Source of the DNA: Patescibacteria group bacterium UBA6532 | GTDB lineage: Bacteria > Patescibacteriota > Minisyncoccia > Minisyncoccales > UBA6532 | Direction: 5' to 3' | NCBI GenBank assembly: GCA_002434805.1 | Contig: DJKW01000009.1 | Span: 15,483-79,482, forward strand | DNA: 64,000 bases | In this document: piece after piece, positions 1-64,000 of the stretch | Position numbering within the stretch: the stretch's first letter is position 1 | Layout of the letters: every line of letters begins with the position of its first letter | Made by a program: the position numbers and the translations under genes | The notes under the pieces: model-generated | Seen by the model: the letters and a program-made list of their open reading frames with translations, nothing else | Told to the model about the DNA's origin: nothing | The model's database searches: none

Positions 1-1
1 A

Positions 2-2740
2 AAGCTTTTGCTGTCAAAAAAAATAGCGGAAGCGGAAAAAATAGCCATCAGGTATCAGGAAATTTTCAGCAAAGACAGCTTTTATTTGGAAATTCAGCAT
101 CATTCTAATATAAGGGAGCAAAAAACCGTTAACAACGGTTTAATCTCTATCTCTGAAAAATACGGCATTCCTCTTGTTGCCACAAATGACGTCCATTATT
201 TAAAACCAGAAGATTCTGACGCCCAAGACATTTTAATGCTAATAAATACCGGAGCCAGGTTAAGCGACCAGGAACGTTTAACTCTGAAAATCGATGACTT
301 TTCTTTAAGGTCAAGCCAAGAAATGGCAGAAGATTTTAAAGAAACTCCACAAGCTATAAAAAATACTAAAAAAATAGCCGACCTTTGTAATTTTCAGTTT
401 GAGTTGGGAAAAATCAAGCTTCCTTATTTTGAGGTTCCAAGTGGAAAAACTCCTGACACTTATTTAAAAGAGCTAACTTTAGCGGGAGCCAAAAAAAGAT
501 TCGGAAACAATCTCAAAAAAGAAATATTAAAAAGGTTAGATTACGAACTCTCGATTATAAAAGAAACTGGTTTTGCCTCCTATTTTTTAATTGTCCAGGA
601 TTTTGTCAAATGGGCAAAAGAGAACCGAATTATTGTCGGACCGGGCCGGGGCTCGGTTGCCGGATCCTTGATTTCTTATTGTTTGAATATTACCAACGTA
701 GATCCTTTAAAGTATAATCTTTTGTTTGAGCGTTTTATGAATCCTGAACGAATTTCTCCGCCAGATATTGATCTTGATTTTACAGACCGGAGGCGGGACG
801 AAGTAATAAATTACGTAGCTCAAAAATACGGAAAAAACCACGTAGCTCAAATTATCACTTTTGGAACTATGGCAGCTAGAGCTGTAATTAGGGATGTAGG
901 CAGGGCTTTGGGATATAATTACAGTTTTTGCGACAAAATCGCTAAAATGATTCCCATGGGCCAAACTTTAAATGAAACTCTTGAAAAAGTTGAAGAATTC
1001 CGCCAGATTTACGAATCAGACGAACAGGCCAAAAAACTCATTGACTCTGCAAAACAATTAGAAGGAGTGGCCCGCCATGCTTCTACCCACGCTTGCGGCG
1101 TTGTTATCTCTAAAGAACCTTTGGAAAATATCGTTCCTTTGCAGCATCCCACCCAAAACGATGAAAATATCGTTACCCAATATGAAATGCACTCTATTGA
1201 AGATTTAGGGCTCTTAAAAATGGATTTTCTCGGTTTAAAGAACTTAACTATTATTGAAGACACTCTTTCTAGAATTTACGCTGTTAATAATGTCAGCTTG
1301 GATATAGAAAAGATTCCTTTAAATGATATAAAGTCCTATGAAATTCTGCAAAAAGGTCAAACAGTGGGAGTCTTCCAATTGGAGTCAGGGGGTATGCAAA
1401 GATATTTAAAACAATTAAAACCCACTGAATTTGAAGATATCGTGGCTATGGTCGCCCTTTACAGGCCAGGCCCCATTCAATTTATCCCAGAATTTATTGC
1501 CAGAAAGCATAAAAAAAAGAAGATAGAATATTTGCATCCTGACTTAAAGCCAATTTTAGAAAGCACCCAGGGTATCTGCATATACCAAGAACAGCTAATG
1601 CAAATTGCCAAAAAGCTAGCTGGCTTTAGTTTGGCTGAAGCTGATATTTTAAGAAAGGCCGTAGGCAAGAAAATTAAAAAACTGTTATTGGAACAACAGG
1701 ATAAAATGATTAAAGGAATGATTGATAACGGAATTGACAAAAAAATAGCTGAAAGGATCTGGGAATGGATTTTACCGTTTGCCCGCTACGGATTTAATAA
1801 AAGTCACAGCGCCTCTTATGCCACCATTACCTACCAAACCGCTTACTTAAAAGCCAATTGGACAATTGAATTTATGGCTGCTCTTTTAACTTCAGAAAGG
1901 AACGATATAGAAAGAATTGCGATTTTAATTGATGAAGCGAAAAAGATGAAACTGCAGGTTTTACCTCCAGACATTAACGAAAGCTTTATGAATTTCAGCG
2001 TAGTTCCCAAAACGAATCAAATTCGCTTTGGCTTGCTGGCCATTAAAAATGTAGGGGAAAACGTAGTTAAGTCTCTTTTGGAGGAAAGAAAAGCTAACGG
2101 ACAATTTAATTCAATTAAAGATTTTGTTTTAAGGGTTAATTCTAAAGATTTGAACAAGAAATCCCTGGAAAGCTTAATTAAAGCCGGGGCTTTTGATAAG
2201 CTTGAAGAAAGAAACAGTTGTCTGACCAATCTAGAAAAGCTGCTGGAATGGTCAAGAAACAGTCAAAAAGAAAAAAATAACGGCCAGAAAGGCCTCTTTG
2301 ACGGAATGAAGCTAAATTCCAATCTAAAGCTTGATAAAGCAAAGCCTGCCAGCCAGGAAGAAAAATTAAACTGGGAGAAAGAGTTATTAGGCTTGTATAT
2401 TACTGGACACCCCCTTAAAAACTTTAAAAAAATATTAGAAGAAAAAACCGTCTCTATTACTAATGTTATCAATGGCAGTCCTCCAAAAACATTAGTCAGA
2501 ATCGGCGGAATCATTTCCAGTATTAAAAAAATCATAACCCGCAAGGGTCTGCCAATGCTTTTTGTAAAACTGGAAGATTTAACCGATAAGGTTGAAGTAG
2601 TTGTCTTCCCTTCTGTTCTAGAAAGAAATCCAGTGGTCTTTCAGGAAAACAAGGTTGTTTTGGTGGCCGGCAGGGTTGACCAAAGAGACAACACTCCTAA
2701 AATAATCTGCGAGGAGATTGAAGAAATTATTAATAAATAA
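2..2740 (+). CDS. dnaE: DNA polymerase III alpha subunit, 5'-truncated by window edge (PHP domain lies upstream)
   Basis: Reading frame is open to the window start. Pol III alpha core strings present: GSVAGSLISYCLNITNVDP, PDIDLDF, LYRPGP, GFNKSHSASYA. C-terminal OB-like region. Confidence 0.95.
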   Translation, partial: KLLLSKKIAEAEKIAIRYQEIFSKDSFYLEIQHHSNIREQKTVNNGLISISEKYGIPLVATNDVHYLKPEDSDAQDILMLINTGARLSDQERLTLKIDDFSLRSSQEMAEDFKETPQAIKNTKKIADLCNFQFELGKIKLPYFEVPSGKTPDTYLKELTLAGAKKRFGNNLKKEILKRLDYELSIIKETGFASYFLIVQDFVKWAKENRIIVGPGRGSVAGSLISYCLNITNVDPLKYNLLFERFMNPERISPPDIDLDFTDRRRDEVINYVAQKYGKNHVAQIITFGTMAARAVIRDVGRALGYNYSFCDKIAKMIPMGQTLNETLEKVEEFRQIYESDEQAKKLIDSAKQLEGVARHASTHACGVVISKEPLENIVPLQHPTQNDENIVTQYEMHSIEDLGLLKMDFLGLKNLTIIEDTLSRIYAVNNVSLDIEKIPLNDIKSYEILQKGQTVGVFQLESGGMQRYLKQLKPTEFEDIVAMVALYRPGPIQFIPEFIARKHKKKKIEYLHPDLKPILESTQGICIYQEQLMQIAKKLAGFSLAEADILRKAVGKKIKKLLLEQQDKMIKGMIDNGIDKKIAERIWEWILPFARYGFNKSHSASYATITYQTAYLKANWTIEFMAALLTSERNDIERIAILIDEAKKMKLQVLPPDINESFMNFSVVPKTNQIRFGLLAIKNVGENVVKSLLEERKANGQFNSIKDFVLRVNSKDLNKKSLESLIKAGAFDKLEERNSCLTNLEKLLEWSRNSQKEKNNGQKGLFDGMKLNSNLKLDKAKPASQEEKLNWEKELLGLYITGHPLKNFKKILEEKTVSITNVINGSPPKTLVRIGGIISSIKKIITRKGLPMLFVKLEDLTDKVEVVVFPSVLERNPVVFQENKVVLVAGRVDQRDNTPKIICEEIEEIINK

Positions 2741-2752
2741 ACTTGCCAGCTT

Positions 2753-4471
2753 ATGAAAATTGAAACAATTAGACATTCTCTATCACATATAATGGCTTTG
2801 GCTGTCCAGGAATTATTTCCTGGGACTAAATTTGGGATTGGACCAGCTATTGAAAACGGGTTTTATTACGATTTTGACCTGCCTGTTTCCATAACTTTAA
2901 ATGACCTGCCAAAGATTGAAAAGAAAATGAAGAAAATAATTAAAGGGAATCTCCTGTTTAAAAAAGAGAAACTAAAAATAACTGAAGCTAAAAAGTTATT
3001 TAAAAGCCAACCATATAAGCTAGAGTTGATTAAAGAACTAAAAGACAAACAAATCAATACTTACCAAAGCGGGAAGTTTACTGATTTTTGCAAAGGACCC
3101 CATGTTAAGTCAACCAAAGAAATTTCCATTGACGCTTTTAAGCTAACTAAGATTGCCGGTGCTTATTGGAAAGGATCTGAAGAAAAGACAATGTTAACTC
3201 GAATTTACGGAACGGCATTTCAAACAAAAAAAGAATTGGATGATTTCTTCACTGCAAAAAAAGAAGCTGAAAAAAGAGACCACCGGGTTTTAGGCCAAAA
3301 GCTGGAGCTTTTTATGTTTGATGAAGAAGTGGGAGCCGGCTTGCCTATTTGGATGCCAAAAGGAACGATTATTAGAAAAATTATTAAAGATTACTTATAC
3401 GAAGAATTAACCAAAGAAGGTTATAATTGGCTGTGGACTCCCCATATCGGACATTTAAATTTATGGAAAAAGTCAGGACATTGGAATTTTTACAAAGAAA
3501 GCCTCTACTCCCCCATTAAGATTGACGAGGAAGAGTATTTGTTAAAACCGATGAACTGCCCTTTCCATGTTAAGGTTTACAATTCTAAAATTCGAAGCTA
3601 TAGGGATTTGCCTTTATATTTTACAGAATTTGGAACAGTTTATCGTTATGAGAGGTCTGGAGTTTTACACGGGCTGACAAGGGTCCGCGGCTTTACCCAA
3701 GACGATGCTCATATTATTTGCGAACCCGACCAAATAGCCAAAGAGGTTGCTAAAATCGTAAAGCACGGTCTTAAAATGCTAAAAAGCTTTGGCTTTAAAG
3801 ATTTTAATATTTATCTTTCCACCCGGCCGGAAAAATATACCGGGTCTTTAAAAGACTGGCAAAAAGCCACAAATACTCTTAAGTATGTATTGGGAAAACT
3901 TAAATTAAAATATCAAATTGATTCTGGCGGTGGAGTTTTCTACGGACCGAAAATCGACATTAAAATAAAAGATTCTTTAGGACGAGAATGGCAATGTACG
4001 ACAATTCAGTTTGATTTTAACCTGCTAGAGCGCTTTAAAATGACCTATATTGATAAAAAGGGCAAGAAAAAGAAACCCTATATGATTCATAGAGCTCTTT
4101 TAGGGTCATTGGAAAGATTTATTGGAGTTTTGCTTGAACATTATGCCGGAAATCTTCCCCTTTGGCTTTCTCCAGAGCAAATTTGGGTAATACCTATTGG
4201 TTCTCGTCACCTAAAATATGCGAAAGAAATCAGCAATAAGCTCCAGAATGCTAGCTTCAGATTTAAAATAAAGGATGAAAATGAAACTGTTTCAAGAAAG
4301 ATAAGGGATGGCGAGCTCCAAAAAATTCCTTATTTACTTGTCGTCGGCGACAAAGAAATAACAAGTAAGTCAGTGAGAGTCAGAAAAAGAGGAAAAGGAG
4401 ACATAGGCCTTATTAAATTAACTAAATTTATAAATAAGGCTACAATGGAGTTAGAAAAAAGAAGCAATTAA
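2753..4471 (+). CDS. thrS: Threonyl-tRNA synthetase (no N-terminal TGS domain)
   Basis: Starts at the editing-domain HxxxH (IRHSLSHIMA). Class II core present: YRYERSG, GLTRVRGFTQDDAHI. C-terminal anticodon-binding domain. Confidence 0.93.
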   Translation: MKIETIRHSLSHIMALAVQELFPGTKFGIGPAIENGFYYDFDLPVSITLNDLPKIEKKMKKIIKGNLLFKKEKLKITEAKKLFKSQPYKLELIKELKDKQINTYQSGKFTDFCKGPHVKSTKEISIDAFKLTKIAGAYWKGSEEKTMLTRIYGTAFQTKKELDDFFTAKKEAEKRDHRVLGQKLELFMFDEEVGAGLPIWMPKGTIIRKIIKDYLYEELTKEGYNWLWTPHIGHLNLWKKSGHWNFYKESLYSPIKIDEEEYLLKPMNCPFHVKVYNSKIRSYRDLPLYFTEFGTVYRYERSGVLHGLTRVRGFTQDDAHIICEPDQIAKEVAKIVKHGLKMLKSFGFKDFNIYLSTRPEKYTGSLKDWQKATNTLKYVLGKLKLKYQIDSGGGVFYGPKIDIKIKDSLGREWQCTTIQFDFNLLERFKMTYIDKKGKKKKPYMIHRALLGSLERFIGVLLEHYAGNLPLWLSPEQIWVIPIGSRHLKYAKEISNKLQNASFRFKIKDENETVSRKIRDGELQKIPYLLVVGDKEITSKSVRVRKRGKGDIGLIKLTKFINKATMELEKRSN

Positions 4472-4475
4472 TTTT

Positions 4476-6080
4476 ATGGCAGAGCTATCCCAATTAACCC
4501 AACGCTTAATCCAGCAATATCAAAATTGGTCCCAATCCCTCCATCCCAAGGAGGGAATTCCTACAATCCACGTTGACGAGGTGGCTTCAAGTGTTGCTTC
4601 CTTCTATGAAAAGATAAGGGGGATAATCGAGTGGCGGGAAGAACACCTTTTAAGAGAAACAGCTATTGAGAGAATATTAAAAAGAAGGCTTATTTTAAAA
4701 AAAAGAGAGGAGAAGATTGCCGAACCCTTTATTTTAGAACTAATTCGTGGCGGGCACTTTCCAAACAATACAATTCCCGAAGTGAAGATAGAAGAAATTC
4801 AGAAAATAATAGATAAATATGCATTTATTCTAAAGAACAGTAATAATAAGGAACAAGAAAAACAAAAAACTCAACTCTTAAACTGGATTTTAGGAATCGC
4901 TGCCTGTGAAATAGAAGCCACGCTTGCTCCTCCAATTAAAGAAAAGGCTTTAATTGACTATATGACAGAATTCATGAAGGAAAGGATAAAAATCAAAGAA
5001 GGTATCTTTGTTATTGGCGGGATAACAGAAGAGCAAAAAAATACCCAAATTTATATCGCTTGTCAAAGATCCCTTTTTAAATTAGACGACTCTTTAATTA
5101 GGTATCATCTCTTGAATAAAAAATATTCAGATTGGTCAAATCTTTCTTCCCCACGTCTCCAAGAGATATCGGAAAATATCTTGAATATTCACAAAAGCAT
5201 TGAAGGAGATCTTCAACATCCCTGGGGAGAAAGAATTTACAATATTTGCGAAAGACACGATACTTCTTATTTGATTTTAGGCGATATTATAGCAATGAAT
5301 CCTTCAGAAGCACAAAAGAAACTAGAAAATCCTTCAGTTTTGGAAAATTTAATTAAAGAGACCTACGGAAAAAGAGTGATTAAGTTAAGAGAAAAATTAA
5401 ATAGAGCGGCTCTTTACAGCACTATTTCCATTTTTATCACTAAAATAGTTTCTGCTCTCGCTGTTGAAATTCCTTTTGATATCTATATAACTCAAGCTTT
5501 CAGCTATCAAACTCTTGGGATAAATATTATTTTTCCTCCATTCTTAATGTTTGTTTTAGTAAAAACAATAAGGCCTCCCAAGAAAGGAAATCTTCAAAAA
5601 GTGATAATGGAAGTTATAAAAATAACTTATGAAACAAAGAAAAAAGACGTTTACGTAGCAAAAAAACCAGCCAAAAGAGGTATTATTTTAAACAGTATAA
5701 TCATCTTTTTTTACCTTCTTGGATTTCTCGGTTCTTTTGGTATAATAATATGGGGTCTCCAAAGGCTGAATTTTGGAATTCTTTCAATGACAATCTTCTT
5801 ATTATTCTTGACTATGATTTCATATACTGGCATAAAGATCCGCCAAAGGGCAAAAGAATTAATTATACAGGAAGAACAGGAAACATTTTTGGGCATGATT
5901 TTTGACTTCTTTTCTTTGCCGATCATTCGAGTTGGAAGATGGATTTCTTCCCAATGGCAAAAGCATAATGCTGTAATAATCATCTTTAATTCTTTAATTG
6001 ATATGCCATTTCAACTATTCATTGAATTTCTGGAACAATGGAGATACTTTTTAAAAGAGAAAAAAGACGAAATACATTAA
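4476..6080 (+). CDS. Hypothetical membrane protein (soluble N-half, about 4-5 C-terminal TM helices)
   Basis: 534-aa ORF 4 nt after thrS. Hydrophobic segments after about residue 310. No family recognised. Confidence 0.6.
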   Translation: MAELSQLTQRLIQQYQNWSQSLHPKEGIPTIHVDEVASSVASFYEKIRGIIEWREEHLLRETAIERILKRRLILKKREEKIAEPFILELIRGGHFPNNTIPEVKIEEIQKIIDKYAFILKNSNNKEQEKQKTQLLNWILGIAACEIEATLAPPIKEKALIDYMTEFMKERIKIKEGIFVIGGITEEQKNTQIYIACQRSLFKLDDSLIRYHLLNKKYSDWSNLSSPRLQEISENILNIHKSIEGDLQHPWGERIYNICERHDTSYLILGDIIAMNPSEAQKKLENPSVLENLIKETYGKRVIKLREKLNRAALYSTISIFITKIVSALAVEIPFDIYITQAFSYQTLGINIIFPPFLMFVLVKTIRPPKKGNLQKVIMEVIKITYETKKKDVYVAKKPAKRGIILNSIIIFFYLLGFLGSFGIIIWGLQRLNFGILSMTIFLLFLTMISYTGIKIRQRAKELIIQEEQETFLGMIFDFFSLPIIRVGRWISSQWQKHNAVIIIFNSLIDMPFQLFIEFLEQWRYFLKEKKDEIH

Positions 6081-6162
6081 ATAATTATTTTAATGCTTAA
6101 ACATTCGAGCATTTAAACATTGTCTTTTTGCTTAAACGTTTTAAGTATTTTAATCCAAATAT

Positions 6163-8352
6163 ATGACATATTTAGTTAAGTTTTCAATAATCCTAATCAT
6201 CTCTCTTTTAGGCCTAACCTTTATTTCCGGCGTCTTAGCCCAGGAAACACCATCTCCTGATATAACCGAGATTATTAATCTTGACGAAAACATTACTTCA
6301 GAGGATCTTGAGGTGGGCACGCCTAGAATTTTACCAGACAGCCAGTTTTATTTTGTGAAAAATTTATCTCGAGGAATTCGTTCCTTGCTTACTTATAATC
6401 CAGTAGCAAAAATTGAATTAAAGCAGCAATTTGCCGATGAAAAGTTAATAGAGGTAAAAGAATTAGCTGAAGCAAGGCCAGAGAAAAAAGAAGCTCTGAA
6501 AAAAGCTTTTGAAAGCTACAGACTGGAAGTTGAACAACTGAAAGTAGTGGCAGAAAATATCACAGAAAATGTCGAAAACCCCAGAATTGATAAATTTTTA
6601 GATAAATTTATTGACCGTCAGTTAAAACACCAAAGATTACTTGGAATGCTAGAGACAAAGCTCCCACCCGAAGTTTATGAAAAGATAGAAGAAGTAAAAG
6701 AAGAAAACCTGGCTAAATTCTCTGACATCGGGCTAAAGTTTGCTGATCCCCTGATTTTTAAAGAGAAAATTGAGAAAATTTCCGAGGAACAATCAGGAAG
6801 CCAATTTAAGCATTTCAAAAACTTGGAAATATTAATTGCTTTGGAAGATAAAGTTTCAGATCAAGCCAAAGAAGCAATTCAATCAGCCCAAAAAAACTCA
6901 CTCAAGCGACTTAAAGAAAATTTAGAAGGAATGTCATTAGAAGACCAGGAGAAATTTAAAGACTATATTAATAACATTGGCGGGAATGAAATCAGGCATA
7001 TAGAAGTTATCCACGAGCTTGAAGGAGAAAATATTAAAGCTGACGTTCGGAAAACAATAGAGAATTCCAAAGAAAAGGTAGTCCAGCGAATTGAAACTCG
7101 ATTGTCAGTTTTTGAGAAAGGAGAAATAACTAAAGGAAGAGAAGCACTTCTCGGTCATTTAGAAAACGGGGAAATGAAAGATTTAAGAATTATCAAAGAA
7201 CTGGAAAACAGTCTTCCTCCCCAAACTATTGATAAAATATTGACTGTCAAATATAGAGCGATGGATAATTTTAGAAAAGATTTTGAGTCAGCTGATACAG
7301 TAAAAGAAAGAGAAAAATTCCTTAAACCTCTTGAAAAACTCCATGATGTTAAGCAGTTTGAAATATTTGAGGAAATTGAAGAAATAATTTCAGACGACAA
7401 AAAGGGATTTTTAGAACAACTAAAAGAAAAGACGTTAACTGAAATGAGAATTGAAGTAAATGGAGCGGAAAGCTCTAAAATGCGTACTCGTATATATGAA
7501 AAGTTAGCTGGTGATTCTCCAGAACAGATTGAAGTTATAAGAAAATACATTCCTCAATCAGACTTAAGGGAAGGAATTATAGTAAAACAAGTTGAAAAAT
7601 TAAAAATCAGAATAGAAAATATTGAAAATCCTATTCGTCTTGAAATCATAAGAAAGAAGGTTGACGAAGGAGGAATTATCAAACAAGAAGTAATTAGATT
7701 ACAGCCTAAATTCTTCCAAAAAGTAGAAGAAAAACAGGATATGTTTTCAGAAAAGATAACGCCGGAACGAGTTAAAGAAATGATTGAAAAAGTTAAGCAC
7801 CTTATTAACCAAGCCAAAGAAGAGCTTAATAAAATAGATGATGAAACAAGGAAGGTTTCGGCTAATAAGCTATTAGAAAGCGCCTTAGAGCATCAAAGAA
7901 GAGCTATTAAGGCTTTAAACGAGGAGGAAACAGGAGAAGCTTTCGGTCAGGCCACTTCAGCTCTTTATAACGCTGAAAATGCCATCCGAATAATAAGGAA
8001 AACTGAGATAAAAACAAATATCATGGAAAGCCGGATTATAGAACCTTCTGTTTCTCAAGAAATACCCACTATTGAAAAACCCCTTATCAGAGAATTATGT
8101 ATTCAGGTAATAACTCCGGCTATTAATTCAGATGGAATCTGCAAAAAGTTTTCCACCCCATGTGACGTTCCAGATGATTGGAAGAAAGTTGATAGCTGTC
8201 CCACGACTACCTCTGAGCCAAAAACTGAAGAAGGTGTTTTAAGCCCGATTTTTAGAAAGATTGAATCTGTACTTCCTTTAAAAGTTGAAGATAGTTCAGT
8301 AGAATCAGTAGAGAAAATAGAAGTTCAAGACGTTAAGACACTTGACAAATAA
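6163..8352 (+). CDS. Secreted or anchored coiled-coil protein with DUF5667-like N-terminal domain
   Basis: N-terminal signal/TM (FSIILIISLLGLTFISGVLA). DUF5667-like string SQFYFVKNLSRGIRSLLTYNPVAKIELKQQFADEKLIEVKEL. Long E/K-rich helical body and Cys-containing C-terminus. Confidence 0.65.
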   Translation: MTYLVKFSIILIISLLGLTFISGVLAQETPSPDITEIINLDENITSEDLEVGTPRILPDSQFYFVKNLSRGIRSLLTYNPVAKIELKQQFADEKLIEVKELAEARPEKKEALKKAFESYRLEVEQLKVVAENITENVENPRIDKFLDKFIDRQLKHQRLLGMLETKLPPEVYEKIEEVKEENLAKFSDIGLKFADPLIFKEKIEKISEEQSGSQFKHFKNLEILIALEDKVSDQAKEAIQSAQKNSLKRLKENLEGMSLEDQEKFKDYINNIGGNEIRHIEVIHELEGENIKADVRKTIENSKEKVVQRIETRLSVFEKGEITKGREALLGHLENGEMKDLRIIKELENSLPPQTIDKILTVKYRAMDNFRKDFESADTVKEREKFLKPLEKLHDVKQFEIFEEIEEIISDDKKGFLEQLKEKTLTEMRIEVNGAESSKMRTRIYEKLAGDSPEQIEVIRKYIPQSDLREGIIVKQVEKLKIRIENIENPIRLEIIRKKVDEGGIIKQEVIRLQPKFFQKVEEKQDMFSEKITPERVKEMIEKVKHLINQAKEELNKIDDETRKVSANKLLESALEHQRRAIKALNEEETGEAFGQATSALYNAENAIRIIRKTEIKTNIMESRIIEPSVSQEIPTIEKPLIRELCIQVITPAINSDGICKKFSTPCDVPDDWKKVDSCPTTTSEPKTEEGVLSPIFRKIESVLPLKVEDSSVESVEKIEVQDVKTLDK

Positions 8353-8370
8353 AAATTATTTAGGTAAAAT
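8342..8370 (+). promoter_or_regulatory. Sigma70-type promoter of RNase P RNA (TTGACA-17-TAAAAT)
   Basis: TTGACA at 8342-8347 overlaps the last codons of the upstream CDS. 17-nt spacer, TAAAAT at 8365-8370, about 8-10 nt before the rnpB 5' end. Confidence 0.6.
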
Positions 8371-8380
8371 ATAATTGTCT

Positions 8381-8741
8381 TAGTAGGTTGGGTGATCGCT
8401 CTCTCATTTTTCAATTGAAAGATGGGAAGGGAGGAAAGTCCGAACACTCATTTTCGCCATAAGGCGGATCTAAAAAAATAGCGGGTAACACCCGTCGGCC
8501 GCAAGGCTAGAGGTGCGAACAGAGACGTGCAAGACCGAAAGGTCAAGCAACCCTTTTAAAGGGTTAGACTGAGAAGTAATTCTCGGTGTGAAACGGCTAA
8601 ATCCTTATTGGGTGCAAGAACAAACATTTTGACAATCTCCGGATTTGCCAAAATGGAAAAGTAGTTCGCTTGAGTCAAAGAGCAATCTTTGGCCCAGATA
8701 GATGATCACATAAAGACAGAATTCGGCTTATAGATCTACTA
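8381..8741 (+). ncRNA. rnpB: RNase P RNA, bacterial type A
   Basis: Universal strings present: GGAGGAAAGTCCGAACAC, GGTAACACCCG, GTGCGAACAGAGA, GTGAAACGG, CCCAGATAGATGATCAC, ACAGAATTCGGCTTATAG. P1 pairing of tagtag (8381-8386) with ctacta (8736-8741). Ends approximate (+/-5 nt). Confidence 0.93.
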
Positions 8742-8746
8742 GGATA

Positions 8747-8780
8747 TTAAAAAGCACGACGTTCCAACGCCGCGCTTTTT
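8747..8780. terminator. Bidirectional intrinsic terminator between rnpB and rnhA
   Basis: Hairpin 8754-8775 (gcacgacg/ttccaa/cgccgcgc). On the minus strand it is fully paired with two G-U pairs. Flanked by an A-run upstream and a T-run downstream. Confidence 0.55.
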
Positions 8781-8796
8781 AATTATTGCTACTTCT

Positions 8797-9246
8797 TTAA
8801 AGATTTAAAGAACTCTGGCCTTCATGGCTATCAAGTACTTCATTTAACAACCGGTCAGCTTCCTGGTTTTTTTCTCGAGGAATTAAAGAAAACTTAACTT
8901 TTCCATAATCAATCTTTAAATTCCATGCTTTTAAAAACAAAAGTTGAATCTTTGAATCAATAACCTTATATTTACCCCCTAACTGATTAATTAAAAGCTC
9001 TGAGTCTGATTTTATTTCAACCTCAAGCTTTTTTATTTCCTTTTTTCCGTAAAGAGCTTTTATTTTCTTTAAAGCTAAAATTAAAGCTTGGTATTCAGCT
9101 TCATTATTGGTGGTTTTGCCCAAGTATTCAGAATACTCTTTTATTTTCTCTCCCTTATTGCTATAAATTGCCACACCGACTGCGGAAGGTCCCGGATTTC
9201 CCCGAGAACCGCCATCAGTATAGATAATTAATTTTTTCATTTTCAA
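8797..9246 (-). CDS. rnhA: Ribonuclease HI
   Basis: IYTDGGSRGNPGPSA, NNEAEYQALILAL and a C-terminal D-containing motif typical of RNase H type 1. Confidence 0.85.
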   Translation of the reverse strand: MKMKKLIIYTDGGSRGNPGPSAVGVAIYSNKGEKIKEYSEYLGKTTNNEAEYQALILALKKIKALYGKKEIKKLEVEIKSDSELLINQLGGKYKVIDSKIQLLFLKAWNLKIDYGKVKFSLIPREKNQEADRLLNEVLDSHEGQSSLNL

Positions 9247-9254
9247 AAGTTAAT

Positions 9255-10412
9255 TTATTGATTTTTGAAATATTGAGACAGGCACTTTTTGAATTTTTCT
9301 AAATTCTTATTTTTAATTCTAAATCCAGCCGCTAAAGGATGACCTCCGTATGTTTTTAAGTATTGATTGCAGTTTATCATTGCTTTAACTCCGTTTGATC
9401 CTTTAGGAATTCTTACAGATCCCGGGCTTTCAACTTTCCCTTTTTTATAAAGAAAAACAGGTCTTTTGTATTTTTGGCAAAGTCTTGAGGCGACAGATCC
9501 CAAGAAGACTAATGTCCAGGACGAATCTCCTTCAAAAATAATTGTTTCTTTAGCAATATCCAGACGATCTTTCACTTCTTCTGTAATTCTTTTAATCGCA
9601 GCTCTTTTTTTCTTTACCTTAGCAGTTAAATCATTGGCCATTTTTTTTGCTTTCTTCAGATCTTTTTCTATTAAGAGCAAAAACCCTTCATTTAAATGGT
9701 CCTTGAGACCAGCTACGTTTAAAGGAGGAATAATTTTTTGTTTGATTTCCTCAATCCCGTCTCCATTAAAATCAGTTATCTTTTTTAAAGCACGTAATCC
9801 TGCTCTTTGAGTATAATTTAAAGCTAAAGCTCCTACTCTGACAAATTCTTCGTTTTCATCTTCAAGGATCATTTGGTCAGCTAAGGTAGCTAAAACTACT
9901 AGCTCTAAAAATCTTTCGGGGAGCCAAACTAAACTCGGTTCTTTTAGTTCAAATAAGCACTTTGAAAGCTTGTATGTAATACCGGCACAAGCTAACTGCT
10001 TAAAAGAATACTTATCTCCTTTTTGCTTTGGATTTACAATAATAGAAGCTTTAGGAACTTTGGGTAAGGGATTATGATGGTCAATAATTATTACTTCAAA
10101 GCCATTTTTTTTAGCTAAATCTACTTCTTTAACATTACTCATTGCGCAGTCAAAACTGATTAATAAGGCCGGAGCTTTCTTTTTTAAAACCTTTAATGCC
10201 TTTTCATTAATACCATATCCTTCTTTTTCGCGATCGGGAAAGTAAATTTGAACCGGCTTTAAGCCAAATTCTTCCAGGGTCTCTTTTAAAATAATAACGC
10301 TAATTACCCCGTCAGGATCAGCATCGCCGTATAAAATAACCTTTTCCTTAAATTCAACTGCTTTTAAAATTCGCTTAGCCGCTTTTTCTAAATTCTTTAT
10401 TTCTTTTCCCAT
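9255..10412 (-). CDS. recJ: DHH-family phosphoesterase, short RecJ-like exonuclease core
   Basis: DHH motifs GDADPDG, REKEGYGI, FDCAM, IIIDHHNP. GGHPLAAG in the DHHA1 region. Much shorter than full-length RecJ. Confidence 0.7.
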   Translation of the reverse strand: MGKEIKNLEKAAKRILKAVEFKEKVILYGDADPDGVISVIILKETLEEFGLKPVQIYFPDREKEGYGINEKALKVLKKKAPALLISFDCAMSNVKEVDLAKKNGFEVIIIDHHNPLPKVPKASIIVNPKQKGDKYSFKQLACAGITYKLSKCLFELKEPSLVWLPERFLELVVLATLADQMILEDENEEFVRVGALALNYTQRAGLRALKKITDFNGDGIEEIKQKIIPPLNVAGLKDHLNEGFLLLIEKDLKKAKKMANDLTAKVKKKRAAIKRITEEVKDRLDIAKETIIFEGDSSWTLVFLGSVASRLCQKYKRPVFLYKKGKVESPGSVRIPKGSNGVKAMINCNQYLKTYGGHPLAAGFRIKNKNLEKFKKCLSQYFKNQ

Positions 10413-10456
10413 TTTTAAATTCTAACAAAAAATCGTTTAAAATAAAACTATTAATC

Positions 10457-10484
10457 TTGACAAATAAATCATCTCATTTAAACT
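10457..10484 (+). promoter_or_regulatory. Sigma70-type promoter (TTGACA-16-TAAACT) for the zinc-ribbon ORF
   Basis: TTGACA 10457-10462, TAAACT 10479-10484. ATG at 10496 leaves only about a 5-nt leader. Confidence 0.55.
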
Positions 10485-10495
10485 GGTAATAAGTG

Positions 10496-10648
10496 ATGAA
10501 AGTGAAAGAAAAATGTCCAGGATGCGATGGTAAAATTCTAATCCCAGAAGATGTAATAATCAACTAGGTTGTAACTTGTCCGGACTGCGGAGAAAGTTAT
10601 GAAGTGGCTAAAATTAAACTGGGGAGAATAAATAGCGCAAGAGAATAA
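10496..10648 (+). pseudogene. LysW-like 4-Cys zinc-ribbon ORF interrupted by an in-frame TAG (10565-10567)
   Basis: Translation is MKVKEKCPGCDGKILIPEDVIIN*VVTCPDCGESYEVAKIKLGRINSAREE. CPxC...CPDCG..EV spacing resembles LysW/ArgW carrier proteins. Not in the ORF track (below 60 aa). Confidence 0.5.
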
Positions 10649-10786
10649 TTGCCAAGAACCTTAAAAGGAGCGTAATATTTGCACACTCGCAAACATTACA
10701 CACTCTAATAGTTTTCCAAACCGGGTTAAATATAACCGTAAGGATCAAAAGAGACTCCTTTGCTAGCTTGATAGCAATTTTTTCTT

Positions 10787-10815
10787 AAAGAGCGTTAAAA
10801 CGCTCTTTTATTTTT
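10787..10815 (+). terminator. Intrinsic terminator (plus strand), overlaps the pgk stop codon
   Basis: aaagagcg/ttaaaa/cgctcttt hairpin followed by a tatttttgg T-run. Confidence 0.55.
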
Positions 10816-11869
10816 GGAGCTCTAAAACTTCAATACCAGGCAGCTTATCGCCGCTTAAAAATTTCAACATAGCTCCCCCGCCAGTAGAAATATGGTTGAA
10901 TTTTTCCCTAAAACCGATCTTATTAATAAACTTTACTGTTTCCCCTCCCCCACCCAGAGAAAAAGACTTGCCTTTAATGATAGCTTTAGCTATTTTTAAA
11001 GAACCTTTTTGGAATTCTTTTTTTTCAATTTTACCTAAGGGACCTGACCAAAAAATAGTTTTAGCTAATACTATTTTCTCTAAAAAAAGATTAATAGTTT
11101 TAGGACCGATATCAAGAATTTTTCCGTCTTTTTTTATGCCGTCAACTGGCTTTATAATCTTTTTTGGGTATTTAAAAGAGATACTCTTTTCCTCTATTTC
11201 TTTTTGGATTACGTTACTAACCAATACCCAATCAGCTATTTCAGAAATTTTGTCAATTACCTTGGCCTTGGTTTCCACTTTTACTCCTCCAATTATTGCT
11301 ATCATCGGCTTTTTCGGATTTTTAAGCAAATCACTCAAAACTTTAATCTCTTTTTCTAATAAAAAACCGGCCCCAGAGGGCAAGTATTCAGGCACTCCAA
11401 CTATTGAAGCGTGAGTTCTGTGAGAAACAGCAAAAGCATCGTTAATGTAAATATCTCCCATTTTTGCCAATTCTTTGGCAAACTTGTCGTCATTGGTCTC
11501 TTCTTCTTTGTGAAACCTTAGGTTCTCTAAAAGTAGAATTTCTCCAGGATTCATCTCTTGACTCCATTTCTCAACTTCAGGGCCAATGCAATCTGCTGCC
11601 TTGGTAATAGAAAGGTCTAAATACTCCATTAATTTATCCTGAATAAGAGTTAATCTTAAACTTTCTACCACCCTACCCCCTGGTCTACCAAGATGGCTCA
11701 TTAAAAGAAGCTTGGCTCCTTTTTCAATTAAATACTTAATTGTAGGAATGGTTTGTTTTATCCGAAAATCATCTAAAATATTACCCCTTTCGTCTAGTGG
11801 TACATTAAAATCACACCGCACCAAAACTCTTTTATTTTGCAGATTAAAATCTTTTAGAGTCTTGAGCAT
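10808..11869 (-). CDS. pgk: Phosphoglycerate kinase (compact form)
   Basis: RVLVRCDFNVPLD, MSHLGRPGG, NLRFHKEEE, GGGET, STGGGAMLKFL. Confidence 0.92.
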   Translation of the reverse strand: MLKTLKDFNLQNKRVLVRCDFNVPLDERGNILDDFRIKQTIPTIKYLIEKGAKLLLMSHLGRPGGRVVESLRLTLIQDKLMEYLDLSITKAADCIGPEVEKWSQEMNPGEILLLENLRFHKEEETNDDKFAKELAKMGDIYINDAFAVSHRTHASIVGVPEYLPSGAGFLLEKEIKVLSDLLKNPKKPMIAIIGGVKVETKAKVIDKISEIADWVLVSNVIQKEIEEKSISFKYPKKIIKPVDGIKKDGKILDIGPKTINLFLEKIVLAKTIFWSGPLGKIEKKEFQKGSLKIAKAIIKGKSFSLGGGGETVKFINKIGFREKFNHISTGGGAMLKFLSGDKLPGIEVLELQK

Positions 11870-11885
11870 TTTTTAATATTTAATT

Positions 11886-13535
11886 TTAAAACTTAATTAT
11901 TTCCCCCGGCTTTATTGTTCCTTCTTTTTTTTTACTGCCTTTGGAATCTCCTTCCTGATTTTTGGACTTGAGCGACTCTCTTAAAACGTCTTTTAATTCA
12001 CCTAAGTTCACCTCTTTTCTCTTTGGTCTTACTTCCTTAAAAGAAGTTGGTTTTTGTTCTGTCGCCTCTTTTAAAGAAAAATGGCGTGGGGTTGTTGGCT
12101 TTGAAAAATTTTGGGCTTTTTTCCGGCAAGACTTGCAGTAAACCGGCCTTACTCCGTCTGGGGCAAAAACTACTTTTGTCCATTTTTTACAACTAGAACA
12201 CTGGGCGTCATAAAGCTGAGGAGGAGATGACGCTGGTTTTTGAGAGGTTATTAGTAAATCTGAAAGTCCTGCCCAACGAGCAATCTTTTCATCAACAATT
12301 TTACGGAGGGTGCCGTATTTTTCCCGACAAAACCGAATAATCTCTTCTTTATTTGATCTTTCCAGTTTAAGCAAGGGAGCTATGGTTCTAGCTGAAAAAG
12401 GACGACCGGCTAATCCATCAATCATCAGCTTTAAATAAATATTGTACTTTCCTATATTAACAAGGTCTTCAGCAGTAAATTGGGGGGATAACTCTCTTTC
12501 TAAAAATTCAGCGTCTTCGGCTCCTATTCGAAAACAAATTATCGTTCCCACGTTTCCGAAAACAGCATCCCGCACCGTTTCGTCCATTTGAGCAATATAT
12601 TGGTGGCCCAAAATTAAAGCTAACCTATACTTTCTAGCTTCAGATAAAATATTAACAAAAGATTCGGTGGCAAAGTTTTGAAATTCATCAACGTATAAAT
12701 AAAAATCCTTTCTCTTTTCTTCTGGTATATCCACCCTCGACATGGCAGCTAACTGCAACTTGGTTATGATTAAAGCCCCTAAAAGTCTTGAATTATCCTC
12801 CCCTACTCTTCCTTTAGATAAATTTATAATCAGAATCTTTTGCTTATCCATGATTTCCCTCATATTGATTGAAGATTTTTCCTGACCGATAATATTTCGA
12901 ATCAAAGGGACGGAAATAAATTGACCGATTTTATTTTGAATGGCGGCTGTAGCTTCTACTTCATATCTTTGCGTATAGCGGGCAAATTCCTGGACCCAAA
13001 AACTCTTCACAACGGGATCTGTAACTTTATCTACCACTTTTTTCCGATAGTCGATATCAGCCAACATTCGATTAACCCCCAAAAGAGTGGATCCAGGATA
13101 CTCAAGAAGGGCTAAAATACAATTATTTAAAATATATTCCATACGGGCAGACCAAACATCCGGCCATATCTTTTTAAAAACTCCCATTAATCCTCCGGCC
13201 ACCAAATGCCTGTATTCTGGATTAATCTCTTCCATAATATTAAAAGCAATGGGATATCCTAAATCAGCCGGATTAAAATAAACTACATCCTTAATTCGTT
13301 CTTTAGGAATGAAGTCAAGAAGCTCTTCTGAAGCCTCTCCATGAGGATCAACAAAACCAATGCCCTTTCCTTGCTGAATATCTTGGATTGCCATGTTTTT
13401 AAGCATTACTGTCTTTCCCATGCCGGTTTTTCCCACAACATAAATATGCCGACGCCTATCGTCGGTCTTTATGCCAAATTTTTTATTAGCATTCCGAAAA
13501 GTGGTCTCGCCAAAAAAATTTATATTTTCATTCAT
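11886..13535 (-). CDS. TraD/VirD4 (type IV coupling protein)-like P-loop ATPase with C-terminal CxxC-x17-CxxC zinc ribbon
   Basis: Walker A VVGKTGMGKT; Walker B region FYLYVDEFQNF; SEARKYRLALILGHQYIAQM typical of TrwB/TraD-type ATPases. C-terminal CSSC-17 residues-CKSC followed by a K-rich tail. Confidence 0.75.
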   Translation of the reverse strand: MNENINFFGETTFRNANKKFGIKTDDRRRHIYVVGKTGMGKTVMLKNMAIQDIQQGKGIGFVDPHGEASEELLDFIPKERIKDVVYFNPADLGYPIAFNIMEEINPEYRHLVAGGLMGVFKKIWPDVWSARMEYILNNCILALLEYPGSTLLGVNRMLADIDYRKKVVDKVTDPVVKSFWVQEFARYTQRYEVEATAAIQNKIGQFISVPLIRNIIGQEKSSINMREIMDKQKILIINLSKGRVGEDNSRLLGALIITKLQLAAMSRVDIPEEKRKDFYLYVDEFQNFATESFVNILSEARKYRLALILGHQYIAQMDETVRDAVFGNVGTIICFRIGAEDAEFLERELSPQFTAEDLVNIGKYNIYLKLMIDGLAGRPFSARTIAPLLKLERSNKEEIIRFCREKYGTLRKIVDEKIARWAGLSDLLITSQKPASSPPQLYDAQCSSCKKWTKVVFAPDGVRPVYCKSCRKKAQNFSKPTTPRHFSLKEATEQKPTSFKEVRPKRKEVNLGELKDVLRESLKSKNQEGDSKGSKKKEGTIKPGEIIKF

Positions 13536-13537
13536 AA

Positions 13538-14854
13538 TTATTCTACAGGTAAACCAGGAGGAGAACCTCCTTTTTTAGATTTAACTCGAGAAATAAATGG
13601 AGCTGAAGCAACATCTCGACCCGGGAAATGAAATATTGTAGCTAACTCCTCTATGTTTAAGGTAAATGTTCCGCCAGGGCGAGGAAATAAAGGAGGAACT
13701 CTGCTTATATAGCGTTTAAATAACTTCCTTTTCCTTAAATATAATCTTCTGGGTATAATAAGATTTAAAGGTAAAAACCAGTGTTTTTTAATTTTTGTTA
13801 TGGTATTTGACCAGGGCCTTAAAGCATTGAGGTCAGCTGTAGCGAATTGCTGGAAAAAACCAAAAGGAATAGTTTTAACTGCTCCCTGGTAAACTTCTTT
13901 TTTTGCTAAATAAACAAACCTGATACTGCAATTAAACATCAGCCTGCTAATTTTTTGTTCTACCCCAGCGACAATATCCCTTTCTCCCGGAGTAAGCCTC
14001 ATTTCAGGCGGCATAATATCCATTGGTTTTTTCTCTTCGGTTTCTTCGGCTGTTTTCCCGCTAATTAATACTTCGGCGATCTGTTGAATTATTGATTTTC
14101 CTTTTGATTCATCCGGCCTCTTAGCTAATTTATCGGCTACTGCTCTTCCTTTAGCAGTATAAGGCAGTCCTTCTTGCGGATTTTTACTGTCTGTAATTGG
14201 TCCTGCCATGATTTGAACCCAAAGCTGTTCTCCAGGACCAAGTTTCCCCATTCCCTCTAAAAGAGTAGAAAGAGGGTCTATTCTTTTTTCTTCTTTGGGT
14301 GCGTCTGGTTTTTCTTCAAAAAACTTTGAATAGACTTTGATCGGATAAACATCATTTTTGGATAATTGATAATCTGTGGCCCACATGCTCCAGTTTTTAT
14401 TCGGTATGTCTTGGGGCACATACTTTGTATAATCATCAACTTCTGAAATTTCAGCATCAGGATATTGGGCAAAAATAGAGGATTCAATTGCAGATCGGCT
14501 TCTTTCAGGGAATCTTAAAAAAAAGTGGGGTTTACCATCAATACTCACTATCTCAAAGGATATGCTAAGAAGAGTTTTTCCGTCAATCCAATGCTCCCAC
14601 CAGTCTGCTGGATCGTAAACATTGCCCCAAAAGGCGGAAAAAACCTGCTCCATTGCCTTAACAGGCTTTAAAATTTCTTTTGGTATTGTAATTTCCAGCA
14701 CTACAAATTTTTGCTTGGAAATCCATAATTCAAATCTCCACCATCTCCACAAAAAGAAAAAAGGCCTATATAAAAGGAAAGGAAGTGCTATCCACCACCA
14801 ATTACTTAAAATGACCAAAACATTATTTGAATTTAAAAGCAGTTCTTGTGGCAT
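13538..14854 (-). CDS. Membrane protein partner of the T4CP-like ATPase (unknown family)
   Basis: 438-aa ORF ending 2 nt before the ATPase start. W/F-rich N-terminal TM pair (WWWIALPFLLYRPFFFLWRWW) followed by a large soluble domain. Confidence 0.6.
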   Translation of the reverse strand: MPQELLLNSNNVLVILSNWWWIALPFLLYRPFFFLWRWWRFELWISKQKFVVLEITIPKEILKPVKAMEQVFSAFWGNVYDPADWWEHWIDGKTLLSISFEIVSIDGKPHFFLRFPERSRSAIESSIFAQYPDAEISEVDDYTKYVPQDIPNKNWSMWATDYQLSKNDVYPIKVYSKFFEEKPDAPKEEKRIDPLSTLLEGMGKLGPGEQLWVQIMAGPITDSKNPQEGLPYTAKGRAVADKLAKRPDESKGKSIIQQIAEVLISGKTAEETEEKKPMDIMPPEMRLTPGERDIVAGVEQKISRLMFNCSIRFVYLAKKEVYQGAVKTIPFGFFQQFATADLNALRPWSNTITKIKKHWFLPLNLIIPRRLYLRKRKLFKRYISRVPPLFPRPGGTFTLNIEELATIFHFPGRDVASAPFISRVKSKKGGSPPGLPVE

Positions 14855-14892
14855 TTCGGGATTCTAAAAGCTCAAAACCTTTAAGATATAGT

Positions 14893-15864
14893 TTAAGCTT
14901 CTTTTATCGTATATCTGTCTTTAGAATCTTTTAAAAAGTAGTTTTTATCTTGTAAATTTAACAAAATTGTATTTCTCTTTACTTGGCGCTGCAAAAGAAC
15001 CTTGCCAATAATCTCTTTTTTTGACAAAGGTTTTGCTGATTCTTTCAAGGTTTTAGAAATAACTTCTTTTACGATACCGGGCGTATATCCCCATTCTTTC
15101 AAAGCATAGAGGCCGCGGCCGACTAAAACAAATCTCGAATCTTTAATTAGCTCATTGTGAATGGTTTGGGCCTGGCTGCCGCTCTTTTCTCTTTCAGAGA
15201 AGTTTAAATCTTTTATTAATTCAGCAACCTTAGTGAAATGAAGAGGTTTTTTCTCTTTTGTAAAAACCAAATAAGCTTTGTCTTTAACAAACCTTAAGTT
15301 AATTTCCGGCCATTCTTTTAAACCGTAAAAACCCTGAGGTCCTTTCATTATGTCTTTTGAGATCTCAATATAAGAAATGTTATTTGAAGGAGACTTAGGT
15401 TTTCTTGTCTGTTTGAGTTCTTTAATAAAAGAAGAAATTAAAACCTTGGCTTTCTTCATAGAATCTTTATCAATTATCCAAAAAGGATAAAAATCTTTAG
15501 TTTCAGGATATCTTTTAAATTGTCTGCTAAGCGCCAAGATTAAAAATACTTCATTTTGAAGTTTTTGGCCGCCAAATTCAGCCAGCAATAAATCTTCTTT
15601 TTTTAAACCGCCCTGCTTTTTTAAATAACGAGAAAATTCTTGAAAAACACCTCCTAATTTATTTTTAGAAATATCTTCTATTTTATTAAGACCGACTTCT
15701 TCAATCTGACGCGCTCTTTCCCTGGTAATTCCATAATCTTTACCAATGGATTCCAAGGTTCTCTTATCTGAACCGGCCAAACCGAAACGTTTCTCTAAAA
15801 CATCTTTTGTTCTAGAGTCTAAATCCTTAAATAGGTTGCGGCAAATTGTTTGATAATTTCTCAT
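14893..15864 (-). CDS. DNA-binding protein: sigma-70 region-4-like HTH plus HARE-HTH-like winged helix domain(s)
   Basis: N-terminus DVLEKRFGL...RTLESIGKDYGITRERARQIEEVGLNKI (sigma r4). C-half LHFTKVAELIKDL...TIHNELIKDSRFVLVGRGLYALKEWGY (HARE-HTH as in RpoE delta). Confidence 0.6.
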   Translation of the reverse strand: MRNYQTICRNLFKDLDSRTKDVLEKRFGLAGSDKRTLESIGKDYGITRERARQIEEVGLNKIEDISKNKLGGVFQEFSRYLKKQGGLKKEDLLLAEFGGQKLQNEVFLILALSRQFKRYPETKDFYPFWIIDKDSMKKAKVLISSFIKELKQTRKPKSPSNNISYIEISKDIMKGPQGFYGLKEWPEINLRFVKDKAYLVFTKEKKPLHFTKVAELIKDLNFSEREKSGSQAQTIHNELIKDSRFVLVGRGLYALKEWGYTPGIVKEVISKTLKESAKPLSKKEIIGKVLLQRQVKRNTILLNLQDKNYFLKDSKDRYTIKEA

Positions 15865-15925
15865 ATATAATTATTCTTTTATTCTATTAAAGAATAGCAC
15901 ATTCAAGGAAATTAGTCAACCCATA

Positions 15926-16819
15926 TTAAATGCTTTTTTGATGCCAACTTACTAAAAGAGGACTAGCTATAAAAATTGAAGAATAAGCTCCGGCTGAAAT
16001 GCCGATAATCATGATTAAGGAAAAATCTTTAAGAGTATAGCCGCCGAAAAAGAAAATAGCGAAAACTACTAATAAGGTAGTGAAAGAAGTGTTAATTGAC
16101 CGGCTTAAAGTCTGATTGAGAGATTTGTTTACTGTATCTTCAAAAGAAACCCCGACCCTCTTTAATAAATTTTCTCTAATCCTGTCAAAGACTATTACGG
16201 TGTCGTTTACCGAATATCCGAGGATAGCTAAAAGAGCGGCAATAAGAGGAATCGTAACCTGAAAGTCGTAATATCTTCCAAGGATTGACAATACTCCTAA
16301 GGGTATCAAAACATCGTGAAAAAGAGCAATTAAAGTAACGATTCCATACCTAAAAGAACTTACTGGTCTTTGAACTTTTCGAAAAGCAAAGGCAATATAC
16401 AAAACGATTGAGATAAGAGCTACAACAATAACTACTTTTATTTTATCTTTTAACTCTTGGCCTACTACCGGACCAATTGACTCAAATCTTTTTTCTTCTA
16501 TTGCAATTTCTCCGTCTTTACTTAATTTCTGAATAACTTCTTGATGGGTTTTCTCGTCTATATCTCTCATTCTAAGAATGACTCCTTTTTCATCGGTGGG
16601 CTGAGTGGAAAGAGAACCCAAATCAAGATCAGAAAGAGACTGGTTGATATCCTGGTTACTGGGTCTGGCTTCTATGTATTCTAGTTCTAAAAGGCTTCCT
16701 CCGGTAAACTCAATTCCAAAATTTAAACCAAAAACTATCAAAGAAAGAATACTTCCTCCGATTAAAATTCCAGAAAAGATATAGTAAATTTTACGGTATC
16801 TGAGAAAATTAACGTACAT
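15926..16819 (-). CDS. secF: Protein translocase subunit SecF
   Basis: GIEFTGGS, six TM helices, [11 protein letters not shown] motif. Confidence 0.9.
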
Positions 16820-17966
16820 GCTTTAATATTTCTTCTACCTTATCGATTTTCTCCCAGGTGAAATCAGGATCGTTTCTGCCAAAATGGCCGTAAGCTGCAG
16901 TCTTCATATATATTGGGCGCTTTAAATTTAAGTGTTCTATAATTTCTTTTGGCTTAAAATCAAATACTTTTTTAATAATTTCTGAGATTTCCTCGTCTGG
17001 AATCTTTCCTGTGCCTTTTGTATCAATAAGAATTGATACGGGCTGGGCAACCCCAATTGCATAAGCTACCTGTATTTCACATTTATCTGCAAGTTTAGCC
17101 GCCACTATATTCTTGGCGACATATCTTACCATGTAGGCCCCTGATCTATCGACTTTGGTAACGCATTTCCCTGAAAAAGCCCCTCCGCCGTGAGCTCCGT
17201 GCCCGCCATAAGTGTCAACAATGATTTTTCTGCCGGTTAAACCAGCATCAGCTGGCGGTCCGCCGAGGATAAATTTCCCTGTTGCATTAATAAAATATTT
17301 CGTATTCTCATCAGCGAAGTTTCCGACCACCGGCTTTATAACATGTTCTTTTATCTCTTCCCGAAGTTGTTCAAGACTGACGTCAATTGAATGATGAACG
17401 GCAATAACAATAGCTTCTACTCTTTTTGCTTTTCCATTTTCATATTCTATAGTAACCTGTGATTTTCCATCAGGCCTTAAATACGGCAAAGTTTTGTTCT
17501 TTCTTACTTCAGCAAGCTTCATTGTTAATTTATGAGCAAGAACTAACGGTAAAGGCATGAGTTCAGGAGTTTCATTTGTGGCATAGCCAAACATTAAGCC
17601 CTGATCACCGGCTCCTTGTTCTTTAAACGCTCCTTCCCCTTCATCAACGCCTTGAGCAATATCTGGAGACTGTTCGTGCAAAGTAACAACAACACCAACG
17701 TCCTCTGCGCAAAAACCATATTCCTGCTTGTCATATCCTATTTTTCTAAGGATATTTCTTACTGTTTTTTGTATATCAACGTATGCTTTTGTTCTTGCTT
17801 CCCCGCCGACTAAAACCAAACCGGTAGTGCAAAAGCATTCTATTCCAGCATGTGTATCAGGATCCTGTTTTAACATTTCGTCATAAATTCCGTCTGAAAT
17901 TTGATCAGCCACTTTGTCTGGATGCCCTTCGGTTACTGATTCTGATGTAAAAAAATATTTTTTCAT
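16809..17966 (-). CDS. metK: S-adenosylmethionine synthetase
   Basis: [56 protein letters not shown]. Confidence 0.97.
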
Positions 17967-17985
17967 AAGTTTTTTGTTATTAATT

Positions 17986-19380
17986 TTATTTCCAAAGCCA
18001 AGTTATTTTTTCTAATTTTGTGCCCTCAAAATATCTTAAAAAGTTTTGGGTAATAAAGATTGCAGAAAACATACTAATTATGATACCAATACTCAAAGTT
18101 AAAGCAAAGCCTTTAATAAAACTGGTCCCAAAGCTGAATAAAATCAAAGCAACTATCAAAGTGGTTAAATTACCGTCTCGAATGGAAGGCCAGGCTCTTT
18201 TAAACCCTTCTTCCAGAGCCATTGAAAAGCTCTTTTCTTCTTTTAATTCTTCTCTGAGCCTGGCAAAAATCAAAATATTAGCATCAATAGCCATGCCAAT
18301 GGATAAAATGAAACCTCCTATTCCAGCTAAGGTTAGAGTAACAGGAATAATCTTAAATAAATTTAAAATTAAAGCAACGTATATTCCAAGAGAAAGAGCG
18401 GCTAAAATACCGGGTAATCTGTAAAAGAATACCATAAATAAAATTACGGCCAAAAGACCTATCATTCCTGCTTTTAAAGATTTTTCCAAAGAAACAGCTC
18501 CCAATGTTGGACCAACCTGCTGCTGGGAAATTAATTCTATGGGTACTGGCAATGCTCCGGCATTAAGATCTCTAACTAATTTTTTAGATTCTTCAATAGT
18601 AAAATTTCCAGTAATTTGGGCTCTTCCACCGGAAATTTCTTCATGAACCGTTGGAGCTGAAATAATAACTTGGTCGATATAAATTGCTAAGGGTTTACCA
18701 ATATTTCTAGAAGTTAAGTTTTTAAAGATTTCAGAACCCTCGTCATTAAATTGAAGCGAAATCTGTGGTTGGTAAGTAGTTTGATCAAAAGCCAATTCTG
18801 CTTTATCCAAATACCTGCCGCTAAGCTGGGTTGACATAAAATAGGGATCCTCAAAAGCTAATTGCCAGCCCTCCACTTCCTGAATCTCCTCAAATGTCTT
18901 CCCTTCCAATTCCTTTTGTTTCTCTAATATTTTTTCCGTTTCTTCTTCTGGCCTTTGTTCTTTAAACTCCAAAAACGGTGTTTGGCCAATCATCTCAATA
19001 GCCTGACTAAGATTTTCAACTCCAGCCAGTTCAACGATTAAACGGTGATGTCCTGATTGTTCCTGAACCTGAATTATGGGCTCTTGGACGCCAAAAAGAT
19101 TAACTCTTCTCTCAATAACGTCTCTTAATCCCTCCATAGCTGAACCATATTCATCTTTCTCAATTTGAGAAAGATCAGCTTCATATAAGAGATGGGCGCC
19201 TCCCTGGAGATCTAATCCTAATCTAAAAGGAATATCCCAAAAATGGGGAAAACTAAAACCAACCTTAGTATTTAAAAAATCAATTCCTCGATTAAAATAT
19301 TTAGGGTAGCTTAAATTGAAAGTAAAAAAGGCAAGAACGAAAATTAAAATTATTGTGGTATAAAGCTTCTTTTTAGGCAT
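17986..19380 (-). CDS. secD: Protein translocase subunit SecD
   Basis: LGLDLQGG, periplasmic P1 domain, C-terminal 6-TM SecD/F module ([13 protein letters not shown]). Confidence 0.9.
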
Positions 19381-19402
19381 TAATCTATCTTAACTTAAAA
19401 CT

Positions 19403-20056
19403 TTATAAAATTCCAGCTAAAATGGCAGAAACTATTCCAACTAAAAATATTCCATCAAAAACTCCAGCTCCGCCAATAGAAAGAAAGCTCGGGCTTAATC
19501 TTTGAACTTTTCTTAAATTTAAAATATCAGCTCCAATTAAAATTCCAAAAACTCCAGAAATAAAGGCAGTAGGGGCGACAAATTGAGGGCTTAAAATCAA
19601 AGCGAAGAAAACCGAAAAAACAGGAGGAATAAGTAAAGGAATGCTGATTCCGCGGCCTGGAACAACCCTGGAATAAAAATTACAAACTACAATCATGAGA
19701 ATGGCAGCTATTAGTACTGGCTCTAAAGGAACTTTACTCAAGAAATAAATTGAAAGTAAAAAAGGAATAACTCCTCCTCCTAAATTTATGAAAATCCCCT
19801 CCCCGCTTATTTTAGTTTCCTTAAAGAAACCAAAAAAGTTGGACTTCTCAGAATAAACTAATCTCCTTTTAGTAAGAGGAATATTAACGAGAGATCCGAC
19901 TAACATCAGGAATAAAATCAAAATAGTGATTTCTGGAGAAATACCAAGGGTTTCAAAACCAAAAGTAATTAACTGCAAAATAGCCAATACAAAGAAAATT
20001 GGCAAAAAAAGAATGAAAAGAGCCAATATTAAACAACCAGCAGGAAGAAAGAACAT
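19403..20056 (-). CDS. Polytopic membrane protein, DUF1614-like
   Basis: 217 aa, 5-6 TM helices. N-terminal pattern resembles DUF1614 proteins as recalled. Family call is tentative. Confidence 0.45.
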   Translation of the reverse strand: MFFLPAGCLILALFILFLPIFFVLAILQLITFGFETLGISPEITILILFLMLVGSLVNIPLTKRRLVYSEKSNFFGFFKETKISGEGIFINLGGGVIPFLLSIYFLSKVPLEPVLIAAILMIVVCNFYSRVVPGRGISIPLLIPPVFSVFFALILSPQFVAPTAFISGVFGILIGADILNLRKVQRLSPSFLSIGGAGVFDGIFLVGIVSAILAGIL

Positions 20057-20060
20057 GCTC

Positions 20061-20438
20061 TTAAATCAATATTGAATACAAAATCCACAAAGCTAGAACT
20101 AACCAGATAATTACTGATAACCAGGCTTTACCTATACCCATTTCAATCACTTCTTCTTTTAATTTCAAAACAGTCTTTAAATAAGGCAAAAAACCAATAC
20201 CCATAAACAAGATGGCAAAGAGCATTACTGCTCCAAACTCAACAATCGAGATAGCAGACAAAAGATAATAACCGACAATAACAAGTAAAATCGCATAAAC
20301 AACCGTTGCCACTAGAGTGTTTTTGTATATTGGATTAACAACAAACTTCATCCATATTTTCGGGTCAATAATAACTACTATCAACTTTGTCAGGGTTAAT
20401 AGTGCAAATATAATGGCTAATGTTTCTATAGATGTCAT
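20061..20438 (-). CDS. Small 4-TM membrane protein, unknown function
   Basis: 125-aa hydrophobic ORF packed between secA and the DUF1614-like gene. Confidence 0.5.
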   Translation of the reverse strand: MTSIETLAIIFALLTLTKLIVVIIDPKIWMKFVVNPIYKNTLVATVVYAILLVIVGYYLLSAISIVEFGAVMLFAILFMGIGFLPYLKTVLKLKEEVIEMGIGKAWLSVIIWLVLALWILYSILI

Positions 20439-20473
20439 AATTTATTCTTTTATTTTATTAAACTTCGACCTTT

Positions 20474-22906
20474 TTATTTCCCATGGCATTTTTTAAACTT
20501 CTTACCCGAACCGCAGGGACAAGGATCGTTCCGGCCAACTTTTTTATCGCCCGAAGTTTTAACGGAAACGGGGGCTCTAACTTCACCAGGCGTCTCTTTT
20601 GGAGCAGTTTTTGCTTTTAAAATTGTGTTGGCAATGGTCACTTCCAGGGTGTTCAGAAGCTGTTTGAACATCTTATGTCCTTCTGATTTATATTCTACCA
20701 AAGGATCTTTCTGGCCGTAAGCTCGCAAACGAACAGAATCTCTTACGTGTTCCATGCTGTCTAAATGCTCCATCCAAAGGAGATCTATGACTCTTAAAAC
20801 AGCGAATCTTTCAAGCTTTTGCATATTATCTGGACCAATTTCTTTTTCTTTGGCTTTAAAATCTGATTCTGAAAAACCGGCCTTTTTTATCATTCCTAAA
20901 ACATCTTCTCGAAGACTATCTGGAGAAGCTGATAGAAATTCTCTTCTTTTCCTATAAATTACTTCTCTGTGCTTGTTTAAAACATCGTCATATTCTAAAA
21001 CGTGCTTTCTTAAATCAAAATTCATTCCTTCAATTTTAGACTGAGCAGATTCAATAGCTCCGGAAATCATCTTAGCTTCAATCGGCTGGTCTTCGGGAAT
21101 CTTCAGCATTTCCATTAAAGATTTTACTTTCTCTCCTCCGAAAATTCGCATCAAGCTGTCTTCTAAGGAAACAAAGAATTGAGAAGATCCAGGATCTCCC
21201 TGTCTTCCTGTTCTTCCCCTTAATTGATTGTCTATTCTTCTCGCTTCGTGCCTTTCCGTACCCATAACGTGCAAGCCTCCTAATTCTTTAATCTTTTTTG
21301 CTTCCTCTAAGCTCGGCGGATTCCCTCCTAAGACTATATCAACTCCACGACCTGCCATATTGGTGGCAATAGTAACCGTTCCTAGCCTTCCAGCCTGAGC
21401 AATAACCTGACCTTCTTTCTCGTGGTGCTTGGCATTTAAAATTTGATGGGGAACCACGTCTCTTTCTAATAGTTTCCCTAAATATTCGTTTTTTTCTATA
21501 GAAGTGGTTCCGACTAATATTGGCCGCCCTTTCTTGTGCTCTTCTTTGATTTCTCTCACTACCGCTTCAAATTTACCTTTCTCTGTCTTATAGACCTGAT
21601 CTATTAAATCCTTTCTGATCATTGGTTTGTTTGTGGGAATAGCTAAAGCTTGCAATCCATAAACCTTGTCAAACTCTTCGCCTGAAGTGATGGCGGTTCC
21701 CGTCATCCCGGCTAATTTTTTGTACATCCGGAAATAATTTTGAAAAGTGATGGAGGCTAAAGTAATGGATTCTGGCTGAACCCTTACCCCTTCTTTAGCT
21801 TCAATAGCTTGATGAAGACCGCCGGAATACCTGCGACCTGGCAATAATCTTCCTGTAAACTCATCAATAATAATCACCTGGCCTTCTTTAACCAGATAAT
21901 CGCGATCCCTTTTAAATAACGTATGAGACCTTAAAGCCTGTTCTAAATGATGCAAATATTTTATTCCCTTTTCCTGATAGATATCTTCCATTTCTAAAAT
22001 CTTTTCTACTTTTTCAATGCCAGGTTCCGTCAAAGTAGCTGCTTTCATTTTTTCGTCAATTTCGTAATCTTTATCAAGAGAAAGCTGGGGAATTATCCTG
22101 GAAAACTCTCCGTACATTTGAGATGATTCCTCGTCTGGAGCTGAAATAATAAGCGGAGTTCTCGCCTCGTCTATTAAAATACTGTCTACTTCATCAATTA
22201 TGGCAAAATTTAACTCTCTCTGGGCCATATTTTCTTTATCGTAAGCCATATTGTCTCTCAAGTAATCAAAGCCAAATTCATTATTGGTGCCGTAGGTAAT
22301 ATCTGCCAAATAAGCTTCTTTTCTGGGAACAGGCTTTAAATAGCTCTCAATAACTTTAAACCCTCCGATTAAATCTCGCTCCTCGTCCTCTTTTCCGTTT
22401 TGAGGCTGGCTAGGATCATAGATAAAAGCTGCATCATGTACGATGCAAGCAACAGAGAGCCCGAGCAGGTGGTATATTTGCCCCATCCAAACTGCGTCTC
22501 TTTTTGTTAAATAATCATTAACAGTGATAATATGCATTCCTTTTTCTTCAAGAGCGTTTAAATAAACGGGCAAAGTAGCAGACAGGGTCTTTCCTTCTCC
22601 GGTCTTCATCTCAACAATCTTCCCTTGGTGCAAAACTATTCCTCCTATCAATTGGACGTCAAAATGGCGCTGGTTTAAAGTTCGCTTGGCCGCTTCCCTT
22701 ACTAAGGCAAAAGCTTGGGGCAGTAAAGCATTTAATGTCTCTCCTTTCTTAAGGCGTTCTTTAAATTCAGCGGTTCTTGCTTTAAACTCCTCATTAGAAA
22801 AACCCTTGAATTTTGATTCAAGGTTATTAATCTTTTCAATTTGAGGCTGGAGTTTCTCTAGGTATTTTTTATTGGCATCCCCGAAAATCTTAGTGACAAA
22901 AGACAT
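20474..22906 (-). CDS. secA: Preprotein translocase ATPase SecA (with C-terminal zinc-binding tail)
   Basis: [38 protein letters not shown]-terminal [14 protein letters not shown]. Confidence 0.97.
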
Positions 22907-22926
22907 ATTGCTGTTTTTTCCATTTT

Positions 22927-22955
22927 ATTATACGAGAAAAACGAGATGATGTAAA
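22927..22955 (-). promoter_or_regulatory. Sigma70-type promoter upstream of secA (TTTACA-17-TATAAT)
   Basis: Minus-strand TTTACA (22950-22955), 17-nt spacer, TATAAT (22927-22932), about 15-nt SD-less leader. Confidence 0.5.
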
Positions 22956-23000
22956 CAAAAAACAGCTTAAAAAAGCTATTAAAATTGAAGGCCGATAAAT

Positions 23001-23861
23001 CTATTTTAGAGTATAGCTTATAATCTTATAAACCAATTTGGCAGCTAAAAAGTCTGGAGCGACCATGCCGGGAATGGGACAAAGCTCAACAACGTCAGCT
23101 CCGACTATGTTTTTCTTTTTTGCTACTTTTTCAATTAAATCCAAAACTTCGTACCAGCCAAGGCCACCGGGCACCGGCGTTCCAACCGAAGGCATAATCC
23201 CAGAATCAAAAACATCCAAATCTACGGTTAAATAAACGTCTTCAGTTAAATTCTCTAAAACTTTTTCAACCGGGATTTTCGGCGCTTGGAAAATATTCTT
23301 AATCTTTCCTGACTTCATGTAGTCTTCGGTCTCTGGGTCTATGCTGCGAATACCGACTTGAACCGTAGGAATTTTTAAATCTTGAATCCGGCGCATAACA
23401 CAAGCGTGGGTATAGCGGGAACCGCAGTATTCATCCAAAAGATCAAGGTGAGCATCAAGCTGTAAAACCGACAAGTTAGAATGTTTCTCTTTAAGAGCTT
23501 CTACGCCCCCAAGGGTAATGGAATGCTCTCCTCCCAAGAGAAAAGGAAATTTATCTTTGGACAAAATATCTCCAACCACCTCTTTTAAGCCGTCTATAGC
23601 TTCTCTGCCGGGACCGCAGCTTAATTCTGATTCATCAAAGGTAAAAATAGGAAAAGGATTACCTTCATCAAAAAAGAGCTCGTCTAACTGACGAGAAGCA
23701 TTAATAATGGCTCTGGGGCCCTCTCTGGTTCCCCCTCTCCAGCTGGTAGTTATATCATAAGGAACGGGAACTATGACAACTTTGGATTTTTTAAAATCCT
23801 GATTCTTTATCGCCCCGAAATTAAAAGGCCAGGTTTGAAGATAGTAGTCCTTTTTATTCAT
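23001..23861 (-). CDS. speB: Agmatinase (arginase/ureohydrolase family)
   Basis: GGEHSIT, LQLDAHLDL, TVDLDVFD metal-binding motifs. Start overlaps the dhs stop (ATGA). Ends in TAG. Confidence 0.85.
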   Translation of the reverse strand: MNKKDYYLQTWPFNFGAIKNQDFKKSKVVIVPVPYDITTSWRGGTREGPRAIINASRQLDELFFDEGNPFPIFTFDESELSCGPGREAIDGLKEVVGDILSKDKFPFLLGGEHSITLGGVEALKEKHSNLSVLQLDAHLDLLDEYCGSRYTHACVMRRIQDLKIPTVQVGIRSIDPETEDYMKSGKIKNIFQAPKIPVEKVLENLTEDVYLTVDLDVFDSGIMPSVGTPVPGGLGWYEVLDLIEKVAKKKNIVGADVVELCPIPGMVAPDFLAAKLVYKIISYTLK

Positions 23862-24907
23862 TTCTTAAAATAATTAACTATTTTTCTTTTAGTCTTTATT
23901 CTTTCTTCTAAGGCATGGGTTACAATGGGCAGGGCAATAGTAGCATCGCAGTAGCACTGAATATTTTTACCGGTCTCTGATTCTTTTCCCCAACTAATCG
24001 CTTCATCAAAGGTGCATCCTGAAAGCCCGCCCCATTGGGGAGCATCCGTAGTAATTTGAATTGCGTATTGATGGGGATAATAAGAATAAGGATCTTTGCC
24101 TCGAATGCTTTCATCCTTTCTCTTTGGTATTTTCCTTTCACTGTATTGTAAGGGAGAAGAAACAGCCATTAGTTGAATAAAATCTTTTGGCACTCCCCCG
24201 CCGATATAAATTACTCCTGTTTTTTTAATCTTTTCACCTATCTTGGTAAATTCTTTGAAATCTTTGACCTGGTCAATAACCACATTAAAACCGTCGTTTT
24301 TTGCCAAAAGAACAGCTTCGCCATAAGCTGAATCAACCAGGGCTGGTGAGAAAACAGGAACCTTGTATTTTGCTGCCATAGCTACAATGCTGTTAACATT
24401 TCTTTTTTGCAGCCATTTCCCGAATAATAATAAGAATTCTCTGGAAGAATAAATGTAATCTGGATCCAGGGTCTTAATGAAGTCAACAATAAGGTCAGTC
24501 ATATCTCCGTAATCTGGTTCATATCCATAAACATCATAATATCTGTTTATCTCTTTCTTAAACAATTTAATATCGTTAGGATGGATTTCTCCCTTCCAAT
24601 AATTTTTACCCATTGCTTCAACAATATCTTCTGAAATATTAGCTCCGGTTGAAACTATAATGTCAATGAACCTGTTTTCAATCAGCCAATTAACTATTTT
24701 CCATTGGCCAGTAGTGCTTAAAGATCCGGCGTAACCAAAAACAATAGTCAAGTCTTTGTCTTTTATCATCTTCTCCCAAACCTTAACTACCTCTCCCAAC
24801 CTTCTTCCCTGAAAGCCGGTATCTGCCATTTCATCCAAAAGCTTGGATATTTTCTTTTTCTTTACTTCAATTGCTTTAACTTTTTCTTTAAAATAAGGGT
24901 CCTTCAT
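23858..24907 (-). CDS. dhs: Deoxyhypusine synthase homologue
   Basis: DHS-fold strings GYAGSLSTTG, VSTGANISEDI, IYIGGGVPKDF. Start reassigned to MKDPYF (24907) because the longer track ORF overlaps pdaD. Confidence 0.8.
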   Translation of the reverse strand: MKDPYFKEKVKAIEVKKKKISKLLDEMADTGFQGRRLGEVVKVWEKMIKDKDLTIVFGYAGSLSTTGQWKIVNWLIENRFIDIIVSTGANISEDIVEAMGKNYWKGEIHPNDIKLFKKEINRYYDVYGYEPDYGDMTDLIVDFIKTLDPDYIYSSREFLLLFGKWLQKRNVNSIVAMAAKYKVPVFSPALVDSAYGEAVLLAKNDGFNVVIDQVKDFKEFTKIGEKIKKTGVIYIGGGVPKDFIQLMAVSSPLQYSERKIPKRKDESIRGKDPYSYYPHQYAIQITTDAPQWGGLSGCTFDEAISWGKESETGKNIQCYCDATIALPIVTHALEERIKTKRKIVNYFKK

Positions 24908-24915
24908 ATTTAGTT

Positions 24916-25458
24916 TTAGGGTATAAAAACGGCAGCTGCTACCGCTGAGGTCCAAAGACCGTTTTTGTCTCCCCTGGCTGTTTGAGTAATATTTGACGTA
25001 TAAACAATTTTTTTGCTTAAGATAAAAGCTTGACGCCGAGAATCCCAAGCATCTTCGGGATTAAATTTTATTCCCAAAGTTGAAGCTAGCATGGAAGCTG
25101 CCAAATCTTCAGAATAATCCCCGGCTTTTTCTTTCGTTAAACCAAAACCGTGATGCTCTGAAAGATAACCATAAGCATTATCACCAGAAGGAAGGGCATA
25201 ACCGATTGAGGAAGAGATTAAACGATTGGGCTCGTTAGTCTGGTTTCTGGCTAAAACCACGTAAACTATTTCTCCGGGGCTTAAAAGATCCAAACCTTTG
25301 TCTCTGGTTATTCTCTTGCAGGCTGGAGGTAAAATACTGGAAACTGAAACTAAATTAAATCGAGCAATCCCGGCACTTCTTAAAGCCACCTCAAAAGAAT
25401 GGAGATATTCTTTATGAACCCCCGCTCCCTTAGTAAGAAAAAATTTCGTTGGAATCAT
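24916..25458 (-). CDS. pdaD: Pyruvoyl-dependent arginine decarboxylase
   Basis: FLTKGAG...LHSFEVALRSAGIARFNLVSVSSILPP (self-cleavage SS site), archaeal PdaD-type length. Confidence 0.85.
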   Translation of the reverse strand: MIPTKFFLTKGAGVHKEYLHSFEVALRSAGIARFNLVSVSSILPPACKRITRDKGLDLLSPGEIVYVVLARNQTNEPNRLISSSIGYALPSGDNAYGYLSEHHGFGLTKEKAGDYSEDLAASMLASTLGIKFNPEDAWDSRRQAFILSKKIVYTSNITQTARGDKNGLWTSAVAAAVFIP

Positions 25459-25462
25459 ATTT

Positions 25463-25906
25463 TTATAAATTCTCCTTTTTAATCCTTCTTTTTCGGTAAA
25501 ACCGAGCCAAAGGAGATAATTTTAAATCTTTCTTTATTGCTCTTTGAGCCCTTTTTGATTTTGCCGCTGATTTATTTTTATATTTTTTTATCTGCCTTTG
25601 TAATTCATCCTTCACTTCAACAATGGAAAGGCGTAAATTATGAGATAGAGCTTCTGACCTCATACTTTTACCAGGAAAGCGCATTTGGCACTCGGCCCGG
25701 AAAAATGGTCCTTTTCTGTGATGTAAGGTAGTTTTACTAATTTCCACCCAAGCCTTCACTATCGGTTTTCTTTTAGTAAGATAGTCGTCAAAATATTCTT
25801 CCCGAAAAATATCAGAAAACTTCTCTAGTTGACCGATTTTCTTTTCAATAAAGTCTCGGAGAAATTTATTTAATTCAATATTTTTTGCTTTAATTACAAT
25901 TTTCAC
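25463..25906 (-). CDS. hpf: Ribosome hibernation promoting factor / RaiA family (GTG start)
   Basis: N-terminus (M)KIVIKAKNIELNKFLRDFIEKKIGQLEKF matches the HPF/YfiA pattern. Basic C-terminus. Confidence 0.7.
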   Translation of the reverse strand: MKIVIKAKNIELNKFLRDFIEKKIGQLEKFSDIFREEYFDDYLTKRKPIVKAWVEISKTTLHHRKGPFFRAECQMRFPGKSMRSEALSHNLRLSIVEVKDELQRQIKKYKNKSAAKSKRAQRAIKKDLKLSPLARFYRKRRIKKENL

Positions 25907-25938
25907 TAATTTTAGAGAAATTTTTTTTATATTACTTT

Positions 25939-25967
25939 ATTATTCAGAATTTAAGGAATGCTGTCAA
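25939..25967 (-). promoter_or_regulatory. Candidate promoter of the hpf-pdaD-dhs-speB operon (TTGACA-17-AATAAT)
   Basis: Minus-strand TTGACA 25962-25967 and AATAAT 25939-25944. Confidence 0.45.
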
Positions 25968-25989
25968 TAAAAAAACTGTTAATAAAAAA

Positions 25990-26946
25990 TTAAAATCCTA
26001 AAAACTGAATTTCTGTTTCCAGTTCAATCCCGAATTTTTTCTTTACTTTATTTTTTATCAGTTTTATTAAAAAAACAACGTCTTTGGCTTTGGCCTTTCC
26101 TAAGTTAACAATAAAATTAGCGTGTTTTTCAGATATTCTGGCCCCCCCTGATTTTTTTCCCTTTAAATTGCATTTTTCGATCAGATATCCGGCCGGAATC
26201 ATCTTGTTTTTGTTAAACTCTTTTAATTCTGGAAATTCCTTTAATAAATTCTTCTTTAAAATCTTCCCTTGATAACTTTTAAAAATACTTCCCGCTGAGG
26301 GCAAATTAAGAGGTTGGGTATTTTTACGATAATTAAGGTGCTTTTTAAAGTCTTTCTCTATTTTATTGCTTTTTTCTTTTTTTAATTTTAAAACTGCAGA
26401 AAGAATTATTAAGTTTTTCTTCTTTTTAAAAATACTTTCCCTGTAAGTAAAATGACAATCCTTATTTCTGAAAATTTTTAACTTATTGCCCTTTAAGTCA
26501 AAAACTTCAACTCTTTCAATAATATTCTTCATTGAAAGCTTTTTAGTTCCGGCATTACCATAAATAGCTCCTCCTAGCGTCCCTGGTATTCCCGCCAGAT
26601 GACCAAGGTTTCCTAACTTTTTTCCTTTTACTTTCTGAACAATTAAAGAAAGAGGTATTCCAGATTCAGCATAAATTTTATCTCTTTGAATAGAGAACTT
26701 TAAAAAAAGGGTTTTAATAACCAAACCTAAAAACCCTTTATCTGAAACCAAAAGGTTGCTTCCTCCTCCAAGAATAAAAAAAGGTAATTGGAGTTCTTTG
26801 GCAGATTTTATGGCTTCAATGAAATCAGCTTTTGTTTTAGCAAGATAAAAATAGCGAGCTGGCCCGCCAATTAAAAAAGTAGTATATTTTTTTAAGGAAA
26901 TACCTTTTTGGAATTTTTTAATAATTTTTGCTTTATTATTTTCCAT
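25990..26946 (-). CDS. murB: UDP-N-acetylenolpyruvoylglucosamine reductase
   Basis: FAD-binding region GGGSNLL, catalytic region PSAGSIFK, C-terminal MurB domain. Confidence 0.85.
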   Translation of the reverse strand: MENNKAKIIKKFQKGISLKKYTTFLIGGPARYFYLAKTKADFIEAIKSAKELQLPFFILGGGSNLLVSDKGFLGLVIKTLFLKFSIQRDKIYAESGIPLSLIVQKVKGKKLGNLGHLAGIPGTLGGAIYGNAGTKKLSMKNIIERVEVFDLKGNKLKIFRNKDCHFTYRESIFKKKKNLIILSAVLKLKKEKSNKIEKDFKKHLNYRKNTQPLNLPSAGSIFKSYQGKILKKNLLKEFPELKEFNKNKMIPAGYLIEKCNLKGKKSGGARISEKHANFIVNLGKAKAKDVVFLIKLIKNKVKKKFGIELETEIQFLGF

Positions 26947-27013
26947 TATAAAGAGCCCCGGCAGTTGACTCCAATTCTAAGTCTTTAGTGAGTGCTGTCA
27001 CCGAGGCTCAACA

Positions 27014-28207
27014 CTATGATAACACAACTCTCATCAAAGCCAACTGCTTTATTTGCCCTAATTTCCCTTTTTGGCAAGCTCTTTCAGAAAACTTTTCTAC
27101 TCCGTTTTTCCCCTTGCCATAAATCAATAAAGGAATCGTTTCTGAGCAATGGCTTTTTAATTGAGAACAGGTAGCGTGATCTCCGGTAACAACAATTAAA
27201 GTATTATTTAAATTTAAAAGCGTCTTTATGTTAACATCAATCTTTTCAATAAATCTTTTCTTCCCTAGAAAGTTTCCGTCTTCAGCTAAGCTGTCTGTAG
27301 CTTTAATGTGTAAAAATACAAAATCGTATTTCTTAAGTGACTTTTTAACTGCTAAAATCTTCCCTTTGAGGTTTGTCGTGGGAAACCCGGTAGCTCCTTT
27401 AACTAAAATTAAATCCATTCCCAGAATTTTTCCAATTCCTTTGTAAAGGCCGCCGCCGGCTATACAACAAGCTTTTAAGCCGTATCTTTCTTTAAAGCTT
27501 GGCGTTCTTTTTAATCGGCCAGCTCCCCGAACTAAAAGGTAGTTAGCTGGCAAAAGCCCTCGCTTCTCCCTTTCTCTATTTAAGGGATGCCCTTTTAAAA
27601 TTTGATGGGCTCTTTCTAAAAATTCGTTTAAAACTTTTGCTGTTAACTTAGCTTCTTTGGAATTGTCTTTTGCTGAAATTTCTTTTACCTTCTTCCCCAC
27701 TTCTTTTGGATCGCCATTGCTAATCTCAGAAGAAAGACCCTTGCCCCTTAAAACTAAGACCGCTCTATGACCATAAGATTTCTTAATTATAATCTTAACC
27801 CCTTTAATCCTTGTTTTAGCCAAGCTTTTGATTAAAGGCTGAGTATTTTCAATTCTTCCTGATCTCCGATCCAAAACCTTAAAGTTCTTATCAACTGTAG
27901 CAAAATTAGCCCTCAAAGCTATATCTCCTTTTTTTAATTTAATTCCAATTCCCATTGCTTCATAGGGACCCCGGCCCAAATAATATTTATTGGGATCGTA
28001 GCCAAATAAAGCTAAGTGGCAGGTATCGGAAGCTGGTTTTTCTTGTGAAGAAAATAAAAAAGGCTTTATTAAACCAGAAACACCTTCTTTAGTTAAAGAA
28101 TCCAAATTAGAAGTCTTGGCCGCTTCCAAAGGAGTTTTATTTCCTAAAACCCTAATAGTTTTATCACCTAAACCGTCAATAACGATAAAGATTATTTTCT
28201 TTTTCAT
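27014..28207 (-). CDS. apgM: Cofactor-independent phosphoglycerate mutase, archaeal ApgM type
   Basis: IVIDGLGD, HIKATDSLAEDG, VTGDHAT metal-site motifs; about 400 aa. Confidence 0.8.
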   Translation of the reverse strand: MKKKIIFIVIDGLGDKTIRVLGNKTPLEAAKTSNLDSLTKEGVSGLIKPFLFSSQEKPASDTCHLALFGYDPNKYYLGRGPYEAMGIGIKLKKGDIALRANFATVDKNFKVLDRRSGRIENTQPLIKSLAKTRIKGVKIIIKKSYGHRAVLVLRGKGLSSEISNGDPKEVGKKVKEISAKDNSKEAKLTAKVLNEFLERAHQILKGHPLNREREKRGLLPANYLLVRGAGRLKRTPSFKERYGLKACCIAGGGLYKGIGKILGMDLILVKGATGFPTTNLKGKILAVKKSLKKYDFVFLHIKATDSLAEDGNFLGKKRFIEKIDVNIKTLLNLNNTLIVVTGDHATCSQLKSHCSETIPLLIYGKGKNGVEKFSERACQKGKLGQIKQLALMRVVLS

Positions 28208-28312
28208 TAATTTATTATACCACCAAAAAACCCAACACCGAAGGCGCAGGGATTTTTTTCTTAACCAAAACTATCATTAACAATATTAATATTAATGTGA
28301 TTTTAATAAAAA

Positions 28313-28603
28313 CTAGGGACTAGGAACTTCCGGAGGCGTTCCCCCTTTATAAGGAGGCGGTTGTGACGAAAATCTCTCTTTTTTTTCTGGTTCTTGAGGT
28401 GCTGCCTCTTCAGAAGGAGAAACTTCCTCTTTAGGAAGAACAGGCGTTTCTTCTTTAACTGGAGGAGGCGGTGGCGGAGATGGAGGTACAAAAGGTCCAT
28501 TCTCTGGGTCTCCTTGTTCTGGGACTGATCCCCTTTTTATCTTAAAGTAATAGAGTGAAACTCCGATAATCACTATTGCTAAAATTATTATAGTTAAAGA
28601 CAT
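28313..28603 (-). CDS. Small membrane-anchored proline-rich protein
   Basis: N-terminal TM (IIILAIVIIGVSLYYF) followed by PPSPPPPPP/PE-rich tail. The alternative-frame ORF 28303-28500 is rejected. Confidence 0.5.
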   Translation of the reverse strand: MSLTIIILAIVIIGVSLYYFKIKRGSVPEQGDPENGPFVPPSPPPPPPVKEETPVLPKEEVSPSEEAAPQEPEKKERFSSQPPPYKGGTPPEVPSP

Positions 28604-28674
28604 AATAATAGATTAACAATTAACGATTATTTATTCGACCTCTGCTTATATTCTCTCTTTTAATGCTTTTTAGG

Positions 28675-29991
28675 TCAAGTGGAAAATCGGTCAACTAATT
28701 CATATATGTCTCCGGCCCCCATAATAATGACTATTTCTCCCCTATTTAAATAATCTTTACAATAAGGAAAAATATCTTTTTTAGGCAAATAAATTACTTT
28801 CTGTTTATTTATTGCTTTAACTAGTTTTTTAGCGCTGACTTCTTTTTTAATCTTCTTTTCTTCTCTGCCAGCAACGTCATATATATCAGTAATAATAGCC
28901 TTATCAATCGGCGCCTCTTGAAAGACTTTTAAAAAATCCTTCCAAAGATAAAAAGTTCTCTGATACTGATGTGGCTGGAAAATACACAAAATCTGATTGT
29001 TTGGAAACTTCTCTCGAACTGCTTTAAGAGTTGCCTTAATTTCTGTCGGATGGTGGGCGTAGTCAGAAATAACTGTTAATTGCTTATTGTTAATTGTTGA
29101 TTCCTTTATTTCAAACCGCCGCCAAGAACCTTTATATTCTGAAAGGGCTTTAAAAGACACTTTGTCAGAAATACCTAAAACCCTGGCCAGAGTTAAAGCA
29201 GCCAAGGCATTTGAAATATTATGATCTCCTGGTATTTTTAGAATTTTCTTTAAATCCTTTGCTTCTGTCTGATTTAAGGAATACCATTCTAAATATTTCG
29301 GCTGTTTTATCTCCCCTAGCAACTGAAACATCCTTTTATCATCTTTATTAGCAACTAAGGTTCCAGTTTCTAGTAAAAAATGAATGTATTTTTTATAAGT
29401 TTTAAGGATATTCCCAAAGTTCTTATAATAATCCAAGTGGTCTTTTTCAATATTGGTTAAAACAATAACTCTGGGGCGATAGTTTAAGAAAGAGGCCACA
29501 TACTCGTCAGCTTCAATTACTAAATACTCGGATTTTCCTTTCCTAAAATTGGAATTGCCAAACTCTCTGAGTTTTGTGCCGATTATTACTGTCGGATCAA
29601 GCCCCGCTTTAATTAAAACCAAAGAAATCATGGAAGCTGTCGTACTCTTTCCATGGGTACCAGAAACAGCAATAGTAAAATACTGCTTAGTCAGCTCTCC
29701 TAAAGCTTGAGGATATGATATAGTTTTTATTTTATAGCTTTTAGCTTTTAGCAATTCAAGGTTGTCTCTTTTTACTGCCGGGCTGTAAACAACCAAATCA
29801 ACACCTTTTAATAAATTCTTGGCTTTATGATTTCCAATAAAAACCTCGGCTCCTTTCCTTTGAAGGTATTTTATAATCTCTGAAGAAACCAAATCAGAGC
29901 CAGAAACTTTGTCTCCTTTTGCCAAATAGTATTGAGCTAGAGCTGAAACGCCGATTCCCCCAATACCGATAAAATGTATTTTTTTATTCAT
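28675..29991 (-). CDS. murC: UDP-N-acetylmuramate--L-alanine ligase
   Basis: IHFIGIGGIGVSALA, GTHGKSTT, Mur ligase middle and C domains. Confidence 0.9.
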   Translation of the reverse strand: MNKKIHFIGIGGIGVSALAQYYLAKGDKVSGSDLVSSEIIKYLQRKGAEVFIGNHKAKNLLKGVDLVVYSPAVKRDNLELLKAKSYKIKTISYPQALGELTKQYFTIAVSGTHGKSTTASMISLVLIKAGLDPTVIIGTKLREFGNSNFRKGKSEYLVIEADEYVASFLNYRPRVIVLTNIEKDHLDYYKNFGNILKTYKKYIHFLLETGTLVANKDDKRMFQLLGEIKQPKYLEWYSLNQTEAKDLKKILKIPGDHNISNALAALTLARVLGISDKVSFKALSEYKGSWRRFEIKESTINNKQLTVISDYAHHPTEIKATLKAVREKFPNNQILCIFQPHQYQRTFYLWKDFLKVFQEAPIDKAIITDIYDVAGREEKKIKKEVSAKKLVKAINKQKVIYLPKKDIFPYCKDYLNRGEIVIIMGAGDIYELVDRFST

Positions 29992-30554
29992 TATCCCAAA
30001 GGGGCTGACTCTAAAACTATGTATTCAGGGCCGCCCTTTTTTAATTGACTTCCCATAACCTCAATTGAATTTACTTCAAAATTCAAATTAATTTCTTCTG
30101 AAATTTCAGGTATTTCTTCTAGTTCCATATTCCTCAGCTCCCAAGTTCTTATTCTCCCTAAAGTTATATGAGGAGAAAAACCCCTGTTTTCAGATGAAAA
30201 TCTTACTCCCCCGCCTATTAGCGAGTCTTCTAAGTCATCCTTTAAGGAAGACGAATCTTTAGATATTTCTCCTTTGACCCAAACCATTCGAGGGGGCATC
30301 TTCTTTGGGGGACCATAAGAAATATTTTTCAAATTAATGGAAAAAGGCTTGTGTTTTAAAGCTACTTTTTCAGTAATTTTACAAACCTCGCCAAGATCTT
30401 CGTCTGAAATATCGCCAAGGAAAAGCAAGGTAATATGTAAATTATGTTCTTTAGTCCATCTTGCTGGCAATTCCGGCCATTTTTCCTGATAGCCAAAAAT
30501 CCTTTTCTTAATGTCTTGGGGAAGATTAATGGCAATAAAAACTCGGTGTTTCAT
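29991..30554 (-). CDS. thpR: RNA 2',3'-cyclic phosphodiesterase / 2'-5' RNA ligase family
   Basis: Two HxT motifs (HITLLFLG, HITLGR). Start moved to MKHRVFIAINLP (30554) because the track extension runs into the divergent promoter. Confidence 0.75.
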   Translation of the reverse strand: MKHRVFIAINLPQDIKKRIFGYQEKWPELPARWTKEHNLHITLLFLGDISDEDLGEVCKITEKVALKHKPFSINLKNISYGPPKKMPPRMVWVKGEISKDSSSLKDDLEDSLIGGGVRFSSENRGFSPHITLGRIRTWELRNMELEEIPEISEEINLNFEVNSIEVMGSQLKKGGPEYIVLESAPLG

Positions 30555-30563
30555 AAAAATCAA

Positions 30564-30592
30564 TTGAATTTTAACACATAAAGGATTAAAAT
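30564..30592 (+). promoter_or_regulatory. Sigma70-type promoter (TTGAAT-17-TAAAAT) placed 8 nt before the NIF3 ATG
   Basis: TTGAAT 30564-30569, TAAAAT 30587-30592, ATG 30601. Implies a leaderless or 1-2-nt-leader mRNA. Confidence 0.55.
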
Positions 30593-30600
30593 TAAAGAAT

Positions 30601-31359
30601 ATGGAAAACTTAAAAGATATCGTTAAATTCTTAGACACCTATCTCAAAACAGATGAGATAGAAGATCGTTCCTGGAACGGCCTCCAGGTAGAAGGAAAAG
30701 CCAGGGTAAATAAAATTATCTTTGCTGAAAACGCTGGTAAAGACGCTTTTAAAAAAGCCCTGGAAAAAGGAGGAGATTTAATTGTCGTCCACCACGGTAT
30801 TTTATGGAAAAATACTAATCCTTCTTTTCGGAACTGGCACAAAGAAAGAATCAGCCTTTTAGCTAAAAAAGAGGTTTCTTTGTACGCCAGCCACCTTCCT
30901 CTCGACCGCCATCGCAAAGTGGGCAACAATGCCCAATTGTTAAAATTATTGGGAGCTGTAATAAAAAAAGAGTTCTTGTTATACGAGAATAAACATATAA
31001 GCTGGATAGGAGAATTTAAAAAACCGGTCAGACCGGAAGAAATTATTAAAAAGCTAAACTCAAAGCTGAATACTAAGTGCGTCTCTCTTTTGTTTGGAAA
31101 AAAGAAGATTAAAACAATTGCCCTTTGTTCAGGAAGCGGCGGCTCTGCATCCTTTAACGAGGCGTTAGAAAAAGAAGTGGATTTGTATTTAAGCGGAGAA
31201 AGTCCTGATGTTTACACTTTAGCCAAAGATGCAAGGTGCAACGCAATATTCGCCGGCCATTACGCTACCGAAACTTTGGGACTTAAAGCTTTAATGGAAG
31301 TAGTAAAGAATAAATTAAAAGTCAAAACTCTTTTTATAGATATTCCTACTGGGTTATAA
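30601..31359 (+). CDS. NIF3-family dinuclear metal centre protein (GTP cyclohydrolase 1 type 2 homologue)
   Basis: SWNGLQV, VVHHG, YASHLPLD, FAGHYATE. Confidence 0.85.
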   Translation: MENLKDIVKFLDTYLKTDEIEDRSWNGLQVEGKARVNKIIFAENAGKDAFKKALEKGGDLIVVHHGILWKNTNPSFRNWHKERISLLAKKEVSLYASHLPLDRHRKVGNNAQLLKLLGAVIKKEFLLYENKHISWIGEFKKPVRPEEIIKKLNSKLNTKCVSLLFGKKKIKTIALCSGSGGSASFNEALEKEVDLYLSGESPDVYTLAKDARCNAIFAGHYATETLGLKALMEVVKNKLKVKTLFIDIPTGL

Positions 31360-31375
31360 ATATATAAATTTACCA

Positions 31376-32044
31376 ATGAAAAACCAACAAATCTCTAAAA
31401 TATTATACGATATTCAGAAACTCCTTGAAATAAACAGCACCCCATTCAAGCCAAGTGCTTATAAAAAGGCAGCTAAAAGCATAGAAAATCTAAAAACAGA
31501 TATTGAAGAAATCTATAAGGAAAAAGGCCTTAAAGGATTGGAGGAGATCCCAGGAGTCGGTAAAAGTATTGCAGGAAAAATTAAGGAATACTTTAAGAAA
31601 GGCAAAATTAAATATTACGAAGAACTGAAAGAAAAAACAGCAATTCGGGCAATTATTACTCATTACTTTGAAACAAAGGATGTTTCTTTAAAAGAATTAA
31701 AATCAAACGCAAAGAAACGAAAAATTGTTTATTCAAGATTTACAAAACCCGCCTTGCAGCTTTTAGAACTAGCCGGCTCTCTGGAAAAAGCTAAAGAAGC
31801 AATTGATAAGGTAGCAAGCTGGGCTAAATCCAGAAATCTAGATTACGCCATTGAAACAGTTTTTAAAAAGTGGCTGGAACTGGACAGGTTAAAGCCAAAG
31901 GAAATAGTTAAAAAACCTTTTTACCATGGAGATCCTATGGTCTGGAGCCAAACTAAAAGAAAATGGTATGTTGTTACAGAAAGTAACGAATGGCTGGAAT
32001 TTGCCGGCAAAAAATCAGAAATAGAATGGAGAATTATTAAATAA
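31376..32044 (+). CDS. HhH protein resembling only the N-terminal 8-kDa/HhH module of family-X DNA polymerases, fused to an unknown domain
   Basis: NQQISKILYDIQKLLEI...FKPSAYKKAAKSIENL...EEIPGVGKSIAGKIKEY resembles the PolX N-terminus. No palm or PHP domains. Confidence 0.5.
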   Translation: MKNQQISKILYDIQKLLEINSTPFKPSAYKKAAKSIENLKTDIEEIYKEKGLKGLEEIPGVGKSIAGKIKEYFKKGKIKYYEELKEKTAIRAIITHYFETKDVSLKELKSNAKKRKIVYSRFTKPALQLLELAGSLEKAKEAIDKVASWAKSRNLDYAIETVFKKWLELDRLKPKEIVKKPFYHGDPMVWSQTKRKWYVVTESNEWLEFAGKKSEIEWRIIK

Positions 32045-32048
32045 GTTT

Positions 32049-32609
32049 ATGATTTCACACACTAATCTTAAAAAAGGAGTTAGGATTATCTTAGATAAAG
32101 AGCCTTACGAGGTTCTGGAATCCAACTTAATGAAAAAAGCTCAGAGAAGAGTGATAATCCAAACCAAAATCAAAAATCTTATTACCGGCAACGTATTATC
32201 CAGAAACTTCCACCAGGGAGATGTTTTTGAGGAGGCTGAAATCTCTAAATTTGCAGCTAAGTTTATCTATTGCCACCGCGATAAATTCATCTTCTCTAAA
32301 GATGGTGATCATTCAAAGCGCTTTCATTTCAATAAAGAACATATTTTATCTATTATTGGATTCCTAAAGCCCAACCAAAAGGTAGAGGCCCTGGAATTCG
32401 ATGGCATAATCATTAATATTTCTTTGCCGATAAAAATCCAGTTAAAAGTTATTGAAGCTCCCCCTGGAGTCAAAGGAGAAAGGTCTCAATCTGGAAACAA
32501 AGTAGTCAGCTTAGAAACAGGAACTAAAATAAATGTCCCCCTTTTCATCAAAGAGGGAGACATTATTGAAATAAATACAGAAAGGGCTGAATACGTCAGA
32601 AGAATTTGA
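32049..32609 (+). CDS. efp: Elongation factor P (atypical modification loop)
   Basis: Three-domain EF-P layout, C-terminal GTKINVPLFIKEGDIIEINT. The loop reads MKKAQRR instead of KPGKG. Confidence 0.85.
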   Translation: MISHTNLKKGVRIILDKEPYEVLESNLMKKAQRRVIIQTKIKNLITGNVLSRNFHQGDVFEEAEISKFAAKFIYCHRDKFIFSKDGDHSKRFHFNKEHILSIIGFLKPNQKVEALEFDGIIINISLPIKIQLKVIEAPPGVKGERSQSGNKVVSLETGTKINVPLFIKEGDIIEINTERAEYVRRI

Positions 32610-32680
32610 GCCGGAGGAGGGAATCGAACCCACGACTTGCTATTTACGAAATAGCTACTCTGCCTCTGAGTTACTCCGGC
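32609..32680 (-). tRNA. tRNA-Thr (anticodon CGU), no encoded CCA
   Basis: Manual cloverleaf: acceptor GCCGGAG/CTCCGGC, anticodon loop TTCGTAA, T-loop TTCGATT (one U-U in the T stem). The 3' end overlaps the efp stop codon. Confidence 0.85.
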
Positions 32681-32689
32681 ATAATATTA

Positions 32690-32760
32690 AGCGGGTAACG
32701 GGAATTGAACCCGTGCCTCAACCTTGGGAAGGTCGTGTTCTACCACTGAACCATACCCGC
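32690..32760 (-). tRNA. tRNA-Gly (anticodon CCC), no encoded CCA
   Basis: Acceptor GCGGGTA/TACCCGC, anticodon loop TTCCCAA, T-arm ACGGG-TTCAATT-CCCGT. Confidence 0.9.
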
Positions 32761-32763
32761 ACC

Positions 32764-33138
32764 CTACCAGTCAAATATATTCCACCAGGCTTTTTCTTTT
32801 TCCTCTACTGACTCCCCTTTCTCTTCTGGGAGTAAAATAGTTACCACTTCCTCTCCGGGTTTTTTTAAGTTAAAACGCTCTCTGGCTTCTTTCTCTAAAT
32901 AACTATTATCAAAGCTTTCTGAAGCCCTTGCCTCTAATACTTCTTTCTCTATTTTGAGATCTTGGATTTCACTTTTGAGAATCTCTATTCTGTCATTTAA
33001 TTCAGCCCGTTTCTGGCTTACTTTCCAATTAGAAACGATTACAAAGCCTATGACTACTAAAACCAATAAGACAAGAATGGTGGAAAAAAAGACTGTCTGA
33101 AAAGATTCCTTTTTAGATTGTTTAAATTTTGTTATCAT
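32764..33138 (-). CDS. Septum formation initiator family protein (FtsB/DivIC-like)
   Basis: N-terminal TM, coiled coil, YLEKEARERFNLKKPGEEVV signature. Confidence 0.6.
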   Translation of the reverse strand: MITKFKQSKKESFQTVFFSTILVLLVLVVIGFVIVSNWKVSQKRAELNDRIEILKSEIQDLKIEKEVLEARASESFDNSYLEKEARERFNLKKPGEEVVTILLPEEKGESVEEKEKAWWNIFDW

Positions 33139-33144
33139 TACAAT

Positions 33145-33243
33145 ATGTCACCATCAAAAAAGATTTTCAAAATAGTCTGGGTTTTTTTGATTTCCTTAGT
33201 GATTTTAAGCATGCTCGGGTTTCTTATAGCTCCCTTATTCTAA
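33145..33243 (+). CDS. Candidate 32-aa membrane peptide (MSPSKKIFKIVWVFLISLVILSMLGFLIAPLF)
   Basis: Short ORF below the track cutoff. Basic N-terminus plus one TM, DUF4044-like shape. It is the only plus-strand ORF between two minus-strand genes and has no promoter signal. Confidence 0.25.
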   Translation: MSPSKKIFKIVWVFLISLVILSMLGFLIAPLF

Positions 33244-33253
33244 CAGAAATCAA

Positions 33254-35029
33254 TCAACCTTTAAACATCTCTAAGAACGTCTTTGGGGGAATTTTTATTT
33301 TGCCTTTTACTTTTAATTCTTTTTTGCCTTTCTTCTGCTTTTCCAAGAGCTTTCTCTTCCGTGAGTAATCTCCTCCATACAAGGAAGCTGTAACGTCTTT
33401 GCCCTTTGCCCTTATTGTCTCTCTGGCAATAATCTTCCCTTGAACTACTGCTTGCAAAGCAACGGAAAAAAGCTGGGAAGGCATGGCTGTTTTCAGTTTT
33501 TTAACTATCTTGCTCCCCTCTTCATAAGCTTTGTCTTTGGGAACAATCTTAGAAAAAGCTTCTTCTTTCTGGCCGGCAATTAAAATTTCCAGCTTAACTA
33601 AATCTCCTTTTCTGTAATCTAAAATCTCGTAATTCATTGAAGCATACCCTTGAGTCGCTCCTTTAAGATTATCGTAAAAACCAACTATTAACTCCCTTAG
33701 AGGTATTTCATAAACCAAAATAAGTCTCTCCTCGCTTATGTATTTTCTCTCAATCTGGTGGCCTTCAACGCTTTCTAAAACCTTTAAACAATTACCTAAA
33801 AAGCTTGACGGGCTTATCACTTCTAATTTGGCCCAGGGCTCTTTAATCTCTAAAATCTGAGAAAAATCCATCCAGTCAGAAGAAGAATAAATAAGGTGTT
33901 CTTTCTTTTTTATATCTATAATCTTGTAAACTACCGAGGGTTGAGAAATAATGAGCTCTAATCCAAACTCCCTGCTTAAACGCTCAGAAATAATCTCAGC
34001 GTGCAAAGAACCCAAGAACCCGCAGCGAAAGCCTCTGCCCAGCATAACTTTCATTTCCGGCTCAAAAGTTAAAGCATAGTCATTAAGCTTTAACTTGGCT
34101 AAAGCTTCTTTTAGCGCGTCGTATTGATCCGGATCTTGAGGGTAAAAACTGGCAAAGACTACGGGTTGCGGTTCAGTATAACCTGGTAAAAGTTTAATTT
34201 CATTATCTACTGTTGGGATGGTAATAGTATCTCCTACTTTAATCTTTCCTGGTTCTTTAATCCCCGTAGCCAAGTAACCGATCTCTCCTGACTCCAAAGA
34301 AGCGCTTTCAGTTAATTTTGGAGTAAAATAACCTAATTCTTTTATTTGTCCGTTTGATTTACCGGCTATGAGATAAATTTTTTCGTTATTTTTAACCTGA
34401 CCCTCCATTACCCTGACATAAGCTATTATTCCCTTATAGGAATTATAGGCTGAATCAAATATCAAAGCCCTTAACGGTTTTTCTTTATTTATTTTGGGGG
34501 CGGGTATGTTCTTAATAACTAATTCTAGAATCTTATCAACGTTGGTTCCCAGCTTAGCTGAAATCTTTATAACCTTAGCTTTATCTATTCCTAATATATT
34601 AGCTAAGTCTCTTGCTGTTTGGTCTGGTTGGGCCTGGCTTAAGTCTATTTTATTTATAACCGGTATAATGACCAAGTTTTGCTTTTTGGCTAATTCCAAG
34701 TTAGCCAGTGTTTGAGCTTGAATACCTTTGGTAGCGTCAACTAAAAGAACAGCTCCTTCTACGGCAGCCAAAGATCTGGAAACCTCGTAAGAAAAATCAA
34801 CATGTCCTGGAGTGTCTATTAGATTGAGAATATATCCTTTATACTTCATCCTTACGGGCTGCATTTTAATGGTAATCCCCCTTTCTCTTTCCAAATCCAT
34901 TGCGTCTAAATACTGGGGCTTCATTTTCCCTTGAGGTATTGTTTTTGTTATTTCCAAAAGCCGGTCAGCTAAAGTTGACTTTCCATGGTCTACGTGTGAA
35001 ATAATGACAAAATTACGAATGTTCTGCAT
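33254..35029 (-). CDS. lepA: Elongation factor 4
   Basis: IRNFVIISHVDHGKSTLADRL, DTPGHVDF, NKID, LepA C-terminal domain. Confidence 0.97.
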   Translation of the reverse strand: MQNIRNFVIISHVDHGKSTLADRLLEITKTIPQGKMKPQYLDAMDLERERGITIKMQPVRMKYKGYILNLIDTPGHVDFSYEVSRSLAAVEGAVLLVDATKGIQAQTLANLELAKKQNLVIIPVINKIDLSQAQPDQTARDLANILGIDKAKVIKISAKLGTNVDKILELVIKNIPAPKINKEKPLRALIFDSAYNSYKGIIAYVRVMEGQVKNNEKIYLIAGKSNGQIKELGYFTPKLTESASLESGEIGYLATGIKEPGKIKVGDTITIPTVDNEIKLLPGYTEPQPVVFASFYPQDPDQYDALKEALAKLKLNDYALTFEPEMKVMLGRGFRCGFLGSLHAEIISERLSREFGLELIISQPSVVYKIIDIKKKEHLIYSSSDWMDFSQILEIKEPWAKLEVISPSSFLGNCLKVLESVEGHQIERKYISEERLILVYEIPLRELIVGFYDNLKGATQGYASMNYEILDYRKGDLVKLEILIAGQKEEAFSKIVPKDKAYEEGSKIVKKLKTAMPSQLFSVALQAVVQGKIIARETIRAKGKDVTASLYGGDYSRKRKLLEKQKKGKKELKVKGKIKIPPKTFLEMFKG

Positions 35030-35035
35030 TTTAAA

Positions 35036-36661
35036 TTATTTCTTAATAGAAGACAAAATTGTCTTAATTTCAGGAGATCCTAAGACCAGAGCAGATATGA
35101 AATAAACTGAAAGTCCAATAAAAGCTGCCAAAGAGCTCTGGAGAAGAACTCCTAAAAATGTCTGCATATCTACAAAATTAGCCGCTATTTTTAAAAGGAA
35201 GTAAACAATGACTGCCATTAAAAGACTGGCTGTAAAAATCTTAATTAACGATCGTTTAACTTCAATAAAGCTCATTTCAACAATTTTCTTTTTAAGGAAA
35301 ATTAAAAGTAAAAAGAATTGGAATATGGCTGAAAGAGAAAGAGCCAGAGGCAGTCCAATAACGGCAATCTCTTGAATGCTTTCCAGTTTTAATATGTTTA
35401 TAACAAAGCCACTGAAAACATTCTCAAACCTCAAAATCCAGACGAAGAATAAAGATAAGAAAACATTTAAGGAAATAGAAACCATTCCGATTATAACCGG
35501 GGTCTTCGTGTCTTTAAGAGAGAAAAAAGCCCTAGATAAAAAAGGAATAAGGCTGGCAGCAAAAATTCCCAAGGCAAACAATCCAAGGCTGGCTGCTGTA
35601 AGCCTTGTCTCCAACCAGCCGAATTGGCCGGTTCCCAAGATAAGTCTTACTATTTGAGCCCTGAGCAAGAAAATTAGAATACTGGCTGGAATTACCAAGA
35701 AAAGAATCTGCCTGAAAGCCAAGGAAAAATCGCTCAAAAACTTCTCTTTATTGCCTTCAGCCCAAGCCCGAGACAAGGTTGGAAAAGAAGCTAAAGCAAA
35801 AGAGATGCCAATAAGGCCGATTGGAAAGTATTGAAGATTGTAAGAGAAGTTAAAAATAGCAATGGAACCGGCAGCTAAAGTAGAAGCAATGGCTGTAATA
35901 ACAATTAAATTAATGTGATATGAAGCCTGGCCTATGGTTCTGGGAATCATCAGCCGGAAAATCTGGATAAGTCCTTCTTGTTTAAAGTTAAAAATAGGTC
36001 TCCAGCGAAACCCGGAAATCCAGACAGCTGGAATTTGGATTATTAGATGCAGTAAAGCTCCTAAAATTACCCCGTATGCTAGCCCTAGAAGGCCAAAAAC
36101 AGGGACAAAGAAGAGAATTCCGAGAATAATGCCTATGTTGTATAAAATAGGAGCTAAAGAGTAAATTAAGAATCTATTGAAGTAATGTAAAACACTGGAG
36201 AAAACGCTTGATAACCCCAATATAATGGGACTAAGGAACATAATCCGAGAAAGAACAACAGTTAAAGCTCTTTGTTCCTCTGTAAATCCCGGAGCAATAA
36301 GCTTTATTATCCAGGGAGTAAAGATAATTAAGATTCCGGAGACCAAAATCAATAAAGCGAAGAAAACATGTAAAACGTTGTTTGCCAGTTGCCAGCCTTC
36401 TGACTGTTCCTTTCTAAAGTATTCTGAAAACACTGGCAAAAAGACAGAACTAATGCCCCCGATAATTAAAATGCCGTAAACAAAATCAGGAATTCTAAAG
36501 GCAGCAAAATAAATATCTAATTCAGGACCTGCTCCAAAAGAACCGGCTAAAAGCCGATCGCGAATTAATCCTAAAATTCGGCTCCCTAGAGCCGAAAAAC
36601 CAAGTAAAATAGCAGCAAAAGTAATTGTTTTTGTCTGAGAATTAAAAATCCTATTAATCAT
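35036..36661 (-). CDS. murJ: Lipid II flippase MurJ (MviN family)
   Basis: 14-TM MOP-superfamily ORF. N-terminus SRILGLIRDRLLAGSFGAG...DIYFAAFRIPD. Confidence 0.85.
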   Translation of the reverse strand: MINRIFNSQTKTITFAAILLGFSALGSRILGLIRDRLLAGSFGAGPELDIYFAAFRIPDFVYGILIIGGISSVFLPVFSEYFRKEQSEGWQLANNVLHVFFALLILVSGILIIFTPWIIKLIAPGFTEEQRALTVVLSRIMFLSPIILGLSSVFSSVLHYFNRFLIYSLAPILYNIGIILGILFFVPVFGLLGLAYGVILGALLHLIIQIPAVWISGFRWRPIFNFKQEGLIQIFRLMIPRTIGQASYHINLIVITAIASTLAAGSIAIFNFSYNLQYFPIGLIGISFALASFPTLSRAWAEGNKEKFLSDFSLAFRQILFLVIPASILIFLLRAQIVRLILGTGQFGWLETRLTAASLGLFALGIFAASLIPFLSRAFFSLKDTKTPVIIGMVSISLNVFLSLFFVWILRFENVFSGFVINILKLESIQEIAVIGLPLALSLSAIFQFFLLLIFLKKKIVEMSFIEVKRSLIKIFTASLLMAVIVYFLLKIAANFVDMQTFLGVLLQSSLAAFIGLSVYFISALVLGSPEIKTILSSIKK

Positions 36662-36706
36662 TATAAATTCATTTTAACTTCCTATACCGAATAAATCAAA
36701 TCGGAA

Positions 36707-36735
36707 TTGAAAGAAAGAAGATTTTATTATAAAAT
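36707..36735 (+). promoter_or_regulatory. Sigma70-type promoter (TTGAAA-17-TAAAAT) 9 nt before the miaB ATG
   Basis: TTGAAA 36707-36712, TAAAAT 36730-36735, ATG 36745. Confidence 0.55.
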
Positions 36736-36744
36736 AGATAAGTT

Positions 36745-37998
36745 ATGCCAAAATACTTTTTAAAAACCTACGGATGCCAGATGAATAAATCAGATTCAGA
36801 AAGAATTGCAGGTATTTTAGAAGAAAATAACTATAAACCAGCCTCTGATATGAAAGAAGCTGATTTAATATTGATTAACTCTTGCTCTATCAGGCAATCA
36901 GCCATTGACCGTATTTGGGGCCAAACTAAAATAATTTCAAAACTTAAAATCCAAAATCCAAAAATCAAAGCTGTCTTAACTGGATGCGTTTTAAAAAAAG
37001 ACAAAAGGAAATTTAAAGAAAGATTTGACTTGATTATAGATATAAAAGAGTTATCAAAGCTTCCTGGCTTTTTAAAAAATAAAACATCTATTAACAAACA
37101 TTACTTAAAAATTAAGCCAAAATATGAAACTTCTTTCAGAGCCTATATCCCCATAACGACCGGATGTAATAACTTTTGCAGCTATTGTGTTGTTCCCTAT
37201 ACCAGAGGAAAAGAAGTATCCAGACAAGCAAAAGAAATCATCTGTGAGATAGAAAGCTTAATAAAGCGAAACTATAAGGAGATTTGGCTCTTAGGAGAAA
37301 ACGTAAACTCATTCCGTTCAGGAAAGATTGATTTTCCAAAGCTCTTGGAAATGATTAATAATATTCCAGGGAACTTTTGGATTAGATTTACCAGCCCCCA
37401 CCCAAAAGACTTTTCCAATAAGCTTATCAATACCATTGCTCAATCTAAAAAAGCAACAGAATACATTCATCTTCCTGTCCAGTCTGGGGATGATAAGATT
37501 TTAAAAAAGATGAAACGCCCTTATACCTTAAAAATGTACAAAGACCTGGTGAAAAGAATCAGGAAAAGTATTCCTAAAATGGCTCTTTCAACTGACATTA
37601 TTGTTGGCTTTCCAGGAGAAACTATAAAACAGTTTGAGAATACAATAAAGCTTTTTAAAGAAATAAAGTTTGATATGGCCTATATCTCCCAATATTCTGC
37701 AAGACTTGGTACTTTATCATCTAAAATGGAAGATAATGTTTCTCATAAAGAAAAAGAAAGAAGAGATCTAGTCTTAACTAAAGTATTAAGCAAGACTGCT
37801 TTAAAAAACAACAAAGAATATATTGGAAAGAAAATAGAAGTTCTGATAGAGCAAAAGAAAAAAACATTCTTAATGGGAAAAACAAGAAGCTATAAAAGCA
37901 TAAGGTTTAAAGGAAATAAAAACCTAATTGGTAAGTTTGTAAAGGTTAAAATATTGGGAGCTTTACCATGGGGACTAAAGGGAGAACTAATAAAATAA
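36745..37998 (+). CDS. miaB: tRNA (i6A37) methylthiotransferase, radical SAM MiaB family
   Basis: UPF0004 N-domain (TYGCQMN), CNNFCSYCVVP radical SAM cluster, TRAM C-terminus. Adjacent to miaA. Confidence 0.85.
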   Translation: MPKYFLKTYGCQMNKSDSERIAGILEENNYKPASDMKEADLILINSCSIRQSAIDRIWGQTKIISKLKIQNPKIKAVLTGCVLKKDKRKFKERFDLIIDIKELSKLPGFLKNKTSINKHYLKIKPKYETSFRAYIPITTGCNNFCSYCVVPYTRGKEVSRQAKEIICEIESLIKRNYKEIWLLGENVNSFRSGKIDFPKLLEMINNIPGNFWIRFTSPHPKDFSNKLINTIAQSKKATEYIHLPVQSGDDKILKKMKRPYTLKMYKDLVKRIRKSIPKMALSTDIIVGFPGETIKQFENTIKLFKEIKFDMAYISQYSARLGTLSSKMEDNVSHKEKERRDLVLTKVLSKTALKNNKEYIGKKIEVLIEQKKKTFLMGKTRSYKSIRFKGNKNLIGKFVKVKILGALPWGLKGELIK

Positions 37999-37999
37999 T

Positions 38000-38890
38000 A
38001 TGGCAAACAATCCTAAACTTATTGTTATATTAGGCCAAACAGCTTCTGGGAAGAGTGATTTGGCAGTGAAACTAGCCAAAAAATTCAAAGGAGAGGTTGT
38101 TTCAGCTGACTCAAGACAAGTTTATAAAGGGATGGATATTGGAACAGGGAAAATAACCAAAAAAGAAATGATGGGCATCCCCCATCATCTTTTAAGCGTT
38201 GCTTCCCCTAAAAGAAGATTTACAGTAGCTCAATACAGAAAACTAGCTTTAAAATCTATTAAAAAGGTTATAAAAAATAAGAAGATTCCTTTTTTGGTCG
38301 GTGGAACAGGATTCTATATCCAATCAATAGTAGATGGAATTATAATACCTGAAGTTAAACCAGATTGGTCTCTTCGAGCTAAACTAGAAAAGAAAAAGAC
38401 AAAAGACCTTTTCAACTTACTCAAAAAACTCGATTTAAAGAGAGTTAAAAGTATTGATAAGAATAATCGTAGAAGATTAATCAGAGCTCTTGAGATTGTA
38501 ATGAAAACCAAAAAACCCATACCTCCTCTTAAAAAACTGCCGCCTCAATTTAATCTTTTAATAATCGGGGTTAAAAAATCACCATCTGAGCTTAAAAAAT
38601 TAATAAAGCAACGCCTTATTAAGAGATTAAAGCAAGGAATGGTAGCTGAAGTTAAAAAGTTAAAGAAAGCCGGACTCTCTTGGCAACGCCTTGAAGAGTT
38701 TGGTCTAGAATACCGGTATATTGCCAAATACCTTCAAGAGAAAATAACCTACAAAGAAATGATCGAAAAAATACAAAAAAAAGACGAGCATTACGCCCGC
38801 CGTCAAATAACTTGGTTCAAACGCGATAAACGAATCCACTGGATAACCAACCACAACCAAGCTCAAAAATTATTAAAACACTTCCTATAG
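38000..38890 (+). CDS. miaA: tRNA dimethylallyltransferase
   Basis: ILGQTASGKS P-loop, ADSRQVYKGMDIGTGK, GGTGFY. Ends in TAG. Confidence 0.9.
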   Translation: MANNPKLIVILGQTASGKSDLAVKLAKKFKGEVVSADSRQVYKGMDIGTGKITKKEMMGIPHHLLSVASPKRRFTVAQYRKLALKSIKKVIKNKKIPFLVGGTGFYIQSIVDGIIIPEVKPDWSLRAKLEKKKTKDLFNLLKKLDLKRVKSIDKNNRRRLIRALEIVMKTKKPIPPLKKLPPQFNLLIIGVKKSPSELKKLIKQRLIKRLKQGMVAEVKKLKKAGLSWQRLEEFGLEYRYIAKYLQEKITYKEMIEKIQKKDEHYARRQITWFKRDKRIHWITNHNQAQKLLKHFL

Positions 38891-39141
38891 TCTATCAATA
38901 TAGATTGTAGGGTTAAAAAACTGCCCAGCGATGGGTTTTTTGGTTTAGGAAAATAGCACCAATGCTATTGCCACCAAAATACTTTTAATTTATATGCTAT
39001 TGCTAATACAGCAACCAAAATAACGGTTACTATACAAGCTATCAATGCTAATCTGTTTTCAATTTCATTATTGTCCATAATTATATTTAAATGATTTTAA
39101 TAATATTTTCCTAATTTTTTCTTTCATAGATTTATTCTATC

Positions 39142-39161
39142 AAAAAACCGCCTTAATGGCG
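39142..39161 (-). terminator. Short GC hairpin plus U-run (minus strand); same motif as at 49381-49407
   Basis: Minus strand reads tcgcc-attaa-ggcgg-ttttttga. Core atcaaaaaaccgcctt..tggcga is shared with the terminator after tRNA-Glu. Confidence 0.4.
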
Positions 39162-39221
39162 ACAAGTAGTTGCGGAACCTAGATGACTTTAGAACTATAT
39201 TTTAATGTAAAACTAAATACA

Positions 39222-39318
39222 CTTACCTACTAAAACTTTTCCGCTTTGCTAATCACTTTTATCAATCATTTATTTTACTACAAAAATTACTAAAATAGTG
39301 ATTTTTTAGATAGGTAAG
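39222..39318. repeat. Long imperfect palindrome / structured-RNA candidate in the miaA-PheRS intergenic region
   Basis: cttacctactaaaa (39222-39235) pairs with ttttagataggtaag (39304-39318). aatcactttta (39251-39261) pairs with taaaatagtgatt (39291-39303). Confidence 0.4.
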
Positions 39319-39472
39319 AAATTAATTTGCTAAATAAAATAAAGCAAATAAATAAATCAACAAAGCAACCCTTATTTTTTTATAGAAGATTTTTTGGTTG
39401 ATACCACTTTTTTCCACCTAGCCAACGTGGTGGGAATAAAAAAAGTGGACCGTCATCATGCTTTAAAAACAT

Positions 39473-39709
39473 TCAGGCCCCTATAATTTCAACAATGGAG
39501 CTAGTCTTAGCCACAGTGACCGGATCTTGATTAGGTAAGTCACTGATAAGAAGCAGCTGCCCATCTTTGATTTTCATTTTATTCCCATAAAACTTCTTTC
39601 CGACAGGAATTTCTGATTTCTTGCCATCAAGAATTTTAGTTTTTTCGAGAATAAAGATATTTCTTTCTTCTTTAAATTTATATTCCGACGTTTCAGTTTT
39701 AATGATCAT
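39473..39709 (-). CDS. Hypothetical 78-aa protein
   Basis: ORF with its own consensus promoter. No family recognised. Confidence 0.5.
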   Translation of the reverse strand: MIIKTETSEYKFKEERNIFILEKTKILDGKKSEIPVGKKFYGNKMKIKDGQLLLISDLPNQDPVTVAKTSSIVEIIGA

Positions 39710-39726
39710 TTTATCTCATCTTCACT

Positions 39727-39760
39727 AAATATAGTATAGCATACTATATTATATTTGTCA
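39727..39760 (-). promoter_or_regulatory. Promoter TTGACA-17-TATACT with a perfect 10-bp inverted repeat (operator candidate)
   Basis: Minus-strand TTGACA 39755-39760 and TATACT 39732-39737. IR aatatagtat-agc-atactatatt at 39727-39749 spans the -10 and spacer. Confidence 0.55.
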
Positions 39761-39866
39761 AGAGGAGCTTGAGAACGATTTCAGGATTATAGTATAAAAC
39801 TAAGCCCGACCTTTTTATGCCCCATACGATGTTTCGGTTCAAATCCTAACCTAAAGTAAAACAATA

Positions 39867-41012
39867 TTATCTTACAATCGCCTTTAAATCTTTCTTTGTT
39901 TTCTCACGGATTAATTCTTGGATTTTGTTTATTTCTTTATTAGCCAAGGTTTTTTCGAATGAACGATAAGAAATACGGAATGTATAAGATTTTTTATCTT
40001 TACCAAATTTTTCTTCGTCTTCATACTCATCAATAAGTTTTACCTCTTCAATTAAATCAGCCGCAAAGTCTCTAACAATCTCGTAATAATTATTTAAATT
40101 TATATTCTTATTAATTATAAATGAAATATCTCTTGTGGTTTCAGGATATTTACTTATTTCTTTAAACTTACTGTTTATATCTTTAAACTGACTGGTAATT
40201 CGTGGGTCATCTGACCATAAGATTCTAATATCGGAAATCATCATTTTTACCATAGCTAATCTCTCGACCCCAAACCCAAACGCCCAGCCGTTGTAAATCT
40301 CAGGATCGATCCCAAATTTTTTCATCACTATTGGGTTTACTAGTCCGCATCCAACCACCTCCATCCATTCATCTCCTTGCTTTATATCCATTTCAAGACT
40401 TTCTATTGTATATGGAAAGTTATCTTTAACTACTTTCCATTCAATATTTTGGCCGAATAAGCTTTTGGCCACATCAACTAAGACATCAATTAAATCCTTT
40501 TGGCGGATAATCTTCTGGTCCTTTCTGCAAATATATAAACCATCCACTTGATGAAATGCCGGATAATGGTTTCTGTCAATTTCATCTTTTCTAAAGACTA
40601 TTCCCGCAGAGAGAGCCTCTATGTGACCTTTGTTTTTTAATCTTTCTAAAACTTCTGGTTTTTTTAAATAGAAAGACCAGAAAACAGTTGTGTGAGTACG
40701 CAAAACATGAGTATCGTCTAAAAAATAAGTGTCTGTTTCTTTCCTGCTGGGATGATCTTTTGGCATATTTAAAAGATCAAAACATTGTTCTACTGTAACA
40801 ATACGGGGGAAATCAACCAGGTCATAATCCTTAAATCTGGGAAGATTTATTATCTGATTAACTAAAATCTTAACTGGAGAATTCTTTTTCTTCGTTAAAT
40901 CTGGAAGCGCTAAAAGTCTTTTTATACGTTCCGCTTTAATGTCTTTTCTTTTATTTAAGTCTTTAATTAAAGCTTTCTCGGTTTTGTCTTCTATTGTTAT
41001 TTCTTTATTCAT
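39867..41012 (-). CDS. Phenylalanyl-tRNA synthetase, monomeric mitochondrial-like architecture (alpha catalytic core + FDX-ACB domain)
   Basis: KDHPSRKETDTYF, VLRTHTT, GIVFRKDEIDRNHYPAFHQVDG (motif 2), GWAFGFGVERLAM (motif 3). Then SKYPETTRDISFII...KSYTFRISYRSFEKTLANKEIN (beta-subunit-type anticodon-binding domain). Confidence 0.8.
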   Translation of the reverse strand: MNKEITIEDKTEKALIKDLNKRKDIKAERIKRLLALPDLTKKKNSPVKILVNQIINLPRFKDYDLVDFPRIVTVEQCFDLLNMPKDHPSRKETDTYFLDDTHVLRTHTTVFWSFYLKKPEVLERLKNKGHIEALSAGIVFRKDEIDRNHYPAFHQVDGLYICRKDQKIIRQKDLIDVLVDVAKSLFGQNIEWKVVKDNFPYTIESLEMDIKQGDEWMEVVGCGLVNPIVMKKFGIDPEIYNGWAFGFGVERLAMVKMMISDIRILWSDDPRITSQFKDINSKFKEISKYPETTRDISFIINKNINLNNYYEIVRDFAADLIEEVKLIDEYEDEEKFGKDKKSYTFRISYRSFEKTLANKEINKIQELIREKTKKDLKAIVR

Positions 41013-41022
41013 ATTACTTATC

Positions 41023-42480
41023 TTACTTTAAATCCTTTAATAAAATCTGCCTTACGCTTTCAGGGTTAGCTCTACCTTTAGAGCGAGCCATTACCTGCCC
41101 TACTAAAAACTGAAGGGCGTTTTCTTTTCCTTTCTTAAAATCCTCAACTGCTTTTTGATTTTTAACAATTACTTCTTTAACTATCTTCTCAATTTCTGAC
41201 TCATTCGTTATTAAAGAAAGATTCTTTTCCTTAATAATATGACTGGGATCAGCTCCGGTCTTAAACATTTCAGAAAGAACCTGTTTTGCAATCTTACTGG
41301 AGATTTTCCCTTCGTAAATTAAGGCGATGAATTCAGCAAAATCCTCAGGGGTGATCAAAAAATCCTTTCCCAAAGCCCCAACAAGTAAACCCTGAAGGTC
41401 AGTTAAGATATAGTTTGAAGCTAATTTAATCAACTTTTTTTCTTCAGCTTGTGAGATTTTTGTTTTTAATTCTACTGCCTTTACCCAGTTTTTTAATTCT
41501 GAAATAACTTTTTCAAAATACTCTCCCAAACTCTTATTTACGACAAAAACCTCAATAGATTTTTCATCCAACTTATACTCTCTAGCAAACCTTTCTCTGC
41601 GAGATTGAGGAAGTTCGGGAATTTCAGCCTTAATCTTATTAATATAATCTTTGCTTAGGCTTAGGGGAGGCAAATCAGGCTCTGGAAAATACCGATAATC
41701 ATGATCTTGTTCCTTTTCTCTCTGGCTGAGAGTAACCTCATCTCTGTCATTCCAGCCTCTTGTTTCGTGAAGAACTTTCTTGCCGGACGCCAACACCTTG
41801 CCTTGGCGTTCAATCTCATAGTCTAAAGCTCTCTCCACCACCCGAAAAGAATTCAAGTTTTTAATTTCTACCTTGGTTCCCAACTTCTTCCCTTTTTTTA
41901 AAGAAATATTAGCTTCAACTCTCATCTGCCCTTTTTCCATGTCAGCATCAGATACTTTAAGATATCTTAAAATAAGCTGGAGTCTTTGGCTAAACTTCCT
42001 TGCTTCCTTAGCTGACTTTATATCAGGTTCTGTCACTAACTCCATTAAAGGAATCCCCGCTCGATTAAAGTCAACCAATGAATAATCTTTTTCATGGATC
42101 AATCTTCCTGTATCCTCTTCTAAGTGAACTCTGGTAATGCTTATCTTATTTCCTCCAATGTTTAAAAACCCTCCTTTGCAAAGAGGCTTGTCGTATTGTG
42201 AAATCTGATAACCTTTGGGAAGATCGGGATAAAAGTAGTTTTTCCTGTCAAACTTTGAGTCTTCTGGAATTTTACAATTTAAGGCCAATCCGGTCTTTAT
42301 TGTTTTTTTAATCGCCTCTTCATTGATTACAGGAAGAGTGCCCGGATGCCCCATGCAAACAGGACAAACATTAATATTGGGATGTCGCTCTGAAGGATCG
42401 TTCAAAGAAGAACAAAACATCTTAGAGCGCGTCTTTAGCTCAATATGTATTTCTAAACCAATAGTTGGTAAATATTTCAT
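41023..42480 (-). CDS. gatB: Asp/Glu-tRNA amidotransferase subunit B
   Basis: PTIGLEIHIELKT, CPVCMGHPGTLP, RVEANISL, C-terminal GatB/YqeY domain. Confidence 0.95.
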   Translation of the reverse strand: MKYLPTIGLEIHIELKTRSKMFCSSLNDPSERHPNINVCPVCMGHPGTLPVINEEAIKKTIKTGLALNCKIPEDSKFDRKNYFYPDLPKGYQISQYDKPLCKGGFLNIGGNKISITRVHLEEDTGRLIHEKDYSLVDFNRAGIPLMELVTEPDIKSAKEARKFSQRLQLILRYLKVSDADMEKGQMRVEANISLKKGKKLGTKVEIKNLNSFRVVERALDYEIERQGKVLASGKKVLHETRGWNDRDEVTLSQREKEQDHDYRYFPEPDLPPLSLSKDYINKIKAEIPELPQSRRERFAREYKLDEKSIEVFVVNKSLGEYFEKVISELKNWVKAVELKTKISQAEEKKLIKLASNYILTDLQGLLVGALGKDFLITPEDFAEFIALIYEGKISSKIAKQVLSEMFKTGADPSHIIKEKNLSLITNESEIEKIVKEVIVKNQKAVEDFKKGKENALQFLVGQVMARSKGRANPESVRQILLKDLK

Positions 42481-42515
42481 GTTTTATTTAAAATAACAAA
42501 ATTTTAGTCAAAAGA

Positions 42516-42548
42516 CAACAAAAAAAGACCAAATATATAATTTGGTCT
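42516..42548 (-). terminator. Intrinsic terminator after the dcd/MtrA-like/ThyA-like operon
   Basis: Perfect 9-bp stem agaccaaat/atttggtct (42526-42548) with a 5-nt loop, followed on the minus strand by a U-run. Confidence 0.7.
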
Positions 42549-42564
42549 CCATAAATCAAATTGC

Positions 42565-43341
42565 CTATTTTAAGCTGAACTTCTCTCTTACTTCCTTATA
42601 CATATCTTTATAAATATGCATGCTGACTGAAAAATGAGTATAAGTTCCCGTGTCCACTGAAAGCTCGTCTGCCATATACTTTTGGAGAGCGGTAAAAGCG
42701 TAAGCGTTTTCCGGCCAGGCATTATAAAGATCATTAGTCTTCATGACGACAAACATATGGAGTTTTCCATCAACCAGCTGAGGATAAAACAATAAAACGC
42801 AGGGTGAAGAAGAATCCTCTCTTTTAGGCCCGAATTTCATTAAATCCCTGTAAGGAATCCAAGTATGCATTACTACTGTTCTCCGGGTGGGATCTTTCTT
42901 TAAAATGCCTATTGCTTTTTCAACCTGGTCTATCCGCTTTACAACACACTTTCCATCAGGGGAAATCTTTTTAATCTCTTCGGCTAATTCTTCGTCAGTA
43001 TCAGTTACGCTCGGTAAAAATGCCCTGACTTTACAGTCCGGATAGCAGCGAAGCCGGGAATAATAAGTATAGTCAAAGCTGTTCTCGTTTTCCTTGCCAG
43101 AGCCCTCTAAAAACTTCTTGGCGTATTCATCAGCCAACTCTTTAGTGGTATTGGTTTTATTACTCAGCCTTGGCTCAGAAAAAGGGTCTGAAACCTTAAT
43201 TAAAAGCGGGATATCTTTTGTTTCAATTTGGTATTCTGGAGCCTGGACGTGCCGATCGTGCCCCTCTGTCATTATTAAAATACAGGACTTTTCCCAGGCC
43301 TCTCCTAAGTTTTTTGCTTCTATTATTTTTGTTTCGTACAT
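42565..43341 (-). CDS. Thymidylate synthase-fold protein, divergent archaeal-like (ThyA / pyrimidine C5-transferase family)
   Basis: DQVEKAIGILKKDPTRRTVV, catalytic SSSPCVLLFYPQLVDGKLHMFVVMKTNDLYNAWPENAYAF, SVSMHIY. Canonical RSxD reads KTND. Confidence 0.7.
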   Translation of the reverse strand: MYETKIIEAKNLGEAWEKSCILIMTEGHDRHVQAPEYQIETKDIPLLIKVSDPFSEPRLSNKTNTTKELADEYAKKFLEGSGKENENSFDYTYYSRLRCYPDCKVRAFLPSVTDTDEELAEEIKKISPDGKCVVKRIDQVEKAIGILKKDPTRRTVVMHTWIPYRDLMKFGPKREDSSSPCVLLFYPQLVDGKLHMFVVMKTNDLYNAWPENAYAFTALQKYMADELSVDTGTYTHFSVSMHIYKDMYKEVREKFSLK

Positions 43342-43344
43342 AAA

Positions 43345-44187
43345 TTAGTCAAACCAGTCGTACTCATTATCTTGTTTAACTGATTCTTTTTTTAAAATTA
43401 ATTCGCTGCCTTGTTCGTAATCTAGGTCATTCTTGAGAGCAATTTCCGCTTTTTGGAGCTCTCTTGCCAAATACATTGAATGCTCTCTGGTCTGTTTAAA
43501 GTCCCCTATTAAATCCAGATTGGCAATTGTTTTGGAAATACCTTCTGCTGAATCTCCGATTATTTTCCTCATTAGCTTACTATCTTGATAATGTTCAGCA
43601 ATAATTTTCTTTCTCTTCCTCTCGATAGAAATAACAAAAAAACCTTTAGGGTCAATTACAAAATCAGGACAAGACCTTGCTTCTATCTCTTCTACTTCTT
43701 TAATCTCTATGGGTTTTCCGTCAAAAGGCCCTGGATTTTGTTTTAAATAACTATTAACCTTTTCCATTATTCTTGAAGGATTTTCTTCCGGCATTAAATC
43801 TATAGGGGCTACTTGTTTACGAAATCTCTCTATTATGTCTTTATTAACGCTTCTTAAAAAAGGAATATTCCCTTTAGCTCCTATAATCCTCTTTTTTTCA
43901 TCAACTCCGTTTTTTTTCAGGGAAATAAATGCCTGGGAAACAAAGTGTCCTTTTGAAACCTTCCCGCAAAGAATGAGAAATCTGATGTGGGGATTGGAAA
44001 CAATGTTTTGAATAATTTTTTCAATACCGATGTTTTCTGTAACGCACTTGCCAATGATTGAAACTTTTTCCATATCCAGGTCAATTCCAGCTACCGTGGC
44101 ATTAGTGCATACGGCCACTGCTGATTTCACATTACCTACTTTATACCTTCCTTCCAGCGGCGGCCACTTTTTAAGGTCCCCTGCCAT
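43345..44187 (-). CDS. Soluble MtrA-like (corrinoid-binding methyltransferase subunit A homologue) fused to a DUF4346-like C-terminal domain
   Basis: WPPLEGRYKVGN, AVAVCT, TENIGIEKIIQNIVSNPHIRFLILCGKVSKGH, NGVDEKKRIIGAKGNIPFL align with methanogen MtrA as recalled. No TM helix. C-half DPKGFFVISIE.... Confidence 0.7.
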   Translation of the reverse strand: MAGDLKKWPPLEGRYKVGNVKSAVAVCTNATVAGIDLDMEKVSIIGKCVTENIGIEKIIQNIVSNPHIRFLILCGKVSKGHFVSQAFISLKKNGVDEKKRIIGAKGNIPFLRSVNKDIIERFRKQVAPIDLMPEENPSRIMEKVNSYLKQNPGPFDGKPIEIKEVEEIEARSCPDFVIDPKGFFVISIERKRKKIIAEHYQDSKLMRKIIGDSAEGISKTIANLDLIGDFKQTREHSMYLARELQKAEIALKNDLDYEQGSELILKKESVKQDNEYDWFD

Positions 44188-44192
44188 TCTGA

Positions 44193-44768
44193 TTATTTTT
44201 TAAAATCCTGGTTAATTCTGCTCGCTCTCGGTGATTTTTGGTTTGCGTACTTTTGACCTTCTTTCTTAGAATAAGGAGTTTCGCAAGGAGAAGAAAGCGT
44301 TTCAAAGGTTAAAGCGCAAATCCGCATTCCCGAGTATAAAACAACAGGCATAATTCCCAAATTTCCCAATTCCATTACGGCATTCCCCTGCCAACCCGGA
44401 TCAAATCTGGAAGCGGTAGAATGAACTACTATTCCAAGCCTGCCCAAAGAGCTTCTCCCGTCAAGCCTGGCCATTAGGTCTGAAGGCAAGGTGAAGTCTT
44501 CTTTGGTTGTTGCTAAAATAAATGCTTTTGGCTGGAGAATAAATGGAGCATCATCTTCTATCTCTACTTCTTCCATGAATTTCTCAAAATCAATTTTTCT
44601 TTTGAGGTCTAAATAAGGATACTGGCTGGGTTTAAAGGTTTTAAAAATGTTCCCCAAATGCAAGTCTAAAGAACAAGGTCCCAGTTGTTCCTTTAAATTC
44701 GGCTCTGGCTCTATTTTTATTTTGCCAGATTTTAGGTATTCTTTAATGTCTTTATCTGAAAGAATCAT
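44193..44768 (-). CDS. dcd: dCTP deaminase (possibly bifunctional DCD-DUT type)
   Basis: MILSDKDI, GPCSLDLHLG, LDGRSSLGRLG, ELGNLG, YANQKS. Close to the M. jannaschii-type enzyme as recalled. Confidence 0.9.
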   Translation of the reverse strand: MILSDKDIKEYLKSGKIKIEPEPNLKEQLGPCSLDLHLGNIFKTFKPSQYPYLDLKRKIDFEKFMEEVEIEDDAPFILQPKAFILATTKEDFTLPSDLMARLDGRSSLGRLGIVVHSTASRFDPGWQGNAVMELGNLGIMPVVLYSGMRICALTFETLSSPCETPYSKKEGQKYANQKSPRASRINQDFKK

Positions 44769-44773
44769 ATGAT

Positions 44774-45196
44774 TTATTCAACGGTTATTCCCATATTGCG
44801 AGCTGTACCTTCAATTATTTTCATTGCCTGTTCAAGATCGGTAGTATTTAAATCCTCCAGCTTCTTTTTAGCGATTTCTCTTAACTGGGTTTTGCTAATT
44901 TTCGCCACCTTGGTCTTATTAGGCTCTCCTGACCCTTTCTCAATTCCCACTGCTTTCTTTAAAAGCTCAGAAGCCGGGGGCTGCTTTAATTTAAAAGCAT
45001 AAGTTCTGTCTTCAAAAACCGTAATCTCTACTGGAATTTTAAAACCAACGTTATTTTTAGTAGCGTCATTAAATTTCTGGCAGAATTCGGAGATATTCAA
45101 TCCGTGTTGAGCTAAAGCCGGTCCCACCGGAGGGGCGGGCGTTGCTTTAGAAGCTGGTATCTGAAGTTTTATAACAGCTTTAATTTTTTTTGGCAT
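44774..45196 (-). CDS. rplK: 50S ribosomal protein L11
   Basis: [38 protein letters not shown]. Confidence 0.97.
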
Positions 45197-45200
45197 ATGA

Positions 45201-45746
45201 TTAAATCTTTTTAATTTGCAAAGAATCTAATTCGACAGGCGTATCCCTTCCGAACATATTTACTAATACCTTTATTTTACCTCTTGATTCATCTACTTCT
45301 GAAACCTTCCCGTCAAAATCTTTAAAGGGGCCGTCAACAACCTTTACGGCATCACCAGCTTTAACGTCAATTTTGTACTGTGGAGTTTCAACCCCCATCC
45401 TTTTCTTTAAAGTTTCTATCTCTTCAAGGGAAACGGGTACCGGCGTAGTGCCCGCTCCGACAAATCCCGTAACATTAGGGGTATTTCTCACAACGTACCA
45501 GGAATCGTCAGTAACGATCATTTCTACCAGAACATAGCCCGGATAAATTTTTTCTTCTACTATTTTTCTTTTACTGTTCTTAATCTTAATCTTTTTCTCT
45601 TTAGGGACGATAACATCAAAAATTTTATCTTCCATACTCAAAGATTCGATCCTTTGCTTTAAGTTTCTCGCTACAGCGTCCTCGTAGCCAGAGTAAGTAT
45701 GAATAACATACCAATTTCTCTCTTTGGAAATTTGTTGCTTTGGCAT
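45201..45746 (-). CDS. nusG: Transcription termination/antitermination factor NusG
   Basis: [14 protein letters not shown] domain, KOW motif [18 protein letters not shown]. Confidence 0.95.
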
Positions 45747-45747
45747 A

Positions 45748-45939
45748 TTAAAGAATGAATTTATTGAGCAAGGTTGTAAAAATAAGATCTACTCCGCCCA
45801 AATATACGGCCACAACAACAGACATGGCAACAACAATTAGGGTGTATCTAATTGTCTCGTCTCTGCTCGGCCAATTTACCTTTCTTATCTCTAATCTAAC
45901 TTCTTTTAAGAAGGTTATAATTTTACTGAAAACTTTCAT
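45748..45939 (-). CDS. secE: Preprotein translocase subunit SecE
   Basis: 63 aa, EVRLEIRKVNWPSRDE plus a single TM. Position upstream of nusG. Confidence 0.8.
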   Translation of the reverse strand: MKVFSKIITFLKEVRLEIRKVNWPSRDETIRYTLIVVAMSVVVAVYLGGVDLIFTTLLNKFIL

Positions 45940-46006
45940 TTTAATAAATTTAAGGTTTTAAAAACGGGCCTTTGTCGGCCTCATTTTTATATTAGCCAAG
46001 GCAATC

Positions 46007-48173
<2,167 letters not shown>

Positions 48174-48184
48174 CTTATACTTCT

Positions 48185-48213
48185 ATTTTACCCTAAAATT
48201 AAGATAAAATCAA
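48185..48213 (-). promoter_or_regulatory. Sigma70-type promoter (TTGATT-17-TAAAAT) upstream of the PheS relic and gyrB
   Basis: Minus-strand TTGATT 48208-48213 and TAAAAT 48185-48190, 11 nt before the relic ATG. Confidence 0.5.
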
Positions 48214-48274
48214 TGGTTAAATTGGGGATAAAAATCAATAAAAAACCCATCAAAAATTAATTCTGATGAGCTAC

Positions 48275-49015
48275 TTAACTACTATATTTTCTAGCAGCTT
48301 TAATTTCCTTTTGTATTCTCTTTATTGCTTTTATCGGATCTTTGCTTTCTAAGACTTCACGACCAACCACTATATGGTCTGCTCCATTTCTGATTGCATC
48401 TGAAAGAATTATTCTATTACACTGATCATCATTGTCTAATTTATGCTTAGAAGAACTAACAGCAGAAACAATGATTTTTAGATCTTTGTCTTTAAATTCT
48501 TCATGGTTTTTTAAAAATTGCACTTCTGAACCAGGACAAGTGATTCCTTGAACTCCACCTGAAAGAGACCATCTAGTTAATTGAAGAACTTTTAATCTTA
48601 GAGATCCTCCGTAAATCTCTTCAACTTCTTCTTTGTTAAGAAATGTTGGAATAGTAGAAGCAAAGATTTCGCTACTACCTCTATTCTCTACTGCTTGTTT
48701 AATTGACTGAATTCCACTGGAAGCAGAAATGCTAATGATCTCTGGCTTACCTTCTATAATTTTAGTTATTAGATTAGCCATATCATTAGGCCCACAATGA
48801 ATATTTAAATCGACGAAAATCCGTCCATAAGGTTTTAATTGGGTAGTTGCCGTACTTCCTGCAAGATAACCATATGAAAGATCACTAATTTTAAACCCCC
48901 AAACAAAATCTTTAAGCATTGTAGCAATTTTAATTGCGTACCCCATATTTTCGCATTTTTTTATAGAGAGTATGATCCGATTTTTATCCGTATTGATTTT
49001 TATCAAAGAAACCAA
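48275..49015 (-). CDS. Orotidine-5'-phosphate decarboxylase-fold protein with substituted catalytic residues
   Basis: PyrF-like C-terminus GADHIVVGREVLESKDP and GFKIS. The DxKxxD motif reads FVDLNIHCGPND and PGIR reads SAVS. Confidence 0.6.
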   Translation of the reverse strand: MVSLIKINTDKNRIILSIKKCENMGYAIKIATMLKDFVWGFKISDLSYGYLAGSTATTQLKPYGRIFVDLNIHCGPNDMANLITKIIEGKPEIISISASSGIQSIKQAVENRGSSEIFASTIPTFLNKEEVEEIYGGSLRLKVLQLTRWSLSGGVQGITCPGSEVQFLKNHEEFKDKDLKIIVSAVSSSKHKLDNDDQCNRIILSDAIRNGADHIVVGREVLESKDPIKAIKRIQKEIKAARKYSS

Positions 49016-49066
49016 GATTATTCTAACAATTTCTTAAAAAAAAGCAAATGTATAATTAAAAATTCC

Positions 49067-49237
49067 TCAATCAGATCTACTCTGGTTGAGGATTTTAATA
49101 AACTCCCCGTCGGGAAGTTTATTCTTTTTGGGAATTTTATTGATGACTACTCCGCAGCCCAAAACTATTCTGTCATGATTTTTATGATCTAAATTAGGTA
49201 TCTTTTCACAATTCCGGCATTCTTTTTCGCACGCCAT
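49067..49237 (-). CDS. Candidate 56-aa Cys-rich small protein
   Basis: MACEKECRNCEKIPNLDHKNHDRIVLGCGVVINKIPKKNKLPDGEFIKILNQSRSD. Below the track cutoff. CxxxCxxC plus a distal Cys. Upstream of the OMPdecase-like gene. Confidence 0.3.
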   Translation of the reverse strand: MACEKECRNCEKIPNLDHKNHDRIVLGCGVVINKIPKKNKLPDGEFIKILNQSRSD

Positions 49238-49320
49238 TATTCCATCTCAGAATTTTGGGAATATTGGGATTTAGGCAGGTGTTTGATCTTGGAGAAAAAG
49301 AACATTGAATCACTTTTTAC

Positions 49321-49348
49321 ATATTACCACCTTAATAAAAAATATCAA
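49321..49348 (-). promoter_or_regulatory. Candidate promoter (TTGATA-16-TAATAT)
   Basis: Minus-strand TTGATA 49343-49348 and TAATAT 49321-49326, just downstream of the tRNA-Glu terminator. Confidence 0.4.
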
Positions 49349-49380
49349 CTACTGGTTCATATAATATTTATCAGTTATCA

Positions 49381-49407
49381 AAAAACCGCCTTCTTGGCGA
49401 TTTTTTT
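49381..49407. terminator. Bidirectional short GC hairpin terminator after tRNA-Glu
   Basis: aaaaa-ccgcc-ttctt-ggcga-ttttttt. 4-bp GC stem extended by flanking A/T runs. Confidence 0.45.
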
Positions 49408-49414
49408 GGCTTTG

Positions 49415-49487
49415 CGGCCCCAACCGGATTTGAACCGGTGTTACATGGTTGAGAACCATGCGTCCTGAACCACTAGACGATGGGGCC
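49415..49487 (-). tRNA. tRNA-Glu (anticodon CUC), no encoded CCA
   Basis: GGCCCCATCGTCTAGTGGTTCAGGAC..., anticodon loop TTCTCAA, T-arm ACCGG-TTCAAAT-CCGGT, acceptor GGCCCCA/TGGGGCC. Confidence 0.9.
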
Positions 49488-49515
49488 CATTTATTACTTT
49501 TTAATATAAATGCAG

Positions 49516-50642
49516 CTATTTTACAAGCTTTATCTCTTCTACTATCCTGCCCATTTTAATCTCTTTTGAACCGTCAATTAAAATCAAGTCTCCTTCCTGG
49601 ATTTTTTCATAAAGAGCTTTTATGGCCTCGGAAATATCGTCAAACTGGAATATCTTTTCCTTTTCCATTCCTTTTTCTAAAGCACCCTTGGCAATGAATT
49701 TAGCTCGAGAACCTATTGTAAAAAGCAGATGAGCGGAAGCTCTTACTCTTTCCCCTATTGATTCGTGAGCTTCAATGGTGTATATTTGCCAATACCTAAA
49801 ATATCTCCTATCACGGCAATCTTTCGTGGAGCTTCAATTCTTTTTAAGACTTCCAGAGACTCTGCCATAGAAAGAGGACTTGCATTATCTGTACCATCTA
49901 AAATCCAGCTGCTTTTAACTCCTTTGATAAGACGCATTTTCCCTTTAATGCTGTTATAAGATTTAAGTCCTCGGGAAACATCAATCAAATTCAGATCCAT
50001 AACCATACCACAGCTGGCTGCTGCCAAAGAAGCATAGATTTGCTTTCTACCAAAAATATTATTTAACCAGACCGGAACAATGCTTCCTTTATGGTTTACC
50101 TTGAAATTCAAACCCCTCTGGATTTTACCATCTACCACTCTTTGGCTGATGACAATATCAGTTGCCTTAACATCTACCCTAGCCCCCACCCCAAAGTTTA
50201 AAGAATGGGCTTTGGTTAAAATATCTATTTCTCTCACTGTTTCATCGTCATAATTTAAAATTAAGAAAGAATGAGAAGGCAAAAGTTCAGCTATTTCTCT
50301 AGCTTCCTTAACGTCTTTTATGTCACCGGCAAAAAATTCCTTATCTGGATGAAATTCACCCGCCTGGGTAATCACTAAAACGGGCAAGATAGAATTTTTG
50401 AGAAAATATATTAAATCCTTTAAATCAATCTGTTTTAAATCTGATTCAAAAATTAAAACATTATTTTGAAAAATATCTAAAACTGATAAATTTTTTACTT
50501 TTTTAACTCCTTTGATATTCTTGCTTAAAACCTGAAAAATAGCTTCTCTCGCTTCTTGATATCCTTGGCCTGTAACAATAACAATTTTAGGCCTTTTTAA
50601 ATAAAAAATAAGTTTAATTAAGGGGTGTTTGGCTTCATTCAT
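49516..50642 (-). pseudogene. murF: MurF-like Mur ligase split by a 1-nt frameshift near 49777-49785
   Basis: N-part (track ORF; start reassigned to MNEAKHP at 50642, overlapping the ftsI stop) ends ...VIGDILGIGKYTPLKLTNQ*. The other frame continues IEAHESIGERVRASAHLLFTIGSRAK...GDLILIDGSKEIKMGRIVEEI to the stop at 49516, matching the MurF C-terminal domain. Confidence 0.7.
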
Positions 50643-52341
50643 AATCGGGCGGTATTTGATAGTAATCAATAATATATTTTGCCAATTCCTGAAATACGGG
50701 CACGGCTGAATATTCAGCTGTTTTCGTTTCCGGATCATCAAGTTTGACTAAAATTAAGAATTGAGGGTTGAAAGCCGGAAAAAATCCGATAAAAGATTGA
50801 ATGGTTTTTTCAGAATATCCCGATTTTTTAACTCCCAAGGCTGACCAGGAAATTTGAGATGTCCCGGTTTTCCCGGCAATATAGTAACCGGGAATTCTGG
50901 CTGACTTAGTAAATCCGTTTTCAACCACGCTAACCAGCATGGCGCTTAATTTTGAGGAAGTTTCTGAAGAAATAACTCTCTCTTTTGAGATTTGAGGTTG
51001 ATTTGTTTCGATTATTTTATCGTCTTTGGTTATTTTTTCAACTATATAAGGAACAACCAACTTTCCATCATTAGCAATGACAGAATAAGCTCTGACCAAC
51101 CCCAAAGGAGTCATGTCAATACCTTGGCCGAAAGAAGCGGTAGCGAAGTTTATTTCATAGCCTTTCTTTAGCTCTTCATTTTGAGAAAAGACTTCTCCGG
51201 GCAGATCAATTCCCGTTTTATTAAAAATCCCAAAACGCTCTATGTAATTTAAAAAAACGCTGTGAGCGATCTTTGACTGGATAAAAACCGCTCCCGTGTT
51301 AATTGATCTCTCTAAAACTTCGGTCATTGTTCTTTCTCCCCAGACTCTTTCATCGTAATTATAAATCGTATAACCTCCAATTTTTACCTTCCCTTGGTCA
51401 ATGTAAGTCATCTGATGATCTATTTTATTTTCGTTTAGGGCAGCGGCTGTTGTAATTGCCTTAAAGACAGATCCCGGCTCAAAAATCTTTTGAATTGCTC
51501 CGTTTTGGAAAATTTCCAGGTTTCCTTTCAGAGCATAGTCTTCATATTCGTTTGGATCAAAATTAGGGAAATTAGCCAAAGAAATAATCTCTCCTGAACT
51601 CGGATCCATGACTATAATCTGCCCCCTCTCAATATCTAAATTCTTCTTGGCATTCTTTAATAACTTTTCTGCCTGATACTGAACATTGTAATCAATGGTT
51701 AAAACTAAATCAGCCCCGCTTGAAGCTTCTTGGTTGAAAAAGAAAAAACCGCCAGGTCCTTTTTCTCCTTCAAGGGTTAATGTTTCCCCTTTTAAAACCT
51801 TATCCCAATATTCTTCTATTCCGTACTGGCCATCCCCCCCTCCGCCTAAAAATCCAACAACCTGTGATAAAAAGTCCTCTTGGGGATAATAACGTCCAGT
51901 TTCAATTCTTAAGTAAACGCCGGCTAAATTCACTCCCTCTAAATCATCAACTTCTTTGTCGGTTAATTTAGTCTTAATTAACTCATAAAGACTGTCTTTT
52001 TTAAACTTCTCTAAAATAATATCTTCGCTTATGTTAAGAATCTGACCTAAGATGGCTGAAGTTTCTTTTAGTTCTTTTGGAGAAAAACTTTGTTCTTTTG
52101 GAGAAATATAAACCAAGGACCACTCTTTATTGGTTGCCAGTTTATAAAGATTATCGTTTTTGTCTTGGGAAAAAATATCTCCTCTGTCGCCTAGTTCTCT
52201 GGCAAAAACTTTCTGTTGACCCTTGGCTAAAGCGCTATAAAATTCGTGATCGATAATTTGTAAAAAAATTAAGCGAGCCATAACGGCCGCTCCAAATATA
52301 AATATTAATATTAAAATTAAATTAATTCTCCAATACTTCAT
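50635..52341 (-). CDS. ftsI: Penicillin-binding protein 2 / FtsI-type transpeptidase
   Basis: N-terminal TM, PBP dimerisation domain, SVFK (SxxK), SIN (SxN), KTGT motifs. Confidence 0.9.
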   Translation of the reverse strand: MKYWRINLILILIFIFGAAVMARLIFLQIIDHEFYSALAKGQQKVFARELGDRGDIFSQDKNDNLYKLATNKEWSLVYISPKEQSFSPKELKETSAILGQILNISEDIILEKFKKDSLYELIKTKLTDKEVDDLEGVNLAGVYLRIETGRYYPQEDFLSQVVGFLGGGGDGQYGIEEYWDKVLKGETLTLEGEKGPGGFFFFNQEASSGADLVLTIDYNVQYQAEKLLKNAKKNLDIERGQIIVMDPSSGEIISLANFPNFDPNEYEDYALKGNLEIFQNGAIQKIFEPGSVFKAITTAAALNENKIDHQMTYIDQGKVKIGGYTIYNYDERVWGERTMTEVLERSINTGAVFIQSKIAHSVFLNYIERFGIFNKTGIDLPGEVFSQNEELKKGYEINFATASFGQGIDMTPLGLVRAYSVIANDGKLVVPYIVEKITKDDKIIETNQPQISKERVISSETSSKLSAMLVSVVENGFTKSARIPGYYIAGKTGTSQISWSALGVKKSGYSEKTIQSFIGFFPAFNPQFLILVKLDDPETKTAEYSAVPVFQELAKYIIDYYQIPPDYE

Positions 52342-52691
52342 TGCTTAGTTACAATAGTATCGTCAAGAATCCTAATATAATTTACCTTTCCTACTGGTTC
52401 AAAATTCAAGTTATTTACTAAAGCCTCGATATTCTCTAAAGAATTAGTTTTAGAAAGCCTGGCTTCCAAGCTTCCGTTATCTTGAGAGAAAGATGATATT
52501 CTCTTTTCGTAACTTCCCATAAAATAACTGAGTTTTGTGATCTCGTTTATTTGAAAAATATAAAAGATTAAGGTTGTTATTAATAAACCCGCTCCCAAGA
52601 ACCAAAAGGTTCTCAAGCTAAACATCCATTTTTTTGGAAGATAGCGCTTAAAGGCAATAGATGGATTCAAGATTAAGGCAATGTTATTCAT
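52338..52691 (-). CDS. ftsL: FtsL-like cell division protein
   Basis: 117 aa, one TM plus a short coiled coil. Sits between rsmH and ftsI. Confidence 0.5.
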   Translation of the reverse strand: MNNIALILNPSIAFKRYLPKKWMFSLRTFWFLGAGLLITTLIFYIFQINEITKLSYFMGSYEKRISSFSQDNGSLEARLSKTNSLENIEALVNNLNFEPVGKVNYIRILDDTIVTKQ

Positions 52692-52701
52692 AATTGATTG
52701 G

Positions 52702-53571
52702 TTACTGTTTTTGGGCAGCTCTTAATTTAGCTGACCTAGACCGAGGATTAACCTTTAACTCTTTTAAGGTTGGTATTACGGGTTTTTTAGTTAATATTTT
52801 AAGCGATCCCTCTTTAGCCAGACTTTTAAAGAAATTTTTAATAATCCTATCCTCTAAAGAATGGAAAGAGATTACTACTAGCCTTCCTCCTGGTTCTAAG
52901 ATTTCTAGCGCTTGAGGCAAAGCTTCTTTTAAATTATCTAACTCATTGTTAACTGTAATTCTCAATGCCTGAAAAGTTTTAGTAGCAAAATGGATTTTTT
53001 TACGCTGATACCAGAATGGAACTGCTTTCTTAATAGCTTCTATTAACTGGAAAGTCGTTTTTATAGGATTAACCGTTCTCTGGCTTATAATTCCCCTGGC
53101 TATTCTCTTGGCAAATCTTTCCTCTCCAAGTTCTCTTAAAATCGTTTCTATTTCTTTCTCCGGCCAGGAGTTTATGATTTTTTCCGCTGTCAAAATACTT
53201 TGAGGGTCATATCTCATATCCAGGGATTCATTTATCAGAAAAGAAAATCCCCTCTCAGATTTCTCTAAATGCCAGCTGCAATAGCCAAGGTCAAATAAGA
53301 TTCCCTGGACTGGCCCAAACTTCTCTTTTTTAACAATATCTTTTAAATTTACAAAGTTATCGCAAACAAATATTATTCTGTCTTTCAATTCAGCCCCATT
53401 TAATATTTCAGAATCTCGATCAATACCCAAGATTTTGCCTTTGGGGCTAATTCTCTCTAATACGTTATCTGCATGTCCTCCGCCGCCAAACGTACAGTCA
53501 ATAAAGTTTTTGTTTGGTTTTGGATTTAAATATTGAAGAACTTCTTTTTGTAAAACTGGAATATGAACCAC
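52702..53571 (-). CDS. rsmH: 16S rRNA (cytosine1402-N4)-methyltransferase
   Basis: HIPVL, DCTFGGGGH, DLGYCS, ISFHSLEDRI, NPRSRSAKLR. Confidence 0.95.
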   Translation of the reverse strand: MVHIPVLQKEVLQYLNPKPNKNFIDCTFGGGGHADNVLERISPKGKILGIDRDSEILNGAELKDRIIFVCDNFVNLKDIVKKEKFGPVQGILFDLGYCSWHLEKSERGFSFLINESLDMRYDPQSILTAEKIINSWPEKEIETILRELGEERFAKRIARGIISQRTVNPIKTTFQLIEAIKKAVPFWYQRKKIHFATKTFQALRITVNNELDNLKEALPQALEILEPGGRLVVISFHSLEDRIIKNFFKSLAKEGSLKILTKKPVIPTLKELKVNPRSRSAKLRAAQKQ

Positions 53572-53581
53572 AATTGTAATT

Positions 53582-54004
53582 TTAAATTCCTAATTTCTCA
53601 GATCTATCAGCTACTGACGGCTCAGTTTTCTTTTTATATTCCTGCCACTTCAATTCATCCCAAACTTCTATTTTATTTGAAAGACCTATTACAGCAACGT
53701 TCTTTTTTAAGCTTGCATAATTTTTAAGGTAGTCTGGTATTAAAATTCGGCCGAGTCTGTCCAGCTCTGCGTCAATTGCTCCAGACAATATCATTCTTAC
53801 ATGACTGCGGGCATCAATCTGGCTGGATGGCAGATTTTCTAATCTCTTAACAACTTTTTCCCATTCTCTGATCGGGTAAACGACAAGACAGTTATCAATG
53901 CCGCGGGTAACAACTGCTTTTTTCCCAAGGTCTTTCCTGAATTTAGATGGTATGGCAAGTCTTTTTTTAACATCAATTGTATGAATGTATTCTCCAATAA
54001 ACAT
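53582..54004 (-). CDS. mraZ: Transcriptional regulator MraZ
   Basis: MFIGEY...DVKKRLAIPSKFR and a second DRLGRILIP SpoVT/AbrB-like repeat. Confidence 0.9.
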   Translation of the reverse strand: MFIGEYIHTIDVKKRLAIPSKFRKDLGKKAVVTRGIDNCLVVYPIREWEKVVKRLENLPSSQIDARSHVRMILSGAIDAELDRLGRILIPDYLKNYASLKKNVAVIGLSNKIEVWDELKWQEYKKKTEPSVADRSEKLGI

Positions 54005-54018
54005 ATAAGATTAATTAA

Positions 54019-54135
54019 GTTCTCCACAAATTAGCTGGTTTACTAACATACTTATCCACAATTACCCACTATGTTTTATTTATAACCCACTTCTAAACAT
54101 AGGTCAAGCACTAAAAAACTGGAGTTTTCCACAGG
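54019..54135 (-). promoter_or_regulatory. mraZ promoter (TTGACC-17-TATAAA) with five phased GTGG(G/A) boxes (MraZ operator candidates)
   Basis: Minus-strand TTGACC 54102-54107 and TATAAA 54079-54084. CCAC cores at 54024, 54056, 54066, 54087 and 54129, all in one orientation. Spacings are 32, 10, 21 and 42 nt, i.e. whole helical turns. Confidence 0.55.
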
Positions 54136-54181
54136 AAATCCCCAGTTTTAATAAAAATAGCCTAAATTAGCTGTTTATTGG

Positions 54182-55510
54182 TTATTTTTCTTTTTGGAAA
54201 ATTTTCTCAGAATAAATATTAGCTGAATTCCAAATCATCCAGCCTGAAGCTCCGGATTCCTCGGCTGCTTTAAACTGAGCTTGGATTTTTTCAGCATTAT
54301 ATAAAATTCCACGGTCCACATCATAACTTAAATTAAAACCTTGGAGCCAAGGACGAATTTTAGCTTTGCTCTCAAATAAAGAAAGATAATCAAGGGCAGA
54401 AAAAATCGATCTAGAAATTATTTCATAGGGACGGTTAGATACGACCTGATCTGGGTCTTCAGATTGATAAGGAAAATTAAGGGCCGGCAATCCTCGTTTT
54501 AAATCTTCCTCTACTATGAAGCCGCCGTAAAAATGGCTTGGATAAAGCATAAAAGAAATATAATCAAAGTTATCGGAAAAATCAGACAACCTTTGGCCAA
54601 TGGAAAAAGCATTAAACTGAGTAGCCACGTATCCAAAAAGATCAACAGAAAGAATAATCTCTGGCTGATAACTCTTTAACTCTTGAGAAAGCTTTAAAGA
54701 AAACTCTTGAATAACTTTAGATTTGCTCATCTCCTTGTCATAAAAAGGATAAACAATGTCTTCTAAGTCTCCGTCTGAAGGAAAGCGAATGTAATCAAAC
54801 TGAAGTTCGTCAAATCCAAAATCAATTACTTTTTTAGAAAGTTCAATAAGGTAATCATGCGTTGTAAGGCTGGAAGGATCCAACCAGCATTCACCGCTCC
54901 AATCCCGCCAGATTTCCGCCTCTTTTGTTTTAAGGTATAACTCTGAATTATTTTCTATCAAGGAACAGTCCCGAAAAACAACAATCCTGGCAATAACCCA
55001 AACATTATCCTCTTTAAGGTTATTGATAAAAGTTTTTAAAGAAAACGGGAGAGAAAGCCCTGATGTTTCTTTAACGTCAATCACTAGTCCGTTAAGTTCT
55101 GATTTCTCTAAAATATTGGTAATATTTTCTCTGATCTGGCGGGCAGTAAAATCTTCAGAACTGGCAACAAACTCAGTCATATAAAGACTCTTTATGTCAT
55201 TTGAACGATTTTGGGCCTCTTTAACAGCTTCTTCAATTAATAATTTCTCACTCTCTTTAGCTTCAAGAAATTCTTGAGTTTTAATAATGAGCTGTTCTGT
55301 TTCTGTCATAAGATTTTCTGCTTTTAAAGTCAGGTCTTCTGACTGAATATCTTCCTCTGGAACTTCTTTTTCTTTAATAATAATTTTGGTCTCCTTTATG
55401 GGCAAAATAGCGCTGGTCTTTTGAATTTGCCAATATTGATAATAAAAAAGTCCTCCGATAATCGATAAAATAAGGAGGAATATAATTATAAGATGGACTG
55501 GGCGCCTCAT
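54182..55510 (-). CDS. Membrane-anchored putative glycoside hydrolase-like TIM-barrel protein (DUF4015/GHL type)
   Basis: N-terminal TM. NGLVIDVKE, ARIVVFRD, WLDP, FGFDELQFDYIRFPSDGD. Confidence 0.6.
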   Translation of the reverse strand: MRRPVHLIIIFLLILSIIGGLFYYQYWQIQKTSAILPIKETKIIIKEKEVPEEDIQSEDLTLKAENLMTETEQLIIKTQEFLEAKESEKLLIEEAVKEAQNRSNDIKSLYMTEFVASSEDFTARQIRENITNILEKSELNGLVIDVKETSGLSLPFSLKTFINNLKEDNVWVIARIVVFRDCSLIENNSELYLKTKEAEIWRDWSGECWLDPSSLTTHDYLIELSKKVIDFGFDELQFDYIRFPSDGDLEDIVYPFYDKEMSKSKVIQEFSLKLSQELKSYQPEIILSVDLFGYVATQFNAFSIGQRLSDFSDNFDYISFMLYPSHFYGGFIVEEDLKRGLPALNFPYQSEDPDQVVSNRPYEIISRSIFSALDYLSLFESKAKIRPWLQGFNLSYDVDRGILYNAEKIQAQFKAAEESGASGWMIWNSANIYSEKIFQKEK

Positions 55511-58078
55511 TTATTCATTAATTAATAATTTAAATTGTCCTGGCTCAACTTCAACCTTCTCCCCTTTTTTCAATCGGCCGGAAAGAAGAGCTTTAGCCAG
55601 AACATTTTCTATTTTGTCTTGGATAACCCTTTTCATGTTTCTTGCCCCAAAGATTGGATTATAACCCAGTTCAACTATCTTATCTTTTAAAGGCTCGGTT
55701 ATGACAAACTCAATTCCTTTTCTCTGAAGATTTTTTCTTAACTTTAAAAGCATTAACTGGGAAATATCCAAAAGGTTTTCTTTGCTCAATGGCTTAAAGA
55801 TAACTACGGCGTCAAATCGATTAATAAATTCCGGCCTGAAAGTTCCATGCTCAAAAAGATTACCTAAAAGTTCTTCTTTAATTTGAGAAAAATCAGCTTT
55901 ATTTTCCAAGGCTTTTAAAATTATCTTATAGCCGGCGTTAGAAGTGGCAATAATAATTGAATTTTTAAAATCAACCTTTCTCCCCAGACCGTCGGTTAAA
56001 TGGCCTTCGTCTAAAACCTGTAAAAACAAATTTAAAATATTGGGATGAGCTTTTTCAATTTCATCCAATAAAATTAAAGAAAAAGGGTTCTCTCTAACCT
56101 TGGTAGTTAAAAGTCCTTTTTCGCCAGGAGACCCTAAAAGCCGGGGAATATCTTTTACCTGCTGGAATTCTGACATATCCAATCTGATTATTCGAGACTC
56201 AGATCCCAAGTAAATTTCAGCCAGAGCTTTTGCGGTTTCGGTCTTCCCCACTCCTGTGGGTCCCAAAAAGAGAAAAGAGCCTATGGGACCCGATCTAACA
56301 GAAACTTCTGCTCTTGCCCTTCTTAAGGCAGAAGAAACCTCCCTCACTCCTTCTTCCTGGTTTATAATCCTCTTGTGGATTAAATCTTCTAAATTCAATA
56401 AAACCTCCTTTTCTTTTATATCTACCTCACCTACGGGTATTTGGACTTTATCTGAAATAATTTTAGCTACATGTTTTGGTAAAACTACTTTTTCTCTTTT
56501 ACTTTTAATATAGACTACTACTTCGTCTAAAATATCCATGGCTTTCTCTGGAAAAGGAAGGGCTGGTAAAAAGCGGGAGCAATAAGAAACAATGTCCCTT
56601 AAGGCAGGATAAGTAATGAATATTTTATTCTTTTGCTCTAAATGTAAAGCCAGGCTCTCTAAAAGTATTAAGGTGTTCTTGTCTGATATTTCTGAAATCT
56701 CAACTTTCTCAAATAAAGATAAAACGGAAGGATTTTGCTCAATGTTTTTGTGAAGACCGGTAAAAGTGGTGATGGCAATGATTTGAAACTGGGGTAAAGA
56801 CAAATAAGAAGAGAGAACTCCGGAAATATCAATTGTTCCCAGTTTTTCTTTAGCGCCCACAAAATTATGAAATTTATCAATGACTAAAATAATATTTCCA
56901 GCTAAAACCGCTTCCTGAAAAATTCTATCTAAAATCGCTTCGACTTCCTGACGGTCAGATATTTTGGCAAGCAAACTTGAAATATTCAATTCTACTATTC
57001 TCTTGTAATTGGCCTCGGGCAAACTCTGGCCTAAATAACTTTTAGAAGCCAAGGCTTCTACAATGCTCTTTCTACCTGTTCCCGCTTCCCCAACCAACAA
57101 AACATTGTTAATTTCAGATATAGCCAAAACCCTTTCCATCTGGCCTAATTCTTTTTCATGGCCGATTATCTCTGTAAATCCTCTCCGTCTTAACCTTTCT
57201 GACCAATCAAGGGAAAACTGATCAAGGGTAATAGTATAACCTGACGTCCATTCCTTTGCCATTGTTCCCCGCCGAACCAAATTCCTGTATTCCCACCAAT
57301 TTTTCCTATCCTCAATCTTTCCCTCCAAAAATTCCAGCCAGGAAGCTAAATTTTTAATATCTTCTGCTCTGATGTCAGACTGAACAAGGATTTTTTTAAA
57401 AAAGGCGTCATTTTTAGCTAAACTGACAATTAGGTCTCCAATTTCAATCCTCTCTCTCCCCTTCTTTGAAGCGCTCTTTAAAGAATCTAGGATAGAGTTC
57501 TGAAAACTCTTAGAATATACCAGCTTAGATCTGGTTGATTTAGTTGAAATAGAAATGCCATCCAAGTATTTTTTTAATAATTTCTTGATTTGCTTGAAGT
57601 CAAGGATTGCTCTTGAAAAAATAAAGTTTAGTTCCAGATTATCAACCAAAAGAAAATAAAGAAGGAAGGTTGAACTAACTTCAGAAATATTTTTTTTGGA
57701 AGCTCGCCTTAAAGATTTATCAACTGCTTTTGCTGCTCCAAAGCTTAAAAATTCAGCCAAGTTGTATTTTTCTGGTTTTAAAACAGCCTCGCTTATTTTA
57801 ACTCTTATCTTTGGTTTTTTGATTTTACTGTTAAAAAATGAATTTTCAAGGAAAAAGATCGCAGCCAAAACTAAGATAATTACAGTAAGGCCCAATAATA
57901 ATGAGCTAGTTTCCGTTTCAAATGTTCCTGTAATGAAGCCGTAGAGGAATAAAGCCAGGATAAGAATAAACAGAGTAAAAAATAACTTTTTAAAGAACCC
58001 GGCTAATCCCAATAAAAGAAACCTCTCCCATTTTACGGCCTGATAGATGGCTGCTTTTTTTAAATTAAATTTAAACAT
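55511..58078 (-). CDS. Membrane-anchored two-ring Clp/Hsp100-family AAA+ protein with degenerate first ATPase ring
   Basis: N-terminal TM helices and no Clp-N domain. D1 has GEAGTGRKS (canonical GEPGVGKT) and VIDKFH (canonical IDELH). D2 is canonical: GPTGVGKT, LLDEIEKAH, SNAG. Confidence 0.8.
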   Translation of the reverse strand: MFKFNLKKAAIYQAVKWERFLLLGLAGFFKKLFFTLFILILALFLYGFITGTFETETSSLLLGLTVIILVLAAIFFLENSFFNSKIKKPKIRVKISEAVLKPEKYNLAEFLSFGAAKAVDKSLRRASKKNISEVSSTFLLYFLLVDNLELNFIFSRAILDFKQIKKLLKKYLDGISISTKSTRSKLVYSKSFQNSILDSLKSASKKGRERIEIGDLIVSLAKNDAFFKKILVQSDIRAEDIKNLASWLEFLEGKIEDRKNWWEYRNLVRRGTMAKEWTSGYTITLDQFSLDWSERLRRRGFTEIIGHEKELGQMERVLAISEINNVLLVGEAGTGRKSIVEALASKSYLGQSLPEANYKRIVELNISSLLAKISDRQEVEAILDRIFQEAVLAGNIILVIDKFHNFVGAKEKLGTIDISGVLSSYLSLPQFQIIAITTFTGLHKNIEQNPSVLSLFEKVEISEISDKNTLILLESLALHLEQKNKIFITYPALRDIVSYCSRFLPALPFPEKAMDILDEVVVYIKSKREKVVLPKHVAKIISDKVQIPVGEVDIKEKEVLLNLEDLIHKRIINQEEGVREVSSALRRARAEVSVRSGPIGSFLFLGPTGVGKTETAKALAEIYLGSESRIIRLDMSEFQQVKDIPRLLGSPGEKGLLTTKVRENPFSLILLDEIEKAHPNILNLFLQVLDEGHLTDGLGRKVDFKNSIIIATSNAGYKIILKALENKADFSQIKEELLGNLFEHGTFRPEFINRFDAVVIFKPLSKENLLDISQLMLLKLRKNLQRKGIEFVITEPLKDKIVELGYNPIFGARNMKRVIQDKIENVLAKALLSGRLKKGEKVEVEPGQFKLLINE

Positions 58079-58081
58079 AAG

Positions 58082-58468
58082 TTAAAGAATAATTTGCCTA
58101 AGACCAAAAACCAAACCAAGAATCAAAAGAATAGGAAGTAAAAGCCAAAAGAAAATGGCTAATATCCCCAAAAAAAAGATAATAACTTCTATTGCTGTCC
58201 CGATAATAATCAAGAAAACTCTCATTATCGCCCCCAAAACTCTAGAAAGAACGTTAAAAACAAGAACTTCAAAAAACCTCTTTATGTCAAAACCCCGGCC
58301 GTAGGAAATATTATATCTTCGCCAAGGAGAAAATAAGGTTTTCAAGAGTTCTGGTATTGAAAAATAGTTCAAATTAAACTTAAGGAGATTTTTCAAAGCC
58401 CCAAAAATCAACCTTGTCTGATCAACAAAATACCACTCCACAAATTGGAATAAAATATTCTGGTTCAT
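58082..58468 (-). CDS. Small membrane protein, unknown function
   Basis: 128-aa ORF with 2 C-terminal TM helices, 3 nt upstream of the Clp-like gene. Confidence 0.5.
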   Translation of the reverse strand: MNQNILFQFVEWYFVDQTRLIFGALKNLLKFNLNYFSIPELLKTLFSPWRRYNISYGRGFDIKRFFEVLVFNVLSRVLGAIMRVFLIIIGTAIEVIIFFLGILAIFFWLLLPILLILGLVFGLRQIIL

Positions 58469-58518
58469 CGCTTTTATTATACCACTCTTTATGTCTTACT
58501 TTCTACTTTATTTATTAG

Positions 58519-58594
58519 TGGTGGGCGTGGGAGGGATCGAACCTCCGACCTCGTCTTTATCAGAGACGCGCTCTAACCTCTGAGCTACACGCCC
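58519..58594 (-). tRNA. tRNA-Ile (anticodon GAU), CCA encoded
   Basis: GGGCGTGTAGCTCAGAGGTTAGAGCGCGTCTCTGATAAAGACGAGGTCGGAGGTTCGATCCCTCCCACGCCCACCA. Confidence 0.93.
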
Positions 58595-58599
58595 AATAA

Positions 58600-59184
58600 T
58601 TACTTATTTTTTCTCAAAACTGTGAAGTATTCGTAAAATAAAATAAGTAAATTAAAAGTTAATTTGCTTTCAATATGCGAAAAAGACATATTTTTAATAA
58701 TTTCTTTTATCTTTTTAGGGTTTACTTTATGCAGATGTATCTTTCTTGCCATAAAGGGATTTCCATACATTTCAATGGCAGCCCCGATAGCTTGAATTCC
58801 TAAAATAGGCTCGTAAGGATAAGCTATTACAACTTTTCCACCTGGCTTTAAAACTTTTTCTATTTCTTTAAAAAACTTCGTCAAATCAGGAGTATGCTCG
58901 ATAGTATGAAGAGAATAAACTTTATCAAAGGTATTCTCTTTAAAGTTCAAGCTAGCAGCATCGCTATACTCTACTTTTTTGGTAACTGATTTTTTTAAAG
59001 AAATTCTGTCTATATCAACTCCTCTTATTTCTTTGGTATATTTTTCCATCTCTCTAACGTAAAAACCCCGGCTACATCCAATATCTAATATCTTTTCACC
59101 TTTCTTTGGTTTTAAATATTTAATGAGGGTTTTAAAACGGATTGGATTAAAGTTTATTGTCTGACGATATTCATTATTTTTCAT
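58600..59184 (-). CDS. Class I SAM-dependent methyltransferase
   Basis: Motif I ILDIGCSRGFY and KPGGKVVIAYP (Methyltransf_11-like). Confidence 0.75.
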   Translation of the reverse strand: MKNNEYRQTINFNPIRFKTLIKYLKPKKGEKILDIGCSRGFYVREMEKYTKEIRGVDIDRISLKKSVTKKVEYSDAASLNFKENTFDKVYSLHTIEHTPDLTKFFKEIEKVLKPGGKVVIAYPYEPILGIQAIGAAIEMYGNPFMARKIHLHKVNPKKIKEIIKNMSFSHIESKLTFNLLILFYEYFTVLRKNK

Positions 59185-59253
59185 ATCTAGGAATTAGCAT
59201 ACGATAATATATTAGCAAATTAAAGGCTCAAAATCAATTTATCAAGGTTCAGC

Positions 59254-60404
59254 TCAGTTTTGTTTTCTTTTGCGGAAAAATAATAACACTAAAATTATTA
59301 CTAACACCAAACCGAATCCTGCTAATAGTTTAGTTAATGACAAGCCCTCGTTTTGAATTAATATTCCGGCGGCCTCAACTATTGAAGCCTGGGCTTTGGC
59401 TAGATCTAAAGGAAAATTATCTCTTGAATCTATAACTCCATCTCCATCGCTATCTTCTATTAAAAAATTGGTTCCAAGGTCTATTTCCTCTTTATCTGAA
59501 AGGCCGTCATTGTCGGTATCTGGACTTAAGGGGTCAGTTCCAAAAACAAACAACTCTTCCTCATCGGCTATTCCGTCATTATCATCATCTAAATCAGTAT
59601 TATTCCCTAAACCATCTTTATCTGTGTCTTGCCATTCGGTTGAATCTAAAGAAAAGACGTCATCTCCATCTTCAACCATATCTCCGTCAGTATCTCTGTT
59701 AAATGAATCGGTGCCAACAATTTTCTCGACTTCATCGGCTACTCCGTCATTGTCGTCATCTAAATCAGCGTTATTTCCAATACTGTCGCCGTCATTATCT
59801 TCGCTTTCAGCTGGATTAAGAGGGAAAACATCTTCCTTGTCAGCCACTCCATCTCCATCGCTATCTGGATTTAAGGGGTCAGTTCCTAAAATTACCTCTT
59901 TGCTGTCTAAAAGACCGTCTTCGTCATCATCTAAATCTTTAACGTTTCCTATGCCGTCTCCGTCAGTATCTAAGTCAACGAAATATTTTCTCGAGTAGCT
60001 ACGTTATCTATCGGACTCTCGTCTTGAAAATTGGTTCCAATAATTTTAGCCTGGACATCATAAATACCTGCTTTAATTTGCCAGTCGATAAAAACATCGT
60101 CATAAGTACTGGCCTTAATAGAAATGGGTTGAGGGTCTGTAATTATTTCATCATTGATTAAAAAAACAACGAATCCGTAAACGTCTACATCGCCAACATT
60201 AAATATCCTGGCGAAAATTCTAATCTTATCTCCTTCTAAAGGGTCTTCCTTAGAAAAAGTTATATCAGATACTTTAAGAGAAAGATCTACTTTGGCCAAA
60301 GAATCCTTAATAGAGAATGTAAGGATTAAAAATATTATTATCAGTACCAGAGTTATTGAAAATGGCTTCTTCATAATATAGTTCAACTGTTTAAATTCTA
60401 CCAT
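59254..60404 (-). pseudogene. Surface protein (signal/TM + CARDB-like beta-sandwich + thrombospondin type-3 Ca-binding repeats + C-terminal TM) split by an apparent 1-nt frameshift at about 59975-60003
   Basis: Upstream ORF (59970-60404) ends ...DNVATRENISLT*. The other frame is open from 60003 and reads ...FVDLDTDGDGIGNVKDLDDDEDG..., continuing into the 59254-59847 ORF (DxDxDGxxDxxD repeats). No start codon precedes the first repeats. Confidence 0.6.
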
Positions 60405-60422
60405 TTATTAAGCTAGTTTATC

Positions 60423-60454
60423 AAAAAAAACTGCACTAGAATAGTCTAGTGCAG
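60423..60454 (-). terminator. Strong intrinsic terminator ending the 16S transcription unit
   Basis: Perfect 9-bp stem ctgcactag/ctagtgcag (60431-60454) with a 6-nt loop, followed on the minus strand by U8 (A-run 60423-60430). Confidence 0.75.
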
Positions 60455-60482
60455 TAAAAGCAAAACAGCTTTGTTAATATTG

Positions 60483-60501
60483 GTTCTTTAGAGTTGTCCT
60501 G
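60483..60501 (-). repeat. 3' half of the 16S processing stem
   Basis: gttctttagagttgtcctg is the exact reverse complement of 62111-62129 (19 bp). Confidence 0.75.
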
Positions 60502-60608
60502 GATCTCGTTTTAAGGTGTCGAGATCAACACCTTGTAGTTAAAATCCGAATTCCAGATTTCAACTACAGTCGACAACTATAATGTCTACAAATAACAAAA
60601 TTATTTGT

Positions 60609-62101
<1,493 letters not shown>

Positions 62102-62110
62102 AAACCTAGT

Positions 62111-62129
62111 CAGGACAACTCTAAAGAAC
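62111..62129 (-). repeat. 5' half of the 16S processing stem
   Basis: caggacaactctaaagaac is complementary to 60483-60501, about 10 nt upstream of the mature 5' end. Confidence 0.75.
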
Positions 62130-62219
62130 TAATTACTTGCCTTGTTAAATTCCGCGAGGTAGAAATTTCGCTAAAAGCGAAATTATTTAACAAGAATGAA
62201 TTTTCAAAGTACAGGTTTT

Positions 62220-62271
62220 AAAAAAATAAAACCGTGAAGACAACAAACTATATTTCGATACCTTCACGGTT
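62220..62271 (-). terminator. Terminator-like hairpin plus U-run between tRNA-Thr/P1 and the 16S
   Basis: 10-bp stem aaccgtgaag/cttcacggtt (62230-62239 with 62262-71), 22-nt loop, then UUAUUUUUUU on the minus strand. Confidence 0.45.
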
Positions 62272-62353
62272 CTACTTTATGATGTCTTTTTTGTTGAATT
62301 TTATTTAACCATGCGCACCAATATTTTTTTATATCTTTAACCTTTCTATTCCA

Positions 62354-62382
62354 ATTATATTACCTTAATAAATCTCTGTCAA
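62354..62382 (-). promoter_or_regulatory. Perfect consensus sigma70 promoter TTGACA-17-TATAAT upstream of the 16S leader
   Basis: Minus-strand TTGACA 62377-62382 and TATAAT 62354-62359. Confidence 0.65.
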
Positions 62383-62397
62383 CCCCGTTAGAAATAC

Positions 62398-62472
62398 TGG
62401 AGCCGACGGTCGGATTCGAACCAACGACCTACTGTTTACAAAACAGTTGCTCTACCACTGAGCTACGTCGGC
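62398..62472 (-). tRNA. tRNA-Thr (anticodon UGU), CCA encoded
   Basis: GCCGACGTAGCTCAGTGGTAGAGCAACTGTTTTGTAAACAGTAGGTCGTTGGTTCGAATCCGACCGTCGGCTCCA. Confidence 0.92.
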
Positions 62473-62490
62473 GCTAACTTTCAACAGGGT

Positions 62491-62847
62491 TTATTTGCCG
62501 TCTTTTGCCTTTCTTAACTCTTCCCAATAATTGTCGTTCTCTTTCTCTGAATCATCTTGAGATTCTTTGCGCAATTTTCCCTGCCAGCTAGTAGTCTGAT
62601 TTTCAGCTTTTAAAATCAAAATCCTCAGCTTTAAGAGAATTTTTTGTAAAAATCCAACGAAGGAAAAATCTCCTACAACAGGCAGAGCCTTTGCCCGATT
62701 CTTTATTTCCGGAAACAAAGATTCTCTGGTAAATAAAGGGTCTGCGGGCAAGCTGACTAAAGCTGGAATCTTTCGGAATAAGATGGCCAGCATTCCCAAA
62801 AGACTAATAAATAAAGTAATGACGAAAATTAAATCAATAATACTCAT
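62491..62847 (-). CDS. Small membrane-anchored protein, unknown function
   Basis: 118 aa, N-terminal TM, charged C-terminus. ATGA overlap with the tsf stop. Confidence 0.5.
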   Translation of the reverse strand: MSIIDLIFVITLFISLLGMLAILFRKIPALVSLPADPLFTRESLFPEIKNRAKALPVVGDFSFVGFLQKILLKLRILILKAENQTTSWQGKLRKESQDDSEKENDNYWEELRKAKDGK

Positions 62848-63428
62848 ATTTCGTACCTTGTAAATCCTTTGATTACAATGTTTTCCCCTATTTTATTTAT
62901 ATATTCATCAATCAAATCTTTTATAGTTTTGGCTTCATCTTTTATCCAAGACTGAGAAAGCAAAGAAATCCCTCCTTTGTACTTATCAAGCTTGCCATCA
63001 ATAATTTGATTAACTATTTTCTGGGGCTTTCCCGAACCCTTAAATTGCTCTTGATAAATCTTTTTTTCGCCGTCCAAAAAGTCTTCTGGAATATCTTTTT
63101 CTCCTACAAACAAAGGTTTCATGGCAGCGATCTGTAAGCATAATTCATGGGATAAGGTTTTAAACTCTTTAGATCTTGCCACAAAATCTGACTCGCACCT
63201 TAAATCCAATAATACCCCAATCTTATTATTTGGATGAATGTAATTAGTAACAATCCCCTGTCCTGCCTCCCTGCTTGATTTCTTCTCAGCTAATTTTTGG
63301 CCCCTAATCCTTAAAATTTCTTTAGCTTTCTTGAAATCGCCATTAGATTCATTAAGTGCTTTTTTGCATTCAGCCAAGGAAACATCGGTTTCCTCCCTTA
63401 GTTGCTTGATTTGTTCAATGGTAACCAT
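62844..63428 (-). CDS. tsf: Elongation factor Ts (short form)
   Basis: IKQLREETDVSLAECKKALNESNGDFKKAKEILR (UBA-like N-domain). HPNNKIGVLLDLRCESDFVAR. Confidence 0.9.
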   Translation of the reverse strand: MVTIEQIKQLREETDVSLAECKKALNESNGDFKKAKEILRIRGQKLAEKKSSREAGQGIVTNYIHPNNKIGVLLDLRCESDFVARSKEFKTLSHELCLQIAAMKPLFVGEKDIPEDFLDGEKKIYQEQFKGSGKPQKIVNQIIDGKLDKYKGGISLLSQSWIKDEAKTIKDLIDEYINKIGENIVIKGFTRYEI

Positions 63429-63432
63429 AAGC

Positions 63433-64000
63433 TTACTTTTTTGTTTTCGCTTTTAAGACGACTTCTTTTACCTTTTCTAAAATGTACTTAACGGAAGAAA
63501 CGGCGTCGTCATTGGCTGGAATTGGATAATCTACCAAGGTAGGATCTACATTGGTATCGGCAATCCCGATCACCTTTATTCCTTTTACCTTGGCTTCTTT
63601 TATGGCCAGGTCGTCTTTTTTCATATCACAAACAAAAATTGCGTCTGGAACTTTAGTCAATCCTTTGATTCCTCCGAACTTTATTTCTAATTTTTTAATC
63701 TCTTTATCAAATTCAGACCTTTCTTTCTTAGTATACTTTTCCAGCTCCCCGCTCTTCTTTTTCCTTTCCAATTCTTTAAAATATTCAATCCGCTTTGAAA
63801 TAGAAGCAAAGTTTGTGATAGTCCCTCCCAACCAACGCTCGGTCACATAAGGCAGATCGCACTCTTTTGACACCTCCTTGACTAAATCTTTGACCTGGAT
63901 TTTTGTCCCAACTAAAAGTAAAACTTTATTTTCAGCTATAAGGTCTTGAATAAACTTAAGAGCTTCTTTCAATTTTGTGGAAGTCTTAGCAATGTCAATA
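63433..64000 (-). CDS. rpsB: 30S ribosomal protein S2, N-terminus beyond window edge
   Basis: Frame is open to the window end. ERWLGGTITNF, IFVCDMKKDDLAIKEA, GIADTNVDP. Confidence 0.9.
   Translation of the reverse strand, partial: IDIAKTSTKLKEALKFIQDLIAENKVLLLVGTKIQVKDLVKEVSKECDLPYVTERWLGGTITNFASISKRIEYFKELERKKKSGELEKYTKKERSEFDKEIKKLEIKFGGIKGLTKVPDAIFVCDMKKDDLAIKEAKVKGIKVIGIADTNVDPTLVDYPIPANDDAVSSVKYILEKVKEVVLKAKTKK

What the first reader, a model, noticed from the sequence alone, without database searches (positions are those of the whole stretch)
11886..14854. Orphan T4SS coupling-protein-like ATPase with CxxC-x17-CxxC tail plus dedicated membrane partner
This is a two-gene module with a 2-nt gap.

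The first gene encodes a 438-aa protein with a W/F-rich N-terminal TM pair and a large domain of unknown family.

The second encodes a TraD/TrwB/VirD4-type P-loop ATPase (GKTGMGKT, YLYVDEFQNF, ARKYRLALILGHQYIAQM). The ATPase ends in a zinc ribbon with exactly 17 residues between CSSC and CKSC, the spacing of the CxxC-x17-CxxC domain family, followed by a Lys-rich tail.

No relaxase, VirB4, VirB6, pilin or other conjugation genes are nearby. The flanks are pgk and a housekeeping DNA-binding protein. A coupling-protein-like translocase embedded in core genome, with a nucleic-acid-binding-looking tail, suggests a DNA or protein translocation device. That could be relevant to the episymbiotic lifestyle of CPR, and the partner protein is uncharacterised.
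Basis: partly seen in the sequence, partly recalled or inferred. Interest (0 to 1): 0.55.

Follow-up and report, generated by a model that had tools for sequence, protein, structure and literature searches.

The report
Split coupling-protein ATPase of CPR bacteria
These two genes are the two halves of one membrane-anchored, conjugation-type motor ATPase that most candidate-phyla-radiation bacteria make as a single protein; the family was already known, but the split, the fold of its front half and its zinc-finger tail have not been described as far as I could find.

Summary
Two minus-strand genes lie 2 nt apart: 13538-14854 (438 aa, aromatic membrane hairpin) and 11886-13535 (549 aa, P-loop ATPase with CSSC-x17-CKSC and a basic tail).

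The ATPase is VirD4/TrwB-like: Pfam TrwB_AAD_bind scores 47 bits against a cut-off of 20.5.

The "partner of unknown family" is Pfam DUF8128. It is a detached N-terminal half, not an independent protein. The concatenated pair aligns in one collinear HSP with single-chain proteins of Berkelbacteria (40.6% identity), Falkowbacteria, Saccharibacteria and Bacillus phage G gp156.

By predicted structure, DUF8128 resembles the N-terminal domain of VirB4 (TrwK). The ATPase half resembles TrwB.

The locus is not an ICE:
- The ATPase follows DUF8128 in 77 of 77 testable genomes, inside a conserved secDF...pgk-recJ-rnhA block.
- The ATPase is the best-conserved gene of that block.
- In a second DUF8128 clade the ATPase is rarely adjacent (3 of 80 loci).

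The upstream sigma-region-4/HARE-HTH gene accompanies DUF8128 in both clades.

One fused homologue sits beside a Patescibacterial T4SS cluster. Orphan T4CP homologues in 96% of Patescibacteria genomes were already published in 2025.

Verdict: a new variant of a known kind. The substrate and any dependence on a T4SS are unresolved.

The parts
13538..14854 (-). DUF8128 (PF26449) protein, 438 aa. This is the detached N-terminal half of the CPR-type coupling-protein-like ATPase: a membrane hairpin followed by a two-lobed alpha/beta cytoplasmic domain.
   Evidence: ORF. Orthologues carry PF26449 = DUF8128. AF2 model has pLDDT 74.8. The nine best Foldseek PDB hits are all full-length TrwK/VirB4. It is collinear with the N-terminal part of single-chain homologues.
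14720..14824 (-). N-terminal W/F-rich helical hairpin (aa 11-45), the probable membrane anchor.
   Evidence: Wimley-White octanol sum is -18.6 kcal/mol and the Kyte-Doolittle mean is 1.45. AF2 predicts helices 3-27 and 29-47. 64 of 92 single-chain relatives have one clear N-terminal TM helix at the same position.
13541..13651 (-). Conserved C-terminal motifs of the partner: EELATIFHFPG ... KKGGSPPGLPVE. In single-chain relatives this segment is the linker that runs directly into the ATPase domain. It is the probable docking peptide.
   Evidence: The motif is conserved across distant DUF8128 proteins. It is kept, and sometimes duplicated, at the extreme C-terminus of extended members. It is continuous with '...NLP..G...YRG...DRRRH.YI.GKTGTGKS' in fused forms. 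Its pLDDT is below 50 in the isolated partner.
11886..13535 (-). T4CP-like (VirD4/TrwB-type) P-loop ATPase, 549 aa, with no membrane segment.
   Evidence: Pfam TrwB_AAD_bind 47.4 bits (GA 20.5) and TraG-D_C 27.2 (GA 22). TrwB and DotL are the only PDB sequence hits. The homologous half of the fused model matches TrwB with TMt 0.63-0.66. It is 70-75% identical to many CPR orthologues.
13410..13433 (-). Walker A motif, GKTGMGKT (aa 35-42).
   Evidence: The same motif was found in 41 of 52 extracted orthologues, with close variants in 3 more. The pattern was not matched in 8, probably because of how I assigned start codons.
12672..12701 (-). Walker B motif, YLYVDEFQNF (aa 279-288), followed by ARKYRL (aa 300-305).
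   Evidence: DEFQNF is kept in 51 of 52 orthologues and EARKY[RK] in 49 of 52.
12126..12200 (-). CxxC-x17-CxxC zinc ribbon (aa 446-470).
   Evidence: TIGR04272 37.3 bits (cut-off 36) and PF23477 39.8 bits (cut-off 27). The exact spacing is kept in 47 of 52 orthologues. The ribbon is absent from all 91 single-chain forms inspected. Zinc binding by this domain family was shown for M. mazei small proteins (PMC12704099).
11889..12125 (-). Basic C-terminal tail with conserved short motifs (SLKEA..., ...LK.VL..L..., G.IKPGE.IKF at the very end).
   Evidence: 19 K/R and 11 D/E in 76 aa. The end motif G.LKPGE.VKF and the SLKEA motif recur in orthologues, including those that lack the zinc ribbon.
14893..15864 (-). 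Sigma-70 region 4 + HARE-HTH (RNAP-delta-like) protein, 323 aa. It is probably the first gene of the module and of its transcription unit.
   Evidence: Pfam Sigma70_r4 40.3 bits and HARE-HTH 36 bits. NCBIfam finds RpoD C-terminal and RNAP-delta matches, all below cut-off. The gene is directly upstream of DUF8128 in about 75 of 80 loci of clade 1, in 64 of 71 loci of a second clade with different flanks, and in L084, L086-88 and L091-93. A promoter-like site lies at 15919-15891 (the total count of such sites is within chance).

Best explanation
The module is a gene-fission version of the Patescibacteria-wide VirD4/TrwB-type coupling-protein-like ATPase.

Shown here:
- In most CPR classes one polypeptide of about 730-950 aa carries, in order, a single N-terminal TM helix (present in 64 of 92 forms), a DUF8128 domain whose predicted fold resembles the VirB4 N-terminal domain, and a T4CP-type nucleotide-binding domain with its all-alpha insertion.
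- In the Paceibacteria-type lineage of this window, the gene is cut just after the conserved ...PPxNLP linker.
- The upstream gene therefore encodes the membrane anchor plus DUF8128. The downstream gene encodes the soluble ATPase.
- This ATPase has additionally acquired a CxxC-x17-CxxC zinc ribbon and a basic tail.

Inferred:
- The two products are made from one transcript. The TAA-tt-ATG junction suggests translational coupling.
- They re-associate through the partner's C-terminal peptide and the ATPase's N-terminal strands.
- They form a membrane-tethered hexameric motor.

Inferred with less confidence:
- The motor acts like a type IV coupling protein. It would recruit a substrate, more likely a nucleic acid or nucleoprotein than a free protein given the zinc ribbon and basic tail.
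- It would feed that substrate to the chromosomal MPF-FATA-like T4SS found in about 80% of Patescibacteria.
- The co-conserved sigma4/HARE-HTH protein would act either as the operon's regulator or as a DNA-binding adaptor.
For: Gene structure and motifs.

T4CP-type ATPase:
- Pfam TrwB_AAD_bind, TraG-D_C and DUF87 are all above their gathering cut-offs.
- TrwB and DotL are the only PDB sequence hits.
- In a quick NJ tree, TrwB joins at the base of the CPR clade, far from TrwK.

Fission of a single protein:
- phrog_5156 matches both proteins in order.
- The concatenated pair gives one collinear BLASTP HSP with phage G gp156 (E 1.8e-52, crossing the junction).
- It also gives one HSP each with CPR single-chain proteins: P0429 at 40.6% over 843 columns, P0491 at 35.5%, P0435 at 34%, P0456 at 32%.
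- Many PF26449+PF10412 proteins occur in Berkelbacteria, Falkowbacteria, Saccharibacteria and Gottesmanbacteria.
- Split zinc-ribbon ATPases cluster together, nested among fused forms.

Fold:
- The partner alone hits only full-length TrwK/VirB4 in the PDB (E 3e-4, probability 1.0).
- The fused model (pLDDT 87.6) ranks TrwK first (E 5e-16, about 860 aligned columns). Its ATPase half matches TrwB at TMt 0.63-0.66.

Co-conservation and core status:
- The ATPase lies directly downstream in 77 of 77 testable loci.
- It is the most conserved gene of the block, with a median identity of 69.9% against 63.5% for SecD and 49.7% for Pgk.
- No mobile-element genes were found and GC content is uniform.

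T4SS link:
- The fused homologue P0491 is divergently adjacent to PrgI, VirB4 and an M23 peptidase near dnaN.
- The literature reports VirD4-type homologues in 2,918 of 3,035 Patescibacteria genomes (PMC12102498).
Against: - No T4SS gene lies in this 64-kb window. Whether this genome has virB4 could not be checked.
- Published data weaken dependence on a T4SS. Only 148 of 5,713 CPR T4CP homologues are near virB4. They occur in more genomes than VirB4 does (96% against 80%). In Southlakia epibionticum the t4cp homologue was not essential although the T4SS was.
- Similarity of DUF8128 to the VirB4 N-domain is structural only. TM-scores are 0.30-0.36, and hhalign against TrwK and gp155 gave no N-domain signal.
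- Physical re-association of the two halves is inferred, not modelled.
- In a second DUF8128 clade the ATPase is not within 7 kb in 77 of 80 loci. Tight linkage is therefore not universal.
- NCBIfam equivalog cut-offs for TraD, CD1115 and CedD are missed by a wide margin.
Confidence: 0.6

Rival explanations
1. The same split protein works independently of any T4SS. It would be a membrane-tethered DNA (or nucleoprotein) translocase exapted for a core cellular job, such as DNA export or import at the host contact, or handling of the cell's own chromosome. The zinc ribbon and basic tail, together with the sigma4/HARE-HTH protein, would provide the DNA grip.
For: - T4CP homologues occur in 96% of Patescibacteria against 80% for VirB4, at about two copies per genome and mostly far from virB4. 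The authors themselves raise exaptation.
- The t4cp homologue is dispensable while the T4SS is essential in S. epibionticum.
- The ATPase is the best-conserved gene of a housekeeping block.
- The lineage-specific zinc ribbon and basic tail have conserved motifs.
- A DNA-binding-type gene is persistently adjacent.
Against: - One fused homologue is adjacent to a T4SS cluster.
- FtsK is reported in at least some CPR (TM7x papers found), so a division translocase is not obviously missing.
- comEC-dependent competence already explains DNA uptake in Saccharibacteria.
- No direct evidence of DNA binding exists.
Confidence: 0.3
2. The pair is a second, divergent VirB4-type assembly ATPase, split in the way TrsD/TrsE are in pGO1, rather than a coupling protein. 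It would energise assembly of a T4SS or pilus.
For: - Full-length TrwK/VirB4 is the top Foldseek hit for both the partner and the fused homologue.
- The overall architecture of N-domain plus NBD and the size of about 800 aa are VirB4-like.
- Phage G has a bona fide VirB4-like gp155 with the same N-domain fold right next to gp156.
- A TrsD/VirB4 N-terminal split is known in the literature.
Against: - The NBD scores with T4CP models and not VirB4 models. TrwB_AAD_bind scores 47 bits, while VirB4 families score at most 20 bits and AAA_10 and CagE_TrbE_VirB do not hit.
- An all-alpha insertion is present, and TMt to TrwB is 0.63-0.66 against about 0.3 to TrwK.
- L176 has a separate canonical VirB4 beside the fused gene.
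Confidence: 0.08
3. The pair is a remnant of a mobile element, prophage or defence system, as suggested by the PHROG hit, the PADLOC mad8 hit and its relatives on archaeal and Streptomyces plasmids.
For: - phrog_5156 matches at E 9e-59 and PADLOC mad8 at 1.6e-17.
- tblastn hits fall on Natrinema, Sulfolobus and Streptomyces plasmids and on Bacillus phages.
Against: - The pair sits at the same chromosomal position between secDF and pgk in 77 species-level genomes.
- No integrase, relaxase or phage gene is present, and GC content is uniform.
- The partner has no relative in IMG/VR contigs or in plasmids.
- Sequence conservation is very high.
Confidence: 0.02

Closest known systems
Type IV coupling proteins (VirD4 / TrwB / TraD / Cag-beta / DotL)
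   Same: - The FtsK/HerA-type P-loop NBD carries an all-alpha insertion.
- Pfam TrwB_AAD_bind and TraG-D_C hits are above cut-off.
- Structural TMt to TrwB-deltaN70 is 0.63-0.66 for the homologous half.
- The protein is membrane-tethered.
- One fused homologue is encoded beside a T4SS.
   Different: - The ATPase polypeptide has no TM domain.
- A domain of about 350 aa (DUF8128), absent from canonical T4CPs, lies between the anchor and the NBD, and here it is encoded by a separate gene.
- There is a C-terminal zinc ribbon and basic tail.
- No relaxase or T4SS is nearby.
- The location is core and chromosomal.
- The protein scores far below the NCBIfam equivalog cut-offs.
VirB4 (TrwK of R388), and the TrsD/TrsE arrangement of pGO1
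   Same: - The two-part architecture of N-domain plus NBD, and a similar total size.
- The predicted DUF8128 fold matches only full-length TrwK in the PDB.
- There is a precedent for encoding a VirB4-N-terminal-like protein (TrsD) separately.
   Different: - The NBD is of T4CP type, not VirB4 type.
- No sequence-level similarity to the VirB4 N-domain could be detected.
- A canonical VirB4 coexists with the fused form in L176.
Patescibacterial 'T4CP homologues' of Quinonero-Coronel et al. 2025 (PMC12102498)
   Same: This is almost certainly the same protein family. Their HMM search detected VirD4-type homologues in 96% of genomes, mostly far from virB4. NCBI names the orthologues 'type IV secretion system DNA-binding domain-containing protein'.
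   Different: That paper does not describe the DUF8128 N-domain, its VirB4-like fold, the gene fission in Paceibacteria, the zinc-ribbon tail or the sigma4/HARE-HTH neighbour. This statement rests on text searches of the paper.
Bacillus phage G gp156 (with gp155)
   Same: gp156 is a natural single-chain homologue, collinear with the concatenated pair (E 1.8e-52). It carries PF26449. Its predicted structure is the partner's best BFVD match (E 1e-14).
   Different: It is phage-encoded, lacks the zinc ribbon, and lies next to a VirB4-like paralogue (gp155). Identity is only 24%.

Membership tests
Type IV coupling protein (VirD4/TrwB/TraD) | FtsK/HerA-superfamily P-loop NBD recognised by T4CP family models | tested here: met
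   TrwB_AAD_bind scores 47.4 bits (GA 20.5) and TraG-D_C 27.2 (GA 22). Walker A and B motifs are intact.
Type IV coupling protein (VirD4/TrwB/TraD) | All-alpha domain inserted in the NBD | tested here: met
   The Pfam TrwB_AAD_bind alignment spans aa 24-320. The fused homologue model has a helical bundle at 420-530 between Walker A and B. It matches TrwB-deltaN70, which includes the AAD, at TMt 0.63-0.66. For the window protein itself this is by homology only.
Type IV coupling protein (VirD4/TrwB/TraD) | N-terminal transmembrane domain in the same polypeptide | tested here: not met
   The ATPase has no hydrophobic segment. The anchor is on the separate upstream protein.
Type IV coupling protein (VirD4/TrwB/TraD) | Encoded with, or in the same genome as, a T4SS (VirB4 etc.) and usually a relaxase | tested here: inconclusive
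   None was found in the 64-kb window. The rest of the genome is not available. The fused homologue in L176 lies beside PrgI and VirB4. No relaxase was seen anywhere.
Type IV coupling protein (VirD4/TrwB/TraD) | Passes a curated equivalog model (TraD, CD1115-type VirD4, CedD) | tested here: not met
   Scores of 44, 42 and 35 bits fall well short of cut-offs of 366, 250 and 600.
Type IV coupling protein (VirD4/TrwB/TraD) | Couples a substrate to a secretion channel | not testable with these tools
   This needs genetics or biochemistry.
VirB4 | VirB4-type N-terminal domain | tested here: inconclusive
   Foldseek: the partner's nine best PDB hits are all full-length TrwK (E 3e-4 to 2.5e-2; probability 0.99-1.0 for eight of them; TMq 0.29-0.36). 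No CTD-only VirB4 or other RecA-fold ATPase appears among the hits. No sequence signal was found. Residue-level mapping is not available.
VirB4 | VirB4-type NBD (AAA_10 / CagE_TrbE_VirB / TIGR00929) | tested here: not met
   The window ATPase has no such Pfam hit at E<=1. VirB4_plasma scores 15.6 bits against a cut-off of 590. In P0491, TIGR00929 scores 14.4 bits against 643.
DUF8128 (PF26449) | Match to the family model | tested here: met
   The local Pfam copy lacks this model, so the direct scan returned nothing. Orthologues at 52-67% identity, and more distant ones, carry a precomputed PF26449 hit. The membership is therefore indirect.
CxxC-x17-CxxC zinc ribbon (TIGR04272 / PF23477 zf_Tbcl_2) | Two CxxC motifs 17 residues apart, scoring above the curated cut-off | tested here: met
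   Scores are 37.3 against 36 and 39.8 against 27. The spacing was verified and is kept in 47 of 52 orthologues.
Integrative conjugative element / prophage | Integrase, relaxase, mating-pair genes; atypical composition; variable presence | tested here: not met
   Searches found none. The locus is syntenic in 77 genomes. No IMG/VR relative was found.
FtsK/SpoIIIE | FtsK_SpoIIIE motor domain, gamma winged-helix domain, multi-pass N-terminal domain | tested here: not met
   There is no FtsK_SpoIIIE hit for the window ATPase at E<=1. The only hit is a sub-threshold 16 bits in the L084 orthologue.

The most novel reading that the evidence does not exclude
The CPR protein would be a living intermediate between VirB4 and coupling proteins: a T4CP-type motor that still carries the VirB4-type N-domain. 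In Paceibacteria it has been split, given a zinc-ribbon and basic tail, and locked into an operon with an RNA-polymerase-like sigma4/delta DNA-binding protein. Together these would form a T4SS-independent, near-essential device that moves DNA or a nucleoprotein across or along the membrane of these epibionts.
Probability: 0.2. Interest if true: 0.75.

Novelty: new variant of a known kind. Interest (0 to 1): 0.5.

Why it matters
Patescibacteria make up a large share of bacterial diversity and depend on host cells. Their T4SS is the first shown to be essential for the bacterium that carries it. The role of their almost universal VirD4-like ATPase is still open.

This analysis adds several concrete points:
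- The ATPase family has a VirB4-like N-domain (DUF8128).
- A major lineage encodes the two halves separately.
- The soluble half there has gained a zinc ribbon and basic tail.
- The soluble half is the most conserved gene in its neighbourhood.
- DUF8128 travels with a sigma4/HARE-HTH gene.

These points assign a role to one Pfam DUF. They also provide a natural split system for interaction and reconstitution experiments. Finally, they bear on how coupling proteins arose from VirB4-like ancestors.

Tried and rejected
- Direct Pfam and NCBIfam scans of the partner returned nothing, because the local Pfam copy lacks PF26449.
- A PDB sequence search with the partner profile gave only one chance-level hit, to a LytTR regulator at E 0.012.
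- hhalign of the DUF8128 and fused profiles against single sequences of TrwK and phage G gp155 gave no N-domain alignment. The VirB4-N-domain link is therefore structural only.
- tblastn of the partner against plasmids, and a scan of IMG/VR contigs, found no relative.
- The best plasmid hit of the ATPase is a 395-aa orphan in Sulfitobacter, flanked by transposases, and was uninformative. The Priestia 'plasmid' hit is unannotated.
- L039 seemed to lack the ATPase, but it has a 100-N scaffold gap at that point.
- A Kyte-Doolittle threshold of 1.6 misses the partner's Trp-rich anchor. The Wimley-White scale detects it.
- The defence reading (PADLOC mad8) and the phage reading were rejected on context.
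- The FtsK-substitute idea was not pursued, because FtsK is reported in at least TM7x and there is no FtsK-model hit.
A natural fused homologue was modelled instead.
- The promoter and terminator scan gave counts near the shuffle expectation. Only the position of one promoter-like site upstream of the sigma4/HARE gene is suggestive.


Full report
**1. Observation**

One search lists two minus-strand ORFs at exactly the reported coordinates: 13538..14854 (438 aa) and 11886..13535 (549 aa). The junction reads ...CCT GTA GAA TAA tt ATG..., a 2-nt gap. All quoted ATPase motifs are present:
- Walker A, GKTGMGKT, at aa 35-42.
- Walker B, YLYVDEFQNF, at aa 279-288.
- ARKYRLALILGHQYIAQM at aa 300-317.
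- CSSC-x17-CKSC at aa 446-470.
- A 76-aa tail with 19 K/R.

The partner's N-terminus is Trp/Phe-rich. Its Wimley-White octanol sum is -18.6 kcal/mol (aa 18-36), but its Kyte-Doolittle mean is only 1.45. I therefore read it as one hydrophobic helix plus an aromatic amphipathic helix rather than a clear TM pair. The ATPase has no membrane segment. Both proteins have thousands of homologues.

**2. The ATPase**

- Pfam gives TrwB_AAD_bind 47.4 bits (GA 20.5), TraG-D_C 27.2 (GA 22), DUF87 23.5 (GA 23.2) and zf_Tbcl_2 39.8 (GA 27).
- NCBIfam gives TIGR04272 at 37.3 bits (cut-off 36). TraD, CD1115-type VirD4 and CedD models match only far below their cut-offs.
- The only PDB sequence hits are TrwB and DotL.
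- Orthologues are 70-75% identical. They are named 'CxxC-x17-CxxC domain-containing protein' or 'type IV secretion system DNA-binding domain-containing protein' in Nealsonbacteria and Parcubacteria MAGs.
- The window itself matches a Parcubacteria MAG contig of 87 kb.

**3. The partner is half of the same protein**

Orthologues of the partner carry Pfam PF26449, which is DUF8128. The evidence that it is a detached half:
- PHROG family 5156 (824 positions) matches the partner at positions 78-289 and the ATPase at 391-805.
- The underlying protein, Bacillus phage G gp156 (825 aa), aligns with the concatenated window pair in a single collinear HSP. Residues 74-835 of the concatenation align with 34-764 of gp156, at E 1.8e-52, crossing the 438/439 junction.
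- Using gp156 as a query found many single-chain PF26449+PF10412 proteins of 725-995 aa in Berkelbacteria, Falkowbacteria, Saccharibacteria, Gottesmanbacteria and unnamed Patescibacteria.
- The concatenated pair aligns with each in one HSP: P0429 at 40.6% identity over 843 columns, P0491 at 35.5%, P0435 at 34.2% and P0456 at 32.2%.
- In fused forms, the conserved partner C-terminus (...EELA[TS]L.H.P....K.AEAP.NLP) runs straight into ...DRRRH.YI.GKTGTGKS. The fission point is therefore in the linker.
- In split forms, the PPxNLP motif sits at the extreme C-terminus. It is kept, and sometimes duplicated, where the protein has a C-terminal extension. This is what one expects of a docking peptide.
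- A quick NJ tree of the NBDs, without support values, puts all split zinc-ribbon ATPases in one cluster nested among fused CPR forms. TrwB falls outside and TrwK is the distant root.
- None of the 91 single-chain forms inspected has the zinc ribbon. It is kept with exact spacing in 47 of 52 split orthologues.

**4. Fold**

- The AF2 model of the partner has pLDDT 74.8 and pTM 0.71. It shows a helical hairpin and two alpha/beta lobes.
- In Foldseek against the PDB, the nine best hits are all full-length TrwK/VirB4 of R388 (best E 3e-4, TMq 0.29-0.36).
- No CTD-only VirB4, TrwB or other RecA-type ATPase appears. The match must therefore be to the VirB4 N-terminal domain. This is an inference, because residue mapping is not returned.
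- In BFVD, the best matches are gp156, related Bacillus phage proteins and gp155. By Pfam, gp155 is a VirB4-like ATPase.
- A natural fused CPR homologue, P0491, modelled with 42 sequences, gives pLDDT 87.6.
- Its best PDB hits by E-value are full-length TrwK (5e-16, about 860 aligned columns).
- Its ATPase half superposes on TrwB-deltaN70 at TMt 0.63-0.66 and rmsd about 5 A. It also matches Cag-beta and DotL.
- Sequence-profile comparison with TrwK or gp155 gives no N-domain signal.

In summary, the family combines a VirB4-like N-domain with a T4CP-type motor.

**5. Context and co-conservation**

- The window is housekeeping throughout: dnaE, thrS, secA, secDF, metK, pgk, recJ, rnhA, murJ, lepA, gyrB, clpB, mur genes and gatB. 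GC content is uniform.
- A scan of species-representative genomes returned 80 loci. The ATPase lies directly downstream of DUF8128 in 77 of 77 testable loci. The other three are two contig ends and one scaffold gap.
- All 80 loci share the block secD-(metK)-secF-sigma4/HARE-DUF8128-ATPase-pgk-recJ-rnhA. Within this clade, adjacency is therefore not independent of general synteny.
- In 35 loci with all genes present, median identity to the window is as follows:

| Gene | Median identity (%) |
|---|---|
| ATPase | 69.9 |
| SecD | 63.5 |
| RnhA | 61.0 |
| SecF | 58.0 |
| DUF8128 | 50.7 |
| Pgk | 49.7 |
| sigma4/HARE | 49.3 |
| RecJ | 49.3 |

- A metagenome scan seeded with distant DUF8128 proteins returned a second clade with the synteny leuS-sigma4/HARE-DUF8128-mltG-mnmA. 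A T4CP-like ATPase lies within 7 kb in only 3 of its 80 loci. The sigma4/HARE gene is directly upstream in 64 of 71.
- Intermediate arrangements keep the trio while other flanks change:
  - L084: ...secF | sigma4 | DUF8128 | ATPase | rpiB.
  - L086-88: leuS | sigma4/HARE | DUF8128 | ATPase | grd genes.
  - L091: an extra 176-aa gene and two ATPase paralogues.
- It is probably the first gene of the unit. A promoter-like site lies at 15919-15891. No terminator-like site lies between the three genes on the coding strand (this is weak evidence).

**6. Link to T4SS and to the literature**

- The fused homologue P0491, on a 996-kb contig, is divergently adjacent to a cluster with PrgI (29.8 bits, GA 27), VirB4-type ORFs and an M23 peptidase, near dnaN. 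This is the published layout of the Patescibacterial T4SS.
- Two other fused homologues, from Falkowbacteria and Saccharibacteria, sit among housekeeping genes.
- Quinonero-Coronel et al. 2025 (PMC12102498) found:
  - 5,713 VirD4-type homologues in 2,918 of 3,035 Patescibacteria genomes;
  - only 148 of them near virB4;
  - VirB4 in 2,417 genomes;
  - almost no relaxases.
- The same paper notes that the S. epibionticum t4cp homologue is not essential although the T4SS is. It states that exaptation 'cannot be ruled out'.
- The 2025 FEMS review lists VirD4-like components among these systems.
- I found no mention of DUF8128, the fission, the zinc-ribbon tail or the sigma4/HARE neighbour.
- Zinc binding by CxxC-x17-CxxC domains has been shown for M. 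mazei small proteins. Their function is unknown.

**7. Mechanism**

Shown:
- One protein family exists in split and fused forms.
- The catalytic motifs are intact and highly conserved.
- The membrane-partitioning N-terminus is on the DUF8128 half only.

Inferred:
- The two halves are co-translated and re-associate through the partner's C-terminal peptide.
- This yields a membrane-tethered hexamer, as in TrwB and VirB4.

Inferred with less confidence:
- The hexamer acts as a coupling protein for the chromosomal T4SS.
- The zinc ribbon, basic tail and possibly the sigma4/HARE protein engage a nucleic-acid-containing substrate.

The main rival is a T4SS-independent DNA or nucleoprotein translocase. 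It is supported by the phyletic excess of T4CP homologues over VirB4, by their dispensability in S. epibionticum and by the exceptional conservation seen here. A VirB4-like assembly role is less likely, because the NBD is of T4CP type. A mobile-element, phage or defence origin is excluded by context.

**8. Verdict**

The 'dedicated partner of unknown family' is the severed N-terminal half of the same protein, and the family as a whole is already on record. The following appear to be undescribed, as far as the literature held here shows:
- the domain assignment of DUF8128;
- its VirB4-like fold;
- the lineage-specific fission;
- the zinc-ribbon tail;
- the conserved sigma4/HARE neighbour.

This is a new variant of a known kind. 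I score interest at 0.5.

Noticed in passing
window 14893-15864 (-): This 323-aa protein combines sigma-70 region 4 with an RNAP-delta-like HARE-HTH domain. It is directly upstream of DUF8128 in two clades with otherwise different synteny, and in intermediate arrangements. This adjacency is more constant than the DUF8128-ATPase adjacency. Its function is unknown.
   Followed up: partly
window ~8350-8800: The cumulative GC skew reaches its maximum here, and gene orientation switches from + to - so that transcription converges on this point. A 445-nt intergenic gap lies between 8353 and 8796. This looks like a replication terminus, 3-6 kb from the module. I did not search for a dif site.
   Followed up: no
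L001 (Bacillus phage G, JN638751) 3196-7338: The jumbo phage carries two tandem genes. gp155 is a VirB4-like ATPase (P-loop_TraG, AAA_10). gp156 is a DUF8128 + T4CP-like fusion. Both are predicted to share the same N-domain fold. Why a phage keeps a VirB4/T4CP-like pair is unexplained.
   Followed up: partly
L091 6008-12039: This lineage has DUF8128, then an unannotated 176-aa gene, then a 487-aa ATPase without a zinc ribbon. After cutA comes a second ATPase of 594 aa with the zinc ribbon. In the NJ tree the ribbon-less copy groups with fused forms.
   Followed up: partly
L094-L173 (second DUF8128 clade): In this clade DUF8128 keeps its C-terminal docking-type motif, but no T4CP-like ATPase lies within 7 kb in 77 of 80 loci. 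The downstream genes are mltG/yceG and mnmA. I could not determine where the ATPase is in these genomes, or whether they have one.
   Followed up: partly
P0322, P0353, P0361-P0363, P0376, P0378 etc.: DUF8128 proteins with C-terminal extensions of 60-120 aa repeat the PPxNLP motif at the new extreme C-terminus. This suggests that the motif must be terminal to work.
   Followed up: no
L176 2963-7872: The T4SS cluster next to the fused homologue has its VirB4-type ATPase called as two ORFs, of 387 and 231 aa. This could be a frameshift, an assembly error or a second natural split.
   Followed up: no
window 4476-8352 (+): Two large genes have little or no annotation. One is a 534-aa protein with no Pfam hit. 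The other is a 729-aa protein with a signal-peptide-like N-terminus, rich in Glu/Lys and therefore probably coiled-coil, with only a DUF5667 match.
   Followed up: no
window 60001-62000: GC content rises to 0.46 against about 0.35 elsewhere in the window. I did not examine this; it may be an RNA gene region.
   Followed up: no
L174 7519-7998 and L175 7651-7995: Small unannotated genes of 159 and 114 aa end 2-5 nt before the fused DUF8128-ATPase genes of a Falkowbacterium and a Saccharibacterium. They may be lineage-specific partners. Neither has a Pfam hit.
   Followed up: partly

Follow-up and report, generated by a model that had tools for sequence, protein, structure and literature searches.

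A single-chain phenylalanyl-tRNA synthetase as the probable housekeeping PheRS of a Parcubacteria-type CPR bacterium

The bacterial phenylalanyl-tRNA synthetase (PheRS) of textbooks is an (alpha-beta)2 heterotetramer, and the single-chain form is regarded as an organellar peculiarity. Here we describe a gene, located in a 64-kb stretch of DNA (hereafter the window), that joins a class II PheRS core to an anticodon-binding domain on one chain of 381 aa. We consider it probable that this gene encodes a functional single-chain PheRS and that this enzyme is the housekeeping PheRS of its host, a Parcubacteria-type CPR bacterium. Such an enzyme appears to serve a large bacterial lineage as its standard PheRS.

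Results

Catalytic core and anticodon-binding domain on one chain

In the list of open reading frames of the window, the gene is a 381-aa ORF with an ATG start on the minus strand. An entry of the public protein collection (P0001) is 100% identical to its product. The features of the locus are:

41023..42480, minus strand: gatB (Asp/Glu-tRNA amidotransferase subunit B), with GatB_N and GatB_Yqey domains, directly upstream of the PheRS gene
39867..41012, minus strand: single-chain PheRS ORF, complete, 381 aa plus stop codon, with PF01409 and PF03147
40899..41012, minus strand: short N-terminal region, residues 1-38, two short helices
40185..40898, minus strand: class II PheRS catalytic core, residues 39-276, PF01409
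40155..40184, minus strand: inter-domain linker, residues 277-286, between the two Pfam domains
39870..40154, minus strand: FDX-ACB, ferredoxin-fold anticodon-binding domain, residues 287-381, PF03147, with D328, Y330, S342 and R381

The initial annotation had proposed an alpha-subunit core and an FDX-ACB domain on a single 381-aa chain, and Pfam searches with the window protein bear this out: PF01409 (tRNA-synt_2d) matches residues 39-276 (E=1.5e-55) and PF03147 (FDX-ACB) matches residues 287-381 (E=1.4e-23), the latter over its full length (model positions 1-94 of 94). The strings quoted from the protein are all present, namely KDHPSRKETDTYF (residues 85-97), motif 2 FRKDEIDRNHYPAFHQVDG (140-158) and motif 3 GWAFGFGVERLAM (242-254), followed in the C-terminal domain by SKYPETTRDISFII (287-300) and KSYTFRISYRSFEKTL... 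(from residue 341). The core further carries HPSR (87-90) and the FPYT loop (199-202). The assignment of the C-terminal domain as the last domain of PheT is supported by its match to positions 692-798 of TIGR00472. The PheS coiled coil, said to be missing, was indeed not detected: Pfam finds no PF02912 in the window protein, a domain that only one of the listed canonical PheS matches lacks. Canonical PheS has a coiled coil of ~90 aa where the window protein has residues 1-38, with modelled helices at residues 10-21 and 25-35, and the alignment of TIGR00468 to the window protein begins at model position 36.

The AlphaFold model of the protein has a pLDDT of 95.7 and a pTM of 0.91. In Foldseek comparisons this predicted structure aligns over both domains with the closed form of human mtPheRS (3CMQ/5MGx; TMq 0.79, rmsd ~3 A, ~389 columns), and bacterial PheS chains cover the core alone (TMq ~0.55). 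Human mtPheRS is also the closest solved relative among PDB sequences (E~2e-56), in agreement with the mitochondrial-type resemblance noted at first. The human FARS2 strings that the initial annotation gave for comparison are essentially right when set against the PDB sequences, except that the human protein reads FHQLEA and not FHQLEG. In the human enzyme a hinge lies in the equivalent connector between the catalytic and anticodon-binding domains (CD/ABD; PMC7540514), and by analogy residues 277-286 are presumed to form the hinge of the window protein.

Curated family profiles gave scores below their cutoffs. The window protein reaches 240.3 bits against TIGR00469 (pheS_mito; cutoff 258.35), with three other family members at 231-237 bits, and 179.5 bits against TIGR00468 (pheS; cutoff 237.45). 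The profile check suggested in the initial annotation was thus positive for PF01409 and PF03147 and fell short for TIGR00469. The top NCBIfam match is NF051887 (SrmL), at 246.9 bits (E=3e-73) against a cutoff of 300.

Retention of the catalytic pocket and of the anticodon-reading residues

The window protein is identical to E. coli PheS at the landmarks H149, R152, R195, D197, H202, F206, H207, Q208, F248, P249 and T251, and further at G292, A294, F295, G296 and R301. These identical pocket positions are conserved across 121 family sequences, R152 being K in one of them, and they include T251 and A294, the specificity gatekeepers of the E. coli enzyme, which are unchanged in the window protein and conserved in the 121 family members. 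Two conservative changes relative to E. coli PheS occur in the pocket (E210 to D157 and F250 to Y201), and the motif-3 position E300 varies between D and E within the family.

Recognition of G34 by the human enzyme has been defined experimentally and involves Asp364, Phe366, Ser375 and Arg414 (PMC7540514). The equivalent residues of the window protein are D328, Y330, S342 and R381; the D, S and R do not vary across the 121 family sequences, in which position 330 holds either Y or F. We regard the window protein as very likely to function as a single-chain PheRS.

Distribution, conservation and genomic context of the family

The single-chain family is widespread in Parcubacteria/Paceibacterota. 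The best-scoring 120 homologs are all 367-400 aa long and have the PF01409 + PF03147 layout throughout; 31 GTDB species representatives, most of them titled as Patescibacteria, carry the gene, and orthologs of 55-81% identity occur in dozens of independent Parcubacteria assemblies. At NCBI these relatives are annotated as "hypothetical protein". The single-chain form seems to be the standard PheRS in the whole group of these tiny CPR bacteria. The gene is also carried on the long contigs JBBTWE010000001.1 (702 kb), Ga0265297_10000012 (804 kb) and JAKAEA010000001.1 (549 kb).

The window protein is under strong purifying selection. In all 12 genome pairs its conservation exceeds that of GyrB and, where comparable, also that of GatB, LepA, MiaA, MiaB and MurJ.

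The neighbourhood is one of housekeeping genes, with 16S rRNA, DnaE, ThrRS, SecA and GyrB in the window region, and the GC content of the PheRS gene is in line with that of its flanks. Only 10 nt separate the gatB stop from the PheRS ATG, with no terminator-like site found between the two genes; upstream of gatB, positions 42524-42559 hold a site with terminator-like and promoter-like features. This arrangement suggests that gatB and the PheRS gene are probably co-transcribed. The downstream neighbour is a 78-aa ORF, so that, as originally reported, no pheT adjoins the gene on either side. Synteny is loose across the family: gyrB is found no more than 10 kb away in 12 loci, gatB is nearby in the closest relatives only (among them the loci L015 and L022), and the context otherwise varies.

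Search for a canonical PheRS

Six-frame phmmer searches of the 64-kb window revealed no second PheS- or PheT-like ORF. Extending the search to 0.53 Mb, made up of the window and family loci (34 related loci), we found no canonical PheT or PheS; a Bacteroidales PheT, used as positive control for the PheT search, was recovered at 465 bits. The nearest canonical PheS representative (P0236) has its relatives in Lentisphaerae/Victivallales, not in CPR. When metagenome contigs were compared with an alignment of E. coli and Bacteroidales PheT, the best 80 matches were all close to the Bacteroidales query (47-62% identity).

Published gene content is consistent with this picture. The parts of the supplements of Nelson & Stegen (PMC4508563) that were available to us cover 17 Parcubacteria genomes, one of them the closed genome of RAAC4, and place a "pheS" core family in 16 of them; the core list in the same parts has no pheT/COG0072 family. 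Every genome there (17/17) has tRNA-synt_2d, and FDX-ACB is recorded in 16/17, in each case as exactly one match. As far as these tables go, they agree with a single fused gene and a lack of PheT. PheRS beta is present in other CPR lineages (PMC5370408). We found no PheRS rows by KO, COG or name in the supplements of other Patescibacteria papers, and nothing relevant on PheT (TIGR00472, PF03484 or COG0072) in Patescibacteria in the literature searched. From these indirect data we infer that the window enzyme is probably the only PheRS of its cell.

Relatives in viral collections, diderm bacteria and eukaryotes

The initial annotation treated the core + FDX-ACB layout as a hallmark of mitochondrial PheRS, which proved too narrow. 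The layout also occurs on 45 contigs of IMG/VR, an uncurated viral collection, many of them of huge-phage size and several with giant-virus MAG labels; in a small group of diderm bacteria of GC~50%, which form a sister subclade; and in the SrmL ligase family. No viral counterparts were found in the curated viral structure set BFVD.

A neighbour-joining (NJ) tree with 200 bootstraps separates two groups. Clade A unites the CPR-type clade with SrmL (84% bootstrap), and clade B contains the eukaryotic, viral and metagenomic sequences (96% bootstrap). Deep branches remain uncertain because the NJ method is a simple one. A sister grouping of eukaryotic and CPR sequences appeared in 0% of the replicates. 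Since the window protein also misses the TIGR00469 cutoff, a direct link to the origin of the organellar enzyme, on which the initial annotation had said the gene bears, is not indicated.

Discussion

Alternative explanations

Four other readings of the gene were weighed. One is that the protein is an accessory PheRS or PheRS-like enzyme, for instance a back-up or condition-specific one, beside a canonical (alpha-beta)2 PheRS. The occurrence of PheRS beta in some CPR bacteria (PMC5370408) and the sister subclade in GC~50% diderm bacteria, which are expected to have pheST, speak for it, but conservation above that of GyrB in all 12 pairs would be unusual for an accessory paralog, the consulted portion of the 17-genome tables has one FDX-ACB gene per genome in 16/17 and a core set without a pheT family, and PheT was not found in the 0.53 Mb of sampled family loci; we regard this reading as unlikely. 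It is very unlikely that the protein is instead a PheS-type alpha subunit, not truly free-standing, that depends on an unrecognised partner, for example a separate protein for tRNA binding or editing. Stand-alone tRNA_bind genes (PheT-B2-like) do lie within 10 kb in three loci (L001, L033 and L167), but these are only 3 of ~39, and we rejected the tRNA_bind protein as an obligatory partner on that ground; moreover, the fused FDX-ACB already supplies the anticodon reader, and human mtPheRS, which shares this layout, functions as a monomer.

Because SrmL is the top NCBIfam match of the window protein, we weighed seriously whether the protein might belong to NF051887, the "PheS-related mystery ligase SrmL", which derives from PheS and would act outside translation, probably in biosynthesis; the two also have the two-domain layout in common. 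The score is nevertheless below the curated cutoff, and on one Patescibacteria contig (L021) an ortholog with 76% identity to the window protein occurs together with a true SrmL, which scores 399.8 bits and is only 31% identical. SrmL forms a separate clade (100% bootstrap) and has a remodelled pocket, with F248 changed to H in 8/8 sequences, F295 to L/M/S and H149 to N/S/D, and its G34 reader is lost, the aromatic residue being T/I/V and the Ser being Asn in 8/8; the window family keeps all these residues. According to a signature that we derived here from 8-9 SrmL sequences (H at E. coli F248, L/M/S at F295, N at human Ser375 and a non-aromatic residue at human Phe366), the SrmL-type residues are absent from the window protein, which has F199, F245, S342 and Y330. 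The neighbours differ as well, with a radical-SAM cassette beside one SrmL gene and a divergent LysRS-like gene beside another, whereas the window gene stands behind gatB. The score, the coexistence on L021, the separate clade and the pocket and G34 residues led us to reject the SrmL identity, which we judge highly improbable. Scarcely credible, finally, is an origin as foreign DNA, whether the gene was recently acquired from a virus or eukaryote or represents an assembly or binning contaminant. Relatives do occur in the organelles of eukaryotes and on contigs of the IMG/VR viral collection, but the gene shares the GC of its flanks, sits 10 nt behind gatB in a housekeeping region, has its 55-81% orthologs in dozens of Parcubacteria assemblies, 12 of the loci having gyrB close by, and belongs to a family that forms its own clade apart from viral and eukaryotic sequences. 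Recent transfer is contradicted by these observations; an ancient transfer into an ancestor of the lineage is possible, and would be compatible with the protein being the housekeeping PheRS. In the literature searched, we found no article describing SrmL or a bacterial single-chain or mitochondrial-type PheRS.

Proposed mechanism

By homology to human mtPheRS, the class II core of the housekeeping PheRS proposed here would bind Phe and ATP and form Phe-AMP. The fused ferredoxin-fold domain would recognise tRNAPhe mainly via G34, through D328, Y330, S342 and R381. Because in the resting "closed" form the anticodon-binding domain is predicted to pack on the catalytic domain, it would have to swing out on the linker to take the tRNA, and the last step would be the transfer of Phe to A76. 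The chain has no B3/B4 editing domain, and mischarged Tyr-tRNAPhe would therefore not be proofread in cis. Catalytic activity, the monomeric state and the domain swing are all proposed for the window enzyme by analogy.

Significance

If the single-chain enzyme is indeed the standard PheRS of this lineage, it would be one of the most compact ways in which bacteria carry out an essential step of translation, and a natural example of cells that live with no editing of Tyr-tRNAPhe in cis. It would also explain the odd behaviour of the marker sets pheS (TIGR00468) and pheT (TIGR00472) in these genomes, and give grounds for re-annotating many "hypothetical protein" entries. The layout is common on viral-collection contigs, and the eukaryotic sequences group there and not with CPR, which reframes the question of where mitochondrial PheRS came from. 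A bolder proposal has two parts: that the single-chain enzyme is the sole PheRS of the whole Parcubacteria/Paceibacterota radiation, which would have discarded the (alpha-beta)2 PheRS and its editing site, and that single-chain PheRS is an old mobile lineage common to CPR, huge phages and giant viruses, the source of eukaryotic organellar PheRS and, by duplication, of SrmL. Taken jointly, these two parts are possible but rather doubtful.

Comparison with known systems

The viral-collection enzymes are 32-41% identical to the window protein over residues ~38-381, with the pocket and G34 residues largely conserved. Their carriers include contigs of up to 536 kb, GVMAG-labelled contigs and one contig of 1.47 Mb, and in the tree they fall into clade B beside the eukaryotic sequences, apart from the CPR family. 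SrmL, by contrast, is the nearest paralog clade to the window family within clade A, and is likewise present in Patescibacteria, on L021.

The human and yeast mitochondrial enzymes (FARS2, MSF1; TIGR00469; 3CMQ, 3TUP) likewise combine a class II core and a C-terminal FDX-ACB on one chain. Human mtPheRS and the window model, a predicted structure, have a common fold and closed domain packing (TM 0.79), and the mitochondrial enzymes and the window protein share the Phe-pocket motifs and the four G34-reading positions and both lack an editing domain. The window protein differs in being bacterial and not organellar, with an identity of only ~30-41%, and in falling in clade A whereas eukaryotic mtPheRS falls in clade B. 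At 381 aa it is shorter, without the ~30-residue human insertion that splits the alignment into two stretches, and its FHQxD/EG motif has D in place of E, with Y occupying the second aromatic position in the FPF loop.

Compared with canonical (alpha-beta)2 PheRS (TIGR00468 / TIGR00472), the core of the window protein is homologous to PheS (127 bits with E. coli PheS) and its C-terminal domain to the end of PheT. The aromatic residue that stacks on G34 is Tyr in the window protein, as is Tyr-beta731 of T. thermophilus. The window enzyme has no PF02912, no separate beta subunit, no B1-B5 domains with their B3/B4 editing site and no B6/7; it carries both functions on one 381-aa chain, encoded by a gene that stands outside any pheST operon.

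Results

A single-chain PheRS gene in a native housekeeping region

39867..41012 (-): single-chain phenylalanyl-tRNA synthetase (PheRS) ORF, 381 aa, ATG start

The ORF is real, and each peptide string quoted in the initial annotation was recovered in its 381-aa translation. Pfam places a class II PheRS catalytic core (PF01409) at residues 39-276 (E=1.5e-55) and a complete ferredoxin-fold anticodon-binding domain (FDX-ACB, PF03147) at residues 287-381 (E=1.4e-23), which bears out the claim that an alpha core and a C-terminal FDX-ACB domain share one chain. The PheS N-terminal coiled coil (PF02912), which every retrieved canonical PheS protein except one carries, gave no Pfam match in the window protein, as had been proposed. 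The gene also lacks an adjacent pheT, again as claimed: it is flanked by gatB (upstream, same strand) and a 78-aa ORF (downstream), with miaA/miaB on the opposite strand, and six-frame phmmer with the window protein, E. coli PheS and E. coli PheT as queries turned up no further ORF resembling PheS or PheT in the 64 kb of the window.

The gatB stop lies 10 nt from the PheRS ATG with no terminator-like site in the gap, and a terminator-like and a promoter-like site are found upstream of gatB, an arrangement that makes a gatB-pheRS operon likely. The window also carries 16S rRNA, RNase P RNA, DnaE, a canonical ThrRS, SecA, GyrB and NusG and, outside the 16S region, has a uniform GC content of about 0.32-0.41, which argues that the PheRS gene sits in a native housekeeping region. 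Other features of these surroundings are:

36745-38890 (+): miaB and miaA, convergent with the PheRS gene and ~1 kb from it
42565-44768 (-): run of nucleotide-metabolism genes
58519-58594 (-): tRNA-Ile
60609-62101 (-): 16S rRNA gene

miaB and miaA encode the enzymes for ms2i6A37, which is formed on the tRNAs for UNN codons, tRNAPhe included. miaA is near the PheRS gene in two close relatives too (loci L015 and L022), and this closeness may be a coincidence. The nucleotide-metabolism run holds a dCTP deaminase, a divergent thymidylate-synthase-like protein whose PF00303 match is confined to the C-terminal half, and a protein that joins an MtrA-like domain (PF04208) to PterinBD-DUF4346; an MtrA-like/pterin-binding protein beside a thymidylate-synthase-like gene is unusual in a bacterium. 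Between 16S rRNA and tRNA-Ile lie two protein ORFs, a methyltransferase and one with TSP3 repeats. Within the window the 16S gene is followed by a ClpB-like gene and by no 23S rRNA, and the rRNA genes are thus apparently unlinked.

Closest families and predicted fold

Among proteins of solved structure, entries for human mitochondrial PheRS match the sequence best (E~2e-56), in two stretches because of an extra insertion in the human enzyme; bacterial PheS chains align to the core only and PheT chains to the last ~95 residues only. The protein falls between NCBIfam families, under every curated cutoff:

SrmL, 'PheS-related mystery ligase' (NF051887): 246.9 bits, cutoff 300
pheS_mito (TIGR00469): 240.3 bits, cutoff 258.35
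pheS (TIGR00468): 179.5 bits, cutoff 237.45

Thus, among the models put forward in the initial annotation, PF01409 and PF03147 both matched and TIGR00469 stayed below its threshold. AlphaFold2, run on an alignment of 54 sequences, gave a very confident model (pLDDT 95.7, pTM 0.91) that predicts a closed-state fold: Foldseek against the PDB returned closed human mtPheRS first (3CMQ, 5MGx; TMq 0.79, rmsd ~3 Å, ~389 columns, both domains), with the open tRNA-bound human form 3TUP at TM 0.59 and bacterial alpha subunits at TMq ~0.55 with the core alone covered.

Active site and anticodon reader

Landmark residues of E. coli PheS were placed on the alignment and 121 close family sequences were compared. 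H149, R152, R195, D197, H202, F206, H207, Q208, F248, P249, T251, G292, A294, F295, G296 and R301 (E. coli PheS numbering) are identical in the window protein, and the set is kept across the family with the single exception of R152, which is K in one sequence. T251 and A294 are the positions changed in relaxed-specificity pheS counterselection alleles. Two changes are conservative, E210 to D (fixed throughout the clade) and F250 to Y (Y in 113 of the 121); motif-3 E300 varies between D and E.

The human enzyme reads G34 via Asp364 (essential), Phe366, the counterpart of T. thermophilus Tyr-beta731, Ser375 and Arg414 (PMC7540514). These align with D328, Y330, S342 and R381, the final residue of the window protein; D, S and R are invariant in the 121 family members, and position 330 is Y or F throughout. 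Judged by these conserved residues, the Phe pocket and the reader of the GAA anticodon are both intact.

Distribution and conservation

At E<=1e-10 a homolog search gave 3876 proteins. Its 120 top matches are all 367-400 aa long, with the same two domains and 73-100% identity to the window protein. Source names among the homologs include Parcubacteria, Nealsonbacteria, Wolfebacteria, Staskawiczbacteria and Pacebacteria, and the proteins are labelled 'hypothetical protein' at NCBI and 'PheRS alpha chain' at JGI. Across GTDB species, each represented by a single genome, the gene was found in 31 species representatives (55-77% identity), Patescibacteria by title almost throughout; two of the contigs measure 702 kb and 549 kb.

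The window protein is more conserved than GyrB in 12 of 12 comparable genome pairs (e.g. 74 vs 68%, 63 vs 54%), and also more than GatB, LepA, MiaA, MiaB and MurJ; only NusG and a small adjoining ORF (44777-45226) equal or exceed it. The single-chain PheRS is under strong purifying selection, and such conservation is expected of an essential translation enzyme and not of an accessory gene. Gene order is loose: 12 loci have gyrB no further than 10 kb away, and gatB is adjacent in close relatives only. Three loci have a stand-alone tRNA_bind gene (PF01588, PheT-B2/Trbp111-like, ~106-130 aa) no more than 10 kb from the PheRS gene:

L001:5122-5442 (strand not given): tRNA_bind gene, PF01588
L033:18043-18483 (strand not given): tRNA_bind gene, PF01588
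L167:4939-5328 (strand not given): tRNA_bind gene, PF01588

This linkage is inconsistent (3 of ~39 loci); the proteins could be trans tRNA-binding helpers.

SrmL is a separate relative

That the window protein is itself an SrmL was considered and rejected: its score is under the cutoff, one contig carries both genes, SrmL forms its own clade (100% bootstrap) and its key residues are changed. On that contig, L021 (Patescibacteria, 143 kb), two PheS-like genes lie ~8 kb apart, one an ortholog that shares 76% identity with the window protein and is likewise under all NCBIfam cutoffs, the other a true SrmL adjoined by an IS30 transposase.

L021:17916-19031 (-): true SrmL, NF051887 399.8 bits vs cutoff 300, 31% identical to the window protein
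L021:16360-17808 (+): divergent LysRS-like gene, convergent with SrmL; lysS models 264 bits vs cutoff 468
L165:8001-9149 (strand not given): SrmL P0238, beside a radical-SAM gene and NUDIX-like and Asn-synthase/QueC-like genes

In SrmL the pocket has H for F248 (8 of 8), L, M or S for F295, N, S or D for H149 and mostly P for F206; in the G34 reader the aromatic is T, I or V, Ser is Asn (8 of 8) and the terminal Arg varies. By its residues, SrmL has lost both Phe pocket and G34 reader. Together with the different gene contexts, these changes mark SrmL as a neofunctionalised relative and the window protein as the conservative PheRS-like copy.

Viral and bacterial relatives

Searched exhaustively, 1.84 billion cluster representatives gave 8760 relatives, only 260 of them at E<=1e-30. 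Two-stretch matches of ~420-500 aa are, where nameable, eukaryotic (Salpingoeca, Coemansia 'mitochondrial PheRS', Pteridium), and many of the 345-360-aa matches are metagenomic. Phage-like contigs carry homologs:

L037:10001-11047 (strand not given): homolog P0277, 341-kb contig with phage-like gene content
GenBank LR745206.1:613875-614888 (strand not given): full-length homolog, 635-kb 'uncultured phage'

An IMG/VR scan found full-length single-chain PheRS on 45 viral-collection contigs (L040-L084) at 32-41% identity, many of the contigs 200-536 kb long, six bearing the GVMAG label (giant-virus MAGs) and one reaching 1.47 Mb. Counted together, the IMG/VR and phage-like homologs have core plus FDX-ACB at 28-41% identity. 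On the 533-kb contig L040, five tRNA genes lie within 13 kb of the PheRS gene, whose protein matches a PHROG family; no counterpart was found in BFVD, a curated viral structure set.

The nearest relatives outside the Parcubacteria family, P0122 and P0407-P0415, share 58-67% identity among themselves, and P0122 shares 47% with the window protein. P0122 (L038), P0412 (L166) and P0408 (L167) come from GC~50% diderm bacteria, with MlaA and an OM beta-barrel as neighbours and one of the three loci labelled an Oligoflexia MAG. Sister to the Parcubacteria enzyme, they form a small subclade, beyond which the search found Parcubacteria alone again. The nearest clade-A relatives also include a UGA-recoded CPR-like lineage:

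L039:9463-10833 (strand not given): P0127, 456-aa clade-A homolog, CPR-like context, GC 0.33

An ATP synthase operon, two dCTP deaminases and peptidase S66 surround this gene, which has 13 in-frame TGA under table 11; the database protein matched only with UGA as sense (table 4), hence the recoding.

A neighbour-joining tree (54 sequences, 339 columns, 200 bootstrap replicates, simple distance correction), a method weak for deep branches, gave:

Split between canonical PheS and the single-chain forms as a whole: 100%
Parcubacteria family with its nearest relatives and with SrmL (clade A): 84%
Eukaryotic sequences with viral, giant-virus and metagenomic ones (clade B): 96%
CPR-type group with eukaryotes as its sister: 0%

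The layout had been called a mitochondrial hallmark, which does not hold, as it also occurs on the 45 IMG/VR contigs, on phage-like contigs and in GC~50% diderm bacteria. The suggested bearing on the origin of the organellar enzyme finds no support in the 0% grouping of eukaryotes with CPR, and provisionally the CPR clade would not seem to be the direct source of organellar PheRS.

Discussion

What the window gene encodes is a single-chain PheRS of the mitochondrial type in a bacterium, and very probably it is the working enzyme. It is also rather probably the sole PheRS of the cell. Neither canonical PheT (B3_4/B5) nor canonical PheS was found in the 0.53 Mb formed by the window and 34 family loci, a few percent of each genome (as a control, Bacteroidales PheT scored 465 bits). 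In a survey of 17 Parcubacteria genomes, the closed RAAC4 genome among them (PMC4508563), 'pheS' is a core family with members in 16 genomes, the core list (families present in at least 13 genomes) holds argS, aspS, leuS, lysS and others and no pheT/COG0072, and the marker table tags Pfam FDX-ACB as 'pheT', with exactly one match per genome in 16 of 17. That table gives tRNA-synt_2d in 17 of 17 genomes, with two copies in ACD76 and ACD66, perhaps SrmL, and its markers shared by 16 or more of the genomes do not include the PheT-specific B5 and Phe_tRNA-synt_N. A single fused gene in each genome would account for core list and marker table alike, a point on which the authors made no comment. Since 'pheT' is scored there via FDX-ACB, the fused gene serves as both the 'pheS' and the 'pheT' marker (PMC4508563, supplementary Tables S1 and S2), and such marker sets can mask a missing true beta subunit in Parcubacteria completeness estimates. 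PheRS beta is present in some other CPR lineages (PMC5370408), which makes the single-chain form a lineage trait rather than a CPR-wide one.

By analogy with the human enzyme, Phe-AMP would be made in the class II core, tRNAPhe would be recognised chiefly by G34 via D328/Y330/S342/R381, and FDX-ACB would swing on linker residues 277-286 from closed to open, a large hinge motion suggested by how differently 3CMQ and 3TUP match and by the analysis of the human hinge in PMC7540514. The protein would act as a monomer. Because the B3/B4 domain is absent, Tyr-tRNAPhe would escape cis-editing, and fidelity would depend on either the synthetic site by itself or factors acting in trans.

Our literature search found no paper describing a bacterial single-chain PheRS, and databases already contain thousands of copies, mislabelled as hypothetical protein or PheRS alpha chain. 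The single-chain type is known, and this is a new bacterial representative of it. It shares both domains and, in the predicted model, the closed arrangement with human mtPheRS, which has an extra insertion. Canonical PheS, in contrast, matches the core only and usually carries PF02912, whereas SrmL, which is also PheS-like and co-occurs with the single-chain enzyme on L021, differs in pocket, G34 residues and gene context.

Follow-up and report, generated by a model that had tools for sequence, protein, structure and literature searches.

The 16S rRNA gene in the window (by which we mean the whole 64,000-nt stretch of DNA that was analysed) encodes an rRNA whose anti-Shine-Dalgarno motif (anti-SD) is missing: CCUCC is replaced by UACAA, and few of the genes on the same contig are preceded by a Shine-Dalgarno (SD) site. 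We consider it very likely that this is a functional 16S rRNA, probably present in a single copy, from which the anti-SD has been lost, and that start codons are selected in this organism independently of SD sequences, probably by way of accessible start regions, coupling of adjacent genes and leaderless mRNAs.

Loss of the anti-SD in Parcubacteria is a known phenomenon, published in 2022, and was described for other reduced genomes in 2012 and 2020. According to the 2022 survey (Tsurumaki et al. 2022, RNA 28:1041, PMC9297842), the anti-SD motif is detected in only 48% of Parcubacteria, and the Parcubacteria that lack it overlap the group that lacks ribosomal protein uL1. Lim et al. (2012, PMC3457768) had found 15 of 1,182 complete genomes to be without the motif and without an SD signal, the cases being Carsonella, Sulcia, Blattabacterium, three Flavobacteria and haemotropic mycoplasmas, and speculated that a U-rich tail pairs with A-rich leaders. 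Nikolaeva et al. (2020) reported that anti-SD loss is frequent in genomes smaller than 1 Mb and goes together with ribosomal protein loss. The initial annotation of this DNA, which described anti-SD loss as rare and reported in a few lineages, was right that the loss is on record and undersold the literature as to its rarity, about half of the Parcubacteria being affected (PMC9297842).

The window closely fits the description given by Tsurumaki et al., namely a lineage of the CPR/Parcubacteria type in which CCUCCU is absent from the 3' end of the 16S rRNA, and the phenomenon as such is therefore already published for Parcubacteria. In the portion of that paper on which we draw, the motif was scored for presence or absence only, and SD usage, replacement sequences and alternative signals were not analysed. 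Here, we report SD usage, replacement sequences and initiation signals for one marine genome and, in less depth, for its 17 relatives. The additions are incremental, namely the quantified absence of SD sites, the absence of a compensatory motif, the spectrum of replacement pentamers and a set of candidate initiation signals. Together, they would make this genome a clean, independently replicated example of a widespread environmental bacterial group that translates without the SD mechanism, and they point to specific genes of a CPR bacterium that can be tested for leaderless expression, and to specific gene pairs that can be tested for coupling. There are practical consequences as well: gene finders that rely on ribosome-binding site motifs will mis-call starts in such genomes, and any primer or probe designed to terminate in the CCUCC tail will fail, as will motif-based annotation of the 16S 3' end.

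The anti-SD site of the 16S rRNA

The 16S rRNA gene was aligned to the Rfam bacterial small-subunit model, which it matches over the full length; its score (Table 1), set against the RF00177 gathering score of 50, is that of a bacterial 16S rRNA. At the 3' end, the alignment has GGUAGGGGAACCUGUCGGUGGAUCA UACAA UUU where the consensus has ...GGAUcA CCUCC UUu, so that 5 of the 5 anti-SD positions (60616-60612) are substituted and the length is unchanged. A string search of the 212-nt trailer, from 60616 down to the next gene, found no CCTCC, CTCC or CCTC. The sole CCU of the trailer belongs to ACACCUU, within a hairpin about 100 nt downstream, and a shift of the anti-SD downstream by insertion was rejected as an explanation, the whole trailer being devoid of any CCUCC-like string. 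With neither CCUCC nor CCUCCU, the tail is of the non-anti-SD type in the sense of Lim et al. (2012) and Nikolaeva et al. (2020). The mature 3' end of the rRNA is the putative one, placed by homology.

These results agree with the initial annotation, which had described helix 45 and GGAUCA as intact, the tail as lacking CCUCC, and the trailer as free of CCUCC up to 60483-60501. The 10 pairs and GGAA loop of helix 45 are recovered in the Rfam alignment, UACAA occupies the aligned anti-SD positions, the lack of CCUCC extends over 212 nt, and the bases quoted for 60616-60601, UACAAUUUACAAAUAA, are exactly those of the sequence.

Table 1. Features of the window that bear on translation initiation, with positions in the whole stretch
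Feature	Position	Strand	Basis
16S rRNA gene, full length (1493 nt)	60609..62101	minus	Rfam RF00177, 1408.9 bits, model positions 1-1533, untruncated
Helix 45 (10 bp, GGAA loop) and GGAUCA (60622-60617)	60617..60650	minus	Rfam consensus alignment and sequence
Former anti-SD site, UACAA (60616-60612) in place of CCUCC, then UUU	60609..60616	minus	Rfam alignment
12-bp A/U hairpin from the sixth base after GGAUCA	60585..60611	minus	-8.2 kcal/mol for the 48 nt beginning with GGAUCA (ViennaRNA)
rRNA processing stem, 3' strand	60483..60501	minus	perfect 19-nt complement of leader 62129-62111
Intrinsic terminator 3' of 16S, 11-bp stem and T run	60430..60455	minus	sequence
rRNA processing stem, 5' strand (leader)	62111..62129	minus	complement of 60501-60483
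rRNA promoter TTGACA, 17-nt spacer, TATAAT (12/12 matches, sigma-70)	62354..62382	minus	sequence motif
Extended -10 TGGTATAAT, 7 nt (aaaagcg) before ATG of ORF 58082-58468	58469..58484	minus	leaderless geometry
Extended -10 TGGTATAAT, 6 nt (aaatta) before ATG of phosphoglycerate mutase gene 27014-28207	28208..28222	minus	leaderless geometry
Extended -10 TGTTAGAAT, 6 nt (ttaaaa) before ATG of DHH-family gene 9255-10412	10413..10427	minus	leaderless geometry
nusG (45201-45746), rplK/uL11 (44774-45196), then dcd	44193..45746	minus	Pfam

Upstream regions of protein-coding genes

From the long non-overlapping ORFs of the window, we kept the 45 with ATG as the first start codon, and defined an SD core as GGAG, GAGG or AGGA at -20..-3; 50 kb of E. 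coli K-12, passed through the identical pipeline, served as the control. An SD core precedes 3/45 window genes as against 24/40 E. coli K-12 genes (Fisher p = 9e-8). The same search in the 10-kb flanks, where 19 genes had been called by other pipelines, returned 2 with a core, and with the flanks added the comparison becomes 5/64 against 24/40 (Fisher p = 1e-8). Neither GGAGG nor AGGAG occurs at -20..-1 of the 45 window genes, and the rare GGAG-like strings, at distances of about 11 to 22 nt from the start, are in most cases farther upstream than a working SD would be. The mean energy of duplexes with ACCUCCUUA is -1.9 kcal/mol in the window versus -6.1 kcal/mol in E. coli. In the 45 window genes, the region upstream of starts is approximately 85-90% A+T and depleted of G, which accounts for 0-16% of the bases at positions -12..-1. 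Over about 84 kb, the sequences upstream of coding regions show neither an enrichment of SD-like motifs nor a G-rich signal, as is the case in genomes classed as lacking the anti-SD.

The contrast with E. coli gives numbers to the impression, recorded when the sequence was first read, that the regions upstream of starts are A/T-rich and SD-free; the names then given to thrS, pgk, the T4CP-like ATPase, lepA, nusG, miaB, NIF3 and efp are confirmed by Pfam. The further proposal that initiation is SD-independent genome-wide is supported by the loss of both the anti-SD and SD sites, shown for only the approximately 84 kb of one contig.

One gene stands apart. An HMGL-like gene with a TTG start (L146 7847, right flank, minus strand) has AGAGGAG at -13..-7, the only well-spaced SD-like motif in about 84 kb, which may reflect recent acquisition or chance. 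The release factor gene in the right flank encodes RF1 (PAT motif) and is therefore uninformative on the SD-dependent programmed frameshift of prfB.

Signals at start codons and routes of initiation

Start codons of the window lie in a trough of structure and of GC content. Mean folding energy in 40-nt windows is -1.5 kcal/mol at starts, compared with about -3.4 to -5.9 kcal/mol at distances of at least 40 nt on either side, and the GC content reaches its minimum, 23%, centred on the start codon. Genes are also closely packed: at 43 same-strand junctions, the gap is no more than 20 nt in 26 cases and no more than 10 nt in 22, with overlap in 6, the arrangement expected for termination-reinitiation.

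A third signal comes from promoters. We defined an extended -10 element as TGnTAnnnT with at least 5/6 matches to TATAAT, which gives 35 sites in the window. In three of the 35, exactly 6-7 nt separate the end of the site from the first ATG of an ORF downstream (Table 1), where 0.03 would be expected (Poisson p = 4e-6, for a pattern noticed post hoc), and TAGAAT without the TG stands 6 nt before the ATG at 14854. The genes starting at 58468, 28207 and 10412 are, on this promoter geometry, candidates for leaderless expression. As in the leaderless-mRNA systems of Actinobacteria, Deinococcus, archaea and mitochondria, 3-4 genes have a -10 box placed 6-7 nt ahead of their ATG, an arrangement that needs no SD; unlike in those systems, the geometry is found at a minority of operon-first genes (only 3-4 of approximately 22) and is read here from promoter sequences.

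These observations can be assembled into a model. The five anti-SD bases have decayed from CCUCC to UACAA, with the neighbouring helix 45 and GGAUCA kept, so that SD:anti-SD pairing is no longer available to the ribosome for choosing start codons; nor do the mRNAs carry an SD or a replacement motif. Three routes might then lead the ribosome to the start codon. The A/U-rich, unstructured zone centred on every start codon would make the AUG accessible, probably with the help of bS1 (the window contains no gene for bS1 or IF3). Approximately half of the genes, which lie no more than 10 nt from an upstream stop codon or overlap it, could be translated through termination-reinitiation coupling. Finally, some operon-first genes may be read from leaderless mRNAs, as suggested by the -10 box 6-7 nt before the ATG. 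That accessibility, coupling and leaderless mRNAs are the working mechanisms here is what we infer by analogy with Bacteroidia, with leaderless mRNAs elsewhere and with E. coli ribosomes carrying an altered anti-SD.

Related genomes and the history of the loss

Relatives were collected by scanning one genome per species for the exact string of helix 45 plus GGAUCA, which yielded 17 species labelled as Paceibacteria, Paceibacterota, Nealsonbacteria, Wildermuthbacteria or Patescibacteria, with Saccharibacteria appearing through automated 'TPA_asm' labels. The window 16S rRNA is 83-88% identical to those of the 17 species, which indicates that the window organism is a distinct lineage within the same class-level group. 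Identity in this range to genomes labelled Paceibacteria, Nealsonbacteria and Wildermuthbacteria, combined with an identical helix 45, supports a place for the organism in the Parcubacteria (Paceibacteria) and the CPR affiliation that the initial annotation had assumed.

When the 16S tails of these relatives are compared, CCUCC proves to be missing in 16/17 species with the identical helix 45. Its place is taken by CUACA in five species, by UCACA, UAUAA, UUUCU and UUCUU in two species each, and by CUACU, CAUCA and CUUAA in one species each. GGAUCA and the U-rich triplet after the pentamer are mostly kept, so that only the bases that would pair with an SD have decayed. The genes next to the rRNAs of the relatives (1-6 genes per locus) have A/U-rich, SD-free upstream regions. 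The changes run from C to U or A with GAUCA retained, as in the genomes described by Lim et al. (2012, PMC3457768), with which the window and its relatives also share the lack of a G-rich upstream signal, its replacement by A-rich sequence, and the association with small genomes. Unlike those genomes, which belong to insect endosymbionts or blood parasites, the present one comes from a marine, probably episymbiotic CPR bacterium, and the loss in Parcubacteria spans a deep, species-rich radiation rather than small clades.

Among the 17 relatives, only one (L012, JAHISJ010000002.1) keeps CCUCC, and the six genes beside its rRNA have no SD-like sequence despite that retention. These six genes are a weak hint that SD sites fell out of use first and that the anti-SD decayed later. 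The trait, which is common to a large part of the Parcubacteria, fits an origin in which the anti-SD decayed neutrally after SD use had ceased. A more elaborate scenario joins this hint to the structure of the 3' end: a whole deep branch of Parcubacteria would have dropped SD initiation before the anti-SD decayed, would now rely almost entirely on accessibility, coupling and leaderless mRNAs, and would retain the tail, of the form NNNNN-UUU, and the hairpin just after it (Table 1), conserved in structure, for a role of their own. We regard this as rather unlikely in its entirety. If it is true, the tail and hairpin might act in 30S maturation or mRNA loading, and these abundant environmental bacteria would offer a natural, non-endosymbiont model of SD-free translation, possibly tied mechanistically to the loss of uL1.

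The retention of CCUCC in one relative with SD-free genes also recalls Bacteroidia, in which initiation is SD-independent genome-wide and start regions are A-rich and unstructured, as they are here (Jha et al. 2021, PMC7797042; PMC13000453). There, the anti-SD is not lost and instead is silenced by bS21, bS18 and bS6. It is very improbable that SD blindness of this kind explains the present case: the upstream regions resemble those of Bacteroidia in being rich in A and devoid of SD sites, and the genes of that relative would be compatible with a blind state that preceded the loss, but the canonical CCUCC that Bacteroidia retain in the 16S rRNA, and use for the regulation of rpsU and prfB (PMC7797042; PMC13000453), is absent from the window 16S rRNA, which leaves nothing to sequester. 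Sequestration of the Bacteroidia type is accordingly inapplicable to the window organism and can describe only an ancestral stage.

Expression and copy number of the 16S rRNA gene

Loss of the anti-SD, as we read it, concerns a working 16S rRNA gene. The gene forms a stand-alone transcription unit (60430-62382), unlinked to a 23S gene, preceded by tRNA-Thr (62398-62472) and followed by a protein gene. Its promoter matching at 12/12 positions, its 19-bp processing stem and its terminator (Table 1) make the gene look active, with every sign of expression and processing that can be read from sequence; a gene for RNase III lies just outside the window, in the left flank. The 16S assembles uniquely with both flanks, on contigs of up to 87 kb, and is therefore probably the single copy in the genome.

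Could another rRNA operon with a canonical anti-SD serve most of translation, the window 16S being a degenerate or specialised copy? The analysis covers a single contig of the genome, and heterogeneous rRNA operons exist in some bacteria, but the full-length, high-scoring Rfam match and the complete set of promoter, processing stem and terminator do not suggest a degenerate copy, unique assembly with both flanks in many assemblies would be unusual for a multi-copy rRNA, and there are no genes with SD sites for a canonical copy to read. We therefore judge a second operon of this kind to be highly improbable.

The sequence beyond the tail has features of its own. The 48 nt after GGAUCA fold with -10.0 kcal/mol (z = -2.9 relative to shuffles, ViennaRNA), and folding of 18 trailers gives, in roughly half of them or more, a hairpin beginning 6-11 nt after GGAUCA, its position constant and its sequence varied. 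Located 3' of this hairpin is a conserved element, GUCGAY...GUUGAAR-hairpin-UUUAACU (window 60483-60611 and loci L001-L017). The hairpin and the element are probably a group-specific rRNA processing signal.

Downstream of the 16S unit, the annotated ATG of ORF 59970-60404, at 60404, sits within the gene's own promoter, TTGATA-18-TAGAAT at 60424-60395, the -10 box of which, TGGTAGAAT, ends at 60395. Translation of this ORF probably begins instead at an ATG near 60374 (MKKPFSITLVL...) or at a TTG near 60386.

Pairing capacity of the new tail

A changed anti-SD might have co-evolved with a new motif in the mRNAs, such that the tail UACAAUUU... would pair with, for example, UUGUA or AAAUUGUA. The tail is indeed non-random among relatives, with CUACA recurring in five species and the following UUU mostly kept, and the idea has a precedent in the speculation of Lim et al. 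(2012) on U-rich tails and A-rich leaders. Against it, mean duplex energies with the real tail (8, 13 or 16 nt) are weaker than those with most shuffled tails or upstream regions, 88 to 100 of 100 shuffles pairing at least as well as the real sequences, and the tail varies between relatives, yet their upstream regions are all simply A/U-rich. Tail-complementary k-mers are not enriched upstream of the 45 window genes (TTGTA 3/45, ATTGT 3/45, AATTG 1/45), and the commonest upstream k-mers are pure A/T, such as AATAA and ATAAA, partly on account of upstream TAA stop codons. By the shuffling controls and k-mer counts, a compensatory new SD motif is rejected, and we give very little credence to co-evolved pairing.

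Independent assemblies

The tail was traced through other assemblies by means of the exact sequence of the protein encoded just downstream of the 16S rRNA, which retrieved eight. Besides two from NCBI (GCA_002998485.1 and GCA_001048895.1), these are JGI 3300020423 and 3300022225, ENA ERZ27245248, ERZ23491564 and ERZ27245254, and Logan SRR28208100. In 8/8 of these independent assemblies, the tail and the following 110 nt are identical, as are the 120 nt that immediately precede the next gene. The window itself is identical to part of NYZL01000064.1 (GCA_002687125.1, 86,971 bp). Several samples with the window organism are marine, for instance from Tara Oceans. A pattern scan of metagenomes for TCGGTGGATCATACAA gave 113 matches, only 2 of them in a 16S context; the others are chance matches of a 16-mer.

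That a real organism with CCUCC lies behind a chimera, or behind a mistake of assembly or consensus, at the 16S 3' end, an objection that the initial annotation had itself raised for 60600-60616 and that draws on the frequent mis-assembly of rRNA genes in metagenomes, can be dismissed with near certainty, because eight assemblies from different projects and assemblers agree on the tail and 110 nt beyond it, two metagenome contigs with the tail were also found by pattern search, the 16S is embedded contiguously in contigs of 70-87 kb, and the same kind of loss is seen in 16/17 related species.

The uL1 locus

In the window, rplK is followed after 5 nt by dcd, in place of rplA, the gene for uL1, and the order nusG-rplK-dcd recurs in 6 independent assemblies. 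Pfam scans of window ORFs of about 90 aa or more found no L1 domain, and none appears in the annotations of the flanks. At this locus, then, rplA is missing from its usual place after rplK, which matches the correlation between anti-SD and uL1 in Tsurumaki et al. (2022). Three genes occupy the place where rplA-rplJ-rplL would be expected: within 42565-45196 (minus strand), rplK is followed by genes for dCTP deaminase, an MtrA-like protein (pterin-binding DUF4346) and a weakly matching thymidylate-synthase-like protein (E = 3.6e-13). Judging by these domains, the cluster may be an unusual module for dTMP synthesis.

Other genes in the window

A cluster of polyamine genes at 23001-25906 (minus strand) encodes an agmatinase (Arginase family), a deoxyhypusine-synthase homologue (PF01916, E = 6.5e-90) and a pyruvoyl-dependent arginine decarboxylase, and adjoins a gene for a hibernation factor (S30AE). 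The presence of a deoxyhypusine-synthase homologue within a polyamine gene cluster is unusual for a CPR bacterium; the gene for EF-P (efp) is also in the window, at 32049-32609. A bacterial type A RNase P RNA is encoded at 8380-8746 on the plus strand (137 bits). At 11886-14854 (minus strand), a gene for a type IV coupling protein-like ATPase, with TrwB/TraG domains and a treble-clef zinc finger, is followed by one for a DUF8128-like protein; by their domain content, these genes may belong to a system for the uptake or transfer of DNA of the kind that is typical of CPR.
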